A stretch of 47,844 bases of DNA from Clostridia bacterium (lineage in GTDB: Bacteria > Bacillota > Clostridia > CAKSNL01 > HGM11501). The stretch covers positions 1 to 47,844 of the forward strand of contig JAFPCL010000007.1 of assembly GCA_017390225.1 (NCBI GenBank). The letters run 5' to 3'. The position numbers and the translations under genes are program-made. This document shows positions 1 to 47,844 of the stretch, one piece after another. Numbering within the stretch: the stretch's first letter is position 1; each line of letters opens with the position of its first letter. The notes beneath the pieces were generated by a model. That model searched no databases and was not told the DNA's origin. It was given only the letters and a program-made list of their open reading frames with translations.

Positions 1-2
1 TC

Positions 3-353
3 TTGCCCGTGGGTATATCGTTCTACCTCTTTCAACTGTTAGCACTTGCCGATAAACTGCGCGATTTGGAATATCCTTTTTTACAGATGGATTACTATCA
101 AAAAGAGCTTCATGGAAAAAGCTCCATCAAGCAAGTGCTTCCCACCCTTTATCCCAATGATCCAACGCTGGACTATAGCCGTCTTGCCATTCACGACGGT
201 GCCGCCGCTAACGGACTATATGAAGCATTGGCAGGAATGACGGAAGAAAAAAGAGAACAGACACGGCAGGATTTATTGACCTATTGCTGTCTGGACACAT
301 GGGCGATGGTGAAAATCTGGGAAAAATTAAAGCTTGCTGTTGGCATGAAATAG
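3..353 (+). CDS. C-terminal fragment of a DUF2779-like (RecB-type nuclease fold) protein; the 5' end lies outside the window
   Basis: The ORF is open to the left window edge. The C-terminal 'QDLLTYCCLDTWAMVKIWEKL' resembles the conserved end of DUF2779 proteins. A hairpin terminator follows. Confidence 0.5.
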   Translation: MPVGISFYLFQLLALADKLRDLEYPFLQMDYYQKELHGKSSIKQVLPTLYPNDPTLDYSRLAIHDGAAANGLYEALAGMTEEKREQTRQDLLTYCCLDTWAMVKIWEKLKLAVGMK

Positions 354-414
354 TGCTGTGTTTTTTAAAAGCGATTTATTTTTTAATATTTTATAAAAAC
401 TGTACGCCGATATC

Positions 415-462
415 AGAAAAAAAGATGCTCATCTCTTAAAAAAGAGGCGAGCATCTTTTTTC
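415..462. terminator. Bidirectional intrinsic terminator between convergent genes
   Basis: AGATGCTC (423-430) pairs with GAGCATCT (449-456), with inner CTCTT/AAGAG pairing. An A-run lies on the left and a T-run on the right (456-461). Confidence 0.6.
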
Positions 463-479
463 ATATATGTTTTAAAAAA

Positions 480-2030
480 TTAGGATTCGCTTTCAGGTAA
501 GGTATAAATTGAAATAATAACGTAATTTTTTTCCATGCGCAGACAAACGAGAAGCGATTTATCCCCGTTCGTCTGCCAGAAGGAGTCGGAGGATATGGGA
601 GTAAATCCGACGGAAAGAAGCATTTCACTGTATTCGGCAATCAAGGTTTCTTGGTTGGCTTTGACCATATAGGTATAATCAAAAGACGGGCCTTGGGTGG
701 TCGTGCCGCCGTTGACGCCACAGTTGATGCCGAAATCCGGTACCTTGGGGTGTGTAGTATAGAATGTCAATTCTTTGTTGGCATACTTGTTGTATACTTC
801 AAGTGGCGTAATGGCAATCTGGAAGTAGGAAGCACCATCCAAAATTGTAGAGAGCTGTACAGAATGGGTATTTGATTCATAGATGCCCGGTCTGCCAATC
901 TTTTCGCTAAATGCACATTTGTAGAGAAGTTCAACATAAATAGAAACCATTTCCTCGGTGAACTCTGCGGAGGGATAACGGTAATAGAGACCATTAGGAT
1001 CCTCTATGACGGAAGAGAACGTCCACACGGAGGAAGGATCCGGAACAGAAATTTGGCTTTCAAAGCAGTAAAAGTCTGTAGGAATCGGATCGATATACAA
1101 GGCAGGGGAGGCAATCATAATGGCATTTTTCTCGCTGTCCCAAGCGGTTGTATATTCCAACTGGGAAATTACGCTAATCGGCATATAGACCGTGCCGTCC
1201 AAGCGGAGAACAGGAATTTCTGTTTTACTGGCAATGCCGGTGTTTTCAAGAGTATTGCTGCCCGGTGTAAGTGTCAGGAAAATAGAATCTTTTTGCACGG
1301 AGATTTTGTCCGTTTCGCTATCACATGTGACAGTAGCTCCCAAAAGCTCCATCATCTCTCGCAAAGGAACCATGGTGCGGCTGTTGATGACCTTGGCAGG
1401 AGATGAAAACGTAATCGGTGCATTATCAAGATAAAAGCCGGCAGAAGAATCATAAACCGTAACAAGATCCAAGTAATCGGGCGTTTGGTTTTGCTTTTCA
1501 TAGTAGGCATTCATTTCAAAAAAATTGGATGTACTATAAAGCCGTTCTTCTTCGGTATAGGTGAACTCGGGACGTGGAACTGTCCATCCGGTGCTATCCC
1601 AATCGGGGGTGGCGATAATCACGGAGCGATATTCAGCGTGCCAATCGACCGTACATTCCAGACTTTCTGAAACGGCACGCAAGGGAATCAAAGTGCGGCT
1701 GTTAACGATGCAGGGAGCGACGTCTAATGTATGCGGAATAAAGTTGACCGTATAGGTGTGGCTGTCCACAGTGAACACAACCGTGCGAGAGGAAGAAACG
1801 CCGGTGGCAGAGCGCGTCTGATCGTCCCAGGAGACGGTGGCGCCCAGCTTTTCAAAAATACCGCGCAAAGGCACCATGGTGCGCCCGTCCATAATGCAAG
1901 GCTCCACATCAAATGTCAAACGGTTTCCGTTTAAATAGACCAGAATATCATCTGCATCTGCGGCGCCGGCCGTATAGATCATACCGAAAAACAGACAGCA
2001 TAGGGATAATATAAGAAATATTTTTTTCAT
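480..2030 (-). CDS. Secreted protein with repeated copper-amine-oxidase N-terminal-like (stalk) domains and an uncharacterised C-terminal half
   Basis: N-terminal signal peptide MKKIFLILSLCCLFFGMIYTAGA. There are three copies of the 'DG(R/T)xMVPLR.....LGA.V.W' motif typical of Cu_amine_oxidN1 domains. Confidence 0.7.
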   Translation of the reverse strand: MKKIFLILSLCCLFFGMIYTAGAADADDILVYLNGNRLTFDVEPCIMDGRTMVPLRGIFEKLGATVSWDDQTRSATGVSSSRTVVFTVDSHTYTVNFIPHTLDVAPCIVNSRTLIPLRAVSESLECTVDWHAEYRSVIIATPDWDSTGWTVPRPEFTYTEEERLYSTSNFFEMNAYYEKQNQTPDYLDLVTVYDSSAGFYLDNAPITFSSPAKVINSRTMVPLREMMELLGATVTCDSETDKISVQKDSIFLTLTPGSNTLENTGIASKTEIPVLRLDGTVYMPISVISQLEYTTAWDSEKNAIMIASPALYIDPIPTDFYCFESQISVPDPSSVWTFSSVIEDPNGLYYRYPSAEFTEEMVSIYVELLYKCAFSEKIGRPGIYESNTHSVQLSTILDGASYFQIAITPLEVYNKYANKELTFYTTHPKVPDFGINCGVNGGTTTQGPSFDYTYMVKANQETLIAEYSEMLLSVGFTPISSDSFWQTNGDKSLLVCLRMEKNYVIISIYTLPESES

Positions 2031-2048
2031 ACAAGAAACATTCCTTTC

Positions 2049-2741
2049 TTAATGGGAAATACCCAATAAATTCAAAAGCTCCGAATAATTTTTTGCCTCC
2101 ATGGTGGGAGGCGTATCAAGGGTACACTTTTTATTATAGCGGTTAAACCAGCAGGTGTCAAGTTCTGCATTTTGCCCACCGGTAATGTCCGAGGTAAGGG
2201 AGTCACCGATGACAAGCACCTTTTTGGGGTCTTGTTCTTCAATATGAGAAAGAACATAGGAAAAATACTCTTTTTTCGGCTTGGCGTAGCCGATGGCTTC
2301 CGAAATGAAGGTTTCGGAGAAAAAATGATCGATACGAGCGGCGGCAAGACGTTTGATTTGCACGTGGGCGGTGCCGTTGGTGATCATATATAGGGAAAAA
2401 TGCTGTTTTACGGTTTCCAAAAAGTCCATAGCACCGTCAATCAGATCACTACCCAAAGATAAGTTGTCCGTGTACTGTCGGTTGACTTCTTTGGCATCAG
2501 CCACAATGCCGAGCTCGGCTAAAAACAGCGAAAAGCGGGCAACGGTCAGAATCGGCTTGGTGGTTTCCCCGCGCTCCAGCTTTTTCCACTGGGCATCGTT
2601 GATTTCAGAGTAGCGTTTATGCTCTTGCTCCGAAATTGCATAGCCCAATTCCTGCATGGTGAGAAAAAGTGCCTTTTTTTCGGCGGCGGCAAAATCCAGC
2701 AGTGTTTCGTCTGCATCTAAAAGCAAGGTGGAATATGTCAT
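2049..2741 (-). CDS. HAD-superfamily hydrolase, YjjG-like noncanonical pyrimidine nucleotidase
   Basis: Start chosen at MTYSTLLLDADETLLDF (DxDxT HAD motif I). The C-terminal part contains 'VIGDSLTSDITGG' (motif IV). ATG 2741 overlaps the upstream stop as ATGA. The longer track ORF (to 2873) overlaps tsaC and is rejected. Confidence 0.8.
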   Translation of the reverse strand: MTYSTLLLDADETLLDFAAAEKKALFLTMQELGYAISEQEHKRYSEINDAQWKKLERGETTKPILTVARFSLFLAELGIVADAKEVNRQYTDNLSLGSDLIDGAMDFLETVKQHFSLYMITNGTAHVQIKRLAAARIDHFFSETFISEAIGYAKPKKEYFSYVLSHIEEQDPKKVLVIGDSLTSDITGGQNAELDTCWFNRYNKKCTLDTPPTMEAKNYSELLNLLGISH

Positions 2742-3730
2742 AGAATATCGCCTCCTGCCGCTTTGGTTAATCGATTGATGACGGCGGTGCCGATTCCATC
2801 GGGGGACGGTAGCACGGCATACAATGTGCGAATGCCGCGGCGGTCTGCCTCTCGAAGATAAGAGAACAGGCATGCCGCATAATCGGCGGCAGTTTTTCCT
2901 GCAGATAATAAATGGGCGGCACGATAGCCCGATTCTTCTACAGAAAGCGCTAAAATACCGGCGTCGGGATCATTTTCTGTCAGACGGTTGACATCAAGGA
3001 CAGATAAAGTCTTTACGGCAAACACTTTGGCATCGGGGGCATAATGGGTGTATTTCATGCCGGGGCAGGCGGGCTTATCGCAGTGATTTGCGGATGCATA
3101 GGTACAATCGGGCAAAAAGGGAAGAAGCATCTCTAAACTGACGGCACCGGGCCGCAAGATTCGAGGGGTCGAACTTGTCAAATCCAAAACCGTGGACTCA
3201 ACGCCGTGCTCTGATGTGCCGCCGTCTAAAATCATTTCGATTTTTCCTTCCATGTCTGCCAGTACGTCGGCGGCGGTGGTGGGGCTGGGTCTGCCGGAAG
3301 TGTTGGCAGAAGGGGCGGCAATGCCGCTTCCTGCCGCTTTGATCAGCCGGTATGCTATCGGATGAGAAGGAAGCCGAATCGCAACGGTATCAAGCCCTGC
3401 GGTGACGGCATCGGGCACAGACGGCTGTTTTTTAAAAATCATGGTCAGCGGGCCACCCCAGAATTCTTCTGCCAGGCGTTCTGCAATCGGAGGAATCTCC
3501 CGTGCATAGCGCGTGACTTCCGAAAAGTCGGCAATGTGAATAATAAGCGGATTGTCCGACGGTCTTCCCTTGGCGGCGAATATTTTTTTCACGGCGGTTT
3601 CATTGGTGGCTAAAGCACCTAAGCCGTAGACCGTTTCGGTCGGGAAAGCAACCAAGCCACCGTCATTTAAAATGGCGGCGGCACGTTGCACGTGTTCTTC
3701 TGTTACAGAGGATATAAAGGAGGTTTGCAT
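2738..3730 (-). CDS. tsaC: L-threonylcarbamoyladenylate synthase (Sua5/YwlC-type TsaC with C-terminal Sua5 domain)
   Basis: 'GGLVAFPTETVYGLGA' and 'RPSDNPLIIH' motifs. The 330-aa length fits the two-domain Sua5 form. AGGAG SD lies 8 nt upstream. Confidence 0.9.
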   Translation of the reverse strand: MQTSFISSVTEEHVQRAAAILNDGGLVAFPTETVYGLGALATNETAVKKIFAAKGRPSDNPLIIHIADFSEVTRYAREIPPIAERLAEEFWGGPLTMIFKKQPSVPDAVTAGLDTVAIRLPSHPIAYRLIKAAGSGIAAPSANTSGRPSPTTAADVLADMEGKIEMILDGGTSEHGVESTVLDLTSSTPRILRPGAVSLEMLLPFLPDCTYASANHCDKPACPGMKYTHYAPDAKVFAVKTLSVLDVNRLTENDPDAGILALSVEESGYRAAHLLSAGKTAADYAACLFSYLREADRRGIRTLYAVLPSPDGIGTAVINRLTKAAGGDIL

Positions 3731-3751
3731 GGGGATTCTCCTGTCTATGCG

Positions 3752-6028
3752 TTATTTTGTGTATACGAAATAATCGTCGATATAGGGGCGAAGGGTAAGA
3801 CCGTCCCAAAGGAATATTTTAAGTGTTTTTGTGTTTTCTAAAATGATAATCCGATGCTCTTTTTTCTTCATGCCGAGATTGTCGGGCTTGATGCGGTCAA
3901 CGGACACAGCAAGGATTTCGTCGCTTTCGCCGTATTGAACGGCATACAGATAATCGGGTTCGGTATCTTTGATGCCTGTCAGGTTGTTGAACACCGTACC
4001 GATTTCGATTTCTCCGGAAGCGGGAAGCGTAGACACATAATCGTCCACCAAAGGATCGGTGTTGTAAATGGTGGAGGCATAGTATCGCAAATCGTTGCGA
4101 GTCTCTTGTGCACCGTCCTTCAAAGAACGGGGACGGTAGTCGGCAACAAATCTGTCGCTAACCAGTTCAAAACGCAGAGATTCCATGTTACCTTTTTCAA
4201 AATTGGTGGCACGAAGTGTTTTCTGCTTGGATGTATCATTGGTGCGAACATAATCTACCACGCAAGCGGCGGCGGCAGGGTCAATTTGGTCGCCGAGTGC
4301 TTTTGTCACACCATAGCAAATGCCGACGGAGAAAGAATTATTGCTGATGACGAATTCAGGGAAGGACACATCATAGGTTGAAGGATCGGTCATATCGTAG
4401 CGGATGAAGTGAACGCCGACCAAAGCTTCGGGGTTATCAAGACAACGGATTAAAAAGCTGTGCTTCGGGGGGATGGCATAGCCGTCTAAAGAAGCATATT
4501 CCGTGAAGCCGCCGACTTCACCGTATTGCAAGGAGCAACCATCCAGAGAAATCGTTTCCTCGCCGGCGTTGAAAAACTCCACGAAGGTGTGGGAGAAGGG
4601 ACAGTCGAGTGCCCATCCGCCACCGTAGACCTGATTGATCATCAAAGAGGACAGGTGTTCGGGAACGGAGGGAAGAGAGCTGTCGGTGCACTGCCATGCG
4701 CCATCTTTGGTGCTGCGGGGACGAACAAAGGAAAGCTCGGCAGTGCGGTAGTCTACGACTAAAAAGTCCTTGTCGTTGTTGTCCGTGTCGGTGAAGAACA
4801 CACGGCGCAGGGCTTTTTGCTTGGACTGCCCGAGCACGGGGTCTTTTTCTCCGCCGTCGGTGTCGCCGTCTAAGTTTCCCATGCCGATCATATCCACATA
4901 GCCATAGGCTTTTGTGCCTTGTCCGTCGGTGTCGAAGGGGTTTATCGAAGTCAGGGGCTGTGTGGTTGCCAAAAGGACAATCTTTGCGCCCTTGTTATTT
5001 ATGTAAATATCCCAGGTTTTATCATAGCTTGCGTTGAAAAGATTCAGTCTGCCGACGTTGCCTGAAATATAACTGGTATCGTTGATATGTTCGCCGCAAC
5101 GAACCAAATAGGAAGTGTGGGCAGCAAGAGTGCCGGAAAGCTTGAGCCTTGCATAGGCGGCACCCTCGGGAGCATATTGCAAGCTCCAGCCGTTTAAAGA
5201 AACGGCACTGTCCGTGGGATTATACAGCTCGATGAAGCCGTGGGTGACAGCTGTGCCGTTATCGCCGGAATCGCCGCCACCGTATGCCTGATTGATGACG
5301 ATGGGGGGAATGGAAGTCGGCGCTTGCGTGTAAGTTTCCGGGGTATAAGCACCGGAGGCTAAAGAACGCGGGCCATACATTTCAAGATCGATAAACCGAA
5401 GGTCGGCGGCAATAAAGTCAACACTGTTGTTATCGGTATCGACAAGATTGGCACGCACAATGGTATTTTGCTTGGAAATATCAAAAACAGGAGCTGTTTC
5501 TGCGATAGTCGAAGCCGTGGTGGTTGCCGAAACCATATCCACATAGCCGGAAGCTTTCGTGCCCGCACCGTCAATATCAAAGGGATTGGAAACAGTGAGC
5601 AGTGCAGTGGACTGCATCAGAACCACTTTACATTCTTTATTGTTCAGAAGCTGAGACCAGGACATATCGTAATCTCCGTCGTAAAGATTCACACGGCCGA
5701 CATCGCCTGTGATATATAAACGGTTGCTGATATGGGCACTGCCGCGCACTAAAAAAGAATGCTTGGCAGGCACGGTGCCTGATAGACGGAGCATCACCCA
5801 ATTGTCACTGTCGGCACTTTTATATTGCAGGCTGTATCCGGAAAGGGAAACAGAGGAATCGCTATCGTTATATAACTCCACATAGGAGTGGGTGGAAGCA
5901 CAGGCATTGTCTGCCGCAATACCGCCGCCGTATACGGAACGGATCATGAGTCCGTCTGCGGCATAAGCAGAAACACAAAGCAGCAGCAAGCAGACCGATA
6001 AAAGCAATACGAACAAGGATTTTTTCAT
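3752..6028 (-). CDS. Secreted protein with three tandem lamin-tail-domain (LTD) modules
   Basis: Signal peptide MKKSLFVLLLSVCLLLLCVSAYA. There are three roughly 200-aa repeats, each starting 'I(N/R)(Q/S)VYGGG....H.F(I/V)E(L/F)(Y/F)N......L.G.SLQY' and ending 'D..DF...D.R......RPRS...GA'. Start set at ATG 6028 (AAAGGAG 10 nt upstream) rather than the track TTG at 6037. Confidence 0.75.
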   Translation of the reverse strand: MKKSLFVLLLSVCLLLLCVSAYAADGLMIRSVYGGGIAADNACASTHSYVELYNDSDSSVSLSGYSLQYKSADSDNWVMLRLSGTVPAKHSFLVRGSAHISNRLYITGDVGRVNLYDGDYDMSWSQLLNNKECKVVLMQSTALLTVSNPFDIDGAGTKASGYVDMVSATTTASTIAETAPVFDISKQNTIVRANLVDTDNNSVDFIAADLRFIDLEMYGPRSLASGAYTPETYTQAPTSIPPIVINQAYGGGDSGDNGTAVTHGFIELYNPTDSAVSLNGWSLQYAPEGAAYARLKLSGTLAAHTSYLVRCGEHINDTSYISGNVGRLNLFNASYDKTWDIYINNKGAKIVLLATTQPLTSINPFDTDGQGTKAYGYVDMIGMGNLDGDTDGGEKDPVLGQSKQKALRRVFFTDTDNNDKDFLVVDYRTAELSFVRPRSTKDGAWQCTDSSLPSVPEHLSSLMINQVYGGGWALDCPFSHTFVEFFNAGEETISLDGCSLQYGEVGGFTEYASLDGYAIPPKHSFLIRCLDNPEALVGVHFIRYDMTDPSTYDVSFPEFVISNNSFSVGICYGVTKALGDQIDPAAAACVVDYVRTNDTSKQKTLRATNFEKGNMESLRFELVSDRFVADYRPRSLKDGAQETRNDLRYYASTIYNTDPLVDDYVSTLPASGEIEIGTVFNNLTGIKDTEPDYLYAVQYGESDEILAVSVDRIKPDNLGMKKKEHRIIILENTKTLKIFLWDGLTLRPYIDDYFVYTK

Positions 6029-6114
6029 AAAATTCAAGCTCCTTTTTACATATATTTATAGAATACCATAAATTTAAGAAAAAATCCAGTAGGTTCACAG
6101 AATTTTTTTTATTT

Positions 6115-6888
6115 TTACATATATTTTCGAAGGCGGAGTAGTGCTGCCTTTTCCATGCGGGAAACTTGCGCTTGCGAAATGCCGATATCGCGGGAAACCT
6201 CCATTTGTGTCCGTCCGTTGAAAAATCGAAGAGTCAGAACCTTTTTTTCCCGTTCCGAAAGGTGCGCCATCGCTTCTTTTACGGCTAAATTCTCCACCCA
6301 CATATCCACCGTGTCACGAGAATCACCCAGCTGATCCATAATATACAAAGCATCGCCGTTTTCATGATAAATCGGTTCATATAAAGACACAGGCTCTGTG
6401 ATAGCTTCCAAAGCACGGGTGATTTCTTCGGGGGTGACCTCCAAAAGCACGGCAAGCTCTTCGACCTTGGGTTCTCTTTGCTTTTCCGACAGAAGCTGTT
6501 CTCGCAGTTGCAGGGTTTTATAAGCAAGATCACGCATGGAGCGGCTGACACGAATCATATTGTTGTCACGAAGATAACGGCGAATCTCGCCGATAATCAT
6601 GGGAACGGCGTAGGTTGAAAACCGCACGTTCAGGCTTGTGTCGAAATTATCAATGGCTTTCATAAGCCCCACACAGCCAATCTGAAACAAATCGTCAATA
6701 TTTTCGTTGCGATTGGCAAAGCGCTGGATCACCGAAAGCACCAGACGCAGATTCCCTAAAATGAGCGCTTCTCTGGCACTTTTGTCACCACTGTCAAGAC
6801 GTGCAAACAGTGCTTCTTTTTCCGCTTCGGACAAAACCTTCAGCTTTGCCGTATTCACGCCGCAAATTTCCACCTTGTTTTTGATCAT
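6115..6888 (-). CDS. sigG: Forespore RNA polymerase sigma factor SigG
   Basis: 'NKVEICGV.T.KL.VL', 'GNLRLVLSVIQRF.NR', 'FSTYAVPMIIGEIRRYLRDNN.IRVSRS' are near-identical to B. subtilis SigG. Start at MIKNK (GAAGGGGG SD 7 nt upstream) rather than the track start at 6906. Confidence 0.9.
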   Translation of the reverse strand: MIKNKVEICGVNTAKLKVLSEAEKEALFARLDSGDKSAREALILGNLRLVLSVIQRFANRNENIDDLFQIGCVGLMKAIDNFDTSLNVRFSTYAVPMIIGEIRRYLRDNNMIRVSRSMRDLAYKTLQLREQLLSEKQREPKVEELAVLLEVTPEEITRALEAITEPVSLYEPIYHENGDALYIMDQLGDSRDTVDMWVENLAVKEAMAHLSEREKKVLTLRFFNGRTQMEVSRDIGISQAQVSRMEKAALLRLRKYM

Positions 6889-6920
6889 AAAAAAAGCCCC
6901 CTTCAAAGTCCTTACATTTT

Positions 6921-6951
6921 AAGTATGGACAGAAAAGAGGGTGCAGTATAC
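6921..6951 (-). promoter_or_regulatory. Possible forespore (sigma-F/G-type) promoter upstream of sigG
   Basis: Minus strand reads GTATA-N19-CATACTT. The sigma-G consensus is GHATR-N18-CATXHTA, so the spacer is one nt long and the last -10 base mismatches. Confidence 0.3.
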
Positions 6952-6977
6952 AAGAGATTTTTTCTTTGTTTGTCGAT

Positions 6978-7700
6978 TTATGCTAACATGACACAAAGAA
7001 GTGCATGGGCAAAAAGCTCGTGCATTTTTGCTGTGGGATGGTTGATGTAATTCGCCAGAAGCTCCGTGGTGTCGATGCCCTTTTCATCCATGGATTTCCA
7101 CAGGGCATACACATCGGCAACGGGAATATCGTATTCCTTTGCGGCATCGCGCATGGCATCCATATAAGCATCCATGGTGCCGTCCTTTTGCCTTGCGGCA
7201 CAGGCGGCGGCAATATCTGTCATTACACCGGGCATCAGATGTGGGCTGACATAGGTGTTCATCATGTTGGGTGTCATGGCGATGACTTCACTTCCGGCGG
7301 CTTTGAGCTTTGCAAAAATTTCCCTAAGGGCATTTTTGTAGGTGTCGATGCCGGCTAACCCATGTCCGTTGTCATTGAGCCCGAAGCAAACCACGGTCAG
7401 ATCGGGGTGGTATGCCAAAATGTCCCGATCGATACGGGCAAGGCCGCCGGGAGCACTGTCGCCGCTGATGCCGGCATTGATAATATGAACGGCGGCAGGC
7501 GGACAAAGCTCTGCGAGCTGTCTTCGAAGCACGGCACTGTAGGCATCTTCTCTTTTAAAGACGGTTTCAATCTGTCCGGGGGCTTTTTCGTAGATTTCAA
7601 AACAACCTTGGGTGACACTGTCGCCTAAAAAGGCGATGGTGACGGGGGCGGCGCCGCGAAGGTCGCTTCCTTTTTGCGCGATTTTTTCAAAAATTTTCAT
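6978..7700 (-). CDS. SGNH/GDSL-family hydrolase (esterase/acylhydrolase)
   Basis: 'IAFLGDSVTQG' (block I, GDS), 'INAGISGDS' (block II), 'VVCFGLNDN' (block III). The start ATG overlaps the upstream stop (TAATG). Confidence 0.85.
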   Translation of the reverse strand: MKIFEKIAQKGSDLRGAAPVTIAFLGDSVTQGCFEIYEKAPGQIETVFKREDAYSAVLRRQLAELCPPAAVHIINAGISGDSAPGGLARIDRDILAYHPDLTVVCFGLNDNGHGLAGIDTYKNALREIFAKLKAAGSEVIAMTPNMMNTYVSPHLMPGVMTDIAAACAARQKDGTMDAYMDAMRDAAKEYDIPVADVYALWKSMDEKGIDTTELLANYINHPTAKMHELFAHALLCVMLA

Positions 7701-8542
7701 TACAAATTCACCTCATATATCAATTTTCGAAGGGTTTGAACTGACGCCGTATCGGGGCGACAGGCAAGGGAGAAAAAAGGAATGTTTTGAGAAAGATCGG
7801 AAAAGATGTTCAATGCTTTTTCTGCCAACAGAGGATGAAAAAGAGGAAGCTCCGCTTGTTCCATCATGGCGGCTATATCTTTTTCCGAGGCACGAGAAGC
7901 CAAATTTTGGGGCGCTTTTTTAAGAAGCGTTACGGCGGCAATCGGAGCACGTTCATTCAAGAAAACAAAAGAAGAACCGGCAACAGGCAAGCCGTAAGCT
8001 AAATATATGCCGTCTTTTTTTCTGATTAAAATACGGTCGCCGTTGAGAAGACGGGCGCCTGTGGTTTCTTGCCATAATGCGGCATGGGTGGATTTTCCGC
8101 CGCCGGAAGGGGCAGTGAAAATATAGGCTTTTTCATCGTGCACCACGGTGGCGGCATGGAAAAACAATCCCTCATGGGGAAGAAATGCGATGCCGAAGGG
8201 AATGAAATTTAAAGCAGCACCAAAAGACAGGGGACTATCCTTTGCCAAAGTGATGGATGCGGAATAAAAATCTTCGGAAATACGGGTACGGCAAAGCTCT
8301 CGGCCGTCGGGCAGAAAGTGGCAGAATACAAGAGAATTGTTATGTATCCACACATGACGACCGGGCGTTTGAAACAGCAGTGTGCCTTTCTGCGGCGCAA
8401 GGCTTTCTTTGGAAACCGTGACCGAAAAATTCGGCGAAGCCACCGCATCGCAGACAAAGGGAATAAAGTTTTCCGGAAGCGACAGAGACGCTTCCGAATG
8501 AACGGAAAAGAAAATATCGCCGATACAAAGTGTGGTCTGCAT
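7700..8542 (-). CDS. HPr-kinase-C-like P-loop protein (ScmC-like / RiPP-associated kinase-like)
   Basis: 'FFHAATVVHDEKAYIFTAPSGGGKSTHAALW' resembles the 'HA.AV...G.A.L..G.SG.GKST.A' core of HprK-related proteins found next to PqqD/rSAM genes. TAATG overlap with the rSAM gene. Confidence 0.55.
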   Translation of the reverse strand: MQTTLCIGDIFFSVHSEASLSLPENFIPFVCDAVASPNFSVTVSKESLAPQKGTLLFQTPGRHVWIHNNSLVFCHFLPDGRELCRTRISEDFYSASITLAKDSPLSFGAALNFIPFGIAFLPHEGLFFHAATVVHDEKAYIFTAPSGGGKSTHAALWQETTGARLLNGDRILIRKKDGIYLAYGLPVAGSSFVFLNERAPIAAVTLLKKAPQNLASRASEKDIAAMMEQAELPLFHPLLAEKALNIFSDLSQNIPFFSLACRPDTASVQTLRKLIYEVNL

Positions 8543-9624
8543 TAAGCCTCTTCCTCCTTTGGATGCATGGCATCATACAAACATTCACCCCAAGCGCAGT
8601 GATAGGCGGAAGGCTCGTCTAAATGTCGGTTTTCCGCTTGAATAGCACCAAGACATGCCGTGCAATAAGCAGACTTTTTGCAAGCTCTGCAATCGGGCGG
8701 AGCGGTGATTTTGTTTGCGGCATTTTTGATTGCATCCCATGCGGCGGAAAATCCGCAAAGAAGCGGCTCCGCATAAGGGCGGTCGAATAAAAGACAGGGA
8801 CGCATACGTCCTTCCCATGTGATGACATAAGAAGTTTTGCCTGCCGTACAGGAAAATGCTTCGCCGGCACAGGCATCTTTATCTTCGGCAATATGCCGCA
8901 GTGTTTCGGGGGACAAGTCGCGGTTGACATGTGCTCGCAAGGCAAGAAGCTCTTTCGGCGCAAGGCGAACACTTGCAACGTCGCTTTTTGCACCGCGGAC
9001 AGCGGCAGACAAAACGGAACAGTAGACAAAGTCCGCACCTTTTTCCGTCGCCATGGCACACAGAGCATCAAAATCCGACACGTTGAGCTTTGAAATCGTC
9101 GTGCGAATCTGCACGGGAATCGATAAAGACAGGAAAAAATCAAGCCCTTGCATGGCTTTTTCATAAGCCTCTTTTTGTCCAGTGACCCGCTCATAGGTTT
9201 CGGGGGATGCGCCGTAAATACTGATGCCTACAGCAGACGGCGGAATACGGCGAAACAGTGCTTGAAGGGCGGGGGTGACCAAGGTGGCATTGGTATACAG
9301 CTTAATCAGAAAGCCCATTCTTGACAATCCTTCGTATATCTCGGGGAAATCGGGGCGGAGCATGGCTTCGCCGCCGGTAAGCAATAAAAACAGTGTGCCG
9401 CTTTTTTGTGCCGCTTCGCCCAACGCCAACCAATCATTACAGGACAAGGGGCGGGAAATGGCGGCGGCTTCTTCTTTGGACAGGCGCATATAGCACATTT
9501 TGCATCCGAGATTGCAAAATGGCGTCAGTTCAAACGTACCGAACAGAGGAACCCCCTGATCGAGTGCGGCGGCAGACAGCTTGTCTTTGAGCGCCGCCCA
9601 ATCATCATAAAATGCGGCTCTCAT
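8542..9624 (-). CDS. Radical SAM enzyme with C-terminal SPASM (auxiliary 4Fe-4S) domain, peptide-maturase type
   Basis: CX3CX2C 'CNLGCKMC' at the N-terminus and a 'LLLTGGE' SAM-binding motif. C-terminal 'FSCTAGKTSYVITWEGRMRPC' plus 'CRACKKSAYCTAC' give a SPASM-type Cys pattern. Confidence 0.9.
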   Translation of the reverse strand: MRAAFYDDWAALKDKLSAAALDQGVPLFGTFELTPFCNLGCKMCYMRLSKEEAAAISRPLSCNDWLALGEAAQKSGTLFLLLTGGEAMLRPDFPEIYEGLSRMGFLIKLYTNATLVTPALQALFRRIPPSAVGISIYGASPETYERVTGQKEAYEKAMQGLDFFLSLSIPVQIRTTISKLNVSDFDALCAMATEKGADFVYCSVLSAAVRGAKSDVASVRLAPKELLALRAHVNRDLSPETLRHIAEDKDACAGEAFSCTAGKTSYVITWEGRMRPCLLFDRPYAEPLLCGFSAAWDAIKNAANKITAPPDCRACKKSAYCTACLGAIQAENRHLDEPSAYHCAWGECLYDAMHPKEEEA

Positions 9625-9890
9625 GCATCCACCAAAAGGCCGCCTTCGCGCATAGCATTTAAAAATGCGGCAACGTCTTGTTCGGCAAGAGATTGTTCAA
9701 CATCATATTCTTCTAAAAGAGCGGCAACCAAGCTTTCCTGTGTTTGCTGTGTTGTCAATAGCTTCCATAGAAAAGCCCCTGTTTCATTCAGTGTAATCAT
9801 GCCGCTGAAGTTCTGAAGTTCTTCGCCGCAGGGAATGACCATATAAGAGCCTGCAATCTCTCGCAAAATATAATTATCTTTAATCTTCAT
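9621..9890 (-). CDS. PqqD-family protein (RiPP recognition element / peptide chaperone)
   Basis: 'ITLNETGAFLWKLL....T.E.LV..L..EYDV....A..DV..FL..M...GLL' matches the PqqD pattern. ATG 9890 has GGAG 7 nt upstream; an alternative GTG at 9896 overlaps the SDR stop. The stop overlaps the rSAM start (ATGA). Confidence 0.8.
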   Translation of the reverse strand: MKIKDNYILREIAGSYMVIPCGEELQNFSGMITLNETGAFLWKLLTTQQTQESLVAALLEEYDVEQSLAEQDVAAFLNAMREGGLLVDA

Positions 9891-9892
9891 GT

Positions 9893-10729
9893 TCACACTC
9901 CGGAATAAGCAGAGAATCCGCCGTCAACAGGAACAACAACGCCATTGACAAAGCCGGAAACCTCGTTGTCGGCAAGCCACAAAAGTGTGCCGTTTAATTC
10001 CTCGGGCGCACCGAACCGTCCCATGGGCGTCTGGGAAAGAATTTTTTCGGCACGGGCAGACCAAGAGCCGTCCTCTTGAAGAAGAAGACCGCGATTCTGA
10101 TTGGTCAGGAAAAAGCCGGGGGCAATGGCGTTTACACGGATGCCGACCTTGCAAAAATGAACGGCAAGCCATTGGGTCAGATTGGATACGGCGGCTTTGG
10201 CACCGCTGTAGGCAGGGATTCTCGTCAAGGGGGTGAAGGCGTTCATGGAAGACACGTTAATTACGGTAGCGCCTTCTTTATCGACCATGGAGGCGGCAAA
10301 GACCTGTGTGGTCAGAAGTGCACCTAAAAAGTTCAGATTAAAAACAAAAGAGATGCCGTCCTGATCCAGATCAAAGAAGGTTTTCACGCTTTCTTCCGCT
10401 TGCGTCAGATCTTCGGGATACAAATAGTCCTTGGTCGTGGTACCTTTGGGGTGATTGCCGCCGGCACCGTTGATGAGAATGTCGCAAGTGCCGAAGGCTT
10501 TTTCTACGGCTTCTTTGGCGTTTATCAGGCTGGCTTTATCCAGCACATTGACAGTGACGCCGATGGCATCGCCCCCTCGGGCGCGGATTTCTTCGGCGAC
10601 CGATTCTGCCGCCGCGGCGTTCAAGTCCAAAAGAGCAACGCGCACGCCTTTTTCTGCCAAGGCAAGGGCAAAGGCGCGGCAGAGAACACCACCACCACCG
10701 GTGATAACAGCTACTTTATTTTTCAACAT
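9893..10729 (-). CDS. SDR-family NAD(P)-dependent oxidoreductase
   Basis: 'VAVITGGGGVLC' Rossmann motif, 'NGAG', catalytic 'YSGAKAAV', C-terminal 'VPVDGG'. Confidence 0.9.
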   Translation of the reverse strand: MLKNKVAVITGGGGVLCRAFALALAEKGVRVALLDLNAAAAESVAEEIRARGGDAIGVTVNVLDKASLINAKEAVEKAFGTCDILINGAGGNHPKGTTTKDYLYPEDLTQAEESVKTFFDLDQDGISFVFNLNFLGALLTTQVFAASMVDKEGATVINVSSMNAFTPLTRIPAYSGAKAAVSNLTQWLAVHFCKVGIRVNAIAPGFFLTNQNRGLLLQEDGSWSARAEKILSQTPMGRFGAPEELNGTLLWLADNEVSGFVNGVVVPVDGGFSAYSGV

Positions 10730-10741
10730 AATCCATTCCTC

Positions 10742-11524
10742 CTAACGAAAAATTTCGCCGACATTTTGCAAAATATATGTGGGCTTTATCGTGGACGCAC
10801 GGGCTTGCTCCAAGGTTGTTTCGCCGCTGAGAACCAACACCGTGTCCACACCGGCATTTTGTCCGGCGGCAATATCCGTGTAGATCCGATCGCCGATGAG
10901 AACGGCATCGGGCTTTTCCATTCCGGCTTTCTTGAGGGCGAGCTCTACCATTTCTTTTTGGGGCTTGCCGATAAACAAAGGCTCTCTGCCTGTGGCATTT
11001 TTCAGCATGATGCTGACACTGCCGCAGTCGGGCACATAGCCAAATTCCGTGGGGCAGACAAAGTCGGGGTTGGTGGCAATATAATCAACCCCTTGTCCCA
11101 GCAAAATACAGGCATCTACAAGCTTTTGGTACACAAGCTCCGTGTCGTAGCCCATAACAAGGCAGTCAATGCCGTCCTGCAATTGGGTGGTGATATTGAG
11201 TCCTGCATTTTTCAGCTCCTCGCACAAAGAAGCTGTGCCCAGAACATAAAGAAGCTTGTCTTTATAATGCTCTAAAAGATAAATGGCCGTTGCCTGCGAA
11301 GAGGTTAAAAAATCATCCTCCGTTGCGACAATGCCGAAGGAGGCAAGCTTTTCAACATAACGGGAAACACTTTTGGAGGAATTGTTCGTTAAGTACATGG
11401 CACGAGCACCGTGCGATTTTATCTGCTCCAAAAAGGGAAGCGTTTCGGGGAAAAGGTCATTTCCGAGATAAAGTGTGCCGTCCATATCCAGCAAGAATAG
11501 TTTTTTGTTTTCGAGTTGATGCAT
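10742..11524 (-). CDS. HAD-IIA family sugar/nucleotide phosphatase (NagD/YutF-like)
   Basis: Start at MHQLENKKLFLLDMDGTLYLG (GGAGG SD 6 nt upstream). 'YLTNNSSKS' and 'LIGDRIYTDIAAG' motifs are present. The track N-terminal extension (to 11731) runs through the promoter region and is rejected. Confidence 0.85.
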   Translation of the reverse strand: MHQLENKKLFLLDMDGTLYLGNDLFPETLPFLEQIKSHGARAMYLTNNSSKSVSRYVEKLASFGIVATEDDFLTSSQATAIYLLEHYKDKLLYVLGTASLCEELKNAGLNITTQLQDGIDCLVMGYDTELVYQKLVDACILLGQGVDYIATNPDFVCPTEFGYVPDCGSVSIMLKNATGREPLFIGKPQKEMVELALKKAGMEKPDAVLIGDRIYTDIAAGQNAGVDTVLVLSGETTLEQARASTIKPTYILQNVGEIFR

Positions 11525-11555
11525 ACGGAGCCTCCTAAAATAATTGATTGATTTA

Positions 11556-11584
11556 ATTATACTCTTAAAAAATAAATAAGTCAA
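11556..11584 (-). promoter_or_regulatory. Sigma-A-type promoter for the HAD-SDR-PqqD-rSAM-HprK-like-SGNH string
   Basis: Minus strand reads TTGACT-N17-TATAAT, about 30 nt upstream of the HAD-IIA start. Confidence 0.55.
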
Positions 11585-11602
11585 CCGCACACGAAAAAAA
11601 TC

Positions 11603-11632
11603 TTGACAAAACAGGGGAATTCGGCATATGAT
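11603..11632 (+). promoter_or_regulatory. Sigma-A-type promoter for the dipeptidase gene (divergent)
   Basis: TTGACA-N18-TATGAT. The -10 overlaps the track ATG at 11628, which supports the downstream start at 11664. Confidence 0.45.
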
Positions 11633-11663
11633 TGATAGATACAGCAAGAGAAGGGGTGGCAAA

Positions 11664-12518
11664 ATGAAGATTACGGATGCACATTGCGATACGTTATCTG
11701 CTTGGGCAGAAGGCGAAGCGTCCTTCTTCAAGGAAGAGGAAACAAATCAAGATTATTTACAGGTGTTTGCGCTGTTCGGCGGCATTACGAAGACACCCAG
11801 AGGACGTGTGGAAAAGCAAATCGAAGTATACCACGCTCGAAAAAGTATATTGCCTTGTCAATCAATATTGGCAATGGAGGGGGCGCATGCACTGGAAGGT
11901 GATCCGCAACGATTGATAGGCTACCACGAAAAGGGTGTGCGTGTGTTCGGGCCGATGTGGAATGACGACAATGCGTTCGGTTGCGGATGCGACACGAGAA
12001 ACGATACGGGGCTGACGAAAAAAGGAGAAGAGCTTCTTGTTTTGGCGGAGCGGTTAGGCATGACGGTTGATCTTGCCCATGCCTCGGAAAAAACTTTTTT
12101 TGATGCACTTCGTATTTTGAAAACACCGCCGATTGTTTCCCATGCCTGCGCCAAAAAGCTTTGCAATCATCGCAGAAATTTAAGCGACGATCAGCTACGT
12201 GCACTGGCATCGGCAGGTGGTGTTCTGGGCATTTGCTTCTGGGATGAGATTGTGGCGGAGCATGCACAAATCCGAGATGTTATCTCGCAGATAGAGTATT
12301 GTGTTTCCGTCATGGGAGCGGACTTTGTGGGGTTTGGCTCGGATACGGACGGCGTGGACAACCCGATGGAGGACTTGCGTTCTCCCGGAGATATCCGCCG
12401 TTTGGCAGAAAACTTAAAAACCTATTTTTCCGTCGATATCGCCGAAAAAATTGCCGGCGGCAACTTTATGCGCCTGTTTTCGCAACATTTTGAACAGGAA
12501 AAAGAAGATTTTTCATGA
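11664..12518 (+). CDS. Peptidase M19 family dipeptidase
   Basis: 'DAHCDT', 'GMTVDLAHASEKTFFDAL', 'PPIVSHACAKKLCNHRRNLSD', 'GFGSDTDG', 'GGNFMRLF' match the membrane-dipeptidase (M19) motif series. Confidence 0.8.
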   Translation: MKITDAHCDTLSAWAEGEASFFKEEETNQDYLQVFALFGGITKTPRGRVEKQIEVYHARKSILPCQSILAMEGAHALEGDPQRLIGYHEKGVRVFGPMWNDDNAFGCGCDTRNDTGLTKKGEELLVLAERLGMTVDLAHASEKTFFDALRILKTPPIVSHACAKKLCNHRRNLSDDQLRALASAGGVLGICFWDEIVAEHAQIRDVISQIEYCVSVMGADFVGFGSDTDGVDNPMEDLRSPGDIRRLAENLKTYFSVDIAEKIAGGNFMRLFSQHFEQEKEDFS

Positions 12519-12553
12519 TTTTTTTGATAAAAAATAAAAATTCAAAAAAACCA

Positions 12554-12582
12554 TTGATTTTTTCAGAAAGGCTCATTATAAT
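12554..12582 (+). promoter_or_regulatory. Sigma-A-type promoter for cysE-cysS
   Basis: TTGATT-N17-TATAAT, about 35 nt upstream of the cysE start. Confidence 0.55.
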
Positions 12583-12617
12583 ATAGTCGACATACGATGG
12601 GTAAAATATGAAAAGAG

Positions 12618-13268
12618 GTGTTTGCGTTGTTTGATAATATTCGTTATGATATAAAAAACATTATGCAAAAAGACCCCGCCGCACGCAGTGCGATTGAAGT
12701 ATTCTTTTTGTATCCATCGGTGCGCGCCCTTCGGGATTACCGCTTTGCGCATTGGCTGTATAAACATAAGTGCTTCTTTTTGGCACGCATGGTGTCGCAG
12801 AACAGCCGCCGTGCGACCAATATAGAGATTCATCCTGCCGCCACCATCGGCAAGGGGCTGTTTATCGACCACGGTGCAGGGGTAATCATCGGGGAAACAA
12901 CGATTATCGGCGATAACTGCACGCTTTATCAGGGCGTAACCCTCGGCGGTACGGGTAAAGATATTGGCAAGCGTCATCCCACTTTAGGCAATAATGTCAT
13001 GGTGGGTGCCGGTGCAAAAATCTTAGGGCCTTTCACCGTAGGGGATAATGCAAAAATCGCCGCCAATGCCGTGGTGCTGAGCGAAGTGCCGCCGGATGCC
13101 ACCTGTGTAGGCGTTCCCGGGCGTGTGGTACGGGTGAAAAATCAACGCGTCAATGATATTGATCAAATCCATATTCCCGACCCCGTGGCACAGCAGTTCG
13201 CCGCCATGCAAAAACAAATCGACAGCTTGATACAAGAGCTTGAAACCATGAAGAAAGGAGAATTCTGA
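12618..13268 (+). CDS. cysE: Serine O-acetyltransferase
   Basis: 'DPAARS..EV...YP...A...R.AHWLY' and hexapeptide repeats '[43 protein letters not shown]', 'KRHPTLG' are close to B. subtilis CysE. The track start is GTG 12618; TTG 12627 fits the AAGAGG SD better. Confidence 0.9.
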
Positions 13269-14641
13269 TGAAAATCTTTAATACATTAACAAGAAAAAAA
13301 GAAGAATTTGTGCCCATTGAGCCGGGTAAGGTCAAAATGTATTCCTGCGGACCGACGGTATACAATTATTTTCATATCGGCAATGCTCGTCCGTTCATTG
13401 TGTTTGATACATTACGCACCTATTTGGAATACTTAGGCTATGAAGTTACTTTTGTACAGAATTTCACCGACATCGATGACAAGATGATTAAAAAGGCAAA
13501 TGAAGAAGGCACCACGGTCAAGGAAGTGGCAGAACGCTATATTTCCGAGTATTTTGTGGATGCCAAAGGATTGGGCATCCGTCCTGCGACAGTCCATCCC
13601 AAGGCAACGGAAAATATTGATGCAATCATCGAAATCGTAGAAAAGCTGATTGCCACCGGTCATGCCTATGAATCGCAAGGCGATGTGTATTTTGCCACCA
13701 AGAGCTTTGAAGACTACGGAAAGCTTTCGCACCAGCCTTTGGAGGAGCTTGCCAGCGGCGCACGTGTGGCTGTGGGTGAAGTGAAAAGAGATCCGATGGA
13801 TTTCGCTCTCTGGAAAGCACAGAAGCCCGGCGAGCCTGCTTGGGAAAGCCCCTGGGGCATGGGTCGCCCCGGTTGGCATATCGAATGTTCAGCCATGGCA
13901 AATCGCTATTTGGGCAAGAGCATTGATATCCACAGTGGTGGGTTGGATTTGACCTTCCCGCACCATGAAAACGAAATCGCCCAAAGTGAATGTGCCAACG
14001 GTTGCACCTTTGCCAACTATTGGATGCACAATGGGTTTATCAATGTCGACAATCAGAAAATGTCGAAATCGCTGGGAAATTTCTTTACGGTTCGTGAAAT
14101 CGCAGAGCAGTTCCCCTATGAAGTGGTGCGCTTCTTTATGCTCAGCGCACACTACCGCAGCCCCATCAATTTCAGCCGTGACCTGATTGAATCGGCGCAA
14201 AATGCATTGGAGCGGTTGTACACCTGCCGCAACAATCTTCGCTTCCTGACAGACACACTTTCAGAAGGCGAAGGGGCAGATATGCAGGCAATGGAGAGCT
14301 ACCGCCAAAAATTCAAGGATGCAATGGATGACGATCTCAATACGGCAGATGCAATCTCTGTATTGTTTGAGCTTGTCCGTTTTGTCAACACCGAAGCCCC
14401 GAAAACAAAAAAAGAAGCCGCCGACTGGCTGGCACTTCTCACGGAGCTTTCGGATGTTCTGGGCATCTTAAAGCAAGAAGAGGCTTCTTTGGATGAAGAA
14501 GTGGAAGCTTTGATTGAAGAGCGCACACAGGCACGTAAAGAGAAAAACTGGAAACGTGCGGACGAAATCAGAGATCAGTTAAAGGCTATGGGCGTTGTCC
14601 TGGAAGATACGCCCCAAGGCGTAAAATGGCATCGAGAATAG
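13268..14641 (+). CDS. cysS: Cysteine--tRNA ligase
   Basis: '[16 protein letters not shown]' (HIGH), 'KMSKSLGN' (KMSKS), 'GWHIECS'. The start overlaps the cysE stop (TGATG). Confidence 0.95.
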
Positions 14642-14663
14642 GAAAAAGGAGACACATAGGACA

Positions 14664-15005
14664 ATGGATTACCAAGGGTTTAAATACAGAAATGATGAAT
14701 GTGAAGAATTGGCACGTCTTTTGCGCACCGAAGGATATGCACAGGCAGAGATGGATGACGAGGATGAAATGGACATCTTCCTTAGGGAATTGGAAATTCT
14801 CGGCGTATATCGCATAGAAGACGCAGACGAAGATATGGAAGCACTCGACAGCGATGAAGAGCCTCTGTTTTATACCAGATTGGTCTTTACCGACACGGCG
14901 GATGCCGGCATCAATGAACTGGACGAAGAAAAAATTTGGACGATTGATTTCTTCTATGCGCAAGGAGAATCGGAAATTTTTTACGGAGACGATGACTTTT
15001 TTTAA
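14664..15005 (+). CDS. Hypothetical, extremely acidic 113-aa protein
   Basis: ORF starts 22 nt after cysS. About one third of residues are D/E (for example 'EMDDEDEMD', 'EDADEDMEALDSDEE', C-terminal 'YGDDDFF'). No family recognised. Confidence 0.5.
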   Translation: MDYQGFKYRNDECEELARLLRTEGYAQAEMDDEDEMDIFLRELEILGVYRIEDADEDMEALDSDEEPLFYTRLVFTDTADAGINELDEEKIWTIDFFYAQGESEIFYGDDDFF

Positions 15006-15012
15006 AAAAGAC

Positions 15013-15042
15013 TTGTAAAGCAAATTGATTTTGTGTTATAAT
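15013..15042 (+). promoter_or_regulatory. Sigma-A-type promoter with extended -10 for the transketolase genes
   Basis: TTGTAA-N18-TATAAT preceded by TGT (TGnTATAAT). Confidence 0.45.
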
Positions 15043-15082
15043 GAGAAAAGGAACATAAAAAGTTCAGAAAGGAAGTATTATT

Positions 15083-15913
15083 ATGGATAATGCAGGATTG
15101 GCACGTGTTGCCTACAAAATTCGGAAAAATGCAGTCACTGCTGTATACAGCGCTGCTTCCGGCCATCCCGGCGGATCTCTGTCTATCGCAGATATCATGT
15201 CGGTTCTTTACTTCGATGAAATGAACATCGATCCGAAAAACCCCAAGAACCCCGACCGTGACCGTTTTGTTCTTTCCAAGGGTCACTGCACCCCGGCACT
15301 GTACGGCACGCTGGCAGAACGCGGCTTCTTCCCCGTGGAAGATTTAAAGACCTTCCGTCAGATCGACAGCATTTTGCAGGGCCACCCGGATATGAAGCAC
15401 ATCCCCGGCGTTGATATGTCCACCGGCTCTTTGGGCCTGGGCATCTCTGCCGCTTGCGGTATGGCTCTTGCCGGCAAGATCGATAAGAAAGATTATCGCG
15501 TATATTCCGTTCTGGGCGACGGTGAAATCGAAGAAGGTCAGGTTTGGGAAGCTGCTATGTATGCCGCTCACTATAAACTGGACAACCTTTGCGCTTTCAT
15601 CGACTCCAACGGTCTGCAGATCGACGGTCCCACCAAGGATGTTATGAACTCCGATCCCATCGATGAAAAGTTCAAGGCTTTCGGCTGGAATGTTATTGTG
15701 ATTGATGCACACGACATTCAGGCAATCAAGGATGCTCTGGCAAAAGCAAAGACCGTTAAGGGTCAGCCCACGGCTATCGTTGCCAAGAGTGTTAAGGGTA
15801 AAGGCGTTTCCTTCATGGAAAACAACGTCAGCTGGCACGGAAGCGCACCCAATCAAGAGCAATACGAACAGGCAATCAGCGAGCTGGATGCAAAGCTTGC
15901 TGAACTGGCGTAA
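15083..15913 (+). CDS. Transketolase, N-terminal (TPP-binding) subunit
   Basis: 'SGHPGGSLS.ADI...LYF', 'DRDRFVLSKGH..PALY', 'LGDGE.EEGQVWEA' are typical of split transketolase subunit A. Confidence 0.95.
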   Translation: MDNAGLARVAYKIRKNAVTAVYSAASGHPGGSLSIADIMSVLYFDEMNIDPKNPKNPDRDRFVLSKGHCTPALYGTLAERGFFPVEDLKTFRQIDSILQGHPDMKHIPGVDMSTGSLGLGISAACGMALAGKIDKKDYRVYSVLGDGEIEEGQVWEAAMYAAHYKLDNLCAFIDSNGLQIDGPTKDVMNSDPIDEKFKAFGWNVIVIDAHDIQAIKDALAKAKTVKGQPTAIVAKSVKGKGVSFMENNVSWHGSAPNQEQYEQAISELDAKLAELA

Positions 15914-15938
15914 GCCTTAGAAAGAGAGGTTGTTGAAA

Positions 15939-16871
15939 ATGGCTAAAAAAGCTACCAGAGAAGCATACGGTGAGGCTCTTGCCGCACTGGCTGATAAATA
16001 TGATTTCGTTGTTTTAGATGCTGACCTTGCCGCAGCTACCAAGACCGGCACCTTCAAGAAAGCATGCCCCGAACGTTTCTTCAACACGGGTATTGCAGAA
16101 GGCAACATGGTCACCGTTGCCGCAGGTATTGCCACCACCGGCAAGCCCGCTTTCGTCAGCTCCTTTGCTATGTTTGCCGCAGGTCGTGCATTCGAGCAGA
16201 TTCGCAACTCCGTTGCTTATCCCCATCTGAATGTTAAGATCGGTGCAACCCATGCAGGTATCACCGTTGGTGAAGACGGTGCAACCCACCAGTGCTTGGA
16301 AGACGTTGCCCTGATGCGCGAAATCCCCGGCATGGTTGTTATCAGCCCTGCAGACACCAAAGAAACCTACGCCGCTGTTGAAGCAGCTTTAAATATCGAT
16401 GGTCCCGTGTACCTTCGTTTCTCCCGTTATGCGGTTGAAGATGTGTTTGACGACAACTACAAGTTTGAAGTCGGCAAGGGTGCACTTTTGGAAGATGGCA
16501 CCGACGTGACCATCATCTCCACCGGTATCACCGCAGGCTTTGCTAAAGAAGCAGCTGCTCTTTTAAAGGCAGACGGTATCTCCGCTCGCGTGATTCACAT
16601 GGCAACCATTAAGCCTTTGGATGCAGATATGGTTGTAAAAGCCGCAAAAGAAACCGGCGCTATTGTTACCGTAGAAGACCACAGCATCATCGGCGGTCTC
16701 GGCTCTGCCGTTGCTGAAGTGATTGCAGAAAAAGCTCCGGCTGTTCTGCGCAGAATCGGTACCCAGGATAAGTTCGGTAAGAGCGGCAAGGTTCCGGCTC
16801 TTCTCGAAGAGTATGGTATCACTCCCGCTGCTATCGTTGCAGCTGCAAAGGATGCAGTTTCCTGCAAATAA
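15939..16871 (+). CDS. Transketolase, C-terminal (pyrimidine-binding) subunit
   Basis: 'TREAYGEAL..L', 'RFFN.GIAE.NMV..AAG', 'THAGI.VGEDG.THQ' motifs. ATG 15939 lies 9 nt after AAAGAGAGG; the track start is TTG at 15930. Confidence 0.95.
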   Translation: MAKKATREAYGEALAALADKYDFVVLDADLAAATKTGTFKKACPERFFNTGIAEGNMVTVAAGIATTGKPAFVSSFAMFAAGRAFEQIRNSVAYPHLNVKIGATHAGITVGEDGATHQCLEDVALMREIPGMVVISPADTKETYAAVEAALNIDGPVYLRFSRYAVEDVFDDNYKFEVGKGALLEDGTDVTIISTGITAGFAKEAAALLKADGISARVIHMATIKPLDADMVVKAAKETGAIVTVEDHSIIGGLGSAVAEVIAEKAPAVLRRIGTQDKFGKSGKVPALLEEYGITPAAIVAAAKDAVSCK

Positions 16872-16892
16872 TTAATTTAAGAAAAACAGAGG

Positions 16893-16927
16893 ATCCGACC
16901 GAGGGCGAAAAATGCCCTTGGTCGGAT
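16893..16927 (+). terminator. Hairpin terminator after the transketolase genes
   Basis: ATCCGACCGAGGGC / GCCCTTGGTCGGAT form a 14-bp stem with a 7-nt loop. The downstream T-tract is weak. Confidence 0.5.
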
Positions 16928-16956
16928 ATATGTGTATTTAGGGATAAGAAAAAGAT

Positions 16957-18057
16957 ATGAAAAAAGTATTGTTTTTGGTGCCCACTTTATCTGCCGGAGG
17001 TGCAGAAAAAGTGCTTTGTAATCTTGTCAATCATATGGATTTTAATCGTTTTGACGTAACCGTGCAAACGATTGTGGATACGGGTGTTTTCAAAAAGTCA
17101 CTACGCCCGGAAATTCATTACAAGACAATTGCCAAATCGAATGCAATGGCATATCTTGTTCAATTTGTGTTGTCGCCTGCCGTGGTATACAAGCTATTTA
17201 TCAAGAAAAGAAAAGCTTATGATGCGGAGGTTGCTTTTTTAGAAGGCTCTGCCGCTAAAATTCTGTCCGGCTCAAGTAATCGCCGAGCGAAGAAGTTTGC
17301 ATGGATTCACACGGATCTGCGCACGTTAGACGAGAATACAAAAGTATTTCCCACAGAGAAAAAAGCAAAAGATTGCTACGAGAAATTTGACAAGATCATA
17401 TGTGTATCCCGTGGCGTGCGTGATGGTTTTTGTGCCAAATATGATTTGGCAGACAGAGCCGAAGTGCGATACAATGCGTTTGACGATGTTGCCATTCGGG
17501 AAAAAGCAGAGGCTTTTTCAGATGTGCCGCAAGGCATGGGATTGCGTATGGTTGCGGCGGGACGATTGGTTCCTTTAAAGGGGTATGATCGGCTGCTTCG
17601 CGTGATGGCGAGACTCAAAGAAAACGGAACGGATTGCTCATTGACGCTGGTAGGTGACGGTCCGGAAGCAGACAATTTGAAAAAATTGGCTTTAGAGCTT
17701 GAACTTGAAGATCGCGTATGTTTTGTCGGATTTCAAGAAAATCCATACCCATATATTAAAAATGCACAGCTTTGCGTGTGCTCTTCAATCGTCGAAGGAT
17801 TCAGTACCGTGGCGACGGAAGCTTTGCTTCTGGGCGTGCCTGTTGTGGCAACGGATTGCGCCGGCATGCGGGATCTTTTGGGAGACAATGAATTTGGCAT
17901 GATTACGGAAAACAGTGAAGACGGTTTATATCGAGGTATTCGTGCCTTTTGTCGCAACCGCGCACTGATGGATCAGTATCGGGGGAAAACTTCGAAGAGA
18001 GCAGAAAGCTTTCGCCTGAAAAGCTGTGTGGAACAAATACAGATAATGTTTGAATAA
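16957..18057 (+). CDS. Glycosyltransferase, GT4-like (GT-B fold)
   Basis: 'LFLVPTLSAGGAEKV' N-terminus and C-terminal 'S..EGFS.V..EAL..G.PVVATDC.G..D' (E-X7-E-like region). Confidence 0.85.
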   Translation: MKKVLFLVPTLSAGGAEKVLCNLVNHMDFNRFDVTVQTIVDTGVFKKSLRPEIHYKTIAKSNAMAYLVQFVLSPAVVYKLFIKKRKAYDAEVAFLEGSAAKILSGSSNRRAKKFAWIHTDLRTLDENTKVFPTEKKAKDCYEKFDKIICVSRGVRDGFCAKYDLADRAEVRYNAFDDVAIREKAEAFSDVPQGMGLRMVAAGRLVPLKGYDRLLRVMARLKENGTDCSLTLVGDGPEADNLKKLALELELEDRVCFVGFQENPYPYIKNAQLCVCSSIVEGFSTVATEALLLGVPVVATDCAGMRDLLGDNEFGMITENSEDGLYRGIRAFCRNRALMDQYRGKTSKRAESFRLKSCVEQIQIMFE

Positions 18058-18086
18058 AGCATTTTAAGAAAGGTGTTGTTGAAAAA

Positions 18087-19055
18087 ATGGAGAAAAAACC
18101 ATGGTTGGTGGATGTGCCTGTCGCAGTTATTTTCTTTGCTCGACCTGAAACCTTGGTGCACACCTTTAATCGGATTAAGGAAGCACGTCCTTCCCGTTTG
18201 TATCTGATTCAAGACGGTCCCCGCGCAAATCGTCCTGATGATCCGGAAAATATTCAAAAATGTCGGGATATTGTGGCGGATGTGGACTGGGATTGTGATG
18301 TAAAAACCAATTATTCCGAAGTGAACTTGTCCTGCGGAACACGTCCGTTTACCGGAATCTCGTGGGCAATGGAGCAGGAGGACAGACTTATCATCATTGA
18401 AGATGATGCTGTGCCGGATGTGACTTTTTTTGCTTACTGCGCAGAGCTTTTGGAGCATTATAAAGATGATCAGCGTGTTGCCATGATTACGGCAGCCAAT
18501 CTTCTGGGAGAGTGGATGTCTCCCAAAGGATCGTACTTTTTCGGAAAATCCGGACAGATTTCTTGTTGGGCAACCTGGCGCAGATGCTGGGAAAAAATCG
18601 ACAGTGAACTGGAATTTGTCGACGATGAAGAAGCCATGCGCCTCTTGGCATGCACCATGGATCCGCATACATACAAAAGAGATTTCAAGGGAATACGAAA
18701 ATACAGAGAACAGATCAAAAGTGGTGCAAAGCTGACCTACTGGTCAACCAAATGGAACTACATGAAGCATCTGCAACACGGACTGGTCATTATTCCGAAA
18801 CGCAATATGGTGGAAAATATCGGCACGACCGCCAACAGCACCTTCAGTACGAAAAATCCCAAATGGGTGCCGCATTGTCAAAGAAATATCTTTTTTGCCA
18901 AAACACATCCGGTGGAATTTCCGCTGGAGCATCCGAAATATATGATTCATGACAGAGAGTTTGATGCAAAGGTCAATCGCTTGGTCATGCCCGGCTTTTG
19001 GCTTCGTCAATGGATGCGTATTGAAGGCCGAATCCGCAGACTGATTTTCCGTTAA
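18087..19055 (+). CDS. Putative GT-A-fold glycosyltransferase (GNT-I/HlpA-like), weak assignment
   Basis: 'VAVIFFARPETLVHTFNRI' and 'LIIIEDDAVPD' (DxD-like) resemble GT-A enzymes. It sits between two clear GT genes. Confidence 0.45.
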   Translation: MEKKPWLVDVPVAVIFFARPETLVHTFNRIKEARPSRLYLIQDGPRANRPDDPENIQKCRDIVADVDWDCDVKTNYSEVNLSCGTRPFTGISWAMEQEDRLIIIEDDAVPDVTFFAYCAELLEHYKDDQRVAMITAANLLGEWMSPKGSYFFGKSGQISCWATWRRCWEKIDSELEFVDDEEAMRLLACTMDPHTYKRDFKGIRKYREQIKSGAKLTYWSTKWNYMKHLQHGLVIIPKRNMVENIGTTANSTFSTKNPKWVPHCQRNIFFAKTHPVEFPLEHPKYMIHDREFDAKVNRLVMPGFWLRQWMRIEGRIRRLIFR

Positions 19056-19067
19056 AGGAGAAGAGAT

Positions 19068-20063
19068 ATGAACTATTCGATTGTTATTCGTACCCTTGGA
19101 ACAACGGGGGAAAAATACGGAAAGCTTTTGGAATCCATTAAAGCGCTTAACATACAGCCTCAAGAGATTATAGTGGTTTTGCCGCACGGCTATGCACTTC
19201 CGCCCGAGCAATTGGGCACGGAACGTTTTGTATATTCTGAGAAGGGTATGATATGGCAAAGAGCTGTCGGAATTCGGGAAGCTATGGGTGACTATCTTCT
19301 GGTTGTGGATGACGATGTATATCTGCCACCGGATTTGCCGGAGAGACTTTATGCACCGATTCAGAATGAGGGAGCAGATGTAACTTTTCCTATTGATCTT
19401 GACTTTTTGCCTCCTGATAAGTTATCGATGTTGATGGGTATGATCAACTTAAATTCCATGCCGATGCTTTGGAACAAGAAAAATTGGTATGTGCGGATTT
19501 TAAAAAATGGCGGTTGGACATACAATCGTGTGTCCAAAGGTGCGGAAAAATCCTACTTATCTCATTCATTTCCGGGAACATGTCATTTCGGAAAAAGAGA
19601 AGCCCTTCAATTTGTGGACCTGGAAAAAGAGTTTTGGTGCGAAAAATGCGTATATGCTTTATATGAAGATCAGGTTTTGGCGTATAAATTGTTTTTAAAT
19701 CATTATGTGATTCGCGGTGTTCCGCACACCGGCTTTATTCATCTGAATGCAGGCGGTAACAATCCGGACCGACCGTTTAATGCCGCTTATGCGCTAATCA
19801 AAAACAGAATTATTTTTTGGCATAGATTCATTTATTTGCCGAGCAAAAATATATGGCAAAGATTTTGTGCTAAGGTCAGCTTCAGAACATGGCTTTTGGT
19901 CGGTGATGTAATCCATTGGATTACGGGAACTTTTTTCAAGAACCGTGTGATGGGAAGTCCGCGTTTACTTGCGGCGCGGCGTGACGGAAAAAAAGACGGA
20001 TTTGCATATTTGAAAACGGAGGAATACAAGAATTTACCTCCGGTTATAAAAAGAGAGGAGTAA
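19068..20063 (+). CDS. Glycosyltransferase family 2-like
   Basis: 'YSIVIRTLG' N-terminus and 'LLVVDDDVYLP' DxD region. Confidence 0.75.
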   Translation: MNYSIVIRTLGTTGEKYGKLLESIKALNIQPQEIIVVLPHGYALPPEQLGTERFVYSEKGMIWQRAVGIREAMGDYLLVVDDDVYLPPDLPERLYAPIQNEGADVTFPIDLDFLPPDKLSMLMGMINLNSMPMLWNKKNWYVRILKNGGWTYNRVSKGAEKSYLSHSFPGTCHFGKREALQFVDLEKEFWCEKCVYALYEDQVLAYKLFLNHYVIRGVPHTGFIHLNAGGNNPDRPFNAAYALIKNRIIFWHRFIYLPSKNIWQRFCAKVSFRTWLLVGDVIHWITGTFFKNRVMGSPRLLAARRDGKKDGFAYLKTEEYKNLPPVIKREE

Positions 20064-20066
20064 ACC

Positions 20067-21425
20067 ATGGGTAGATTATTCGGAACAGACGGCGTGCGCG
20101 GTGTTGCCAACACAGAGCTTACTTGTCAGTTGGCTTTCAAACTGGGGCAAGCAGGTGCATATGTTCTGGCAAAAAACAAAGGCGGAAAGCCGAAAATTCT
20201 TGTTGGGCAAGACACGCGTATATCCGGCGATATGTTGGAAGCGGCTTTGGTGGCAGGCATTTGTTCTACCGGTGCAACGGCGATTCGATTGGGCGTTGTT
20301 CCCACACCGGCAGTTGCATATCTGACAAGGGAAAGCAAGGCAGATGCAGGCGCTGTGATTTCCGCTTCACACAATACCTTTGAATTTAACGGTATCAAGT
20401 TTTTTAACAGTCAAGGGTATAAATTGAATGATGAGATTGAAGAACAAATCGAAGAAATCATCTTGGATAGAAAAGATGAGCTTGAAGTGCCTGAAGGTGC
20501 CGGTGTCGGCGTTTCGGAGATTATGCTTCGTGCGGTGGAAAAATACGTGACCTTTGCTTGTTCCACGGTGGAAGGATGCTTTGATGGATTCCGTGTGGCA
20601 CTGGACTGCGCCAACGGAGCATCCTATGAAACAGCGGCAATGGCATTTCGTCAGTTGGGTGCCGACGTACACGTCATCCACAATCAACCCGATGGCGTGA
20701 ATATCAACGAAGATTGCGGTTCTACTCATATGGAAAGCCTGATGGAATTCGTCAAAGAACACAATTGCCATATTGGCTTTGCCTTTGACGGGGACGCCGA
20801 TCGTATGCTGGCAGTTGACCACACGGGAGCCATGGTTGACGGCGACGTCATCATGGGTATTTGTGCATTGGAAATGAAGCGTCGGGGCACACTGAAGAAT
20901 AATACCTTGGTTGCAACGGTTATGAGCAATCTCGGTTTGTTCTCCATGGGAAACAAAAATGGCATCCATGTGGAAAAAACCAAGGTTGGCGACCGCTATG
21001 TGTTGGAAAATATGCTGGAAGGCGGTCACGTTATCGGCGGCGAACAGTCGGGACACGTCATTTTCCTGGAGCACAACACCACGGGCGATGGTTTGATTTC
21101 CGCACTGCAGCTGATGCAGGTCGTGAGAGATTCTGAAAAGCCCTTGGCAGAGCTGAAAACCCAGATTCAAATTTTCCCGCAAGCACTCGTCAATGCAAAG
21201 GTAAAAAATGAATTCAAGAGGAAATATAAAGAAGATGCGGAAATTATGGCAGAAATTGCCCGTTTAGAAGAAAAATACGGGGAAGAAGGGCGTGTTCTGA
21301 TTCGTCCTTCCGGCACAGAACCGAAGATCCGTGTTATGATTGAAGGGCAAAATCAGGCGGAAATCGAGGCAGATGCACAAAGCCTTGCATCTTTGATTGA
21401 AAAAAGAGCAGAAAATTCAATATAA
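20067..21425 (+). CDS. glmM: Phosphoglucosamine mutase
   Basis: '[10 protein letters not shown]', active-site 'ISASHN', 'FDGDADR', 'GGEQSGH'. It starts 3 nt after the GT2 stop. Confidence 0.95.
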
Positions 21426-21490
21426 ATAGCTTGCATTTTGCAAAGTTATCGTATATAATATTCCATATAATTTTTGAAAGGATGAATTTT

Positions 21491-22675
21491 ATGTTAAACA
21501 AAAAGTCTGTAAGAGACATCAATGCAGAAGGCAAAAAAGTTCTGGTCCGTTGCGATTTTAATGTTCCCCTGCAGGATGGCGTGATTACCGATGATGCTCG
21601 TATTGTCGGTGCACTGCCCACCATCAAGCTCCTTCTGGAACAAGGCGCAAAGGTTATCCTTTGCTCTCACTTGGGTCGTCCTAAGGGTCAGTTCGTTCCC
21701 GAATACAGCTTGAAGCCCGTGGCAAAGCGTTTGTCCGAGCTTTTGGGTCTTGAAGTTAAAATGGCAGAAGATGTTGTCGGCGAAAGCGCAAAGGCACTTA
21801 CGGCCGATATGAAGAACGGCGAAGTTGTTCTTCTGGAAAACGTTCGTTATCATGCAGAAGAAACCAAGAATGTTCCCGAGTTCTCCAAGCAGCTGGCTGA
21901 CCTGGCAGAAATTTATGTCAACGATGCTTTCGGTGCTGCTCACCGTGCACATTCTTCCACTGCCGGCGTTGCAGATTATCTGCCTGCCGTTTGCGGTCTT
22001 CTGATTGAAAAAGAAATCACCATCATCGGTGGCGCTCTGGCAAATCCCGAACGTCCCTTTGTTGCTATCCTTGGCGGCGCTAAAGTTTCCGATAAAATCG
22101 GCGTTATCGAAAACCTTCTGGAAAAGGTTGACGCTCTTCTGATCGGTGGCGGCATGGCATACACCTTCATGAAAGCTTTGGGCGGCAATATCGGTACTTC
22201 TCTTTTGGAAGAGGATAAGATTGAGCTTGCAAAGAATCTGGTTAAAAAGGCAGAAGAAAAGGGCGTAAAGCTTGTTCTTCCCAAGTCTTCCGTTGCAGCA
22301 GATAAGTATGCAGCCGATGCCAACACCCAGATTGTTTCTTCTATGGATATTCCCGAAGGCTGGATGGGTCTGGATTTAGGACCCTCTTGTGCAGAAGAAT
22401 ACGGCGCAATCATCCGCGAAGCCAAGACCGTTATCTGGAACGGTCCCATGGGTGTTTGCGAATTTGATGCTTTTGCCAACGGCACCATTACTCTTGCGAA
22501 GGCAATGAGCGAATGTGACGGCACCACCATCATTGGCGGTGGCGACAGTGCAGCAGCAGCCAAGAAGCTTGGCTTTGCAGAAAAGATGACCCATATTTCC
22601 ACCGGCGGCGGTGCTTCCCTGGAATTCCTGGAAGGCAAAGTTCTGCCCGGTATTGCCTGCTTGCAGGATAAATAA
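21491..22675 (+). CDS. pgk: Phosphoglycerate kinase
   Basis: Start at [10 protein letters not shown]. 'RCDFNVP', 'SHLGRPKG', 'GGGDSAAA' are present. The track N-terminal extension from 21431 is rejected. Confidence 0.95.
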
Positions 22676-22693
22676 GACAAGGAGGAACCGAAA

Positions 22694-23443
22694 ATGGCAA
22701 GAACAAGATTGGTTGCCGGCAACTGGAAAATGAACAAAACGGCAGCAGAAGCCAAGGCTTTTTTTGAAGCCTTTAATGCTATGCCGCAGACAGCCGGAAG
22801 CGAAGTCGTTTTTTGCGTTCCCTTTACCTCTTTGGAAACCTCCGTTGCTATGACGGAAGGCACAAAGATTGGTATTGGCGCACAGAACATTCATTTTGAA
22901 AACAGCGGTGCATTCACCGGTGAAGTTTCGGCAGAAATGCTCAAAGCAACCGGTGCACAGTGGGTTGTGCTGGGTCACAGCGAACGCCGTGAATATTTTG
23001 CAGAAACCGACGACACTGTTAATAAAAAGATTAAAAAAGCATTGGAATACGGCATCACCCCCATTGTTTGCTGCGGTGAAAGCCTGTATCAGCGTGAAAA
23101 TGGTATCACTTTCGCATGGATTGCATCTCAGCTTCGTCTGGGCTATGTAGGAATCTCTGCAGAAGATGCTAAGAAAACCGTCATTGCATATGAACCCATC
23201 TGGGCCATTGGCACCGGCAAAGTAGCAACGGACGATCAGGCACAGGAAGTTTGCGCCTTTATTCGTGCAGAGCTTGCCGCTATGTATGATGAAGAAACCG
23301 CACAGTCCATCCGTATTCTCTACGGTGGCAGTGTTTCTCCCGATTCTGCCGCAGGTCTGTTCTCTATGCCGGATATCGACGGCGGTCTGGTCGGTGGCGC
23401 AAGCCTTGTAGCCGAAAAATTTATTAAAATTGTCAACGCTTAA
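22694..23443 (+). CDS. tpiA: Triose-phosphate isomerase
   Basis: 'VAGNWKMN', 'VLGHSERR', 'IAYEPIWAIGTG', 'ILYGGSV'. Confidence 0.95.
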   Translation: MARTRLVAGNWKMNKTAAEAKAFFEAFNAMPQTAGSEVVFCVPFTSLETSVAMTEGTKIGIGAQNIHFENSGAFTGEVSAEMLKATGAQWVVLGHSERREYFAETDDTVNKKIKKALEYGITPIVCCGESLYQRENGITFAWIASQLRLGYVGISAEDAKKTVIAYEPIWAIGTGKVATDDQAQEVCAFIRAELAAMYDEETAQSIRILYGGSVSPDSAAGLFSMPDIDGGLVGGASLVAEKFIKIVNA

Positions 23444-23514
23444 TTCATAAAAAACATGAGAAAAGACTGCCTTTTGGCAGAAAAAACAAGAGGCAGTCTT
23501 CCATCAAAATATGA

Positions 23515-23545
23515 AAACCGACGGTTTCGGACAATCCGTCGGTTT
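23515..23545 (+). terminator. Hairpin after tpiA (possible terminator or leader element)
   Basis: AAACCGACGG / CCGTCGGTTT form a 10-bp stem with an 11-nt loop. Only a short T-tract follows. Confidence 0.35.
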
Positions 23546-23593
23546 ACGCCTTTACATTAAAAAATATACGGTTTCGGAAAAGGGGGAGGATAC

Positions 23594-24637
23594 ATGTCCC
23601 AAGCTATCATCGAACTTAAGAATGTGTCCAAGAAGTTTGATGGCGACGATGTTTTAAACAACATCAGCTTTACAATTAACAGACACGAATTTGTTACCCT
23701 TTTGGGCCCTTCCGGTTGCGGTAAGACCACAACCTTGCGTATCATCGGCGGTTTTGAAACACCGTCGGAGGGAGAGGTTTTGTTTGAAGGAAAAGACCTT
23801 CTGGCATTGCCGTCCCACAAACGAAGCATCAACACGGTATTCCAGAAATATGCATTGTTTCCGCATATGAATGTTTATGACAATATTGCATTCGGACTGA
23901 AAGTCAAGAAAACGGAAAAGAGTGTCATTCGCGGAAAAGTGGAAGAAGCTTTGAAGCTTGTGAATCTTTCGGGGTATGAACGGCGCAATGTGGAAGCCTT
24001 GTCCGGTGGCCAGCAACAGCGTGTTGCCATTGCCCGCGCGATTGTTAATGAACCCAAGGTTCTTCTTTTGGATGAACCGCTGGGAGCATTGGACTTAAAG
24101 CTTCGCAAAGAAATGCAAATCGAGCTGAAGCGTATGCAACAGCGACTGGGGATTACGTTTATTTATGTCACCCATGATCAGGAAGAAGCCCTGACCATGA
24201 GCGACCGCATTGTGGTTATGAATAAAGGGCAGATTCAGCAAATCGGATCTCCCGAAGATATTTATAACGAGCCGCAAAATGCATTTGTTGCCGGCTTTAT
24301 TGGCGACAGCAATATTTTAGACGGCGTTATGTTAGACGATTTTCGTGTCGTGTTTTTGGGGCATGAATTCGAGTGTGTAGACAAAGGCTTTGGAAAAAAT
24401 GAGATCGTGGATGTGGTGCTTCGTCCCGAAGACGTTAAGCTCAAGCCGCAGAACGAGGGCATGATTCAAGGTCTGGTTAAGTCTGCCATTTTTAAAGGCG
24501 TTCATTATGAAATGGTTGTAGAAACCGAAGGAACATCGCTGATTGTACATTCTACGCATTTGCGCGAACCGGGCACGCCCGTCGGCATCAGCGTGGTTCC
24601 CTTTGACATACAAATTATGAAGAAGGTGGCACCATGA
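23594..24637 (+). CDS. potA: Spermidine/putrescine ABC transporter ATP-binding protein
   Basis: Walker A 'GPSGCGKTT', signature '[14 protein letters not shown]', Walker B 'LLLDEP', and a C-terminal TOBE-like tail. GGGGGAGG SD. Confidence 0.9.
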
Positions 24638-25467
24638 GCAAGCGGCTTGCCTATCCCTATATAGGCTGGGCGGTATTGTTTACGGTGCTGCCCCTTATTA
24701 TGATTTTCCTGTTTGCTTTTTATAATAAAAGCACGGGAGAATTTACGTTGGAAAATATTGAAAGACTGCAGGATCCCGTGGTTTTAAAGCAGGTATGGAA
24801 TTCTTTTATCATTGCATTGAAGCTGAGTGTGATTACAACGGTTTTGTGCCTTTTAATCGCATATCCGTTGGCAATGATACTTGCAAGTAAAGATTATGTG
24901 GCAAAAGGATTTCTTGTCACGGTCTTCGTGCTTCCCATGTGGATGAATTTCCTGGTTCGAACCTATGCTTTGATGAGCCTTTTGGAAACCAACGGTCTGG
25001 TCAATAATTTTTTGTCTCTGTTTGGCATGGAGAAAATTGTTTTTTTGGGTGGTGAAGGAGCGATTACCTTGGGGATGGTGTATAACTATTTGCCCTTTAT
25101 GCTTCTTCCTATTCATTCTGTTTTACAAAAAATCGATAAAAAATACATGGAAGCGGCACAGGATTTAGGATGCAACACATGGCAGGTGTTTCGCCGTGTC
25201 ACATTTCCCTTGAGCCTCAGTGGCGTGATTTCCGGCATCACCATGGTGTTCGTTCCGTCCATCACGACCTTTGCTATTTCCGAAATTTTGGGTCAGTCCA
25301 ATATCCTTTTGATTGGGGACCTTATCAACTACTATTTTGTCGGCGAAGGAAATGACTGGGGTCTGGGCGCACTGCTCAGCGCCATACTGATGGTCATTAT
25401 TCTTTTGACGACCATGGTTCCCGGCGGTGGAGAGGAAAGCTCCGAGAAACGAGGTGTGATTGGATGA
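24634..25467 (+). CDS. potB: Polyamine ABC transporter permease
   Basis: Multi-TM protein with the 'EAAQDLG...W..F..V..P' EAA loop. Overlaps potA by 4 nt. Confidence 0.85.
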
Positions 25468-26246
25468 AGGCACTGAAAAAACTGTATATCGGATTGATTC
25501 TGTTTTTCCTGTATGCACCAATCGTCACACTGGTGTTCTACTCTTTCAATGCCGGCAGAAACCGCTCGAAATTTACGGGCTTCAGCTTTATCCATTACGC
25601 CGAGCTCTTTGAAAAAAGAGAGGTTATGGATGCACTTTATAATACCATGATTATTGCTGTTGTATCCGCATTGGTGGCAACCCTTGCAGGAACGGTGACG
25701 GCAATTGGTATGCATGCCATGCGAAAAAGAGGAAGAGGATTTATGATGGGGCTTATTAATATTCCCATTATGAATCCGGATATTGTCACCGGTATCTCCC
25801 TGATGCTTCTGTTTCAGGCGATTCGGATTATTCCTTCCGGCATGGCAACACTTCTTCTGGCACATATCGCATTTAATATTCCCTATGTGATTACAACGGT
25901 TTTGCCGAAATTGAAGCAAATGAATCCGCATCTTTATGAAGCGGCTTTGGATTTGGGAGCATCGCCTGCCTATGCTTTCTGGCATGTGGTCATCCCGGAG
26001 CTTTTGCCGGGGATTACGTCCGGCTTCCTTTTGGCACTGACGTTATCTATTGATGACTTTGCCGTCAGCTTTTTCACCAAAGGCAACGGCATAGAAACAC
26101 TGTCAACCTTGATTTATGCATCGACCAAGCAAGGTGTTAAATTGCATATCAATGCACTGTCTGCTTTGATGTTCGTTACCATTTTAGGGCTTTTGTTGAT
26201 TGTCAATATTTTAACACGCCCCAAAAAACACGCAGACAAAAACTAA
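25464..26246 (+). CDS. potC: Polyamine ABC transporter permease
   Basis: Multi-TM protein with the 'EAALDLGASP...F..V..P' EAA loop. Overlaps potB by 4 nt. Confidence 0.85.
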   Translation: MKALKKLYIGLILFFLYAPIVTLVFYSFNAGRNRSKFTGFSFIHYAELFEKREVMDALYNTMIIAVVSALVATLAGTVTAIGMHAMRKRGRGFMMGLINIPIMNPDIVTGISLMLLFQAIRIIPSGMATLLLAHIAFNIPYVITTVLPKLKQMNPHLYEAALDLGASPAYAFWHVVIPELLPGITSGFLLALTLSIDDFAVSFFTKGNGIETLSTLIYASTKQGVKLHINALSALMFVTILGLLLIVNILTRPKKHADKN

Positions 26247-26283
26247 ACATATAGGGAAAGAAAACAATTTGGAGGATAAAATT

Positions 26284-26877
26284 ATGGCAAAAAAACAAGC
26301 AGCAAAGGAATTTAAGCTCACTGCCACAGCTAAAGAAAGACTGGATAATTTTATGGTCTATTCAACCATCGGTGTTTTTGCATTGGCATTATTTTTGGTT
26401 GTGCTTAAAAATTTGAGCAATAATTTTCAATATATTCTTGTTGTGCAAGGTGCACAGCAGGGCATCATGTGGTTGTCTATACTTGGCGCCGCAGGCTTTG
26501 CCGTGTATTCTTTTGTGAAAAGGAAATTGAAATTGGCGGGTATTCTCGGTTGCTTGTCTATTGCCGTTATTATGTTCGGCATATATCATGTGGACGGTAC
26601 ATTGATTCGAATCAACGGCTATGGCATTGCCTATATTGCCATGGGGCTGTATCTGGCTTTTGTCTATGTATACTGCTGGTTGAAGGAATCGGGTCGTTTT
26701 TGTAAAAATAAAGTTCGTAAAGGCTACACGGCAGTGTCCGTCGTTGCGGCACTGGCTGTTGTTATTGCTATTGTGATTGGCTACAGCGCACAGCTTGCGG
26801 CGATTCGTTCTTATCGGGAAGGATACACAGGTGGCCCTTTGACGGCAGCCGTTTCTTCTGAATCCGACGCACAGTAA
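26284..26877 (+). CDS. Hypothetical polytopic membrane protein (not a PotD-like binding protein)
   Basis: ATG 26284 lies 8 nt after GGAGG. Several hydrophobic segments are present (for example 'VYSTIGVFALALFLVVL', 'IMWLSILGAAGFAVYSF', 'AVSVVAALAVVIAIVIGY'). Confidence 0.55.
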   Translation: MAKKQAAKEFKLTATAKERLDNFMVYSTIGVFALALFLVVLKNLSNNFQYILVVQGAQQGIMWLSILGAAGFAVYSFVKRKLKLAGILGCLSIAVIMFGIYHVDGTLIRINGYGIAYIAMGLYLAFVYVYCWLKESGRFCKNKVRKGYTAVSVVAALAVVIAIVIGYSAQLAAIRSYREGYTGGPLTAAVSSESDAQ

Positions 26878-26891
26878 AAAGGGGAAAGAAT

Positions 26892-27821
26892 ATGAAAAAC
26901 AAAAAGAAAGTATGGCTGTATTTGCTTATTTGCTTGCTTTTGGTTGCTCTTGTTTGGTTCCTTGTTTCTCGAAAACAGCCTATGAAAGGCATGGGTGCCG
27001 GCAATCTGGCAGGCATGAATATGGTAACGGTGACGGATAATTTGGTGTGTGTCAGCGACCCTGCCACCAACTTGCTTTGTGTTTTAGACGGGGAACAGAC
27101 GATGCCCGTTATGGAGCGTAGTGCATGGTTTTTGAATGTATATCAGGATGAATTGTATTATGTTTCCATGGAAACAGGAAGCCTGATGTGCTTTCATGAC
27201 GGCGTGAACGATCCGCTTATCACCGAGGATCAGTGCTATTATCCGCAGTTTTCGAAAGAGCATTTATATTATATCAACGCCAATGATGGATATATTTATC
27301 GTATGACGTATAAAGACGGAGCTTTTTCGGATAAAACATGTCTTTCAACAGATTTTGGTGCGCTGTTTTTTGTGTATGCAAACGATAAAATTTATTATTA
27401 TGACAATGCGGAAACCGGAATCTTTGCTTGGGATATGCAAGAGAATTCCCAACCTGTTTTGGTGGCGGAAGGCAGAATGGCATATATCAACGTAAGCGAA
27501 GACGGCTATATTTATTATAAAGATATAACAGATGAAAATGATATGCGCCTTGTTCGTATTACACCCATGGGCGAAAAGAAGGTGCTTATGCAAGGCGTGT
27601 TTGACTATATCAACTACTATAACGGGTATATTTACTACAGCGATTCGGCTCTCGGAAGCGGCGGTTATTTATACCGAATCCCTGCCGACGGCAGTAAAAA
27701 GCCCGAAACATTAACAAGAGAATGGAGCACAAACGTTACGATTATCGACGGCACGGTCTATTATGTCGGCAATGGCGGCGGTGGCGAACGTGTGTGGAAA
27801 ACGCTGGCGGTTACGGAATAA
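26892..27821 (+). CDS. Membrane-anchored DUF5050-like beta-propeller repeat protein
   Basis: N-terminal TM 'VWLYLLICLLLVALVWFLV'. Recurrent '(L/I)YY(V/I)' blades ('ELYYVS', 'HLYYIN', 'KIYYYD', 'YIYYKD', 'YIYYSD', 'TVYYVG') and 'YLYRIPADGSKKPETLT'. Confidence 0.65.
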   Translation: MKNKKKVWLYLLICLLLVALVWFLVSRKQPMKGMGAGNLAGMNMVTVTDNLVCVSDPATNLLCVLDGEQTMPVMERSAWFLNVYQDELYYVSMETGSLMCFHDGVNDPLITEDQCYYPQFSKEHLYYINANDGYIYRMTYKDGAFSDKTCLSTDFGALFFVYANDKIYYYDNAETGIFAWDMQENSQPVLVAEGRMAYINVSEDGYIYYKDITDENDMRLVRITPMGEKKVLMQGVFDYINYYNGYIYYSDSALGSGGYLYRIPADGSKKPETLTREWSTNVTIIDGTVYYVGNGGGGERVWKTLAVTE

Positions 27822-27839
27822 AAGAGGAGAGAAAAAGAC

Positions 27840-28835
27840 ATGTGGGATGCGGAATTGCCAAAGGAAAAAAGAGCCTTTAACCCTATTGTCCTTCTTGTAT
27901 GGGGACTGATCATTTTTGTTATATGTGGAATTGGTCTGGGCGTTTACAAGATGTTTATTCCCGAAAAAAGCGGCATGGGAAATGTGCTGAATTATGCCTA
28001 TGTCACGGCGTTTAAAGAAGACGTTTATTTTGTGAATCCGCAAGACGAGCGGATTGTAAGACTGCGCGACACAAAAGGGGAAGTGGTAACGGAAACCGGT
28101 GCGATTTATCTGACCTGCATAGAAGACAATTTATATTACGTTTCCACAGAAACCGGTTATTTTATGCGCTACAGAGAAAGCGGAGAAGATGAAGTTGTGC
28201 TGGATTATGGCTGTAATAACCCGATATATTGGGAAGGTAAGCTGTATTTTTCCAGTGGCATGGAATCACGGGTTTATGCCGTATCTGTCACGGAAGGCGT
28301 TTTTTCTGATCCCGTGTGTATTCACGAGGGGATACAAGTTGTAAGCTTCAGTATTGACAACGGGAAAATTTATTATGTCCCTGCAACCGGTATAGGATTA
28401 TGGTCATGGACCTTGGACACACAGGAAGCACCGAAAGAGCTTTCGGATGATTTTTGCGGTCAGCCGATGGCGGCAGGCGGAGAAGTATACTATCAAGTGA
28501 TGAGCGATACCTTCACCGGGATTCGGGTAATCCGAAAAAACGGAGAGGAAGAAACCTTGATCGAAACACCGGCAAGCTGTCTGAACATGGCCGGCGGCTG
28601 GGTATACTTTACGAATCTGTCCGAAGAAGCCGGCGGTTGTGTGTATAGAGTTCGAAAAAGCGGTATGGGAAAGCCTGAGAGAGTTACTCGAGAATTAGGC
28701 GCTGATTTGCAGATTGTTGCAGGATATGTGTACTATCGTACGAATTTACCGCAAGGCGGAATGGTCTGGAAACGGATGCCCGTGGGAGAAACCAACATAA
28801 AAACAGATCAGGCAGAGTATATTGGAATTCAATGA
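27840..28835 (+). CDS. Membrane-anchored DUF5050-like beta-propeller repeat protein (paralog of the previous gene)
   Basis: N-terminal TM 'IVLLVWGLIIFVICGIGLGV'. Collinear matches to the upstream protein: 'NLYYVSTETGYFMRY', 'EGVFSDPVCI', 'NGKIYYVPATGIGLWSW', 'CVYRVRKSGMGKPERVTRE'. Confidence 0.65.
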   Translation: MWDAELPKEKRAFNPIVLLVWGLIIFVICGIGLGVYKMFIPEKSGMGNVLNYAYVTAFKEDVYFVNPQDERIVRLRDTKGEVVTETGAIYLTCIEDNLYYVSTETGYFMRYRESGEDEVVLDYGCNNPIYWEGKLYFSSGMESRVYAVSVTEGVFSDPVCIHEGIQVVSFSIDNGKIYYVPATGIGLWSWTLDTQEAPKELSDDFCGQPMAAGGEVYYQVMSDTFTGIRVIRKNGEEETLIETPASCLNMAGGWVYFTNLSEEAGGCVYRVRKSGMGKPERVTRELGADLQIVAGYVYYRTNLPQGGMVWKRMPVGETNIKTDQAEYIGIQ

Positions 28836-29575
28836 CAGAATATGCCGAAACAGTAAGAAGAAAAAAGATTGACAAGCTGATAGAGCAAGATTATAATAAA
28901 AATGGTAAAGGGGAGATTTCGGTGGAAGGAATTCGCTTCAGAACAAAAATGAATGGCTATGATAAAGACGAGGTTCATGATTATTTGTTGGAAATGAACC
29001 GCATGATGGAAGCCATGCGACAAGAGTATGAGCAAAAGCAAAGAGAATGGGAAGAAAAAATCGATGCTCTGCAAGAAGAAAACGAGGCTTTAAAAGCGCA
29101 CGTAGAAGAGATGGAAGAAAAGATGCAAGAGCTTGCCATGGATACAGCATCTGAAAAAGAAGAAGAAATCACAGAGCTTCGTATGCGCGCAGAAGAAGAA
29201 AAACAGCGCCGCGAGGAAGCGGAAAAAGCACTCGATGTGGCAAAGGAAGATATGAAAAAGCAAGTAGAATCCGTGCGCACAGAGCTGATGGAAGAGATTA
29301 CATCACTGCGTGAACGGCTGGCGGCACTCGAAGAAGAACGCTCCAGTGTGGCGGACGCTATGGTTCATGCGCGGGAAGAAGCACGTAAAATCGTAGAGAA
29401 TGCACATAAAGAAGGAAGCCAGACCATCGAAGAAACAAACCGTGCTGTTGCACAAGCAAGAGCAATTCTTGCAAAAGAACAAGAAAAGGTTTTGCGCCTG
29501 AAAAATGATGCTATGCAAATTGTGGAACGTATGCACAAGGAGCTCGAGGAGCTTGCGGCGGGATTTAAGAAGTAA
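28832..29575 (+). CDS. DivIVA-domain coiled-coil protein
   Basis: 'FRTKMNGYDKDEVHDYL' matches the DivIVA N-terminal motif (F....RGYD..EV..FL). The rest is a long E/K/R-rich heptad-like sequence. ATGA overlap with the upstream gene. Confidence 0.7.
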   Translation: MTEYAETVRRKKIDKLIEQDYNKNGKGEISVEGIRFRTKMNGYDKDEVHDYLLEMNRMMEAMRQEYEQKQREWEEKIDALQEENEALKAHVEEMEEKMQELAMDTASEKEEEITELRMRAEEEKQRREEAEKALDVAKEDMKKQVESVRTELMEEITSLRERLAALEEERSSVADAMVHAREEARKIVENAHKEGSQTIEETNRAVAQARAILAKEQEKVLRLKNDAMQIVERMHKELEELAAGFKK

Positions 29576-30570
29576 TGGAATATTGGGGAAAATTGCCGTC
29601 GATTCTTGACAGCGCATCACGAACAAGAAAGCTCAGCCATGCATATTTGCTGACCGGCCCTGAGGGGATTGGAAAGAAAACTTTGGCAACGGCGTTTGCG
29701 GCAAGAATTTTTTGTGAAGGCGAAAAAAAGCCTTGCGGAGAATGTAAGCATTGTCGCATGTTTTCAGCAGGGAGTCATCCGGATTTTATCACGGTCAACA
29801 GAGAAAAGGATCGAGCCAACTTGTCGATTCGCCTGATTCGTGAAATGATAGATGATGTATATATTAAGCCGTTGCTTTCTTCCTATAAGGTCATCTTGAT
29901 TCCCGAAGCGGACAAAATGGAGTTTCCGGCACAAAATGCACTTTTAAAGGTTTTTGAAGAGCCGCCGTCTTACTGCGTGATTTTATTGATTGCCAAAAAT
30001 GAGCAAAGTCTTTTGCCTACGGTACGTTCCCGTGCCGTTACGGTGCGAGTGCCGCATCTGGGCGAAAAAGTGATTGAACAAAAAATCAGGGAACGCTATC
30101 CCGAAAATGCGGAAAATGCACCGTTTTTGGCGGCGTTTTCCGGCGGTATTCCCGGTCGGGCGTTGGCAATGTGCGAAAATGAATCCTTTCTGGAACTGCG
30201 AGGACAATGGCTGGACGAGCTGTTTGCTTTGGCACAGGGAAAAAAATCTGCTGTTTTCACAATGGCGGAACAATATGAAAAAAATAAAGACCGTCAGGAT
30301 ATTCTTTTGGAGCTGATGCTCTGTTGGCTGAAGGATGCACTCTTTGTCAGCCGTGAATATGAAGATGGCATTATAAACCAAGATAGAATACAGGAATTGG
30401 AAACCGTGGCAGGGAGTATTCCCGAGAAAAATCTTGCCACTGCATTTACTTTTCTGGCAGAAGAAAGAAGAAAAATGGGGAAAAACCCCAACATACGTCT
30501 GTGGATCACAGATGTAATTCTTCGTATGAGGGAGGTTCTACATGACGAAAGTAATCGGAATATGTTTTAA
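29575..30570 (+). CDS. holB: DNA polymerase III delta' subunit
   Basis: 'HAYLLTGPEGIGKKTLA', zinc module 'CGECKHC', 'HPDF', 'NALLKVFEEPP', 'PTVRSR'. Confidence 0.9.
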   Translation: MEYWGKLPSILDSASRTRKLSHAYLLTGPEGIGKKTLATAFAARIFCEGEKKPCGECKHCRMFSAGSHPDFITVNREKDRANLSIRLIREMIDDVYIKPLLSSYKVILIPEADKMEFPAQNALLKVFEEPPSYCVILLIAKNEQSLLPTVRSRAVTVRVPHLGEKVIEQKIRERYPENAENAPFLAAFSGGIPGRALAMCENESFLELRGQWLDELFALAQGKKSAVFTMAEQYEKNKDRQDILLELMLCWLKDALFVSREYEDGIINQDRIQELETVAGSIPEKNLATAFTFLAEERRKMGKNPNIRLWITDVILRMREVLHDESNRNMF

Positions 30571-31441
30571 AGAAGGCGGCAAAGTCTATGATTTTGGCTT
30601 TGATCCCGAAAAATTCAGCGACTTGAAATTAGGCGAAGCGGTCATTGTGGACACGGTCAACGGTCCTGAATACGGATTGGTCGCTTTTGAAAAGCATGAA
30701 ATATTGGAGCATGAGCTTGCGGCGCCTTTAAAGCAAATTTTGCGACGTGCCACACCGCAGGATGAGGCAATAATTGCTAAAAACAGACAAAGAGAAAAAG
30801 AAGCCTTTGCTTTTTGTCAGGAATGTATCGAGCGCCGCGAGATTGAAATGAATCTGGTGAGTGTGGAGTGCAATTTCGACGGAAGCAAATTGCTTTTCTA
30901 TTTTACCCATGAGGGAAGACTGGATTTCCGTGAGCTTGTCAAGGATTTGGCGGCACGATTCCACACCCGTATTGAATTGCGGCAGATTGGTGTTCGCGAC
31001 GAAGCCAAAATGATTGGTGGTCTCGGCACCTGCGGCAGAAGCTTTTGCTGTTCGTCTTGCATGAAGGATTTTGCCACGGTGTCCATGAAGATGGCAAAGG
31101 ATCAAGGGCTTTCCTTGAATCCCACCAAAATTTCCGGGGCATGCGGAAGACTGATGTGCTGTTTGAAATATGAAGATGAGGCATATAAAGAGCTTCTTCG
31201 GATTGTTCCCGGTGTCGGTGCGGTTGTTGAAACGGAGGAGGGGATCGGAACGGTTGTTTCCGTGAGCCTTTTGCATAAAAAAATCAAGGTCAAGCATGAC
31301 AATATGGGCGAAGGCGCGGCACGGGAATATAATGCAGAGACCGTGCGTGTGGTGAAGCCTGCCAAAACCGGCAGACGGCAGGAGTATTACACCCCGGAGC
31401 AAGAGTCGACAAACACCCCGGAATCCGAGGAAGAGACATAA
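30542..31441 (+). CDS. ricT: PSP1-domain regulatory iron-sulfur protein RicT (YaaT)
   Basis: 'VIGICFKEGGKVYDF' N-terminus as in B. subtilis YaaT, and a Cys cluster 'GTCGRSFCCSSC...GACGRLMCCLKYE'. The holB-yaaT synteny is conserved. Confidence 0.9.
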   Translation: MTKVIGICFKEGGKVYDFGFDPEKFSDLKLGEAVIVDTVNGPEYGLVAFEKHEILEHELAAPLKQILRRATPQDEAIIAKNRQREKEAFAFCQECIERREIEMNLVSVECNFDGSKLLFYFTHEGRLDFRELVKDLAARFHTRIELRQIGVRDEAKMIGGLGTCGRSFCCSSCMKDFATVSMKMAKDQGLSLNPTKISGACGRLMCCLKYEDEAYKELLRIVPGVGAVVETEEGIGTVVSVSLLHKKIKVKHDNMGEGAAREYNAETVRVVKPAKTGRRQEYYTPEQESTNTPESEEET

Positions 31442-31552
31442 ATCATATGGGACAACTGTTGAGCGATGTCATCCGGAAGAATTTTTTCCGTGAATTGTGT
31501 TGGCTTTCTCAAGAGAATGTCCCCTTTTGCTTTTTTTAAGAAGGAGATTAAA

Positions 31553-32959
31553 ATGAAAAAAACTTTTTTTCTTTGTTTGATTGCCGTGCTTCTTCTTTGT
31601 TCCTGCACAAAACAAACGGAGGAAACGGCAGGGAAATCGCCCCATTCTGCACAAGTCCAAACAGAACCTTTTCGCAAAAGCTGGGAGCTGAAAGACCTTC
31701 CTTTTGTGATTACGCCTGCAGGAGAAGCTACGGCGCTTGCGCAGACGCAGGATAAAAATCACTTTGGGGAGTATGTAGATTACAAAGGAAGCTTTTATTT
31801 CAGACAGTATAAAAAGAAAGATTATGAAGAAACGGCAATCCACCAAAATCACGGCTATGTCGATGGCAGAAAGCGCAACATGATGTGCTACACCGACAAA
31901 GGAAAACTGAAAACATTGTTTTCCGATGAGGGCGTGGGAAGCTTTTATATTTTTGAAGACCGATTTTTTGCCATGACAAGAACAGACACACAGGGAGAAA
32001 TCTACTCTGTTGATATGAAGGGCGAAAATCGACATGTGTTGGAAAAGGGCTGTATTCTGGCGGCAGATGAAAAGAAGGGCTTTTTGATTTGCAAAAACGA
32101 AGATTTGGGGCTTTTCTCCGTCAATTTAAATGCCGTGAATTGGGCGATTACGCCTCTTACGTTGAATGGGTCTTTCCTTGCGATAAAAGACGGACTGGTA
32201 TATTATCAGGAAAGTCCGGAAGGGGAAGAGGCTTATCTCGGGAAAGTGTATTTAAAACGCATCTCCACCGACGGCATCGGAGATATGGTTTTGGCAGAAA
32301 CAAAGCCTGATTTATACGATGATGTGTCGGCGGCAGGAAAAACGATGATTCGTCAATTCCGCATGACACCATACAATATTTATTTTTCCTATGGAAGTGT
32401 CGGCGGCTCGGCGGCAATGTATCAAGGGGGCGGCATTATGTGTGTCCCCGCAGACGGCATCGGCGTGAGACGGCTAACAACAGCACTTGTGGACGAGCAC
32501 TTCTTTGTGGAAGAGACGGGCTTTGCAGATTATCTGTATTTTTATTCCTTTGCAGACGATGTGTATTCCCAAAAAAATCTCACAACGGAGGAAATCACCG
32601 CAACGGAGATTGTGGCAGGGCCTGTCAATCAAGTGTTTATGCGCGAAAAAGAACTGCTTTTTCTGAATGCAGATACGGGAAAGACGGAAGTTGTATTTTC
32701 AAAAGAGGATTTGGATGCACTGGAGCTGACAGAGGATTTGATGCTGAAAGCTTTAACGGACACGCCGTCTTCCGACAGCTATATTTATGACTTTAAAAAC
32801 ACGGTGTTTTCCGAGCAATATGTTTTCACGGAGCTGTACCGATATGTCCCCGCACCGGAAGAAGATATCGGCTGGCGTGCGGCGTATCGACTGATCAGTC
32901 GTGCCGTGTTGGTGAAAGACCGTACCACGGGTGAAATCAAAGTATTGGATATTTTTTAA
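31553..32959 (+). CDS. Lipoprotein with DUF5050-like repeat region
   Basis: Start at MKKTFFLCLIAVLLLCSC (lipobox L-C-S-C) with AAGGAG SD. It contains 'GLVYYQE', 'VYLKRISTDG' and 'NIYFSYG' blade-like motifs. The track N-terminal extension from 31466 is rejected. Confidence 0.65.
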   Translation: MKKTFFLCLIAVLLLCSCTKQTEETAGKSPHSAQVQTEPFRKSWELKDLPFVITPAGEATALAQTQDKNHFGEYVDYKGSFYFRQYKKKDYEETAIHQNHGYVDGRKRNMMCYTDKGKLKTLFSDEGVGSFYIFEDRFFAMTRTDTQGEIYSVDMKGENRHVLEKGCILAADEKKGFLICKNEDLGLFSVNLNAVNWAITPLTLNGSFLAIKDGLVYYQESPEGEEAYLGKVYLKRISTDGIGDMVLAETKPDLYDDVSAAGKTMIRQFRMTPYNIYFSYGSVGGSAAMYQGGGIMCVPADGIGVRRLTTALVDEHFFVEETGFADYLYFYSFADDVYSQKNLTTEEITATEIVAGPVNQVFMREKELLFLNADTGKTEVVFSKEDLDALELTEDLMLKALTDTPSSDSYIYDFKNTVFSEQYVFTELYRYVPAPEEDIGWRAAYRLISRAVLVKDRTTGEIKVLDIF

Positions 32960-32979
32960 TAGAGAAAGGATGTTTTATT

Positions 32980-33828
32980 ATGTATAATTTTCCGATTGGT
33001 GTTATGTTAGAATCTTTCCGCTTGCCTTTGCGCGAAGCTGTGGAAAAAGCGGCATCTTTAGGGGTACAGGGCTTGCAGGTCTATGCCTCTCGTGGGGAAA
33101 TCACTCCGGAAATGACCAAGGACAAAAAAGCTGAATTTATTTCTCTTTTGGATGCCAATGGGCTCAAGCTTTCCGCTTTGTGCGGCGATTTCGGTCATGG
33201 CTTCGGAGATAAAGAAAAAAATAAAGACCTGATCGAAGCATCTAAGAAAGTTTTGTATCTTGCCAAAGAATTGGGAACCAATATCGTCACCACCCATATC
33301 GGTGTTGTGCCGGAAGACCCCTCGCATCCTCGTTATCAGATTATGCAGGAGGCATGCTTTACCTTGGCAGAATTTGCCGACAGCCAGGATGCACATTTTG
33401 CCATTGAAACAGGTCCTGAAAAGGCAAGTGTTCTCAAGGGCTTTTTAGACGGACTTCATTCCAAGGGCGTGGCAGTCAATTTAGACCCTGCCAACCTTGC
33501 CATGGTGGTAGGGGATGATGCCGTGGAAGCCGTTCACACGTTAAAGGACTACATCGTGCATACCCATGCCAAAGACGGAAAAATGCTGGCACAAAAGAAG
33601 CCGGAATACATTTACGGCGTCGAAGCAGACCCGCATCCCGAAATTGCATCCTTCCTGGAAGTGCCGCTGGGTGAAGGCAGTGTGAATTTCCCCACATATC
33701 TTGCCGCCTTGCAGGAAGTCGGTTATCGCGGATTCTTAACAATTGAAAGAGAAGTTGGCGAAAATCCCGCAGGCGATATCGGCATGGCCGTGGATTTCTT
33801 AAAGGGCATTATCGGAGGAAATGAATGA
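32980..33828 (+). CDS. Sugar phosphate isomerase/epimerase (xylose-isomerase-like TIM barrel)
   Basis: The 'FAIETG', 'V.LDPANL' and 'HTHAKDG' motif series is typical of the AP-endonuclease-2/xylose-isomerase-like barrel family. Confidence 0.8.
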   Translation: MYNFPIGVMLESFRLPLREAVEKAASLGVQGLQVYASRGEITPEMTKDKKAEFISLLDANGLKLSALCGDFGHGFGDKEKNKDLIEASKKVLYLAKELGTNIVTTHIGVVPEDPSHPRYQIMQEACFTLAEFADSQDAHFAIETGPEKASVLKGFLDGLHSKGVAVNLDPANLAMVVGDDAVEAVHTLKDYIVHTHAKDGKMLAQKKPEYIYGVEADPHPEIASFLEVPLGEGSVNFPTYLAALQEVGYRGFLTIEREVGENPAGDIGMAVDFLKGIIGGNE

Positions 33829-34397
33829 AAATCATCGCGGCAACCAACAATAAAGGAAAACTGAAAGAAATGCGTGCCATTTTCGGCGATTTGGCGACAG
33901 TGGTTTCGCTTTCGGATATGGGCGTGAATATCGATGTGGTAGAAGACGGCGATACGTTTCTTCATAATGCACGAAAAAAAGCCCGTGAGATTCAGGCGGT
34001 TACCGGTGGCATTGTCTTTGCTGACGACAGCGGACTCACGGTAGATGCCTTAAATGGTGCGCCCGGGGTGTATTCGGCACGCTTTGCCGGAGAAAACGCC
34101 ACCGATGAAGAAAACGTGGAGAAGCTTCTTTTACAGCTTAAAGACAAAGAAGATCGCACGGGACATTTCGTCTGCACCATCGTGCTTTTGAAAGAAGACG
34201 GCACGGAGTATGTGGCGGAAGGGGCATGTAGTGGCGTGATTGCAGAGGAGCCGCATGGAGAAAACGGCTTCGGCTATGATCCTGTCTTTTATATTCCTGA
34301 ACTTGGAAAAACCATGGCAGAGCTTTCGCCGGAGGAAAAAAATCAAATCAGCCACCGCCGTAAGGCTTTGGATAAAATCAAAGAATTCTTAAAATAA
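33825..34397 (+). CDS. rdgB: Non-canonical purine NTP pyrophosphatase (Ham1/RdgB)
   Basis: 'ATNNKGKLKE', 'DDSGL.VDALNG.PGVYSARFAG', 'GFGYDPVF', 'K..ISHR..AL'. Confidence 0.9.
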   Translation: MKIIAATNNKGKLKEMRAIFGDLATVVSLSDMGVNIDVVEDGDTFLHNARKKAREIQAVTGGIVFADDSGLTVDALNGAPGVYSARFAGENATDEENVEKLLLQLKDKEDRTGHFVCTIVLLKEDGTEYVAEGACSGVIAEEPHGENGFGYDPVFYIPELGKTMAELSPEEKNQISHRRKALDKIKEFLK

Positions 34398-34400
34398 AAT

Positions 34401-34431
34401 ATGTCGGGGCAGCGATTCGCTGTCCCGACAT
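34401..34431. terminator. Hairpin terminator shared by convergent rdgB and the small Cys-rich gene
   Basis: ATGTCGGGGCAGC / GCTGTCCCGACAT form a 13-bp stem (one G-U on the plus-strand RNA) with a 5-nt loop. On the minus-strand RNA it is followed by AUUUUAUUUU. Confidence 0.55.
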
Positions 34432-34465
34432 ACAGGCTTTATATGACCGATATAAGGGTTTACTT

Positions 34466-34612
34466 TTAGCAACCGCAGTTGTTGCAACCGCAATTGTTGC
34501 TATAACCGCAGTTGTTGTTTGTCAACAGAAGAACGATGATGATGGCGAGAATAACCCAGATGAAGCAGTTGCAGTCAAACAGGCTATTGTTGTTATTGCA
34601 GCAATCAGACAT
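34466..34612 (-). CDS. Unlisted 48-aa Cys/Asn-rich single-TM peptide: MSDCCNNNNSLFDCNCFIWVILAIIIVLLLTNNNCGYSNNCGCNNCGC
   Basis: Hand translation of the minus strand: ATG at 34612 and TAA at 34468-34466. GGAGG SD lies 11 nt upstream, and a terminator hairpin lies 35 nt downstream. It occupies an otherwise empty 332-nt gap. Architecture (short Cys-rich flank, hydrophobic core, Cys-rich tail) resembles tiny YjcZ-type sporulation proteins. Confidence 0.6.
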   Translation of the reverse strand: MSDCCNNNNSLFDCNCFIWVILAIIIVLLLTNNNCGYSNNCGCNNCGC

Positions 34613-34669
34613 AGCTTTTAGAACCTCCTTTTTATTGATGCTGTAGGCGGTGTTTGCCGCTTACAGTGA

Positions 34670-34700
34670 TATACTATGACAGAAGGTTCTTTTGTGTGAC
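34670..34700 (-). promoter_or_regulatory. Sigma-K-like (mother-cell) promoter motif upstream of the small Cys-rich gene
   Basis: Minus strand reads GTCACA-N16-CATAGTATA. The sigma-K consensus recalled from B. subtilis is AC-N16/17-CATANNNTA. Confidence 0.35.
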
Positions 34701-34729
34701 TGTGCTTTAAAAAAGAAAGGACAGTAGGT

Positions 34730-35860
34730 ATGAAGCTGTTGATTTTGTCCGTCACGGCAGGGCATGGGCACAATAAAACCTCTCAGGCACTTTTATCTGC
34801 ATGGGAAGCGCTGGGGCATGAAGGCGTGATTTTAGACACCTATGAATTTTTAGAGCCCATCGTAGGAAAAAGTGTGGATAAGGGCTATTTGATGAGCACA
34901 AAATATACACCGAAGCTGTATGGTGCCGTCTACTCTTTTTTAGATAAGCAGGATTTGGATACACTCGAGAATGTTCCGTCGTTTTCATCCAAGGAAATGC
35001 GGGAAAAAATCGAAGAGTATATTGCTTCCTATGCACCCGACGCCATTGTGTGTCCCCATGTGTTCACGGCAGAAATCATGTCAAAAATTAAAGATTCCAT
35101 CGGAAACATTCCCGTGTGGGGGATTATTACGGATTATACCATCCATCCTTTTTGGCAAACCTGCCAGCTGGACGGGTACGTGATTCCGAATGAGCTTTTA
35201 AAAGCAGAGTGCCAAAGAAAAGGGATGCCCATGCGGAAAATTTATCCCACAGGGATTCCCGTGTCTCCGACTTTTAAAAAGAAAATAGCGGCATCGGAAG
35301 CCAAAGCACAGCTATCCCTTGATCCCGAAAAAAGAACGGTCATGCTGATGACCGGAAGTATGGGGTTTGGAAATATCGGAAAAATTGTAGAAAGGCTCGA
35401 TCAGCTTTCGTCGGATTTTCAAATGCTGATTATTACGGGAAACAACAAACGTGCCTACCGCTCTTTATCCAAGAAAGAGTGGAAGCATTCTATGCATATC
35501 TACGGCTTTGTGGACAACGTGAATGTTATGATGGACGCATCGGATGTTTTGGTTACAAAGCCCGGCGGGCTGTCCGTGTCGGAAAGCTTGGTCAAGGGGC
35601 TTCCCATGATTTTGATTAACCCTATTCCGGGGCAGGAAAAACGCAATATGGAGTTTTTGGTTAACTGCGGCGTGGGCATGGCAACCTCCAAAACCTGTGC
35701 CGTGGAGGACTGCGTATATATGTATATGGAAAACGAGTGGCTGCGTGATCGGATGAAGGCATCGGTGGGATATATCCGAAAGCCCGATGCGGCAGAGAAT
35801 CTCGCAGAAATATTGATCGACAGAATAAGGAGGAAAAATATTGGAGAAGATAACGATTAA
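34730..35860 (+). CDS. MGDG-synthase-family / GT28 diacylglycerol glycosyltransferase (UgtP-like)
   Basis: 'LILSVTAGHGHNKTSQAL' N-terminus and C-terminal 'VLVTKPGGLSVSESL..GLPMI..NPIPGQE..N'. Confidence 0.8.
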   Translation: MKLLILSVTAGHGHNKTSQALLSAWEALGHEGVILDTYEFLEPIVGKSVDKGYLMSTKYTPKLYGAVYSFLDKQDLDTLENVPSFSSKEMREKIEEYIASYAPDAIVCPHVFTAEIMSKIKDSIGNIPVWGIITDYTIHPFWQTCQLDGYVIPNELLKAECQRKGMPMRKIYPTGIPVSPTFKKKIAASEAKAQLSLDPEKRTVMLMTGSMGFGNIGKIVERLDQLSSDFQMLIITGNNKRAYRSLSKKEWKHSMHIYGFVDNVNVMMDASDVLVTKPGGLSVSESLVKGLPMILINPIPGQEKRNMEFLVNCGVGMATSKTCAVEDCVYMYMENEWLRDRMKASVGYIRKPDAAENLAEILIDRIRRKNIGEDND

Positions 35861-37112
35861 AAAGGGTATTCAATTATATTTGTTGCCCGATCAAAAATAT
35901 AAGACCTTTTTACTGCGTGCATATTTGTTTCAACCGCTGAAAAAGGAAACCGTAACGAAAAATGCACTTTTGGGCACGATGCTCCGCCAAGGAACGGAAA
36001 AATTTCCGGATCGCTTGTCTATTGTTCGTCAAACGGAGCGGCTGTATGATACCCAGATTGATGCCGATGCACAAAAAATCGGAGAACTGCAAGCCATCCG
36101 TGTGGATTTGGGCGGTGTGAATCCTGCCTTTTTGCCGCAGAGCGAAACCTATTGGCAGGAGGCACTGGAGCTGTTCGGACAGATGCTTTTATGCCCTTAT
36201 GCTCCGGGCGGCACATTCCCCGAGGATGTGCTGGCGGTGGAAAAAGAAAATTTAAAAGATCGGATTGAAGCTGTTATCAATGAAAAACGCGGATATGCCA
36301 TGCAGCAGCTTTTAAAAACCATGTGCGAAGATGAGCCCATGGGAATTCCCGACGACGGGTATAAAGAAGAGGTTGACGGCATTTCCGGCAGTGCGCTTTT
36401 TGCACAATATCAAGAGGTTTTAAATAACAGCCCCATCTGTATTTTTGCCGCCGGCAGCTTCGATGCGGAAGCGGTGACAACGTATCTCAGAGATATTCTC
36501 AAGGATTTGCCGGAGAGAGAAGAAGAGCTTCAAAAGCCCGTGGTGATTCGTCGGGCAGAAACTCAGAAATATAAAGAAGAACGCCTGGATGTGGTGCAAG
36601 GCAAGCTTTGCATGGGCTTCCGCACCGATGCCGTGGGCAATGAACCGGGCTATTATCCACTTCTTGTGATGAATAGTGTTTTCGGCTCCGGCGCACACTC
36701 TAAGCTTTTCAATGAAGTGCGTGAGAAAATGTCGCTGTGCTACTATGCTTCTTCGGGACTTTCCCGCAATAAGGGGATTTTGATGGTTTCCGCAGGCATT
36801 GAATTTAAGAATTTTGAAGTTGCCAAAGAAGGCATTTTAAAAGAGCTCGAAAAAGTGAAGGCAGGACAAATCACGGACAGTGAAGAAACCGCCGCCAAGC
36901 TTGCGCTTTGCAATGCCATTCGTGCCGCAGAGGACAGCAAGGTGCAGCAAATCGGAAGAGCCCTCAGCGGTATTCTGTCCGGAGACACGCGCACGGCGGA
37001 AGAAGAAATGGCGGCTGTGATGGCTGTTACCAAAGAGGATATGATGGCGGCGGCGAAAAAGCTGACGCTGGATACCGTTTATTTCCTGCGTGGAGAGGAG
37101 GAAGCCGAATGA
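35841..37112 (+). CDS. M16-family peptidase-like protein lacking the HxxEH motif (YmfF/YfmF-like non-catalytic partner)
   Basis: TTG start 7 nt after AAGGAGG. Insulinase-like length and pairing, but no HxxEH near the N-terminus. ATGA overlap with the next M16 gene. Confidence 0.7.
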   Translation: MEKITIKKGIQLYLLPDQKYKTFLLRAYLFQPLKKETVTKNALLGTMLRQGTEKFPDRLSIVRQTERLYDTQIDADAQKIGELQAIRVDLGGVNPAFLPQSETYWQEALELFGQMLLCPYAPGGTFPEDVLAVEKENLKDRIEAVINEKRGYAMQQLLKTMCEDEPMGIPDDGYKEEVDGISGSALFAQYQEVLNNSPICIFAAGSFDAEAVTTYLRDILKDLPEREEELQKPVVIRRAETQKYKEERLDVVQGKLCMGFRTDAVGNEPGYYPLLVMNSVFGSGAHSKLFNEVREKMSLCYYASSGLSRNKGILMVSAGIEFKNFEVAKEGILKELEKVKAGQITDSEETAAKLALCNAIRAAEDSKVQQIGRALSGILSGDTRTAEEEMAAVMAVTKEDMMAAAKKLTLDTVYFLRGEEEAE

Positions 37113-38392
37113 TTTTCAATGAAATCAAATACGACAGCATGAAGGAGCATATTTTCTGCGGAACGCATGAAAGCGGTCTGCGTGTCTTTGTGCTTCCCAA
37201 AACAGGCTTTACAAAGAATTATGCTATTTATGCCACGGCATTCGGCTCCATCAACAACACCTTTGTACCGCTGGGGGAAGACGAGGTCGTCACGGTTCCC
37301 GACGGAATTGCACACTTTCTGGAACACAAGATGTTTGAAGAAGAAACAGGCACCAATATTTTTGATGAATTTGCACGTCTGGGCGCCAATGCCAATGCCT
37401 TCACGTCTTCTTCCATGACGGCATACCTGTTTTCCGCCACGGACTTTTTCTATGAAAATCTGGAAGTGCTTTTAGGCTATGTCAACCGTCCGTATTTCAC
37501 GCCGGAAAACATAGAAAAAGAACAGGGCATCATCGGACAGGAGATTCGAATGTATGACGATTCTCCCGATTGGCAGGTCTATATCGGCGTACTGCGCGGT
37601 TTGTATCAAAAGCACACGGCACGTCTTGATATTGCAGGCACGGTGGAAAGCATTGCACAAATCGATCAACAAGCCATGTATCGTTGCTATAACACCTACT
37701 ATCATCCCTCCAATATGTGCCTTTTTGTTGCCGGCAACGTAGAGCCCGACAAAGTGGGTGCACTGGTGGAAAAGCAATTGGCAGGCAGAACTATTGCACC
37801 GCCCGTCAAGGAATTTTTCCCGGAAGAGCCCGAAGCGGTCTGCGCACCTGTTGTGGAAAAGAAAATGAATGTGGCAATGCCGCAGTTCGTGCTGGCATTC
37901 AAAGATAATGAAGTCAGCGATAAAGACCGCCTGAAGCACGGGGCAGAAGCCGAACTTTTGTGCGACCTGATTGCAGGCGAATCCACGGATTTTTATCAAT
38001 CGCTGTATAAAGAAGGGCTGATTAACGAAGGCTTTTCCGGTGCATACGAAGGCGACAAGAGCTTTGGATTTGCAACCTTCTACGGGGAATCCAAAAACCC
38101 CATGGAAGTGAAAAATCGCATTATGGAGCGCATTGCACAAATGAAAGCCGAGGGCGTCAACAAAGAAGACTTGGAGCGCATGAAACGGCAAAATATCGGT
38201 CGCTTTATTCGCGGACTGGATCGTGTAGAAGATATTGCCAACGTATATGTCTCCCATGCACTGATGGGAGAAGATTATATGCAATATCCCGAAGCTTTGG
38301 CATCGGTGACACCAAAGGATTTGGATTCCTTGATTGCACGACTCTTTAAGGAAGAGAGCGCAACGATTAGTATTGTGTGGCCGATCGACTGA
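37109..38392 (+). CDS. M16-family zinc peptidase (YmfH/YfmH-like, catalytic partner)
   Basis: Start at MIFNEIKYD. Inverted zinc motif 'HFLEH' in 'GIAHFLEHKMFEE'. The track N-terminal extension from 36908 overlaps the upstream gene and is rejected. Confidence 0.8.
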   Translation: MIFNEIKYDSMKEHIFCGTHESGLRVFVLPKTGFTKNYAIYATAFGSINNTFVPLGEDEVVTVPDGIAHFLEHKMFEEETGTNIFDEFARLGANANAFTSSSMTAYLFSATDFFYENLEVLLGYVNRPYFTPENIEKEQGIIGQEIRMYDDSPDWQVYIGVLRGLYQKHTARLDIAGTVESIAQIDQQAMYRCYNTYYHPSNMCLFVAGNVEPDKVGALVEKQLAGRTIAPPVKEFFPEEPEAVCAPVVEKKMNVAMPQFVLAFKDNEVSDKDRLKHGAEAELLCDLIAGESTDFYQSLYKEGLINEGFSGAYEGDKSFGFATFYGESKNPMEVKNRIMERIAQMKAEGVNKEDLERMKRQNIGRFIRGLDRVEDIANVYVSHALMGEDYMQYPEALASVTPKDLDSLIARLFKEESATISIVWPID

Positions 38393-38457
38393 GCATGCAT
38401 CCGAATGGCTCACGAAAAATATAAAAATCGGATGTGGGCAGAAAGGCAGGAAAATCT

Positions 38458-39258
38458 ATGACAACCGTTTCTTTTCCCGGGCTGGGATGGGAACTTGAAA
38501 TGAACCGTGTGGCATTTACCGTTCCGGGGCTCGGAATTCAGGTACATTGGTATGGGCTGATTATCACCTTCGGTATGGTGCTTGCTTATTTATATCTGTC
38601 AAGGCGAGAAAAAAAGCAGGGCAGAAATCCCGATGATATTATTGATGTGGCACTGTATGCCTTGCCTTGTGCCATTATCGGCGCTCGTGCATACTATGTA
38701 TTTTTTCGCTGGGAAAGCTATCGGGGTGAACCGTTGGATGCCTTCAAAATATGGGAAGGCGGTCTTGCCATCTATGGCGGAATCATCGGTGCACTGCTGG
38801 CGGCACTGATATACTGCCTGATTAAAAAACATCCATTTCTTCGCTATGCAGATATGGCGGCGTTTGGGCTTTTGATTGGGCAAAGCATCGGAAGATGGGG
38901 CAATTTTGTCAACGGAGAAGCCTACGGCGGGCCGTGCACCATGCCATGGCGCATGGTGGTGAGCGGTGAAGCCTATCCCGTGCATCCCACATTCCTGTAT
39001 GAGTCTCTTTGGAATTTGTGTCTGTTTTTGATTCTGCATTTTGTGGAAAAGAAAAAAAGAAGAAAGCAAGGCTTCTTTTTCTGCTTGTACCTGATGGGTT
39101 ATGGCTTGGGACGTGTGTGGATTGAAGCACTGCGTTCCGATAGCTTGTATTTGGCAGGAAGCGCCGTGAAGGTTTCACAGCTTGTTGCCCTTTTATCAAT
39201 CGTGATAGGAGCCGTCGGTTTATGGCTTCTTTCGAAAAAAACAAAAAAATTATCCTGA
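38458..39258 (+). CDS. lgt: Prolipoprotein diacylglyceryl transferase
   Basis: 'IHWYGLII', 'GAR.YYV', 'IWEGGLAIYGG', 'GRWGNF.N.EAYG', 'HPT.LYESLWN' are Lgt signature blocks. Confidence 0.9.
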   Translation: MTTVSFPGLGWELEMNRVAFTVPGLGIQVHWYGLIITFGMVLAYLYLSRREKKQGRNPDDIIDVALYALPCAIIGARAYYVFFRWESYRGEPLDAFKIWEGGLAIYGGIIGALLAALIYCLIKKHPFLRYADMAAFGLLIGQSIGRWGNFVNGEAYGGPCTMPWRMVVSGEAYPVHPTFLYESLWNLCLFLILHFVEKKKRRKQGFFFCLYLMGYGLGRVWIEALRSDSLYLAGSAVKVSQLVALLSIVIGAVGLWLLSKKTKKLS

Positions 39259-39271
39259 GGAGGAAAAACAC

Positions 39272-39874
39272 ATGGATGCAAAAGCATTATTTAACATTGG
39301 CTACGGATTATACGTATTATCGGCAAACCAAGACGGAAAAGACAATGGGTGTATCGTCAATGCGGTTTTGCAGGTGACGGATACGCCGAAGCAAATCCTT
39401 GTTGCCGCCAATAAGAACGGACTTACCCATGATATGGTTGAGGCAACGGGAAAGTTCACCCTTTCCGTGCTGACGGAGGAAACACCTTTTGAGGTTTTCC
39501 AAAGATTTGGTATGCAAAGCGGCAGAAGTGCGGATAAATTTGCCGGTGTGGAAACCGTGCGCGGCGAAAACGGCATTTATTTTCTGAAAAACACCACCAA
39601 TGCCTTTATTTCCGCCGAGGTGAAAAACACAATTGATGCCGGCACACACACCATGTGGGTCGCCGAGGTTACATCGGCAGAGGTGTTAAGTGACAAAAAC
39701 ACCGTAACATATACCTATTATCAGAAAAATATCAAAGCGGCACCTGAAAAAAGCGAAAATAAAAAGTGGGTTTGTTCGCTTTGCGGCTATGTATACGAAG
39801 GAGAGGGTGCGCCGCCGGCAGATTATATTTGCCCCCTTTGCAAGCACGATGTGTCCTATTTTGAAGAACAATGA
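39272..39874 (+). CDS. Flavin-reductase-domain / rubredoxin fusion (high-molecular-weight rubredoxin type)
   Basis: N-terminal 'GLYVLSA...GK.NGCIVN' flavin-reductase-like domain. The C-terminus has two CxxC pairs, 'WVCSLCGYVYEG' and 'YICPLCKH'. Confidence 0.8.
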   Translation: MDAKALFNIGYGLYVLSANQDGKDNGCIVNAVLQVTDTPKQILVAANKNGLTHDMVEATGKFTLSVLTEETPFEVFQRFGMQSGRSADKFAGVETVRGENGIYFLKNTTNAFISAEVKNTIDAGTHTMWVAEVTSAEVLSDKNTVTYTYYQKNIKAAPEKSENKKWVCSLCGYVYEGEGAPPADYICPLCKHDVSYFEEQ

Positions 39875-40734
39875 GTGCATACGTCATTGAAACGGTTTTA
39901 GAATCCAAAACGGCAACCCGTGCATTTTCCTTCGGACATATCACCGATTCGCATCTGGTTTTTTCGGATGCTACCGATGATGAGCGAAAAACAAAGAATG
40001 TGGAAAGCAGAAGAGGCTGTTTTGAGAACCCCTCGGGGCTTTCTATTCAAACATGCTTTGAAGAGCAGACGACATTCGTAAAAAATGAATGTGATTTTGC
40101 TTTGTTTACCGGTGATATTCTGGATTTTCCCGCAAAGACAAGCCTTGCTTTTTTTCGGGATACCATGAAGGACATTCCTTTTTTGTATGCTTGGGGCAAT
40201 CACGATTGGAATTATGCTTGGGAGCATGAGGACAGAGCGCTTCTGCCGTCGCGGACGGCTTTGTATGCTTCCTACGGGGTTGAAAATCCCGAAATGCGTG
40301 CCGATGAGTTTGGCGGCGTGATTTTTGTGGGACTTAATAACACGGATTATCAGTTTACGGAAGAAGAATGTGCCTTCGCAGAAGAACAGCTGAAAAAGGG
40401 AAAAGATGTTATATTTTATTTTCATATTCCTCTATATGCAAAAACGTTGTGTCCCGATGTTGTAAGCTATTGGGGAAAACCCATTGTGGTAGGTTGTGAT
40501 GAGAAAGGGCTTTCGCCCGTGAAACCAATCACGGATGCGACGGTACATATGCTGAATGTTTTGGAAAAATACAGGGAAAACGTGTTGGCGGTTATTGCAG
40601 GTCATATTCATTTTTCTCATGAAGACGAAACCCCCTTCGGATGCAAACAATATGTGACGGAGGCGGGATGCTACGGTACACTGCGTCGGTTTTCGGTTGT
40701 ACCGAAGAAAGGTTGTGAATCAAATGTTGGTTAA
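39871..40734 (+). CDS. Calcineurin-like metallophosphoesterase
   Basis: 'FGHITDSH', 'TGDILD', 'WGNHDW', 'FHIP', 'GHIHF' motif series. ATGA overlap with the upstream gene. Confidence 0.8.
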   Translation: MSAYVIETVLESKTATRAFSFGHITDSHLVFSDATDDERKTKNVESRRGCFENPSGLSIQTCFEEQTTFVKNECDFALFTGDILDFPAKTSLAFFRDTMKDIPFLYAWGNHDWNYAWEHEDRALLPSRTALYASYGVENPEMRADEFGGVIFVGLNNTDYQFTEEECAFAEEQLKKGKDVIFYFHIPLYAKTLCPDVVSYWGKPIVVGCDEKGLSPVKPITDATVHMLNVLEKYRENVLAVIAGHIHFSHEDETPFGCKQYVTEAGCYGTLRRFSVVPKKGCESNVG

Positions 40735-40900
40735 CGGATGGACTACCGTGCTTTTAATATTATGGGTCATTGCCGTGGTGGCAGCCGTAGCGGCGGCAAT
40801 TTTTGTATGGCAAAAGGAAGACCGTAAAAAAAGAGTGCTTTTCTGCATAGCGGCGGCTGTAATCTACGCTGTCCCCGGTCTTCTGTTTTTGATGATATGA
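40724..40900 (+). CDS. Small two-TM membrane peptide (58 aa)
   Basis: MLVNGWTTVLLILWVIAVVAAVAAAIFVW...VLFCIAAAVIYAVPGLLFLMI. It overlaps both neighbours (by 11 nt and 4 nt). Coding status was not verified. Confidence 0.4.
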   Translation: MLVNGWTTVLLILWVIAVVAAVAAAIFVWQKEDRKKRVLFCIAAAVIYAVPGLLFLMI

Positions 40901-42297
40901 TGAAAGAAACATATATCAATCCAATCCCCGTGCCGGAAGAGATTTTGCGAAAAGAATCTTTTGGAGATATGGTTGCCGACGGCGTTGTGGGCAAGCGGTG
41001 CCTGACGGCAAAACGGCTGTTCGGGCTCACGGCGCAGAGCTTTCTTTCTGATACCGCAGGGCTTTGCCCGAAAGAGGATGCACGCCTTGGCTTTTCGGCG
41101 CAAAGCCCAAGATATGCAAACGTATATGACCATGTGCGGGAAACGGAAGCTCGATTGTGGGGATTTTTGAAGGACGGTAAACGAGTAGAGAGCCTTCTGC
41201 TTTGGGACAAAGACGAAGCATTGGCATCGCTTTTAACCGAGCTGAACCGTGGGTTTATGAAAAAAAAGACGGTCACGGGAAGCGAAGCTGTTATCATCAG
41301 TGCCTGTATGTCGGTTTCCGAGAAGGACTATGATAAGCTGTGGAAGTTTTTAAAATATGGCGGCACAATCTTGTTTTTGGATTGCATCCCGAAGGACAAG
41401 CGGCTTTTGTCGGTGCTTTTTTCCAAAAAGCAAGAAGAAAAGGCATTGCTTTCGGACACCTATCTGAAAAAAGAAACCTTCGATGGCGGCAGTCTTTATG
41501 TTTTAAAAACGGAAAAACACACAAGACACGTGCTCAAAGCCGCACTGGACGATGCTTTGAGGGGCAATGTGTGGATTGAAGACACCGAGCCCGTTTCTTG
41601 CCGTGTCAGATATTTGCATAAAAAAGCAAACGGAAAAAACATATACCTGTTTTATAATGACGACGAGGAGCGGCTGGCTTCGCAATATGTCCGCTTGCCC
41701 TACAGCACGAGAATCGTTGCCGTGCATCCCCAAAGCGGCGGCACATGGCTTCCGGAACAGCAACGCTACGAATCGGAAACCTGGTTCAAGCTGTGGCTAC
41801 AGCCGGAAGAGTGCCTTTTATACATAGAAGAGGGCGAGGAATTTCCTCTTTTGTATGCAGAAGACTATCCGAAAAAAGCAAGCTGGGAAAATCTTTCGGG
41901 AGAAGCTCGCATCAGCGGCTACGGGGCGATGCCTCGGTTCTTCTTTTCGCAAGGAGAAAAAGCCGTGCTTGTAAACAGCCGCACATGGGAGAACTACCAA
42001 ATGGCGGTAACGGTATCCAAAGGGAGCGGAAAGCTTTGTTTTGGCTTCGGAGAAGGGGTCCTTACAATCTCTGAAAAAGAGCTTTGCTATACCTTGGGAG
42101 AAGAAAAGATTTGTGTGTCGTTCTCTTTTGAAACACCGGCAAAACGGCTGTATATCTCCATAGAACAAAAAGATTTTTCCGTCAGCGCAGACGGAGAAAT
42201 GTGGATTAAGGGAAAAGCTCCCGAGGGAAGAGAATTTTCTGTTTTCAGTCAAGGGAATTTCTCGGTCAATTCGCTGTATGCGATAAAAATCAAATAA
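40897..42297 (+). CDS. Hypothetical 466-aa protein, no confident family
   Basis: Long ORF in the operon frame with an ATGA-type overlap to the upstream small ORF. No recognisable catalytic motifs. Confidence 0.55.
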   Translation: MMKETYINPIPVPEEILRKESFGDMVADGVVGKRCLTAKRLFGLTAQSFLSDTAGLCPKEDARLGFSAQSPRYANVYDHVRETEARLWGFLKDGKRVESLLLWDKDEALASLLTELNRGFMKKKTVTGSEAVIISACMSVSEKDYDKLWKFLKYGGTILFLDCIPKDKRLLSVLFSKKQEEKALLSDTYLKKETFDGGSLYVLKTEKHTRHVLKAALDDALRGNVWIEDTEPVSCRVRYLHKKANGKNIYLFYNDDEERLASQYVRLPYSTRIVAVHPQSGGTWLPEQQRYESETWFKLWLQPEECLLYIEEGEEFPLLYAEDYPKKASWENLSGEARISGYGAMPRFFFSQGEKAVLVNSRTWENYQMAVTVSKGSGKLCFGFGEGVLTISEKELCYTLGEEKICVSFSFETPAKRLYISIEQKDFSVSADGEMWIKGKAPEGREFSVFSQGNFSVNSLYAIKIK

Positions 42298-42310
42298 AAT
42301 CGGTCAAGCA

Positions 42311-42337
42311 ACACATAAGCTGTCGGCTCATATAATA
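42311..42337 (+). promoter_or_regulatory. Mother-cell-type (sigma-K/E-like) promoter motif upstream of sigK
   Basis: AC-N16-CATATAATA matches AC-N16/17-CATANNNTA. It lies 24 nt upstream of the sigK ATG. Confidence 0.3.
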
Positions 42338-42360
42338 AACAAGAAAGGAGCCGAGGGCTT

Positions 42361-43053
42361 ATGTTTTTTATTTTGGAATGGTTGTCGGGCATTTGGTTTC
42401 TGGTTTCGCATATCTCCTGCGGACGGTTTCAGAAGCCGATGACGCCCGAGGAGGAGCGGGTATACGTAGAAAAATGCAGGGCAGGAGACCAAGAAGCACG
42501 GGATCTTCTGATTGAAAGAAATCTGCGTCTGGTTGCCCATGTCGTTAAAAAATATGCAGGCACGGGCGAGGATCAGGACGATTTAATCTCCGTGGGCACC
42601 ATCGGGCTGATTAAAGCCATCAATACGTTCGATCCGGAAAAAAGCAATAAGCTTTCCACCTATGCGGCACGGTGTATCGAAAACGAGATTTTAATGCTGT
42701 TTCGCAGTGACAAAAAAAGAGCCGGCGACGTGTCCTTGCAGGAAATGATTGGGCAGGACAAAGAGGGCAACGAGGTTTCGCTTTTAGATATTCTGCCGTC
42801 GGAGGATGAAGATATATCGGAAGCCTATGAAAATAAAACCGATGCTTTAAATCTGCGCCTTGCGGTGGAAAAGGTTTTAAAGGGCAGAGAAAAAAAGGTC
42901 GTGGAGCTTCGCTACGGACTCTTAACCGGCAGAGAGCTTCCCCAACGGGAGGTCGCAAAAGTGCTCGGCATCTCCCGAAGCTATGTGTCCCGCATTGAAA
43001 AAAAGGCACTGGAGAAGCTCAAGGAGGCATTGGAAGCCGCGGGAGAATTTTAA
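42361..43053 (+). CDS. sigK: Mother-cell RNA polymerase sigma factor, pro-SigK (uninterrupted)
   Basis: 'NLRLVAHVVKKY..TGEDQDDLISVGTIGLIK', 'STYAARCIENEILM', 'DVSLQEMIGQDKEGNEVSLLDIL', 'GISRSYVSRIEKKAL' are close to B. subtilis SigK. A hydrophobic N-terminal pro-sequence 'FFILEWLSGIWFLVSHI' is present. Confidence 0.9.
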   Translation: MFFILEWLSGIWFLVSHISCGRFQKPMTPEEERVYVEKCRAGDQEARDLLIERNLRLVAHVVKKYAGTGEDQDDLISVGTIGLIKAINTFDPEKSNKLSTYAARCIENEILMLFRSDKKRAGDVSLQEMIGQDKEGNEVSLLDILPSEDEDISEAYENKTDALNLRLAVEKVLKGREKKVVELRYGLLTGRELPQREVAKVLGISRSYVSRIEKKALEKLKEALEAAGEF

Positions 43054-43072
43054 TTTTAATTTAAAACGTGTG

Positions 43073-43106
43073 CGAAACCATGGTTTTTTCGTGGTTTCGT
43101 TTTTTT
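43073..43106 (+). terminator. Intrinsic terminator after sigK
   Basis: CGAAACCA / TGGTTTCG form an 8-bp stem followed by a T7 run (43100-43106). Confidence 0.6.
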
Positions 43107-43120
43107 CTTTATTTTTTCTA

Positions 43121-43149
43121 TTGCAAAAAACATAAAAATCTGTTAGAAT
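43121..43149 (+). promoter_or_regulatory. Sigma-A-type promoter with extended -10 for the SLH protein gene
   Basis: TTGCAA-N17-TAGAAT with TGT immediately upstream of the -10 (TGnTAGAAT). Confidence 0.5.
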
Positions 43150-43198
43150 AAAAGAGATGACGTATATTTATGCGAGTAATTTCGAAGGAGGAAGAAAC

Positions 43199-45661
43199 AT
43201 GCGGATTTCCAAGTGGCTGTGCTTTGTGGTAACGGTTGTCTGTCTTTGCGTGCTTTTGGGCGCGGAAGGCTATGCTTTGGAGCTGTTTGGCAGACGCACG
43301 GTTTTCGTTCCTTCGGGTGGTGCGGCGGATTATGTGTATATGCTTTCGGAAAACGGCGAGGCGGCAGACGGCGGCTTTGTTCGTGCCGTCAGCTTGCCGG
43401 CAGGGGTTTCTTTTGATGAGAGCACCTGTCACTTGACCGTGTCCTCCAATGCCATAGTGGGAGAAACGGTGATTTTGGAATATGCCGAGTCGAATGAAAA
43501 GCCGCAGAGTGCATATATTAAACTGACGGATAATCTGGTGCAAAACGGGAATTTTGCCGACCTGCCTGCCATGCAAGGCTGGAATGTAGCGGAATCCTCG
43601 CAGGTGATGCTGTCGGAAGCCGAAAAAGAGGTCTGTGCGGTGCTTTCGGCAAAGACATATGATGAAACGGAAAACGGATATATCGCAAGGCTTGTTTCCG
43701 ATGTGACCGTGCCCATGGAGGCAGGCAAGCTCTATGTTCTTCGTGCCGATGTGCGAACAAACGATGGCGACGACTCGTATGTCACGTCGCCCCGTAATTT
43801 CGGGGTGAGCGAGGGCGGCACCATGGAGGTTTTGATTGAAGAAATCGGCAGTACGTGGCGGAATATCTATGCCGCCATGACGGCAGAGGTTTCCGGTGTG
43901 TATAATTTGAATTTGAATTTCCTTCTTCCGACCGAGGGAGAAGTATATGTGAAGAATATCGTGATTCTGGAAGAGGAGCTTGTTCCTTCGGCATTGGAGC
44001 TTTCCATGGCAAGCAGCTTCTATGTGCCGCAAAAGGATGCGGTGCTTACACTTCCCGTGACGGCACGGGTGCTGGATCAGACCGGCACGCCCATGCTGAA
44101 TGAAGCCGTGACGATTTCGCTTTTAGACAGCGACCCGGGCATTTTCTACGATGCGGCTACGGGATGCGTGCAGGTCTCCTCCACGGCATCGGTGGGTGCG
44201 CATATGATCAAAGCCGTATGCGACAGTGTGCCTTCGTTGGAAAAATATTTTATATTCAACACCACCATATCCGGCATCTACAACGGCAATTTTGAATTAG
44301 AGCCGGCAGGCGAAGGGTGGATTCTCATGGAGCCGGCACAGATGCAGGTCGGGAAAAAGATCGGCAACCAATCCGCACCCGACGGTTCTCGGTTTGCACA
44401 GGTTGCCATGAACGGTAGCACCGCTGTTTTGTACAATAACTCTTACGTATCTTTCCGTGCAGAGCAAAGCTACGTGTTCCGCTTGTCGGGGGCAAAGCAC
44501 TTTGTGGACGTGGAAACGCCCATTGCCATTTTTGTGGAAAGCTTGTCGGCAGAAGATTTTGACGAATCTTTGATTGCCGCCTATTTCACGTTGGAAAAGC
44601 AGTGGCAGGACTACTGCGCCGTGTTTACCTTTGATCGTGATGTGACGGGGCGCTTGCTTCTGGCGGTCATGACGCCGGAGGAGCACGATCAGCAGGTGGT
44701 GTATCTTGACAATCTGTCGGTAGAACGTGCAGAACTTCGTGTGCGCAATGTGAAGGTCTCGGGCACCCCGCGGGTGGGCAGTACACTGAAAGCTTCTTAT
44801 GAATTTGTGAATAACTACGACAGCCCCGATGCCAGCATGGTGCAGTGGCTCGTTGCCGATGAAAAAGACGGAGAATATACTCCCTTGGCAGTGTTTGGCA
44901 GTAGCGAATTATTTTTGGATGAATCCTTGGAAGGAAAGTATCTTTCTTTCTGTGTTACGCCGATTTCTGCAACGGCAGGCGTGTTCGGAGAACCTTATAT
45001 AACAGAGCCTTTTTTGATTCTTTCCAAAAAGAAGCCTTCTTCCGGCGGCACTGTTTCAAAGCCGACACCCGAACAGGAAGAGGGGTCTTTGTTTGCTCCG
45101 GTAGTGCTGACGACTTATCAAAGCAACCACTTTGTCGACATGGGTTCTCATTGGGCGGTACTCTACGTCAATCGTTTGGCTGATAAAGGCGTGATCCATG
45201 GGTATCCCGACGGAAGCTTCAAGCCTTCAAATTTGGTGACGCGTGCAGAATTTGCGGCCATGGCGATCCGTGCTTTGGGCATGCAAGATGGTGCATACAG
45301 TGCTTCTTTTGCCGACGTTGCTCCCGATGCATGGTACACAGGCAGTGTGGAAGCCGCCGCCGGATTGTCGCTGATGCAGGCACGAAAAGACAGAAACTTT
45401 ATGCCCGATGCACCGATTACAAGAGGTGAGATTATATATTTCCTCGGAAAAGCGCTTTGTCTGTCCGGAAAAGAATTGCCGCAAGGCGAGCATACCGGAG
45501 AAGAAAAGGCGTTATCCCTTGAAGAATACGAAGCGCTTTTAAAGGCTTGCGGTATTCTTTTGGGATATGAGGATGGAAGTATGCGGGAAGAGAATTATGC
45601 AACACGAGCGGAAAGCGCGGCAATGCTGACACGTCTTTTGACGTGGTGGCAAGAAAAATAG
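43199..45661 (+). CDS. Cell-wall-anchored surface protein with two CBM-like modules, an Ig-like module and three C-terminal SLH domains
   Basis: Start at MRISKWLCFVVTVVCLCVLLGAEGYA (signal peptide) with GAAGGAGG SD. 'VQNGNFADL..MQGW' and 'IYNGNFELEPAGEGW' are CBM4/9-like openings. The SLH motif 'FVDM..HWA..YVN.LADKGVI.GYPDGSFKP....TRAEFA' is followed by two more SLH-like repeats. Confidence 0.8.
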   Translation: MRISKWLCFVVTVVCLCVLLGAEGYALELFGRRTVFVPSGGAADYVYMLSENGEAADGGFVRAVSLPAGVSFDESTCHLTVSSNAIVGETVILEYAESNEKPQSAYIKLTDNLVQNGNFADLPAMQGWNVAESSQVMLSEAEKEVCAVLSAKTYDETENGYIARLVSDVTVPMEAGKLYVLRADVRTNDGDDSYVTSPRNFGVSEGGTMEVLIEEIGSTWRNIYAAMTAEVSGVYNLNLNFLLPTEGEVYVKNIVILEEELVPSALELSMASSFYVPQKDAVLTLPVTARVLDQTGTPMLNEAVTISLLDSDPGIFYDAATGCVQVSSTASVGAHMIKAVCDSVPSLEKYFIFNTTISGIYNGNFELEPAGEGWILMEPAQMQVGKKIGNQSAPDGSRFAQVAMNGSTAVLYNNSYVSFRAEQSYVFRLSGAKHFVDVETPIAIFVESLSAEDFDESLIAAYFTLEKQWQDYCAVFTFDRDVTGRLLLAVMTPEEHDQQVVYLDNLSVERAELRVRNVKVSGTPRVGSTLKASYEFVNNYDSPDASMVQWLVADEKDGEYTPLAVFGSSELFLDESLEGKYLSFCVTPISATAGVFGEPYITEPFLILSKKKPSSGGTVSKPTPEQEEGSLFAPVVLTTYQSNHFVDMGSHWAVLYVNRLADKGVIHGYPDGSFKPSNLVTRAEFAAMAIRALGMQDGAYSASFADVAPDAWYTGSVEAAAGLSLMQARKDRNFMPDAPITRGEIIYFLGKALCLSGKELPQGEHTGEEKALSLEEYEALLKACGILLGYEDGSMREENYATRAESAAMLTRLLTWWQEK

Positions 45662-45691
45662 CCTTTTACATGACAAATGGAGGAATAAAAT

Positions 45692-47236
45692 ATGATGGAA
45701 CATTTTAATGCGGTACATTTTCGCGATTTGAAAGATTTGGTGAACAAAAGATTAAAGCAAGACAATCCCATTGCCTTTTGCTACTGCGAAAAGAAAACGG
45801 TTATAGACATCACGGTGAAAGACTTCAAAAGAGAGATTGATGCACTGGGCACATTTCTGTTTAAAGAAGGTGTGCAAAATACAACCGTTGCATTGATTGG
45901 GGAAAACAGCTATCGATGGATTTTATCTTATTTTGCCATTGTGTGCGGCGGCAACGTGGTGATTCCCCTGGATAAAGAACTTCCCGACGAAGATGTAAAT
46001 GAACTGATTCAAAGAAGCGGTGCAACAGCACTCATATATGCCGACGGCAGAAAAGCCGTTGCGGAGCAGAATCCACAGCTAAAAACCTATGCAATGGATG
46101 ATTTTGAATCTTTCATTGAAGCAGGGCAAGAAGCTATTGACGATGCATATTTTGAATTTGTGGACTATGAGATTGATCCCGAGAAGCTGTCTGCCATTAT
46201 CTTCACATCCGGTACCACAGGAAAGCCGAAAGGCGTTATGCTGAATCAGCGCAACTTTGCAACAGACGTTATGGCGGCGGCAGAAAACGTGTATGCAACC
46301 GGTACAACGCTTCTTACACTGCCTTTGCATCATACCTTTGCTTTCACTACCAGTGTTTTGGCGGTTATGTCCTACGGGCAGACCATTGCCATCAATTCCA
46401 GCATTAAGAATTTCAAACGTGACATCAAGGAAATGAAGCCGCAAAATATGTTCCTTGTTCCGCTGTATGTAGAGGCTCTTTATAAAAATATCTGGAAGAC
46501 GGCACAAAGCCAAAACAAAGAAAAGCTTTTGCGTAATGCCATCAAAGTCAGCAACGGGCTCAGAAAAGTTCATGTAGATATCAGAAAAAAGCTGTTTGCT
46601 TCCGTGCATAGCGAGCTGGGCGGCAACTTGGAAATGATCGTCAGTGGCGGCGCGCCCCTCAATGAAAAATATGTGAAAGAATTTGATGCTTTGGGCATTC
46701 AGATTTTAAACGGTTATGGCATCACCGAATGTTCCCCCGTTGTTGCGGTTAACTGTATTTTATCTCCGACGGAAGGCAGTGTAGGCAGAATTTTGTCCTG
46801 CTGTGAGGCAAAGACCGTTGACGGTGAAATATATGTAAAAGGCTCCAATGTCATGATGGGCTACTTTGGTGATGAAGAAGCCACCAATGCTTCCTTTGAC
46901 GGAGAATGGTTCAAAACCGGCGATTTGGGCGAAGTGCGCGACAATCATTTGTTTATTACGGGACGAAAGAAAAACCTGATTATTTTAAGTAACGGCAAGA
47001 ATGTTTCTCCCGAAGAGCTGGAAGAGAAAATTTTGGAGATTCCGAATGTATTGGAAGTTGTTGTTCGTGAAAAGGACGACAAGATTATGGCGGAAATCTA
47101 TGCGGAAGAAACCGATGGCATCAGAGAAGCCATTCAGGAATTCAATGCGGGACAGCCTTCTTATAAGAGAATCCAAAAGGTGATTTTCAGAAAGACTGAA
47201 TTTGATAAGACAACAACGAAGAAAATCAAGAGATAA
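45692..47236 (+). CDS. AMP-dependent synthetase/ligase (long-chain fatty-acid--CoA ligase-like)
   Basis: AMP-binding motif 'IIFTSGTTGKPKGVML', plus 'GYGITE', 'FKTGDLG' and 'GRKKNLI'. Confidence 0.9.
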   Translation: MMEHFNAVHFRDLKDLVNKRLKQDNPIAFCYCEKKTVIDITVKDFKREIDALGTFLFKEGVQNTTVALIGENSYRWILSYFAIVCGGNVVIPLDKELPDEDVNELIQRSGATALIYADGRKAVAEQNPQLKTYAMDDFESFIEAGQEAIDDAYFEFVDYEIDPEKLSAIIFTSGTTGKPKGVMLNQRNFATDVMAAAENVYATGTTLLTLPLHHTFAFTTSVLAVMSYGQTIAINSSIKNFKRDIKEMKPQNMFLVPLYVEALYKNIWKTAQSQNKEKLLRNAIKVSNGLRKVHVDIRKKLFASVHSELGGNLEMIVSGGAPLNEKYVKEFDALGIQILNGYGITECSPVVAVNCILSPTEGSVGRILSCCEAKTVDGEIYVKGSNVMMGYFGDEEATNASFDGEWFKTGDLGEVRDNHLFITGRKKNLIILSNGKNVSPEELEEKILEIPNVLEVVVREKDDKIMAEIYAEETDGIREAIQEFNAGQPSYKRIQKVIFRKTEFDKTTTKKIKR

Positions 47237-47552
47237 CAAAAAAGAAGCATCCGATTAGTGGGTTGGTCATAGGGATGCATTAAAAAAATCATTTATGACC
47301 GACTTCTTCAAACGGGTGCAAAGATTAACAACCATACAGAGTTTGCTGCTCTTGTATGGTTGTTTTCTTTATGCCTTTTTACATTTCAAATTCCGCTGCT
47401 GTTATGATTTTGCGTATTGCGCTGAATGCGCTTTTGGGATTCTGGTAATCTCTTATGAATCTCGGATCCGGCGCTCCGTTCTTTCTGACCGTCATCAGCG
47501 GGTATTCTCCGCTGAGCAGGATTCTTATTTCCAGTGTTTCGTTTTCTCTGTT

Positions 47553-47759
47553 CTATACTCTGTGGTACGCCGGAATGCCCGAGTCGAGTGTGTGTGCTAC
47601 GATTGTGAAGCTGTATTTGTTTATGAGTTTTTCAAATTCTACATGTGCTTTTTCTATTCTCATATATTTTATGATCCGCGCATATTCTCCGCCTCTCGGA
47701 GCACGCCTTTCAAACGGCAACACATTCCCGTAATAGAGCTCCTCTATGATACTTTGCAT
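47553..47759 (-). CDS. Small hypothetical protein (68 aa) ending at an in-frame TAG; the reading frame stays open for 62 more codons
   Basis: ATG 47759 lies 7 nt after GGAGG. The N-terminus 'MQSIIEELYYGNVLPFE' resembles small proteins seen on Firmicute mobile elements; this is a recollection, not verified. The opposite-strand 169-aa track ORF looks non-coding. Confidence 0.4.
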   Translation of the reverse strand: MQSIIEELYYGNVLPFERRAPRGGEYARIIKYMRIEKAHVEFEKLINKYSFTIVAHTLDSGIPAYHRV

Positions 47760-47784
47760 TTCTCCACCTCCTTTGGTGGGAGAC

Positions 47785-47813
47785 ATATTACCAGAGAATT
47801 GTAGAAAAGTCCA
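47785..47813 (-). promoter_or_regulatory. Sigma-A-like promoter for the small minus-strand gene at the window edge
   Basis: Minus strand reads TGGACT-N17-TAATAT with TGG just upstream of the -10 (TGnTAATAT). Confidence 0.4.
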
Positions 47814-47844
47814 GAGGAAATGTGGATTGTTAGCAATTAAATAA

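Follow-up and report, generated by a model that had tools for sequence, protein, structure and literature searches.

The window analysed here, a 47.8-kb stretch of DNA from a Clostridia bacterium, contains a compact block of six minus-strand genes encoding, in order of transcription, a HAD-IIA phosphatase (10742..11524), a classical SDR (9893..10729), a PqqD-family protein (9621..9890), a radical SAM/SPASM (rSAM/SPASM) enzyme (8542..9624), an HprK-like P-loop protein (7700..8542) and an SGNH/GDSL esterase (6978..7700). All six ORFs lie where an earlier sequence-only reading had placed them, and the gene order and tight coupling that it described are borne out by direct inspection of the junctions. 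The HAD stop codon (TAG) is followed by 12 nt that include GGAGG and then by the SDR ATG, whilst the SDR stop (TGA) and the PqqD ATG at 9890 are separated only by the dinucleotide ‘ac’. A GTG at 9896 overlapping the SDR stop is an alternative PqqD start, with alignment of 12 PqqD homologues favouring the ATG. The PqqD and rSAM genes overlap as ATGA; TAATG overlaps, each with a Shine-Dalgarno sequence upstream, are found at the rSAM/HprK-like and HprK-like/SGNH boundaries. As had been proposed, the gaps are all too small to hold a precursor ORF. The block is driven by a sigma-70-type promoter (TTGACT-N17-TATAAT, 11556..11584, minus strand) that is the top promoter match in the region (11/12). 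Back-to-back with this, a divergent plus-strand promoter (TTGACA-18-TATGAT, 11603-11632) serves an M19 dipeptidase gene. No convincing terminator was found within the block, where terminator-like matches all fall inside coding sequence, and none was seen between the SGNH gene and sigG.

The PqqD-family protein (PF05402, 69.6 bits) is a discrete RiPP recognition element (RRE) that is closest to the lasso B1 type and to LppB from the linear polyphosphorylated peptide (LPP) clusters of Bacillota (Popov et al., Nat Commun 2026;17:6633, PMC13381572). LppB is also its best sequence match in the PDB (9x8z_B, E = 2.5e-6). A single-sequence structure model (pLDDT 64.5) predicts a beta3-alpha3 arrangement, with TbiB1–leader complexes as the best match (TM 0.63), supporting the RRE fold. 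The leader-binding residues are retained: LppB contacts N33, Y60, D70, F74, M78 and L83 correspond to N35, Y62, D72, F76, M80 and L85 in the window protein.

The rSAM protein (PF04055, 65.8 bits) scores above cutoff with no NCBIfam model, and its nearest solved relative by sequence is the thioether synthase SkfB (6efn). Its SPASM label does not reach the Pfam threshold but finds support in the cysteines, as the CX3CX2C motif (C37/C41/C44) and seven downstream residues (C259, C277, C312, C315, C321, C324 and C343) are invariant across the family. The enzyme is probably a Cys-dependent cross-linker. Similarly, the HprK-like label draws only weak HMM matches (TIGR04352, 31 bits) but is upheld by a precomputed match to PF27840 (the ‘ScmC’ family) and by an AlphaFold model (pLDDT 95) that matches the PEPCK and HprK/P folds. 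The family alignment reveals a Walker A motif (APSGGGKST) and 20 invariant columns.

PqqD, rSAM and ScmC genes co-occur at 47 retrieved loci, which form 16 non-redundant clusters at 90% rSAM identity, and a natural rSAM/SPASM–ScmC fusion (P0418) was also found. Judged from these comparisons, the conserved functional unit is the PqqD–rSAM/SPASM–HprK-like trio, and the proposal that these three proteins form a peptide-modification module is supported. The same cannot be said of the six genes as a conserved system, since the SDR, HAD and SGNH genes accompany the trio only at rSAM identities of at least 76% (loci L003, L004 and L015).

Could all six genes nevertheless form one pathway, with the SDR, the phosphatase and the esterase tailoring or consuming a peptide-derived product, as the sequence-only reading held? 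The tight translational coupling and single promoter favour this, as does the retention of synteny in contigs at 76% and 95% rSAM identity. An adh_short gene lies ~1 kb from the cluster in one relative (L014), and LPP clusters are located in polysaccharide loci, with a final product that is possibly glycosylated (Popov et al. 2026). We nonetheless consider a single pathway improbable. The linkage is gone in a 48% relative, where PGK-TIM-iPGM-PHP replaces SDR/HAD upstream of the trio, and in all 12 precursor-bearing clusters (see below). The SDR falls within the D-mannonate oxidoreductase (UxuB-like) subfamily of sugar-acid reductases (adh_short; NF006132, 432.8 bits against a cutoff of 281), leaving the suggested analogy with mycofactocin-linked SDRs without support. 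The HAD-IIA protein is sugar-phosphate/NagD-like (PF13344, PF13242; TIGR01460, 135 bits against a cutoff of 100). The esterase (PF13472, 90 bits), which is translationally coupled to the kinase-like gene, has 4602 homologous matches, with orthologues at 52-59% identity; of the three neighbourhoods examined (54-56% identity), none includes the trio, the esterase gene being adjoined instead by LacAB_rpiB or rhamnosidase genes, and one such sugar cluster (L099) also holds a 52% HAD-IIA orthologue. Finally, the flanking genes evolve more slowly than the trio (86-92% versus 67-81% amino-acid identity), as expected of resident housekeeping genes. The SDR, HAD-IIA and SGNH proteins thus look like ordinary metabolic neighbours that lie outside the conserved system.

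In most relatives, the trio has a precursor. Twelve of the 16 non-redundant clusters carry beside it an ORF of 45–95 aa with the leader MKKxYxKPx[LIF], which is positive with a leader HMM (E~1e-13 on positive controls) and lies a median of 60 nt ahead of the ScmC gene; one further cluster is cut off at the contig start and the three without a precursor all belong to the window clade. The usual neighbours of the canonical trio are a SipW-like signal peptidase (SipW/S24-like; TIGR02228 sub-threshold, 37 bits against a cutoff of 51.85), an NTP_transf_5 gene (PF14907, 217 bits) and an MsbA-like ABC exporter, with Wzz/Wzy capsule genes adjoining. Precursors linked to an rSAM gene contain 2-4 Cys residues and those from loci without rSAM contain none, the apparent exceptions (L016 and L047) being contigs that end before the expected rSAM position. 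Of 35 related precursors, 23 end in Ser.

Across the 47.8-kb window the best leader HMM match has E = 4.7, in line with the earlier claim that there is no precursor in cis. The peptidase, exporter and NTP-transferase are likewise absent from the window, and a lack of precursor, peptidase and exporter is confined to the window clade, whose three lineages extend down to 48% in rSAM identity. Searching the 47.8-kb contig and short related contigs identified no trans precursor. A minus-strand ORF of 48 aa (34466-34612) had been put forward as a possible substrate. It is a poor candidate: on visual inspection it encodes a very small protein, rich in Cys and Asn and hydrophobic at its core, and it has no YxxP leader.

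How does the module compare with known systems? The rSAM, PqqD and HprK-like proteins all fall below the cutoffs of mycofactocin, PQQ and SynChlorMet models, as anticipated. Mycofactocin (MftA-F) and PQQ (PqqA-E) pathways share the pairing of a PqqD-type chaperone with an rSAM/SPASM enzyme, but scores are low (MftC 68.6 against 265, PqqE 64.7 against 381), no MftA, PqqA peptide or MftD/E/F was seen, and the SDR is of the sugar-acid reductase type. SynChlorMet (ScmC, ScmD, ScmE/F) offers a PqqD-like protein, rSAM/SPASM, an ScmC-like P-loop protein and no recognised precursor. It differs in having two rSAM genes rather than one and in occurring in other taxa, and models TIGR04248-04251 score far under their cutoffs (19.9/125, 23.3/100, 80.0/400 and 80.9/400). 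Sactipeptide and ranthipeptide maturases (SkfB, AlbA, PapB) are RRE-guided rSAM enzymes with SPASM auxiliary clusters that act on Cys-containing substrates, as found in the canonical relatives of the window; here, however, the RRE is a separate protein and every equivalog model is below cutoff. Lasso kinases phosphorylate a C-terminal Ser, and the HprK-like kinases of the paeninodin type share with the window protein the P-loop fold and an RRE-dependent, leader-guided logic, whilst Ser-ending precursors are common among the relatives. The window has neither a macrolactam synthetase nor a B2 protease, though, and the lasso kinase at L009, a distant relative that adjoins a paeninodin-like lasso cluster, matches PF07475 where the window protein does not.

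The closest likeness is to the LPP clusters (LppA/K/B/S/D/N). The six-gene combination had not been recognised as a named system, but relatives of the trio have the architecture published under the LPP name, complete with adjacent precursor, and the LPP domain table lists TIGR04249 (ScmC) (Popov et al. 2026). The window shares with LPP clusters the discrete LppB-type RRE with its Tyr/Pro pocket residues and the HprK-like P-loop enzyme; its distant relatives add the YxxPx[LIV] leader, SipW-like peptidase, MsbA-like exporter, NTP_transf_5 gene and capsule-locus setting. Ser phosphorylation has been shown for LppK (Popov et al. 2026), and the window ScmC protein, which we liken to LppK by description, is a putative peptide Ser kinase of this type. 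There are differences too. The window lacks the precursor, SpI-like peptidase, exporter and NTP-transferase, belongs to the Clostridia rather than the Bacilli, and has an rSAM/SPASM enzyme, a component unmentioned for LPP clusters in the main text and part of the supplements of that report. Furthermore, rSAM-linked precursors place Cys at Tyr+19/+20, compared with a phosphorylated Ser at about Tyr+18 in LPP. By homology and gene content, the relatives are LPP architecture plus a radical-SAM enzyme, and the trio itself is a stripped-down LPP relative, with the extra enzyme but minus the peptide gene, leader peptidase and exporter.

With four expected partners missing (precursor, peptidase, exporter and NTP-transferase) and the trio evolving faster than its flanks, it might be no more than what is left of a degenerating LPP-like cluster, with no current function. 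This we disfavour as very unlikely. Reading frames are intact, start/stop overlaps are preserved, and within the precursor-less clade the trio is under purifying selection (dN/dS 0.07–0.27 at dS about 0.2-2.5: PqqD 0.14, rSAM 0.07-0.08, ScmC 0.17-0.27, compared with 0.06 for HAD-IIA). None of the three lineages has lost the Fe-S cysteines, the Walker A motif or the RRE pocket residues.

Alternatively, the module may have been re-targeted, which would also accord with the persistence of the precursor-less state in three lineages. Rather than maturing a dedicated exported peptide, it would then act on a non-canonical substrate, for instance an intracellular peptide, one produced by other bacteria or a larger protein, and so could do without the peptidase and exporter. 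The joint loss of four partners under continued purifying selection, co-transcription with housekeeping genes from a vegetative-type promoter and the C-terminal helices of window-clade ScmC proteins, which deviate from the canonical consensus, all point this way. Against it, the RRE keeps every residue with which LppB holds the leader Tyr and Pro, arguing for a conventional leader, and the window yielded no candidate protein with a YxxP-type motif at an accessible terminus. We regard re-targeting as a minority possibility.

On balance, we favour, with a modest degree of confidence, the view that the trio derives from LPP-type RiPP clusters of Bacillota and is now an orphan tailoring module, acting in trans and embedded in a housekeeping operon. 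A neighbour-joining tree, albeit one with short internal branches, is in keeping with this, placing the window clade within precursor-bearing lineages. In canonical relatives, the RRE would bind the YxxPx[LIVF] leader and present the peptide to the other enzymes, and the kinase-like enzyme would, by analogy with LppK, phosphorylate Ser. In the Clostridial branch, we infer that the rSAM/SPASM enzyme modifies Cys, probably forming sacti-/ranthipeptide-type thioether links. The SipW-like peptidase would then cut off the leader and the MsbA-like pump export the product. The window lineage would have lost the adjacent precursor, peptidase, exporter and NTP-transferase, the three remaining genes becoming part of a sigma-A-driven operon with an unrelated HAD-IIA phosphatase, UxuB-like SDR and SGNH esterase. 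As the peptidase, exporter and NTP-transferase are missing from the window as well, a model of trans action needs a second locus. Given selection on the module and the retained Tyr/Pro pocket, the trio most likely acts on a YxxP-leader peptide whose gene lies elsewhere in the genome, perhaps within another LPP-like or lasso-like cluster.

The six minus-strand ORFs at 6978-11524 lie where the sequence-only reading had placed them, and every junction between them was read. The HAD-IIA (10742-11524), SDR (9893-10729) and SGNH (6978-7700) ORF positions are confirmed, with HAD-IIA, adh_short and GDSL_2 matches in Pfam/NCBIfam, respectively. Between the SDR and SGNH genes lies a trio comprising PqqD (9621-9890; PF05402, 69.6 bits), a radical SAM/SPASM enzyme (rSAM, 8542-9624; PF04055 Radical_SAM above cutoff) and an HprK-like protein (7700-8542; precomputed PF27840 'ScmC' match and predicted fold). 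The best promoter match of the region, TTGACT-17-TATAAT (11584-11556, minus strand), is paired with the divergent promoter of an M19 dipeptidase gene. The HAD/SDR gap of 12 nt contains GGAGG, the SDR/PqqD gap is 2 nt, PqqD and rSAM overlap as ATGA, and the rSAM/HprK-like and HprK-like/SGNH junctions are both TAATG overlaps; no intergenic gap within the block exceeds 12 nt.

The six-gene combination had not been recognised as a named system, and the models of the characterised pathways tested all scored under their cutoffs. For the SynChlorMet models, the scores were 23.3 against a cutoff of 100 (TIGR04248), 19.9 against 125 (TIGR04249), 80.0 against 400 (TIGR04250) and 80.9 against 400 (TIGR04251). 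Scores were similarly below cutoff for the HPr-rel-A system (TIGR04352 kinase, 31.4 against 200; TIGR04353 PqqD, 19.1 against 35), the PQQ pathway (PqqE, 64.7 against 381.35; PqqD, 25.5 against 46) and mycofactocin (MftC, TIGR03962, 68.6 against 265). The nine neighbouring proteins scanned include no match to an MftD/E/F-type family and no small precursor ORF that might be an MftA peptide was found in the window, in keeping with the earlier remark that neither is visible.

A closer parallel is offered by the linear polyphosphorylated peptide (LPP) clusters, which were defined in 2026 in Bacilli and are kinase-only (Popov et al. 2026; PMC13381572). Their core genes encode a YxxPxVL-leader precursor, an HprK-like kinase (LppK), a discrete RRE (LppB), a SipW-like peptidase (LppS), an MsbA-like exporter (LppD) and an NTP_transf_5 protein (LppN), with Ser3 of the core peptide receiving several phosphates from LppK; the clusters are embedded in capsule loci, often beside paeninodin-like lasso clusters (PMC13381572).

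The window PqqD is a discrete RRE of the LppB type. Its closest PDB entry by sequence is LppB itself (9x8z_B, E = 2.5e-6), and it keeps the Tyr/Pro-binding pocket, made up of the residues with which LppB, in its solved structure, grips these two leader residues: N33, Y60, D70, F74, M78 and L83 of LppB correspond to N35, Y62, D72, F76, M80 and L85. The RRE fold anticipated for this ORF is recovered as a beta3-alpha3 topology, with TbiB1-leader complexes as top fold matches, in a low-confidence single-sequence model (pLDDT 64.5) used for these two purposes only.

The rSAM belongs to the Radical SAM/SPASM superfamily. Its CX3CX2C motif (C37/C41/C44) and seven SPASM cysteines (C259, C277, C312, C315, C321, C324 and C343) are invariant or nearly so in an alignment of 11 sequences; it falls under the threshold of PF13186 (SPASM) and under every cutoff of the curated equivalogs NirJ2, ScmE/F, MftC, PqqE, SkfB and AlbA. 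Homologues number 2210 at E <= 1e-10 among 8000 candidates scored, with three clusters only above 45% identity. The closest solved relative is the thioether synthase SkfB, and among related loci the precursors contain cysteines only if the locus also has an rSAM gene. On this indirect evidence, the window enzyme may, like the sactipeptide/ranthipeptide maturases, link Cys sulfur to carbon as a thioether in a peptide with a leader.

The HprK-like protein gives weak matches only against HMMs, and its ScmC label rests on the precomputed PF27840 match (a homologue at a related locus, L012, has one too) together with the fold: the AlphaFold model (pLDDT 95) resembles ATP-dependent PEPCK and HprK/P. 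Walker A is intact. The protein is the putative window counterpart of LppK, a link that rests on the presence of TIGR04249 (ScmC) in the supplementary domain table of PMC13381572. In the ScmC-like kinase family, 2316 cluster representatives reach E <= 1e-30; a genome-contig search with a single ScmC protein found only two distant loci (L001 and L002) and a metagenome search with a ScmC alignment added 80. A natural 650-aa fusion, P0418, joins Radical_SAM/SPASM (residues 33-334) to a ScmC-like region (residues 374-648), and this arrangement supports functional coupling of rSAM and ScmC.

The remaining LPP components are missing from the window. There is no neighbouring precursor that begins with a YxxPx[V/L] leader: a leader HMM that gave E ~1e-13 on positive controls found no match in the window and its close relatives (best E 4.7), and regex scans of the window yielded no YxxP-type leader ORF. 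Given also the gaps of at most 12 nt, the earlier statement that the block holds no stand-alone precursor holds good. An SpI/SipW-like leader peptidase (TIGR02228) is absent from the window by phmmer with four SpI-like queries, NTP_transf_5 has no match there, and the only match in the search for an MsbA-like exporter is a generic ABC ATPase (23594-24637). A test for conserved hidden overlapping ORFs found many alternative frames open both in the window and in its close relative L003, as expected from the similarity of the two sequences.

Two internal YxxP "leaders", TYVSPHL in SGNH and YAEPLL in the rSAM, were rejected as lying within folded domains; by rough estimate, some tens of such motifs would in any case occur by chance in a window of this size. 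The 48-aa ORF at 34466-34612 (MSDCCNNNNSLFDCNCFIWVILAIIIVLLLTNNNCGYSNNCGCNNCGC), which has a hydrophobic core, had been put forward as a candidate peptide without a strand being given. The Cys-rich reading (Cys/Asn-rich, in fact) stands for the minus strand only, and the ORF has neither a leader motif nor an NCBIfam match, so it was discarded as a precursor.

Comparison with related loci places these absences in context. At identities of 42% or lower, all homologues examined share a layout of PqqD, rSAM, a 50-81-aa ORF, ScmC, an S24/SipW-like peptidase of ~150 aa and an ABC exporter, often near NTP_transf_5 and Wzz/Wzy capsule genes, and the small ORFs have a common leader, MKKxYxKPx[LIF]xxxxL. 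rSAM and ScmC occur together at 47 loci, or 16 clusters once these are grouped at 90% rSAM identity. A leader ORF is found in 12 of the 16, at a median of 60 nt ahead of the ScmC gene; one is truncated at a contig edge, and the three without a precursor are exactly the clade to which the window belongs. In a rough neighbour-joining tree this clade sits inside precursor-bearing lineages, and loss of the precursor is therefore read as derived. Against the 76% and 95% relatives, dN/dS is 0.14 for PqqD, 0.07-0.08 for rSAM and 0.17-0.27 for ScmC. Judged by these low values and by its intact catalytic motifs, the trio is not decaying.

We consider it probable, with modest confidence, that the trio descends from an LPP-like cluster with an rSAM and now works in trans as an orphan tailoring set of RRE, rSAM and kinase. 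Its chief rival, that the trio has been re-targeted to a non-canonical substrate, seems rather unlikely to us. Very doubtful is the proposal that the trio, no longer tied to a precursor of its own and taken up by a housekeeping operon, modifies a non-RiPP target or builds a peptide-derived cofactor. The target might, for instance, be a protein of the cell or YxxP-leader peptides made by other bacteria nearby; a cofactor would serve the co-transcribed sugar enzymes. Either role, if true, would open a new functional class among RRE-dependent rSAM enzymes.

As for the other three genes, the SDR scores above the D-mannonate oxidoreductase subfamily cutoff (432.8 against 281). For SGNH, 4602 homologues reach E <= 1e-20, many of them with an identity of 52-59%, and in all three neighbourhoods examined its orthologue follows a LacAB_rpiB gene among rhamnosidase/glycosidase genes, without the trio. 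One SGNH locus, L099, also encodes a 52% orthologue of HAD-IIA; its SDR is unrelated to that of the window (25% identity). The contigs at 95% and 76% identity preserve the whole gene order, with sigG, cysE, cysS and the M19 peptidase gene; in the 48% relative, PGK-TIM-iPGM-PHP lies upstream and is followed by PqqD-rSAM-ScmC only. Evolution is slower in the flanking genes than in the trio. That HAD, SDR and SGNH are tailoring enzymes of the peptide product would fit an LPP end product that may be glycosylated, but the slower-evolving flanks and the SGNH orthologues in sugar neighbourhoods lacking the trio make this very unlikely. Because of those neighbourhoods, L099 and the slower flanks, we read the three as resident metabolic genes that share the trio's transcript. 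The earlier interpretation is supported in part. The six genes, previously taken together as one pathway, are probably not a system: SGNH occurs elsewhere without the trio, and the trio occurs behind other upstream genes in the 48% relative.

After the operon comes sigG (6115-6906, in the region 6115-6977; NF006071, 421 bits), with 71 nt between and no terminator-like site between SGNH and sigG. These 71 nt hold GTATA...CATACTTA, a forespore-type promoter-like sequence, and sigG appears to carry its own promoter of this type. The spoIIGA-sigE pair, found immediately upstream in the usual sigG arrangement, was not seen directly upstream here. Also in the window are a 761-aa protein with three lamin-tail domains (PF00932) and, by eye, a signal-peptide-like N-terminus (3752-6037), and a YfmF/YfmH pair of EF-P 5-aminopentanol modification-associated M16-like proteins (35841-38392), both above NCBIfam cutoffs. 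The listed ORFs of the pair overlap by ~200 nt; with a model match that sets in only at residue 73, YfmH probably starts further downstream than listed. At gathering thresholds, no Rfam family, T-box included, was found in the whole window, including upstream of cysE-cysS (12519-13268).

The more interesting by-product of the analysis is that the LPP family appears to have a large, apparently undescribed branch with an added radical SAM/SPASM enzyme, common in Clostridia and human-gut metagenome contigs (L008-L014, L018-L049 and L055 among the loci collected). Like LPP clusters, the Clostridial clusters encode a peptidase matching TIGR02228 (sub-threshold), an exporter whose top matches are MsbA models and NTP_transf_5 (PF14907, 217 bits). 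They differ in the extra radical SAM/SPASM enzyme, of which there is no mention in the main text and the supplementary text searched of PMC13381572.

L018-L049, from human-gut and other metagenome contigs, form two abundant clades with 72-95-aa precursors ending ...FTS or ...FGS(Y), and are ordered precursor-ScmC-rSAM or precursor-ScmC-large gene-rSAM. The ORFs next to them are very large (828-1490 aa), and at least two of these begin with a signal-peptide-like stretch. In Clostridium polyendosporum (L009, 10365-14377), an rSAM-LPP-like cluster has as its immediate neighbour a paeninodin-type lasso cluster comprising Asn synthase-like, HprK-like, PqqD and transglutaminase-like genes and a 50-aa precursor ending in Ser, echoing the co-localisation described in Bacilli.

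Precursors contain 2-4 cysteines where an rSAM is linked and none at loci without one. In a hand-aligned set, the first Cys of rSAM-linked precursors falls at Tyr+19 to +20; a Ser is found at Tyr+18 to +20 in LPP peptides and in those from loci without an rSAM. Of 35 distinct peptides, 23 end in Ser. From this Cys/Ser pattern and the kinship to SkfB, we infer that the rSAM would cross-link Cys and the kinase phosphorylate Ser. With precursor Cys near the position of the phosphorylated Ser of LPP peptides, the branch would be expected to yield peptides carrying cross-links as well as phosphates, a new chemotype that can be put to the test. For its part, the window shows that selection can maintain the recognition and tailoring genes of such a cluster where precursor, peptidase and exporter are missing, and its orphan trio bears on the sharing of RiPP enzymes between loci, the 'pathway interference' question of PMC13381572.

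Follow-up and report, generated by a model that had tools for sequence, protein, structure and literature searches.

In the stretch of DNA analysed here (hereinafter the window; 47,844 nt from a Clostridia bacterium), the gap between rdgB and the GT28 gene raises the question of whether a minus-strand ORF of 48 codons is a gene and, if so, when it would be expressed and what its product might do. The initial annotation described a Cys/Asn-rich peptide with a central hydrophobic helix and a sigma-K-like promoter, and proposed either a spore component cross-linked through Cys or, more speculatively, a substrate for radical-SAM/SPASM chemistry. The window organism is known from metagenome contigs only.

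A predicted monocistronic gene between rdgB and the GT28 gene

The gap measures 332 nt (34398-34729) and holds the 48-aa ORF at the position originally given. Read directly from the minus strand, the ORF encodes MSDCCNNNNSLFDCNCFIWVILAIIIVLLLTNNNCGYSNNCGCNNCGC, a peptide with 9 Cys, as previously counted, and 12 Asn rather than the 13 reported, in which K, R and E are absent altogether. The elements recognized within and around the ORF, in the order of transcription, are as follows.

34695-34700, minus strand: -35 element GTCACA, with the AC core typical of sigma-K
34670-34678, minus strand: -10 element CATAGTATA of the mother-cell type CATAnnnTA, after a 16-nt spacer
34641-34666, minus strand: stem-loop CUGUAAGCGG...CCGCCUACAG, located where the transcript is predicted to begin
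34624-34628, minus strand: Shine-Dalgarno (SD) sequence GGAGG, 11 nt before the ATG
34466-34612, minus strand: CDS of the 48-aa peptide, stop codon included
34517-34570, minus strand: hydrophobic core and predicted single TM helix, residues 15-32, NCFIWVILAIIIVLLLTN, including W19
34471-34484, 34486-34499 and 34504-34517, minus strand: three direct repeats of a 14-nt unit, AACCGCARTTGTTG, 93-100% identical, encoding NNCG(C/Y) tail units
34386-34432, minus strand: predicted intrinsic terminator that overlaps the stop codon of the convergent rdgB and consists of a hairpin (34400-34432) and the AUUUUAUUUU after it

Cys-richness alone does not set this ORF apart from chance, given that a Cys content of 18% or more is reached by 4 of the 677 small ORFs of the window; the remaining three are antisense or out-of-frame readings within larger listed ORFs, and the majority of those larger ORFs match known protein families. 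The evidence for coding comes instead from relatives. A sister lineage (L007) retains the reading frame, all 9 Cys and the position of the stop codon. Of the changes between its CDS and that of the window, 8 are synonymous and the other 4 conservative (dN/dS 0.09; binomial P = 3.5e-4), the nucleotide divergence being 8-9%, as in the flanking genes. In the antisense frames of the same comparison, non-conservative changes accumulate. The proposed check on conservation of the frame and the Cys positions in relatives has therefore returned synonymous-biased variation and, along with similar peptides at syntenic positions in distant relatives (see below), shows that the ORF is a real gene under purifying selection. 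The gene is uncalled in all seven related contigs of the window lineage (L001-L007).

The signals for expression are largely those noted initially. The GGAGG is in place, and at other loci an SD of the GGAGG or GGAG type lies 5-13 nt before the ATG of the family gene or, where there is more than one, of the first. The downstream hairpin and its U-tract are likewise present, but the stem comprises 15 pairs instead of 13 bp and contains a single A.C mismatch (fold -26 kcal/mol, z = -5.2 versus shuffles); in L007, the mismatch is replaced by an A-U pair, and a hairpin with a U-tract also follows family genes at seven further loci (L008, L010, L019, L022, L023, L024 and L025). The stem-loop at the predicted 5' end (-11.7 kcal/mol, z = -5.2), the stem of which is lengthened by an A/G polymorphism at 34652, has counterparts of unrelated sequence at the same place in eight of the nine loci tested (z -2 to -6), and is probably an mRNA stabilizer. 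A simple terminator and promoter scan of the gap reported no site, which is to be read with its scope, as it covers sigma-70 promoters only and its loop/stem rules miss a 15-bp hairpin. Two other RNA candidates were discarded. A helix that could sequester the SD (34681-34690 with 34620-34629, z = -3.7) would take its 5' arm from the promoter spacer, before the predicted start, and both of its ends are eroded in L007 without compensation; Rfam offered only sub-threshold chance matches to a riboswitch or regulatory RNA in the gap (best E = 0.15). As predicted from these elements, the ORF at 34466-34612 is a stand-alone, monocistronic gene, equipped with a sigma-K-type promoter, a 5' stem-loop, an SD, 48 codons and an intrinsic terminator.

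A family of tiny Cys-rich peptides

Searches with the single peptide returned only the query itself, both in a word-indexed search of 5.8 billion proteins and in a full phmmer search of 1.84 billion representatives, and an exact-sequence look-up among contigs yielded nothing; small ORFs are under-called and E-values are severe for a query of 48 residues, which accounts for the empty results. The family was reached only via synteny and then by profile search. Downstream of rdgB, lineages with only 45-50% identity in the GT28 protein (L008/L009, L010/L011 and L013-L017) have syntenic small ORFs of the same build, one or two per site. A profile from 10 peptides retrieved another 63 proteins. None of them carries a functional name, and three are labelled 'hypothetical protein [Oscillospiraceae bacterium]'. 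The E-values of this search are weak, with only 6 matches below 1e-3 in 5.8 billion sequences, the profile being short and of low complexity. In a local family HMM, members score at least 22.9 bits (36 bits for the window CDS) and 6,273 background ORFs at most 7.9 bits. A metagenome scan confirmed only one locus (L023), and genome-contig scans with the GT28 neighbour or a two-peptide alignment as query gave nothing.

No counterpart of the family was found in Pfam, NCBIfam or PDB (the latter to E 10), and weak Pfam matches to ODV-E18, Doppel and TatA (E 0.02-0.2) were dismissed as hydrophobic-segment noise. Characteristic sequence strings likewise found no match in the full-text literature and in the supplements of a human-microbiome small-protein catalogue (bioRxiv 10.1101/494179), which is weak evidence of novelty. 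So far, the family has been encountered only in Clostridia sequences and unclassified metagenome contigs, with carriers in ruminant-associated and human-gut metagenomes. Judging from the shared sequence features, the window peptide belongs to a previously undescribed family of tiny, uncharged, Cys/Gly/Asn-rich putative membrane peptides from gut Clostridia (Oscillospiraceae-like).

The family peptides, of ~31-56 aa, share a tripartite build in which a short Cys/Asn-rich N-terminus (MFC-NN or MC-NN) is followed by a hydrophobic helix of the W-I-I-I-L type and a C-terminal tail; the corresponding signature is M(F)C-NN..., a (C/L)WIIILIIILF core and a tail with a variable number of (N/G)NCGC units. 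Cys, Gly and Asn make up 21%, 19% and 18% of the residues, respectively, K+R+H+E together ~1% and D ~2%, with 3 K and 12 R among 2,374 residues. W19 is the sole invariant column in the alignment of 44 members, and the CGC near the C-terminus, found in at least 90% of members, is the most conserved feature of the tail. Cys residues number from 0 to 16 per member (9 on average) at widely varying spacing, C-G-C and CC motifs recur on either side of the helix, and tandem duplicates as well as two-core fusions exist.

From the family alignment, AlphaFold2 predicts one helix at residues 15-32 (pLDDT ~82), which bears out the central helix originally proposed, and two disordered tails. At 8-14 residues (mean 11, in 65 single-core members), the strict hydrophobic run is short, so that spanning of a membrane depends on counting the flanking Cys, Gly and Phe residues. 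Alternatively, an Ile-rich core between Asn-rich flanks could promote beta-aggregation.

The three direct repeats encoding NNCG were recovered at 34471, 34486 and 34504, with a unit of 14 nt here, and their spacing of 15 and 18 nt places them in frame. The accompanying suggestion that the tail expands and contracts holds at the level of the family, where tail length ranges from 7 to 61 residues (65 single-core members) and the number of CGC motifs from 0 to 5 and where strains of one human-gut species differ in having (GGCTGC)2 or (GGCTGC)3; it does not extend to the window's own lineage, in which eight sequences display no variation in repeat copy number.

A sigma-K-type promoter and the predicted time of expression

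The motif GTCACA-N16-CATAGTATA is present upstream of the gene as first described, and its fit to sigma-K can be assessed against characterized promoters. In B. subtilis and C. difficile, sigma-K promoters are marked by a -35 AC together with a -10 CATA...T (PMC517825, PMC3789822), and it is the -35 element that distinguishes the two mother-cell factors, AC denoting sigma-K and ATA sigma-E (PMC3789822). The window sequence, ACA-N16-CATAGTATA at 34697-34670, agrees with this consensus (-35 AC and -10 CATAnnnT(A), ~16-17 nt apart). Furthermore, no other non-coding feature of the family is conserved as well as this motif: GT(A/C)AC(A/C)-N15/16-CATAnTAT(A/G), with the -10 element reading CATA(G/A/T/C)TAT(A/G), lies upstream in 10 of the 11 family loci, L024 being the exception, despite unrelated spacers and GC backgrounds of 33-65%. 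The chance of encountering it in a 220-nt upstream region is 0 to 1e-3, a figure that applies to a motif refined after the loci had been seen. In L007, the -35 element is unchanged and the spacer differs at 2 sites. The window contains 3 matches to the B. subtilis pattern AC-N16/17-CATAnnnTA versus 1.2 expected, one directly upstream of sigK and one upstream of the peptide gene. The window carries both sigK and sigG, and the promoter of the former, AC-N17-CATATAATA, resembles the C. difficile sigK P2 promoter (PMC3789822).

The same motif might be an ordinary weak sigma-A promoter, in which case the gene would be real but would encode a vegetative small membrane protein unrelated to sporulation. 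GTAACA and GTCACA resemble TTGACA (4 of 6 positions for GTAACA), TAGTAT, TATTAT and TAATAT match TATAAT at 4-5 of 6, and the spacing counted in this way is 17-18 nt; in addition, L024 lacks the motif and the gene contexts of the family loci are mostly housekeeping. However, CA directly 5' of TA...T is invariant in all 10 motifs and the TTG of a sigma-A -35 element is never present, which is the pattern of mother-cell sigma factors (PMC3789822). Moreover, the sigma-70 scan of the region reported no site, a like pattern precedes the window sigK, and P0179, the closest family member, adjoins spoIIR and ypeB. We therefore give the vegetative interpretation little credence. From what is known of sigma-K promoters, we infer that the peptide would be expressed late and in the mother cell.

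Possible roles and relationship to known systems

The nearly constant association of the family with a sigma-K-type promoter suggests that the peptide is probably a spore-envelope component. Our preferred reading, to which we assign a probability of roughly 60%, is that of a sigma-K-driven mother-cell membrane peptide of a new family, the Cys-rich ends of which might serve cross-linking of the spore envelope, this last part being the conjectural one. Late in sporulation, the mother-cell sigma-K RNA polymerase would transcribe the gene and the 5' hairpin would keep the short mRNA stable. The peptide would then insert by its single helix into a membrane on the mother-cell side, most plausibly at the outer forespore membrane or the coat base, with its Cys-rich ends open to disulfide- or metal-mediated cross-linking into the outer spore layers. 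The membrane location and the structural cross-linking role are both only inferred, and the role of the Cys residues is guesswork.

The alternative raised at the outset, namely, that the peptide is the precursor of a thioether-containing ribosomal peptide matured by a radical-SAM/SPASM enzyme, has a candidate partner in the window, a cassette at 7700-9896 encoding a PqqD-like 91-aa protein, a radical-SAM/SPASM enzyme and an HprK-related-kinase-like protein. The peptide is indeed Cys-rich, and the cassette is an orphan with no identified precursor. In size (~45 aa), Cys content and occurrence in Clostridia, the peptide also recalls the SCIFF, ranthipeptide and sactipeptide precursors. However, SCIFF genes adjoin their radical-SAM maturase and SCIFF is not known to have a hydrophobic core, whereas the radical-SAM gene nearest to the peptide gene (8542-9624) lies on the same strand at a distance of 25 kb, beyond many unrelated genes. 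Across 11 family loci from 10 lineages, none has a radical-SAM, PqqD or transporter gene in the flanks covered, which extend 2-10 kb on each side except at L009, L018 and L023, where one side reaches only 0.03-2.1 kb. Neither SCIFF nor other precursor HMMs match (NCBIfam and Pfam to E 10), and there is no leader-core organization, the conserved part being the TM-like core. The link to the cassette was accordingly rejected as unsupported, and we regard a precursor of this kind as very improbable.

The extreme hydrophobicity, minute size and single helix of the peptide would also suit a late membrane-active, holin- or type I toxin-like agent that permeabilizes the mother-cell membrane once sigma-K is active, aiding lysis and release of the spore. 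Such a function would be in line with the late mother-cell type of promoter, with a stand-alone gene devoid of partner genes, and with tandem duplicates and two-core fusions, which are common for membrane-active peptides. Yet known type I toxins and holins have charged, usually Lys/Arg-rich ends, whereas K+R amount to less than 1% in the family and the window peptide is devoid of K, R and E. Neither an antisense RNA nor an antitoxin feature was seen (Rfam gave nothing significant), and the conserved Cys/Gly/Asn repeat tail has no obvious pore-forming role. We consider this function rather unlikely, and the same holds for a membrane-anchored, metallothionein-like metal or redox buffer, in which the CxC/CGC repeats would serve the developing spore of a strict anaerobe as oxidant scavengers or as ligands for Zn, Cu or Fe rather than act as a structural cross-linker. 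A buffer is favoured by the recurrence of C-G-C and CC motifs before and after the helix, the average of 9 Cys and the widespread CGC near the C-terminus, as well as by the restriction of the family, so far, to Clostridia, with its three named members labelled Oscillospiraceae, and to unclassified contigs. Nevertheless, no Pfam metallothionein model matches even at E up to 10, and the Cys residues vary in number and spacing instead of forming a fixed pattern; this variation is more in keeping with a low-complexity tail for cross-linking than with a defined metal cluster.

A spore-envelope peptide has several counterparts among known systems. The closest in design is YjcZ (TIGR01732, 'tiny_TM_bacill') of Bacillus and relatives, which is likewise very small and consists, as does the window peptide, of a low-complexity flank, a hydrophobic core of ~15 residues and another low-complexity flank. 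The flanks of YjcZ are Gly/Tyr-rich, whereas those of the window family are Cys/Asn/Gly-rich with CGC repeats, its core is an invariant Trp followed by an Ile-rich run, and its hosts are Oscillospiraceae-like Clostridia. Neither the window peptide nor nine other family members and P0158 matched the TIGR01732 HMM (cut-off 21.35 bits) at E up to 10, whereas two YjcZ-like test sequences scored 51.9 and 46.7 bits in the same library. Alignment of the 44-sequence family alignment to an approximate YjcZ-like sequence, validated by its TIGR01732 score only, gave an hhalign probability of 5.8% over 4 columns. Thus, the likeness to YjcZ invoked by the initial annotation survives as an analogy of architecture, whereas membership in TIGR01732, which it had proposed to check, is rejected. 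B. subtilis yjcZ has itself been assigned to the sigma-K regulon (PMC517825). The peptide may be viewed as a functional analogue, without being a detectable homologue, of the Bacillus 'tiny TM' sporulation proteins.

With CotY/CotZ of B. subtilis, ExsY of B. cereus and CdeC/CdeM of C. difficile, the window family shares late mother-cell expression (in its case predicted from the promoter) and a high Cys content. The Cys residues of these proteins produce disulfide-cross-linked spore layers. Unlike the window family, with its 31-56 aa and hydrophobic core, they are soluble, ~150-400 aa long and devoid of a TM helix, and no Pfam or NCBIfam match to Cys-rich coat or exosporium proteins was obtained. 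SpoVM (26 aa) and CmpA (37 aa) of B. subtilis are tiny peptides made in the mother cell, as predicted for the window family; the forespore surface is their site of action, and annotation easily overlooks them (PMC10730256). Both depend on sigma-E, and SpoVM is amphipathic and CmpA is not described as membrane-spanning (PMC10730256); they lack a Cys-rich repeat tail and sequence similarity to the window family.

More tentatively, and with the odds against it, the family might be widespread, though almost entirely unannotated, and its peptides might line the outer forespore membrane in the spores of Oscillospiraceae as a dedicated layer that is cross-linkable by oxidation or metals and would harden in air, aiding aerotolerance and transmission of these strict anaerobes, with the length of the tail tuned by in-frame slippage, tandem duplication and gene fusion. 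Sporulation is central to the survival of gut Clostridia in oxygen and to their spread from host to host, and the components of the envelope are largely uncharacterized; even C. difficile has conserved only a few of the coat proteins of Bacillus (PMC3789822). The family is a new entry in this parts list, mostly missed by gene callers, and its HMM is suited for addition to annotation pipelines. The clean, conserved sigma-K-type promoter makes a late mother-cell function directly testable and, combined with the 5' hairpin, offers a handle for predicting sigma-K regulons in uncultured Clostridia. Overall, the 'tiny TM sporulation protein' design of Bacillus would appear to exist in a second, sequence-unrelated form, a convergence with YjcZ which argues that the architecture itself is functional.

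A selected cysteine-rich gene in the rdgB-GT28 gap

The 332-nt gap between the rdgB and GT28 genes contains, as the initial annotation had proposed, a minus-strand ORF of 48 codons with 9 Cys. Its product carries 12 Asn, not the 13 counted earlier. The elements of the locus are as follows:

33825-34397 (+), rdgB-type NTP pyrophosphatase gene (NCBIfam)
34400-34432 (-), terminator hairpin of 15 pairs with one A.C mismatch, followed by AUUUUAUUUU
34466-34612 (-), peptide coding sequence, 48 codons, product MSDCCNNNNSLFDCNCFIWVILAIIIVLLLTNNNCGYSNNCGCNNCGC
34624-34628 (-), Shine-Dalgarno (SD) sequence GGAGG, 11 nt 5' of the ATG
34641-34666 (-), 5' stem-loop (fold compared with shuffles)
34700-34670 (-), predicted promoter GTCACA-N16-CATAGTATA, read from the sequence
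34730-35860 (+), MGDG-synthase/UgtP-like GT28 gene, the gap partner of rdgB

The SD sequence had been recognized previously, as had the hairpin and U-tract, although the hairpin (-26 kcal/mol; z = -5.2 against shuffles) is longer than the 13 bp reported. The triple DNA repeat is also real: the 14-nt unit AACCGCARTTGTTG occurs in three copies, all in frame, which code for the NNCG units of the peptide tail. Taken alone, the Cys-richness of the ORF would not be remarkable, given that 4 of the 677 small ORFs in the window, this one included, contain at least 18% Cys; the other three lie antisense or out of frame within longer ORFs of the listing, and most of these longer ORFs have matches among known protein families.

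Six same-species metagenome contigs, 99% identical over the gap and devoid of a gene call at this position, differ in the ORF by one synonymous change, with a constant repeat number. The sister lineage L007, whose GT28 protein is 95% identical to that of the window, keeps the 48-codon frame, the stop position (TAA to TGA) and all 9 Cys, so that the conservation of frame and cysteines expected of relatives is borne out. The 12 substitutions between the two ORFs comprise eight synonymous and four conservative changes (S10G, I18V, Y37F, S38N), corresponding to dN/dS of 0.09 (binomial P = 3.5e-4 for the synonymous excess), and the open antisense frame incurs non-conservative changes. Overall divergence (8.8%) is similar to that of rdgB (9.2%) and GT28 (7.9%). 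At the level of substitution patterns, the ORF is thus shown to be a real gene under purifying selection.

On the GT28 side of the gap (34398-34729, +), only ~30 nt separate the GT28 start codon from the -35 box of the predicted peptide promoter on the opposite strand, and no sigma-70-type promoter for GT28 was found in the gap. Hence, GT28 transcription may begin further upstream or continue from rdgB by read-through, and may run antisense to the small peptide gene.

An unannotated peptide family

Protein searches with the single window peptide recovered the query only, and the peptide had no match among Pfam, NCBIfam or PHROG models. The family was found through synteny, followed by a profile search. 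The next GT28 relatives are only ~45-50% identical to the window protein; downstream of rdgB, each of their loci has one small minus-strand ORF of this design or two in tandem:

L008 and L009, syntenic with rdgB, MFCNNGNSSWWIIILILLLFSSNSWGNARCDSCSNNCC and MFGNNCGCIWIIVIILILCSCGNNCGGNDCGCGNQNNCCC
L010 and L011, syntenic with rdgB, MFCTNNNNGSWIIIILIIILLSGSGTYGGCN and MFGSNNNCGCLWIIVLILIFCCCGTGNGTGCGTGSNNTNDCNCGCIC
L013-L017 (an abundant human-gut species), syntenic with rdgB, MNIFRNMDSGVWIIILIVLFFLCCDNGCGNSSSDCGC and MCCNNLCNIIKSDCFWIIVILLFLWGGCSDNGCGCGR

A profile of ten syntenic peptides (A4) retrieved 63 further called proteins of 31-84 aa, none with a Pfam domain, the sole name from any source being 'hypothetical protein [Oscillospiraceae bacterium]'. 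P0179 (MCDCCNNNYSGLNTILWVLIIILIISSCNGNCGCNNCGCNNCGCN) resembles the window peptide most. Scored with a local family HMM, members reach at least 22.9 bits, and the remaining 6,273 ORFs, taken from the window and the other loci analysed, no more than 7.9 bits; the window has one copy.

The family consensus, MFC(G)NNN..(C/L)WIIILIIILF(G)CGNGCGC(G/D)NNCGC...GC, is rich in C (21%), G (19%), N (18%), I (11.5%) and L (8%), with K, R, H and E together at ~1% and D at ~2%. The only invariant column is the Trp opening the hydrophobic core; a CGC close to the C-terminus is kept in at least 90% of members. A metal or redox buffer is an unlikely reading; metallothioneins, like SCIFF-type precursors and type I toxins, have defining features that the family lacks. 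From the family alignment, AlphaFold2 models a single helix (residues 15-32, pLDDT ~82) with disordered ends; no similarity to PDB entries was found at E up to 10. Seven members (P0126, P0127, P0131, P0155, P0170, P0175 and P0182) contain two hydrophobic cores joined by a Cys/Gly/Asn linker, as at L025 3001-3243, and are apparently fusions of tandem pairs like those in L008, L010 and L013. Across these comparisons, the architecture proves invariant in a family unannotated in databases.

Tails are modular (0-5 CGC motifs, 7-61 residues). In the second gene of L013-L017 (~1552-1671, -), (GGCTGC)2 in L013, L014, L016 and L017 (tail ending ...GCGCGR) corresponds to (GGCTGC)3 in L015 (...GCGCGCGR), an in-frame hexanucleotide change within a species. 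It is the one within-species case found. The earlier suggestion of tail slippage thus gains support at the family level, but is not shown for the window locus: in the window's own lineage, the repeat number is identical in eight sequences.

The rdgB-GT28 position is common to four lineages. Elsewhere, the L018 member lies between spoIIR and a coiled-coil gene, with ypeB adjoining, and the L019 member is flanked by yceG and a 5-formyl-THF cyclo-ligase gene; those of L022 and L024 follow a rotamase gene and dapH, respectively, and that of L025 neighbours a phospholipase C gene. No constant partner gene emerged across family loci. The initial annotation had also proposed a substrate of radical-SAM/SPASM chemistry, and the window does encode an orphan peptide-maturase-like cassette, for which no precursor was identified (7700-9896, -):

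7700-8542 (-), HprK-related-kinase-A-like protein
8542-9624 (-), radical-SAM/SPASM enzyme, best matches far below every equivalog cut-off
9621-9896 (-), PqqD-like 91-aa ORF

However, among the neighbours of family genes no radical-SAM enzyme, transporter or protease recurs, and no radical-SAM gene lies within the 2-10 kb covered on either side of the 11 loci (0.03-2.1 kb on one side in L009, L018 and L023); this proposal is unsupported, and a RiPP precursor appears highly improbable. Separately, two large window ORFs, 31466-32959 (+; 497 aa) and 40897-42297 (+; 466 aa), lack Pfam or NCBIfam matches; the former is conserved in sister contigs, with a called length there of 468 aa.

Predicted promoter and transcription unit

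Among the conserved features, what stands out most is a motif upstream of the family genes. Across 11 loci from 10 lineages, ranging from AT-rich to very GC-rich, GT(A/C)AC(A/C)-N15/16-CATA(G/A/T/C)TAT(A/G) precedes the gene in ten; the spacers between its boxes are unrelated among loci, and it ends 33-145 nt before the ATG. The two-core gene of L025 retains it (ACA-N15-CATACTATG); the exception is L024 (2926-3000), where the gene follows dapH at a distance of 75 nt and has a long inverted repeat (CCATGGAAT...ATTCCATGG) ahead of it. Shuffling the upstream regions yields the refined motif in 0 to 0.1% of cases, a rate to be read in light of its having been fitted on these same loci; the a-priori B. 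subtilis pattern AC-N16/17-CATAnnnTA had already selected the window site. Both promoter substitutions in L007 fall in the spacer, leaving the boxes unchanged. In B. subtilis and C. difficile, the -10 element (CATA...T) is common to both mother-cell sigma factors, which differ in the -35 element, AC for sigma-K and ATA for sigma-E (PMC3789822). Two sporulation sigma factors are encoded in the window:

6115-6906 (-), sigG, 263 aa, NF006071 421 bits versus a cut-off of 372
42361-43053 (+), sigK, 230 aa, TIGR02846 307 bits versus a cut-off of 298.65

The sporulation sigma cascade is thus present at least in part, and the organism is likely an endospore former. The sigK gene is intact, without an intervening skin-like element, and is preceded by AC-N17-CATATAATA (42311-42337), with boxes identical to those of C. 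difficile sigK P2 (PMC3789822), which suggests autoregulation. The sigma-K-like motif noted initially is present, widely kept in the family and matched by the pattern before the window's sigK, which serves as an internal control. From this promoter, we infer that sigma-K RNA polymerase would transcribe the peptide gene late in the mother cell; a membrane peptide of vegetative cells, expressed from a sigma-A promoter, is decidedly unlikely.

A stable stem-loop of unrelated sequence directly follows the -10 box in eight of nine loci tested (z = -2 to -6). mRNA decay in Firmicutes is 5'-end-dependent, and the stem-loop is placed as expected for a 5'-terminal stabilizing hairpin, a role it may fulfil. 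Every family unit readable to its end closes with a hairpin and U-tract, and, judging by these signals, the window gene is shown to form a transcription unit of its own. Tandem pairs are probably operons, given the 19 nt from the first gene to the start of the second in L013-L017 and the intervening hairpin without a U-tract in L008 and L010. A potential SD-sequestering helix, pairing AGAACCUUCU (34681-34690) with the 10-nt complementary SD region AGGAGGUUCU (34620-34629; -; z = -3.7), lies partly in the promoter spacer, changes uncompensated at both ends in L007 and is probably due to chance.

Relationship to YjcZ and possible role

Among known proteins, those of the YjcZ 'tiny TM' sporulation family (TIGR01732) come closest, being similar in size and flank-core-flank build; B. 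subtilis yjcZ is assigned to the sigma-K regulon (PMC517825). The parallel drawn in the initial annotation holds as an analogy but does not extend to membership: TIGR01732 matched neither the ten family members tested nor P0158 at E up to 10, whereas two YjcZ-like control sequences scored 47-52 bits in the identical library, and hhalign gave the family alignment a probability of 5.8% against a YjcZ-like sequence. With a shared build and a predicted shared control but no match, the peptide would work like, yet not be, a YjcZ protein, and the family may represent a convergent or unrecognizably diverged second form of this design.

Once produced, the peptide would insert through its single helix into a membrane to which the mother cell has access; the outer forespore membrane or the coat base is the most plausible site, and the Cys/Gly/Asn-rich ends would be exposed on either side. 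A membrane peptide of this kind could alternatively promote mother-cell lysis or be otherwise membrane-active, which we consider unlikely. Larger Cys-rich coat and exosporium proteins cross-link within spore outer layers; more speculatively, the cysteines of the sporulation-type peptide might do likewise, through disulfides after lysis or air exposure, or via metals. The initial observation stands, and the proposed sporulation-type membrane peptide holds as far as sequence analysis reaches. The outcome exceeds one odd ORF: gut Clostridia carry a whole family of such tiny peptides, which is missing from annotations and defined by its predicted promoter.
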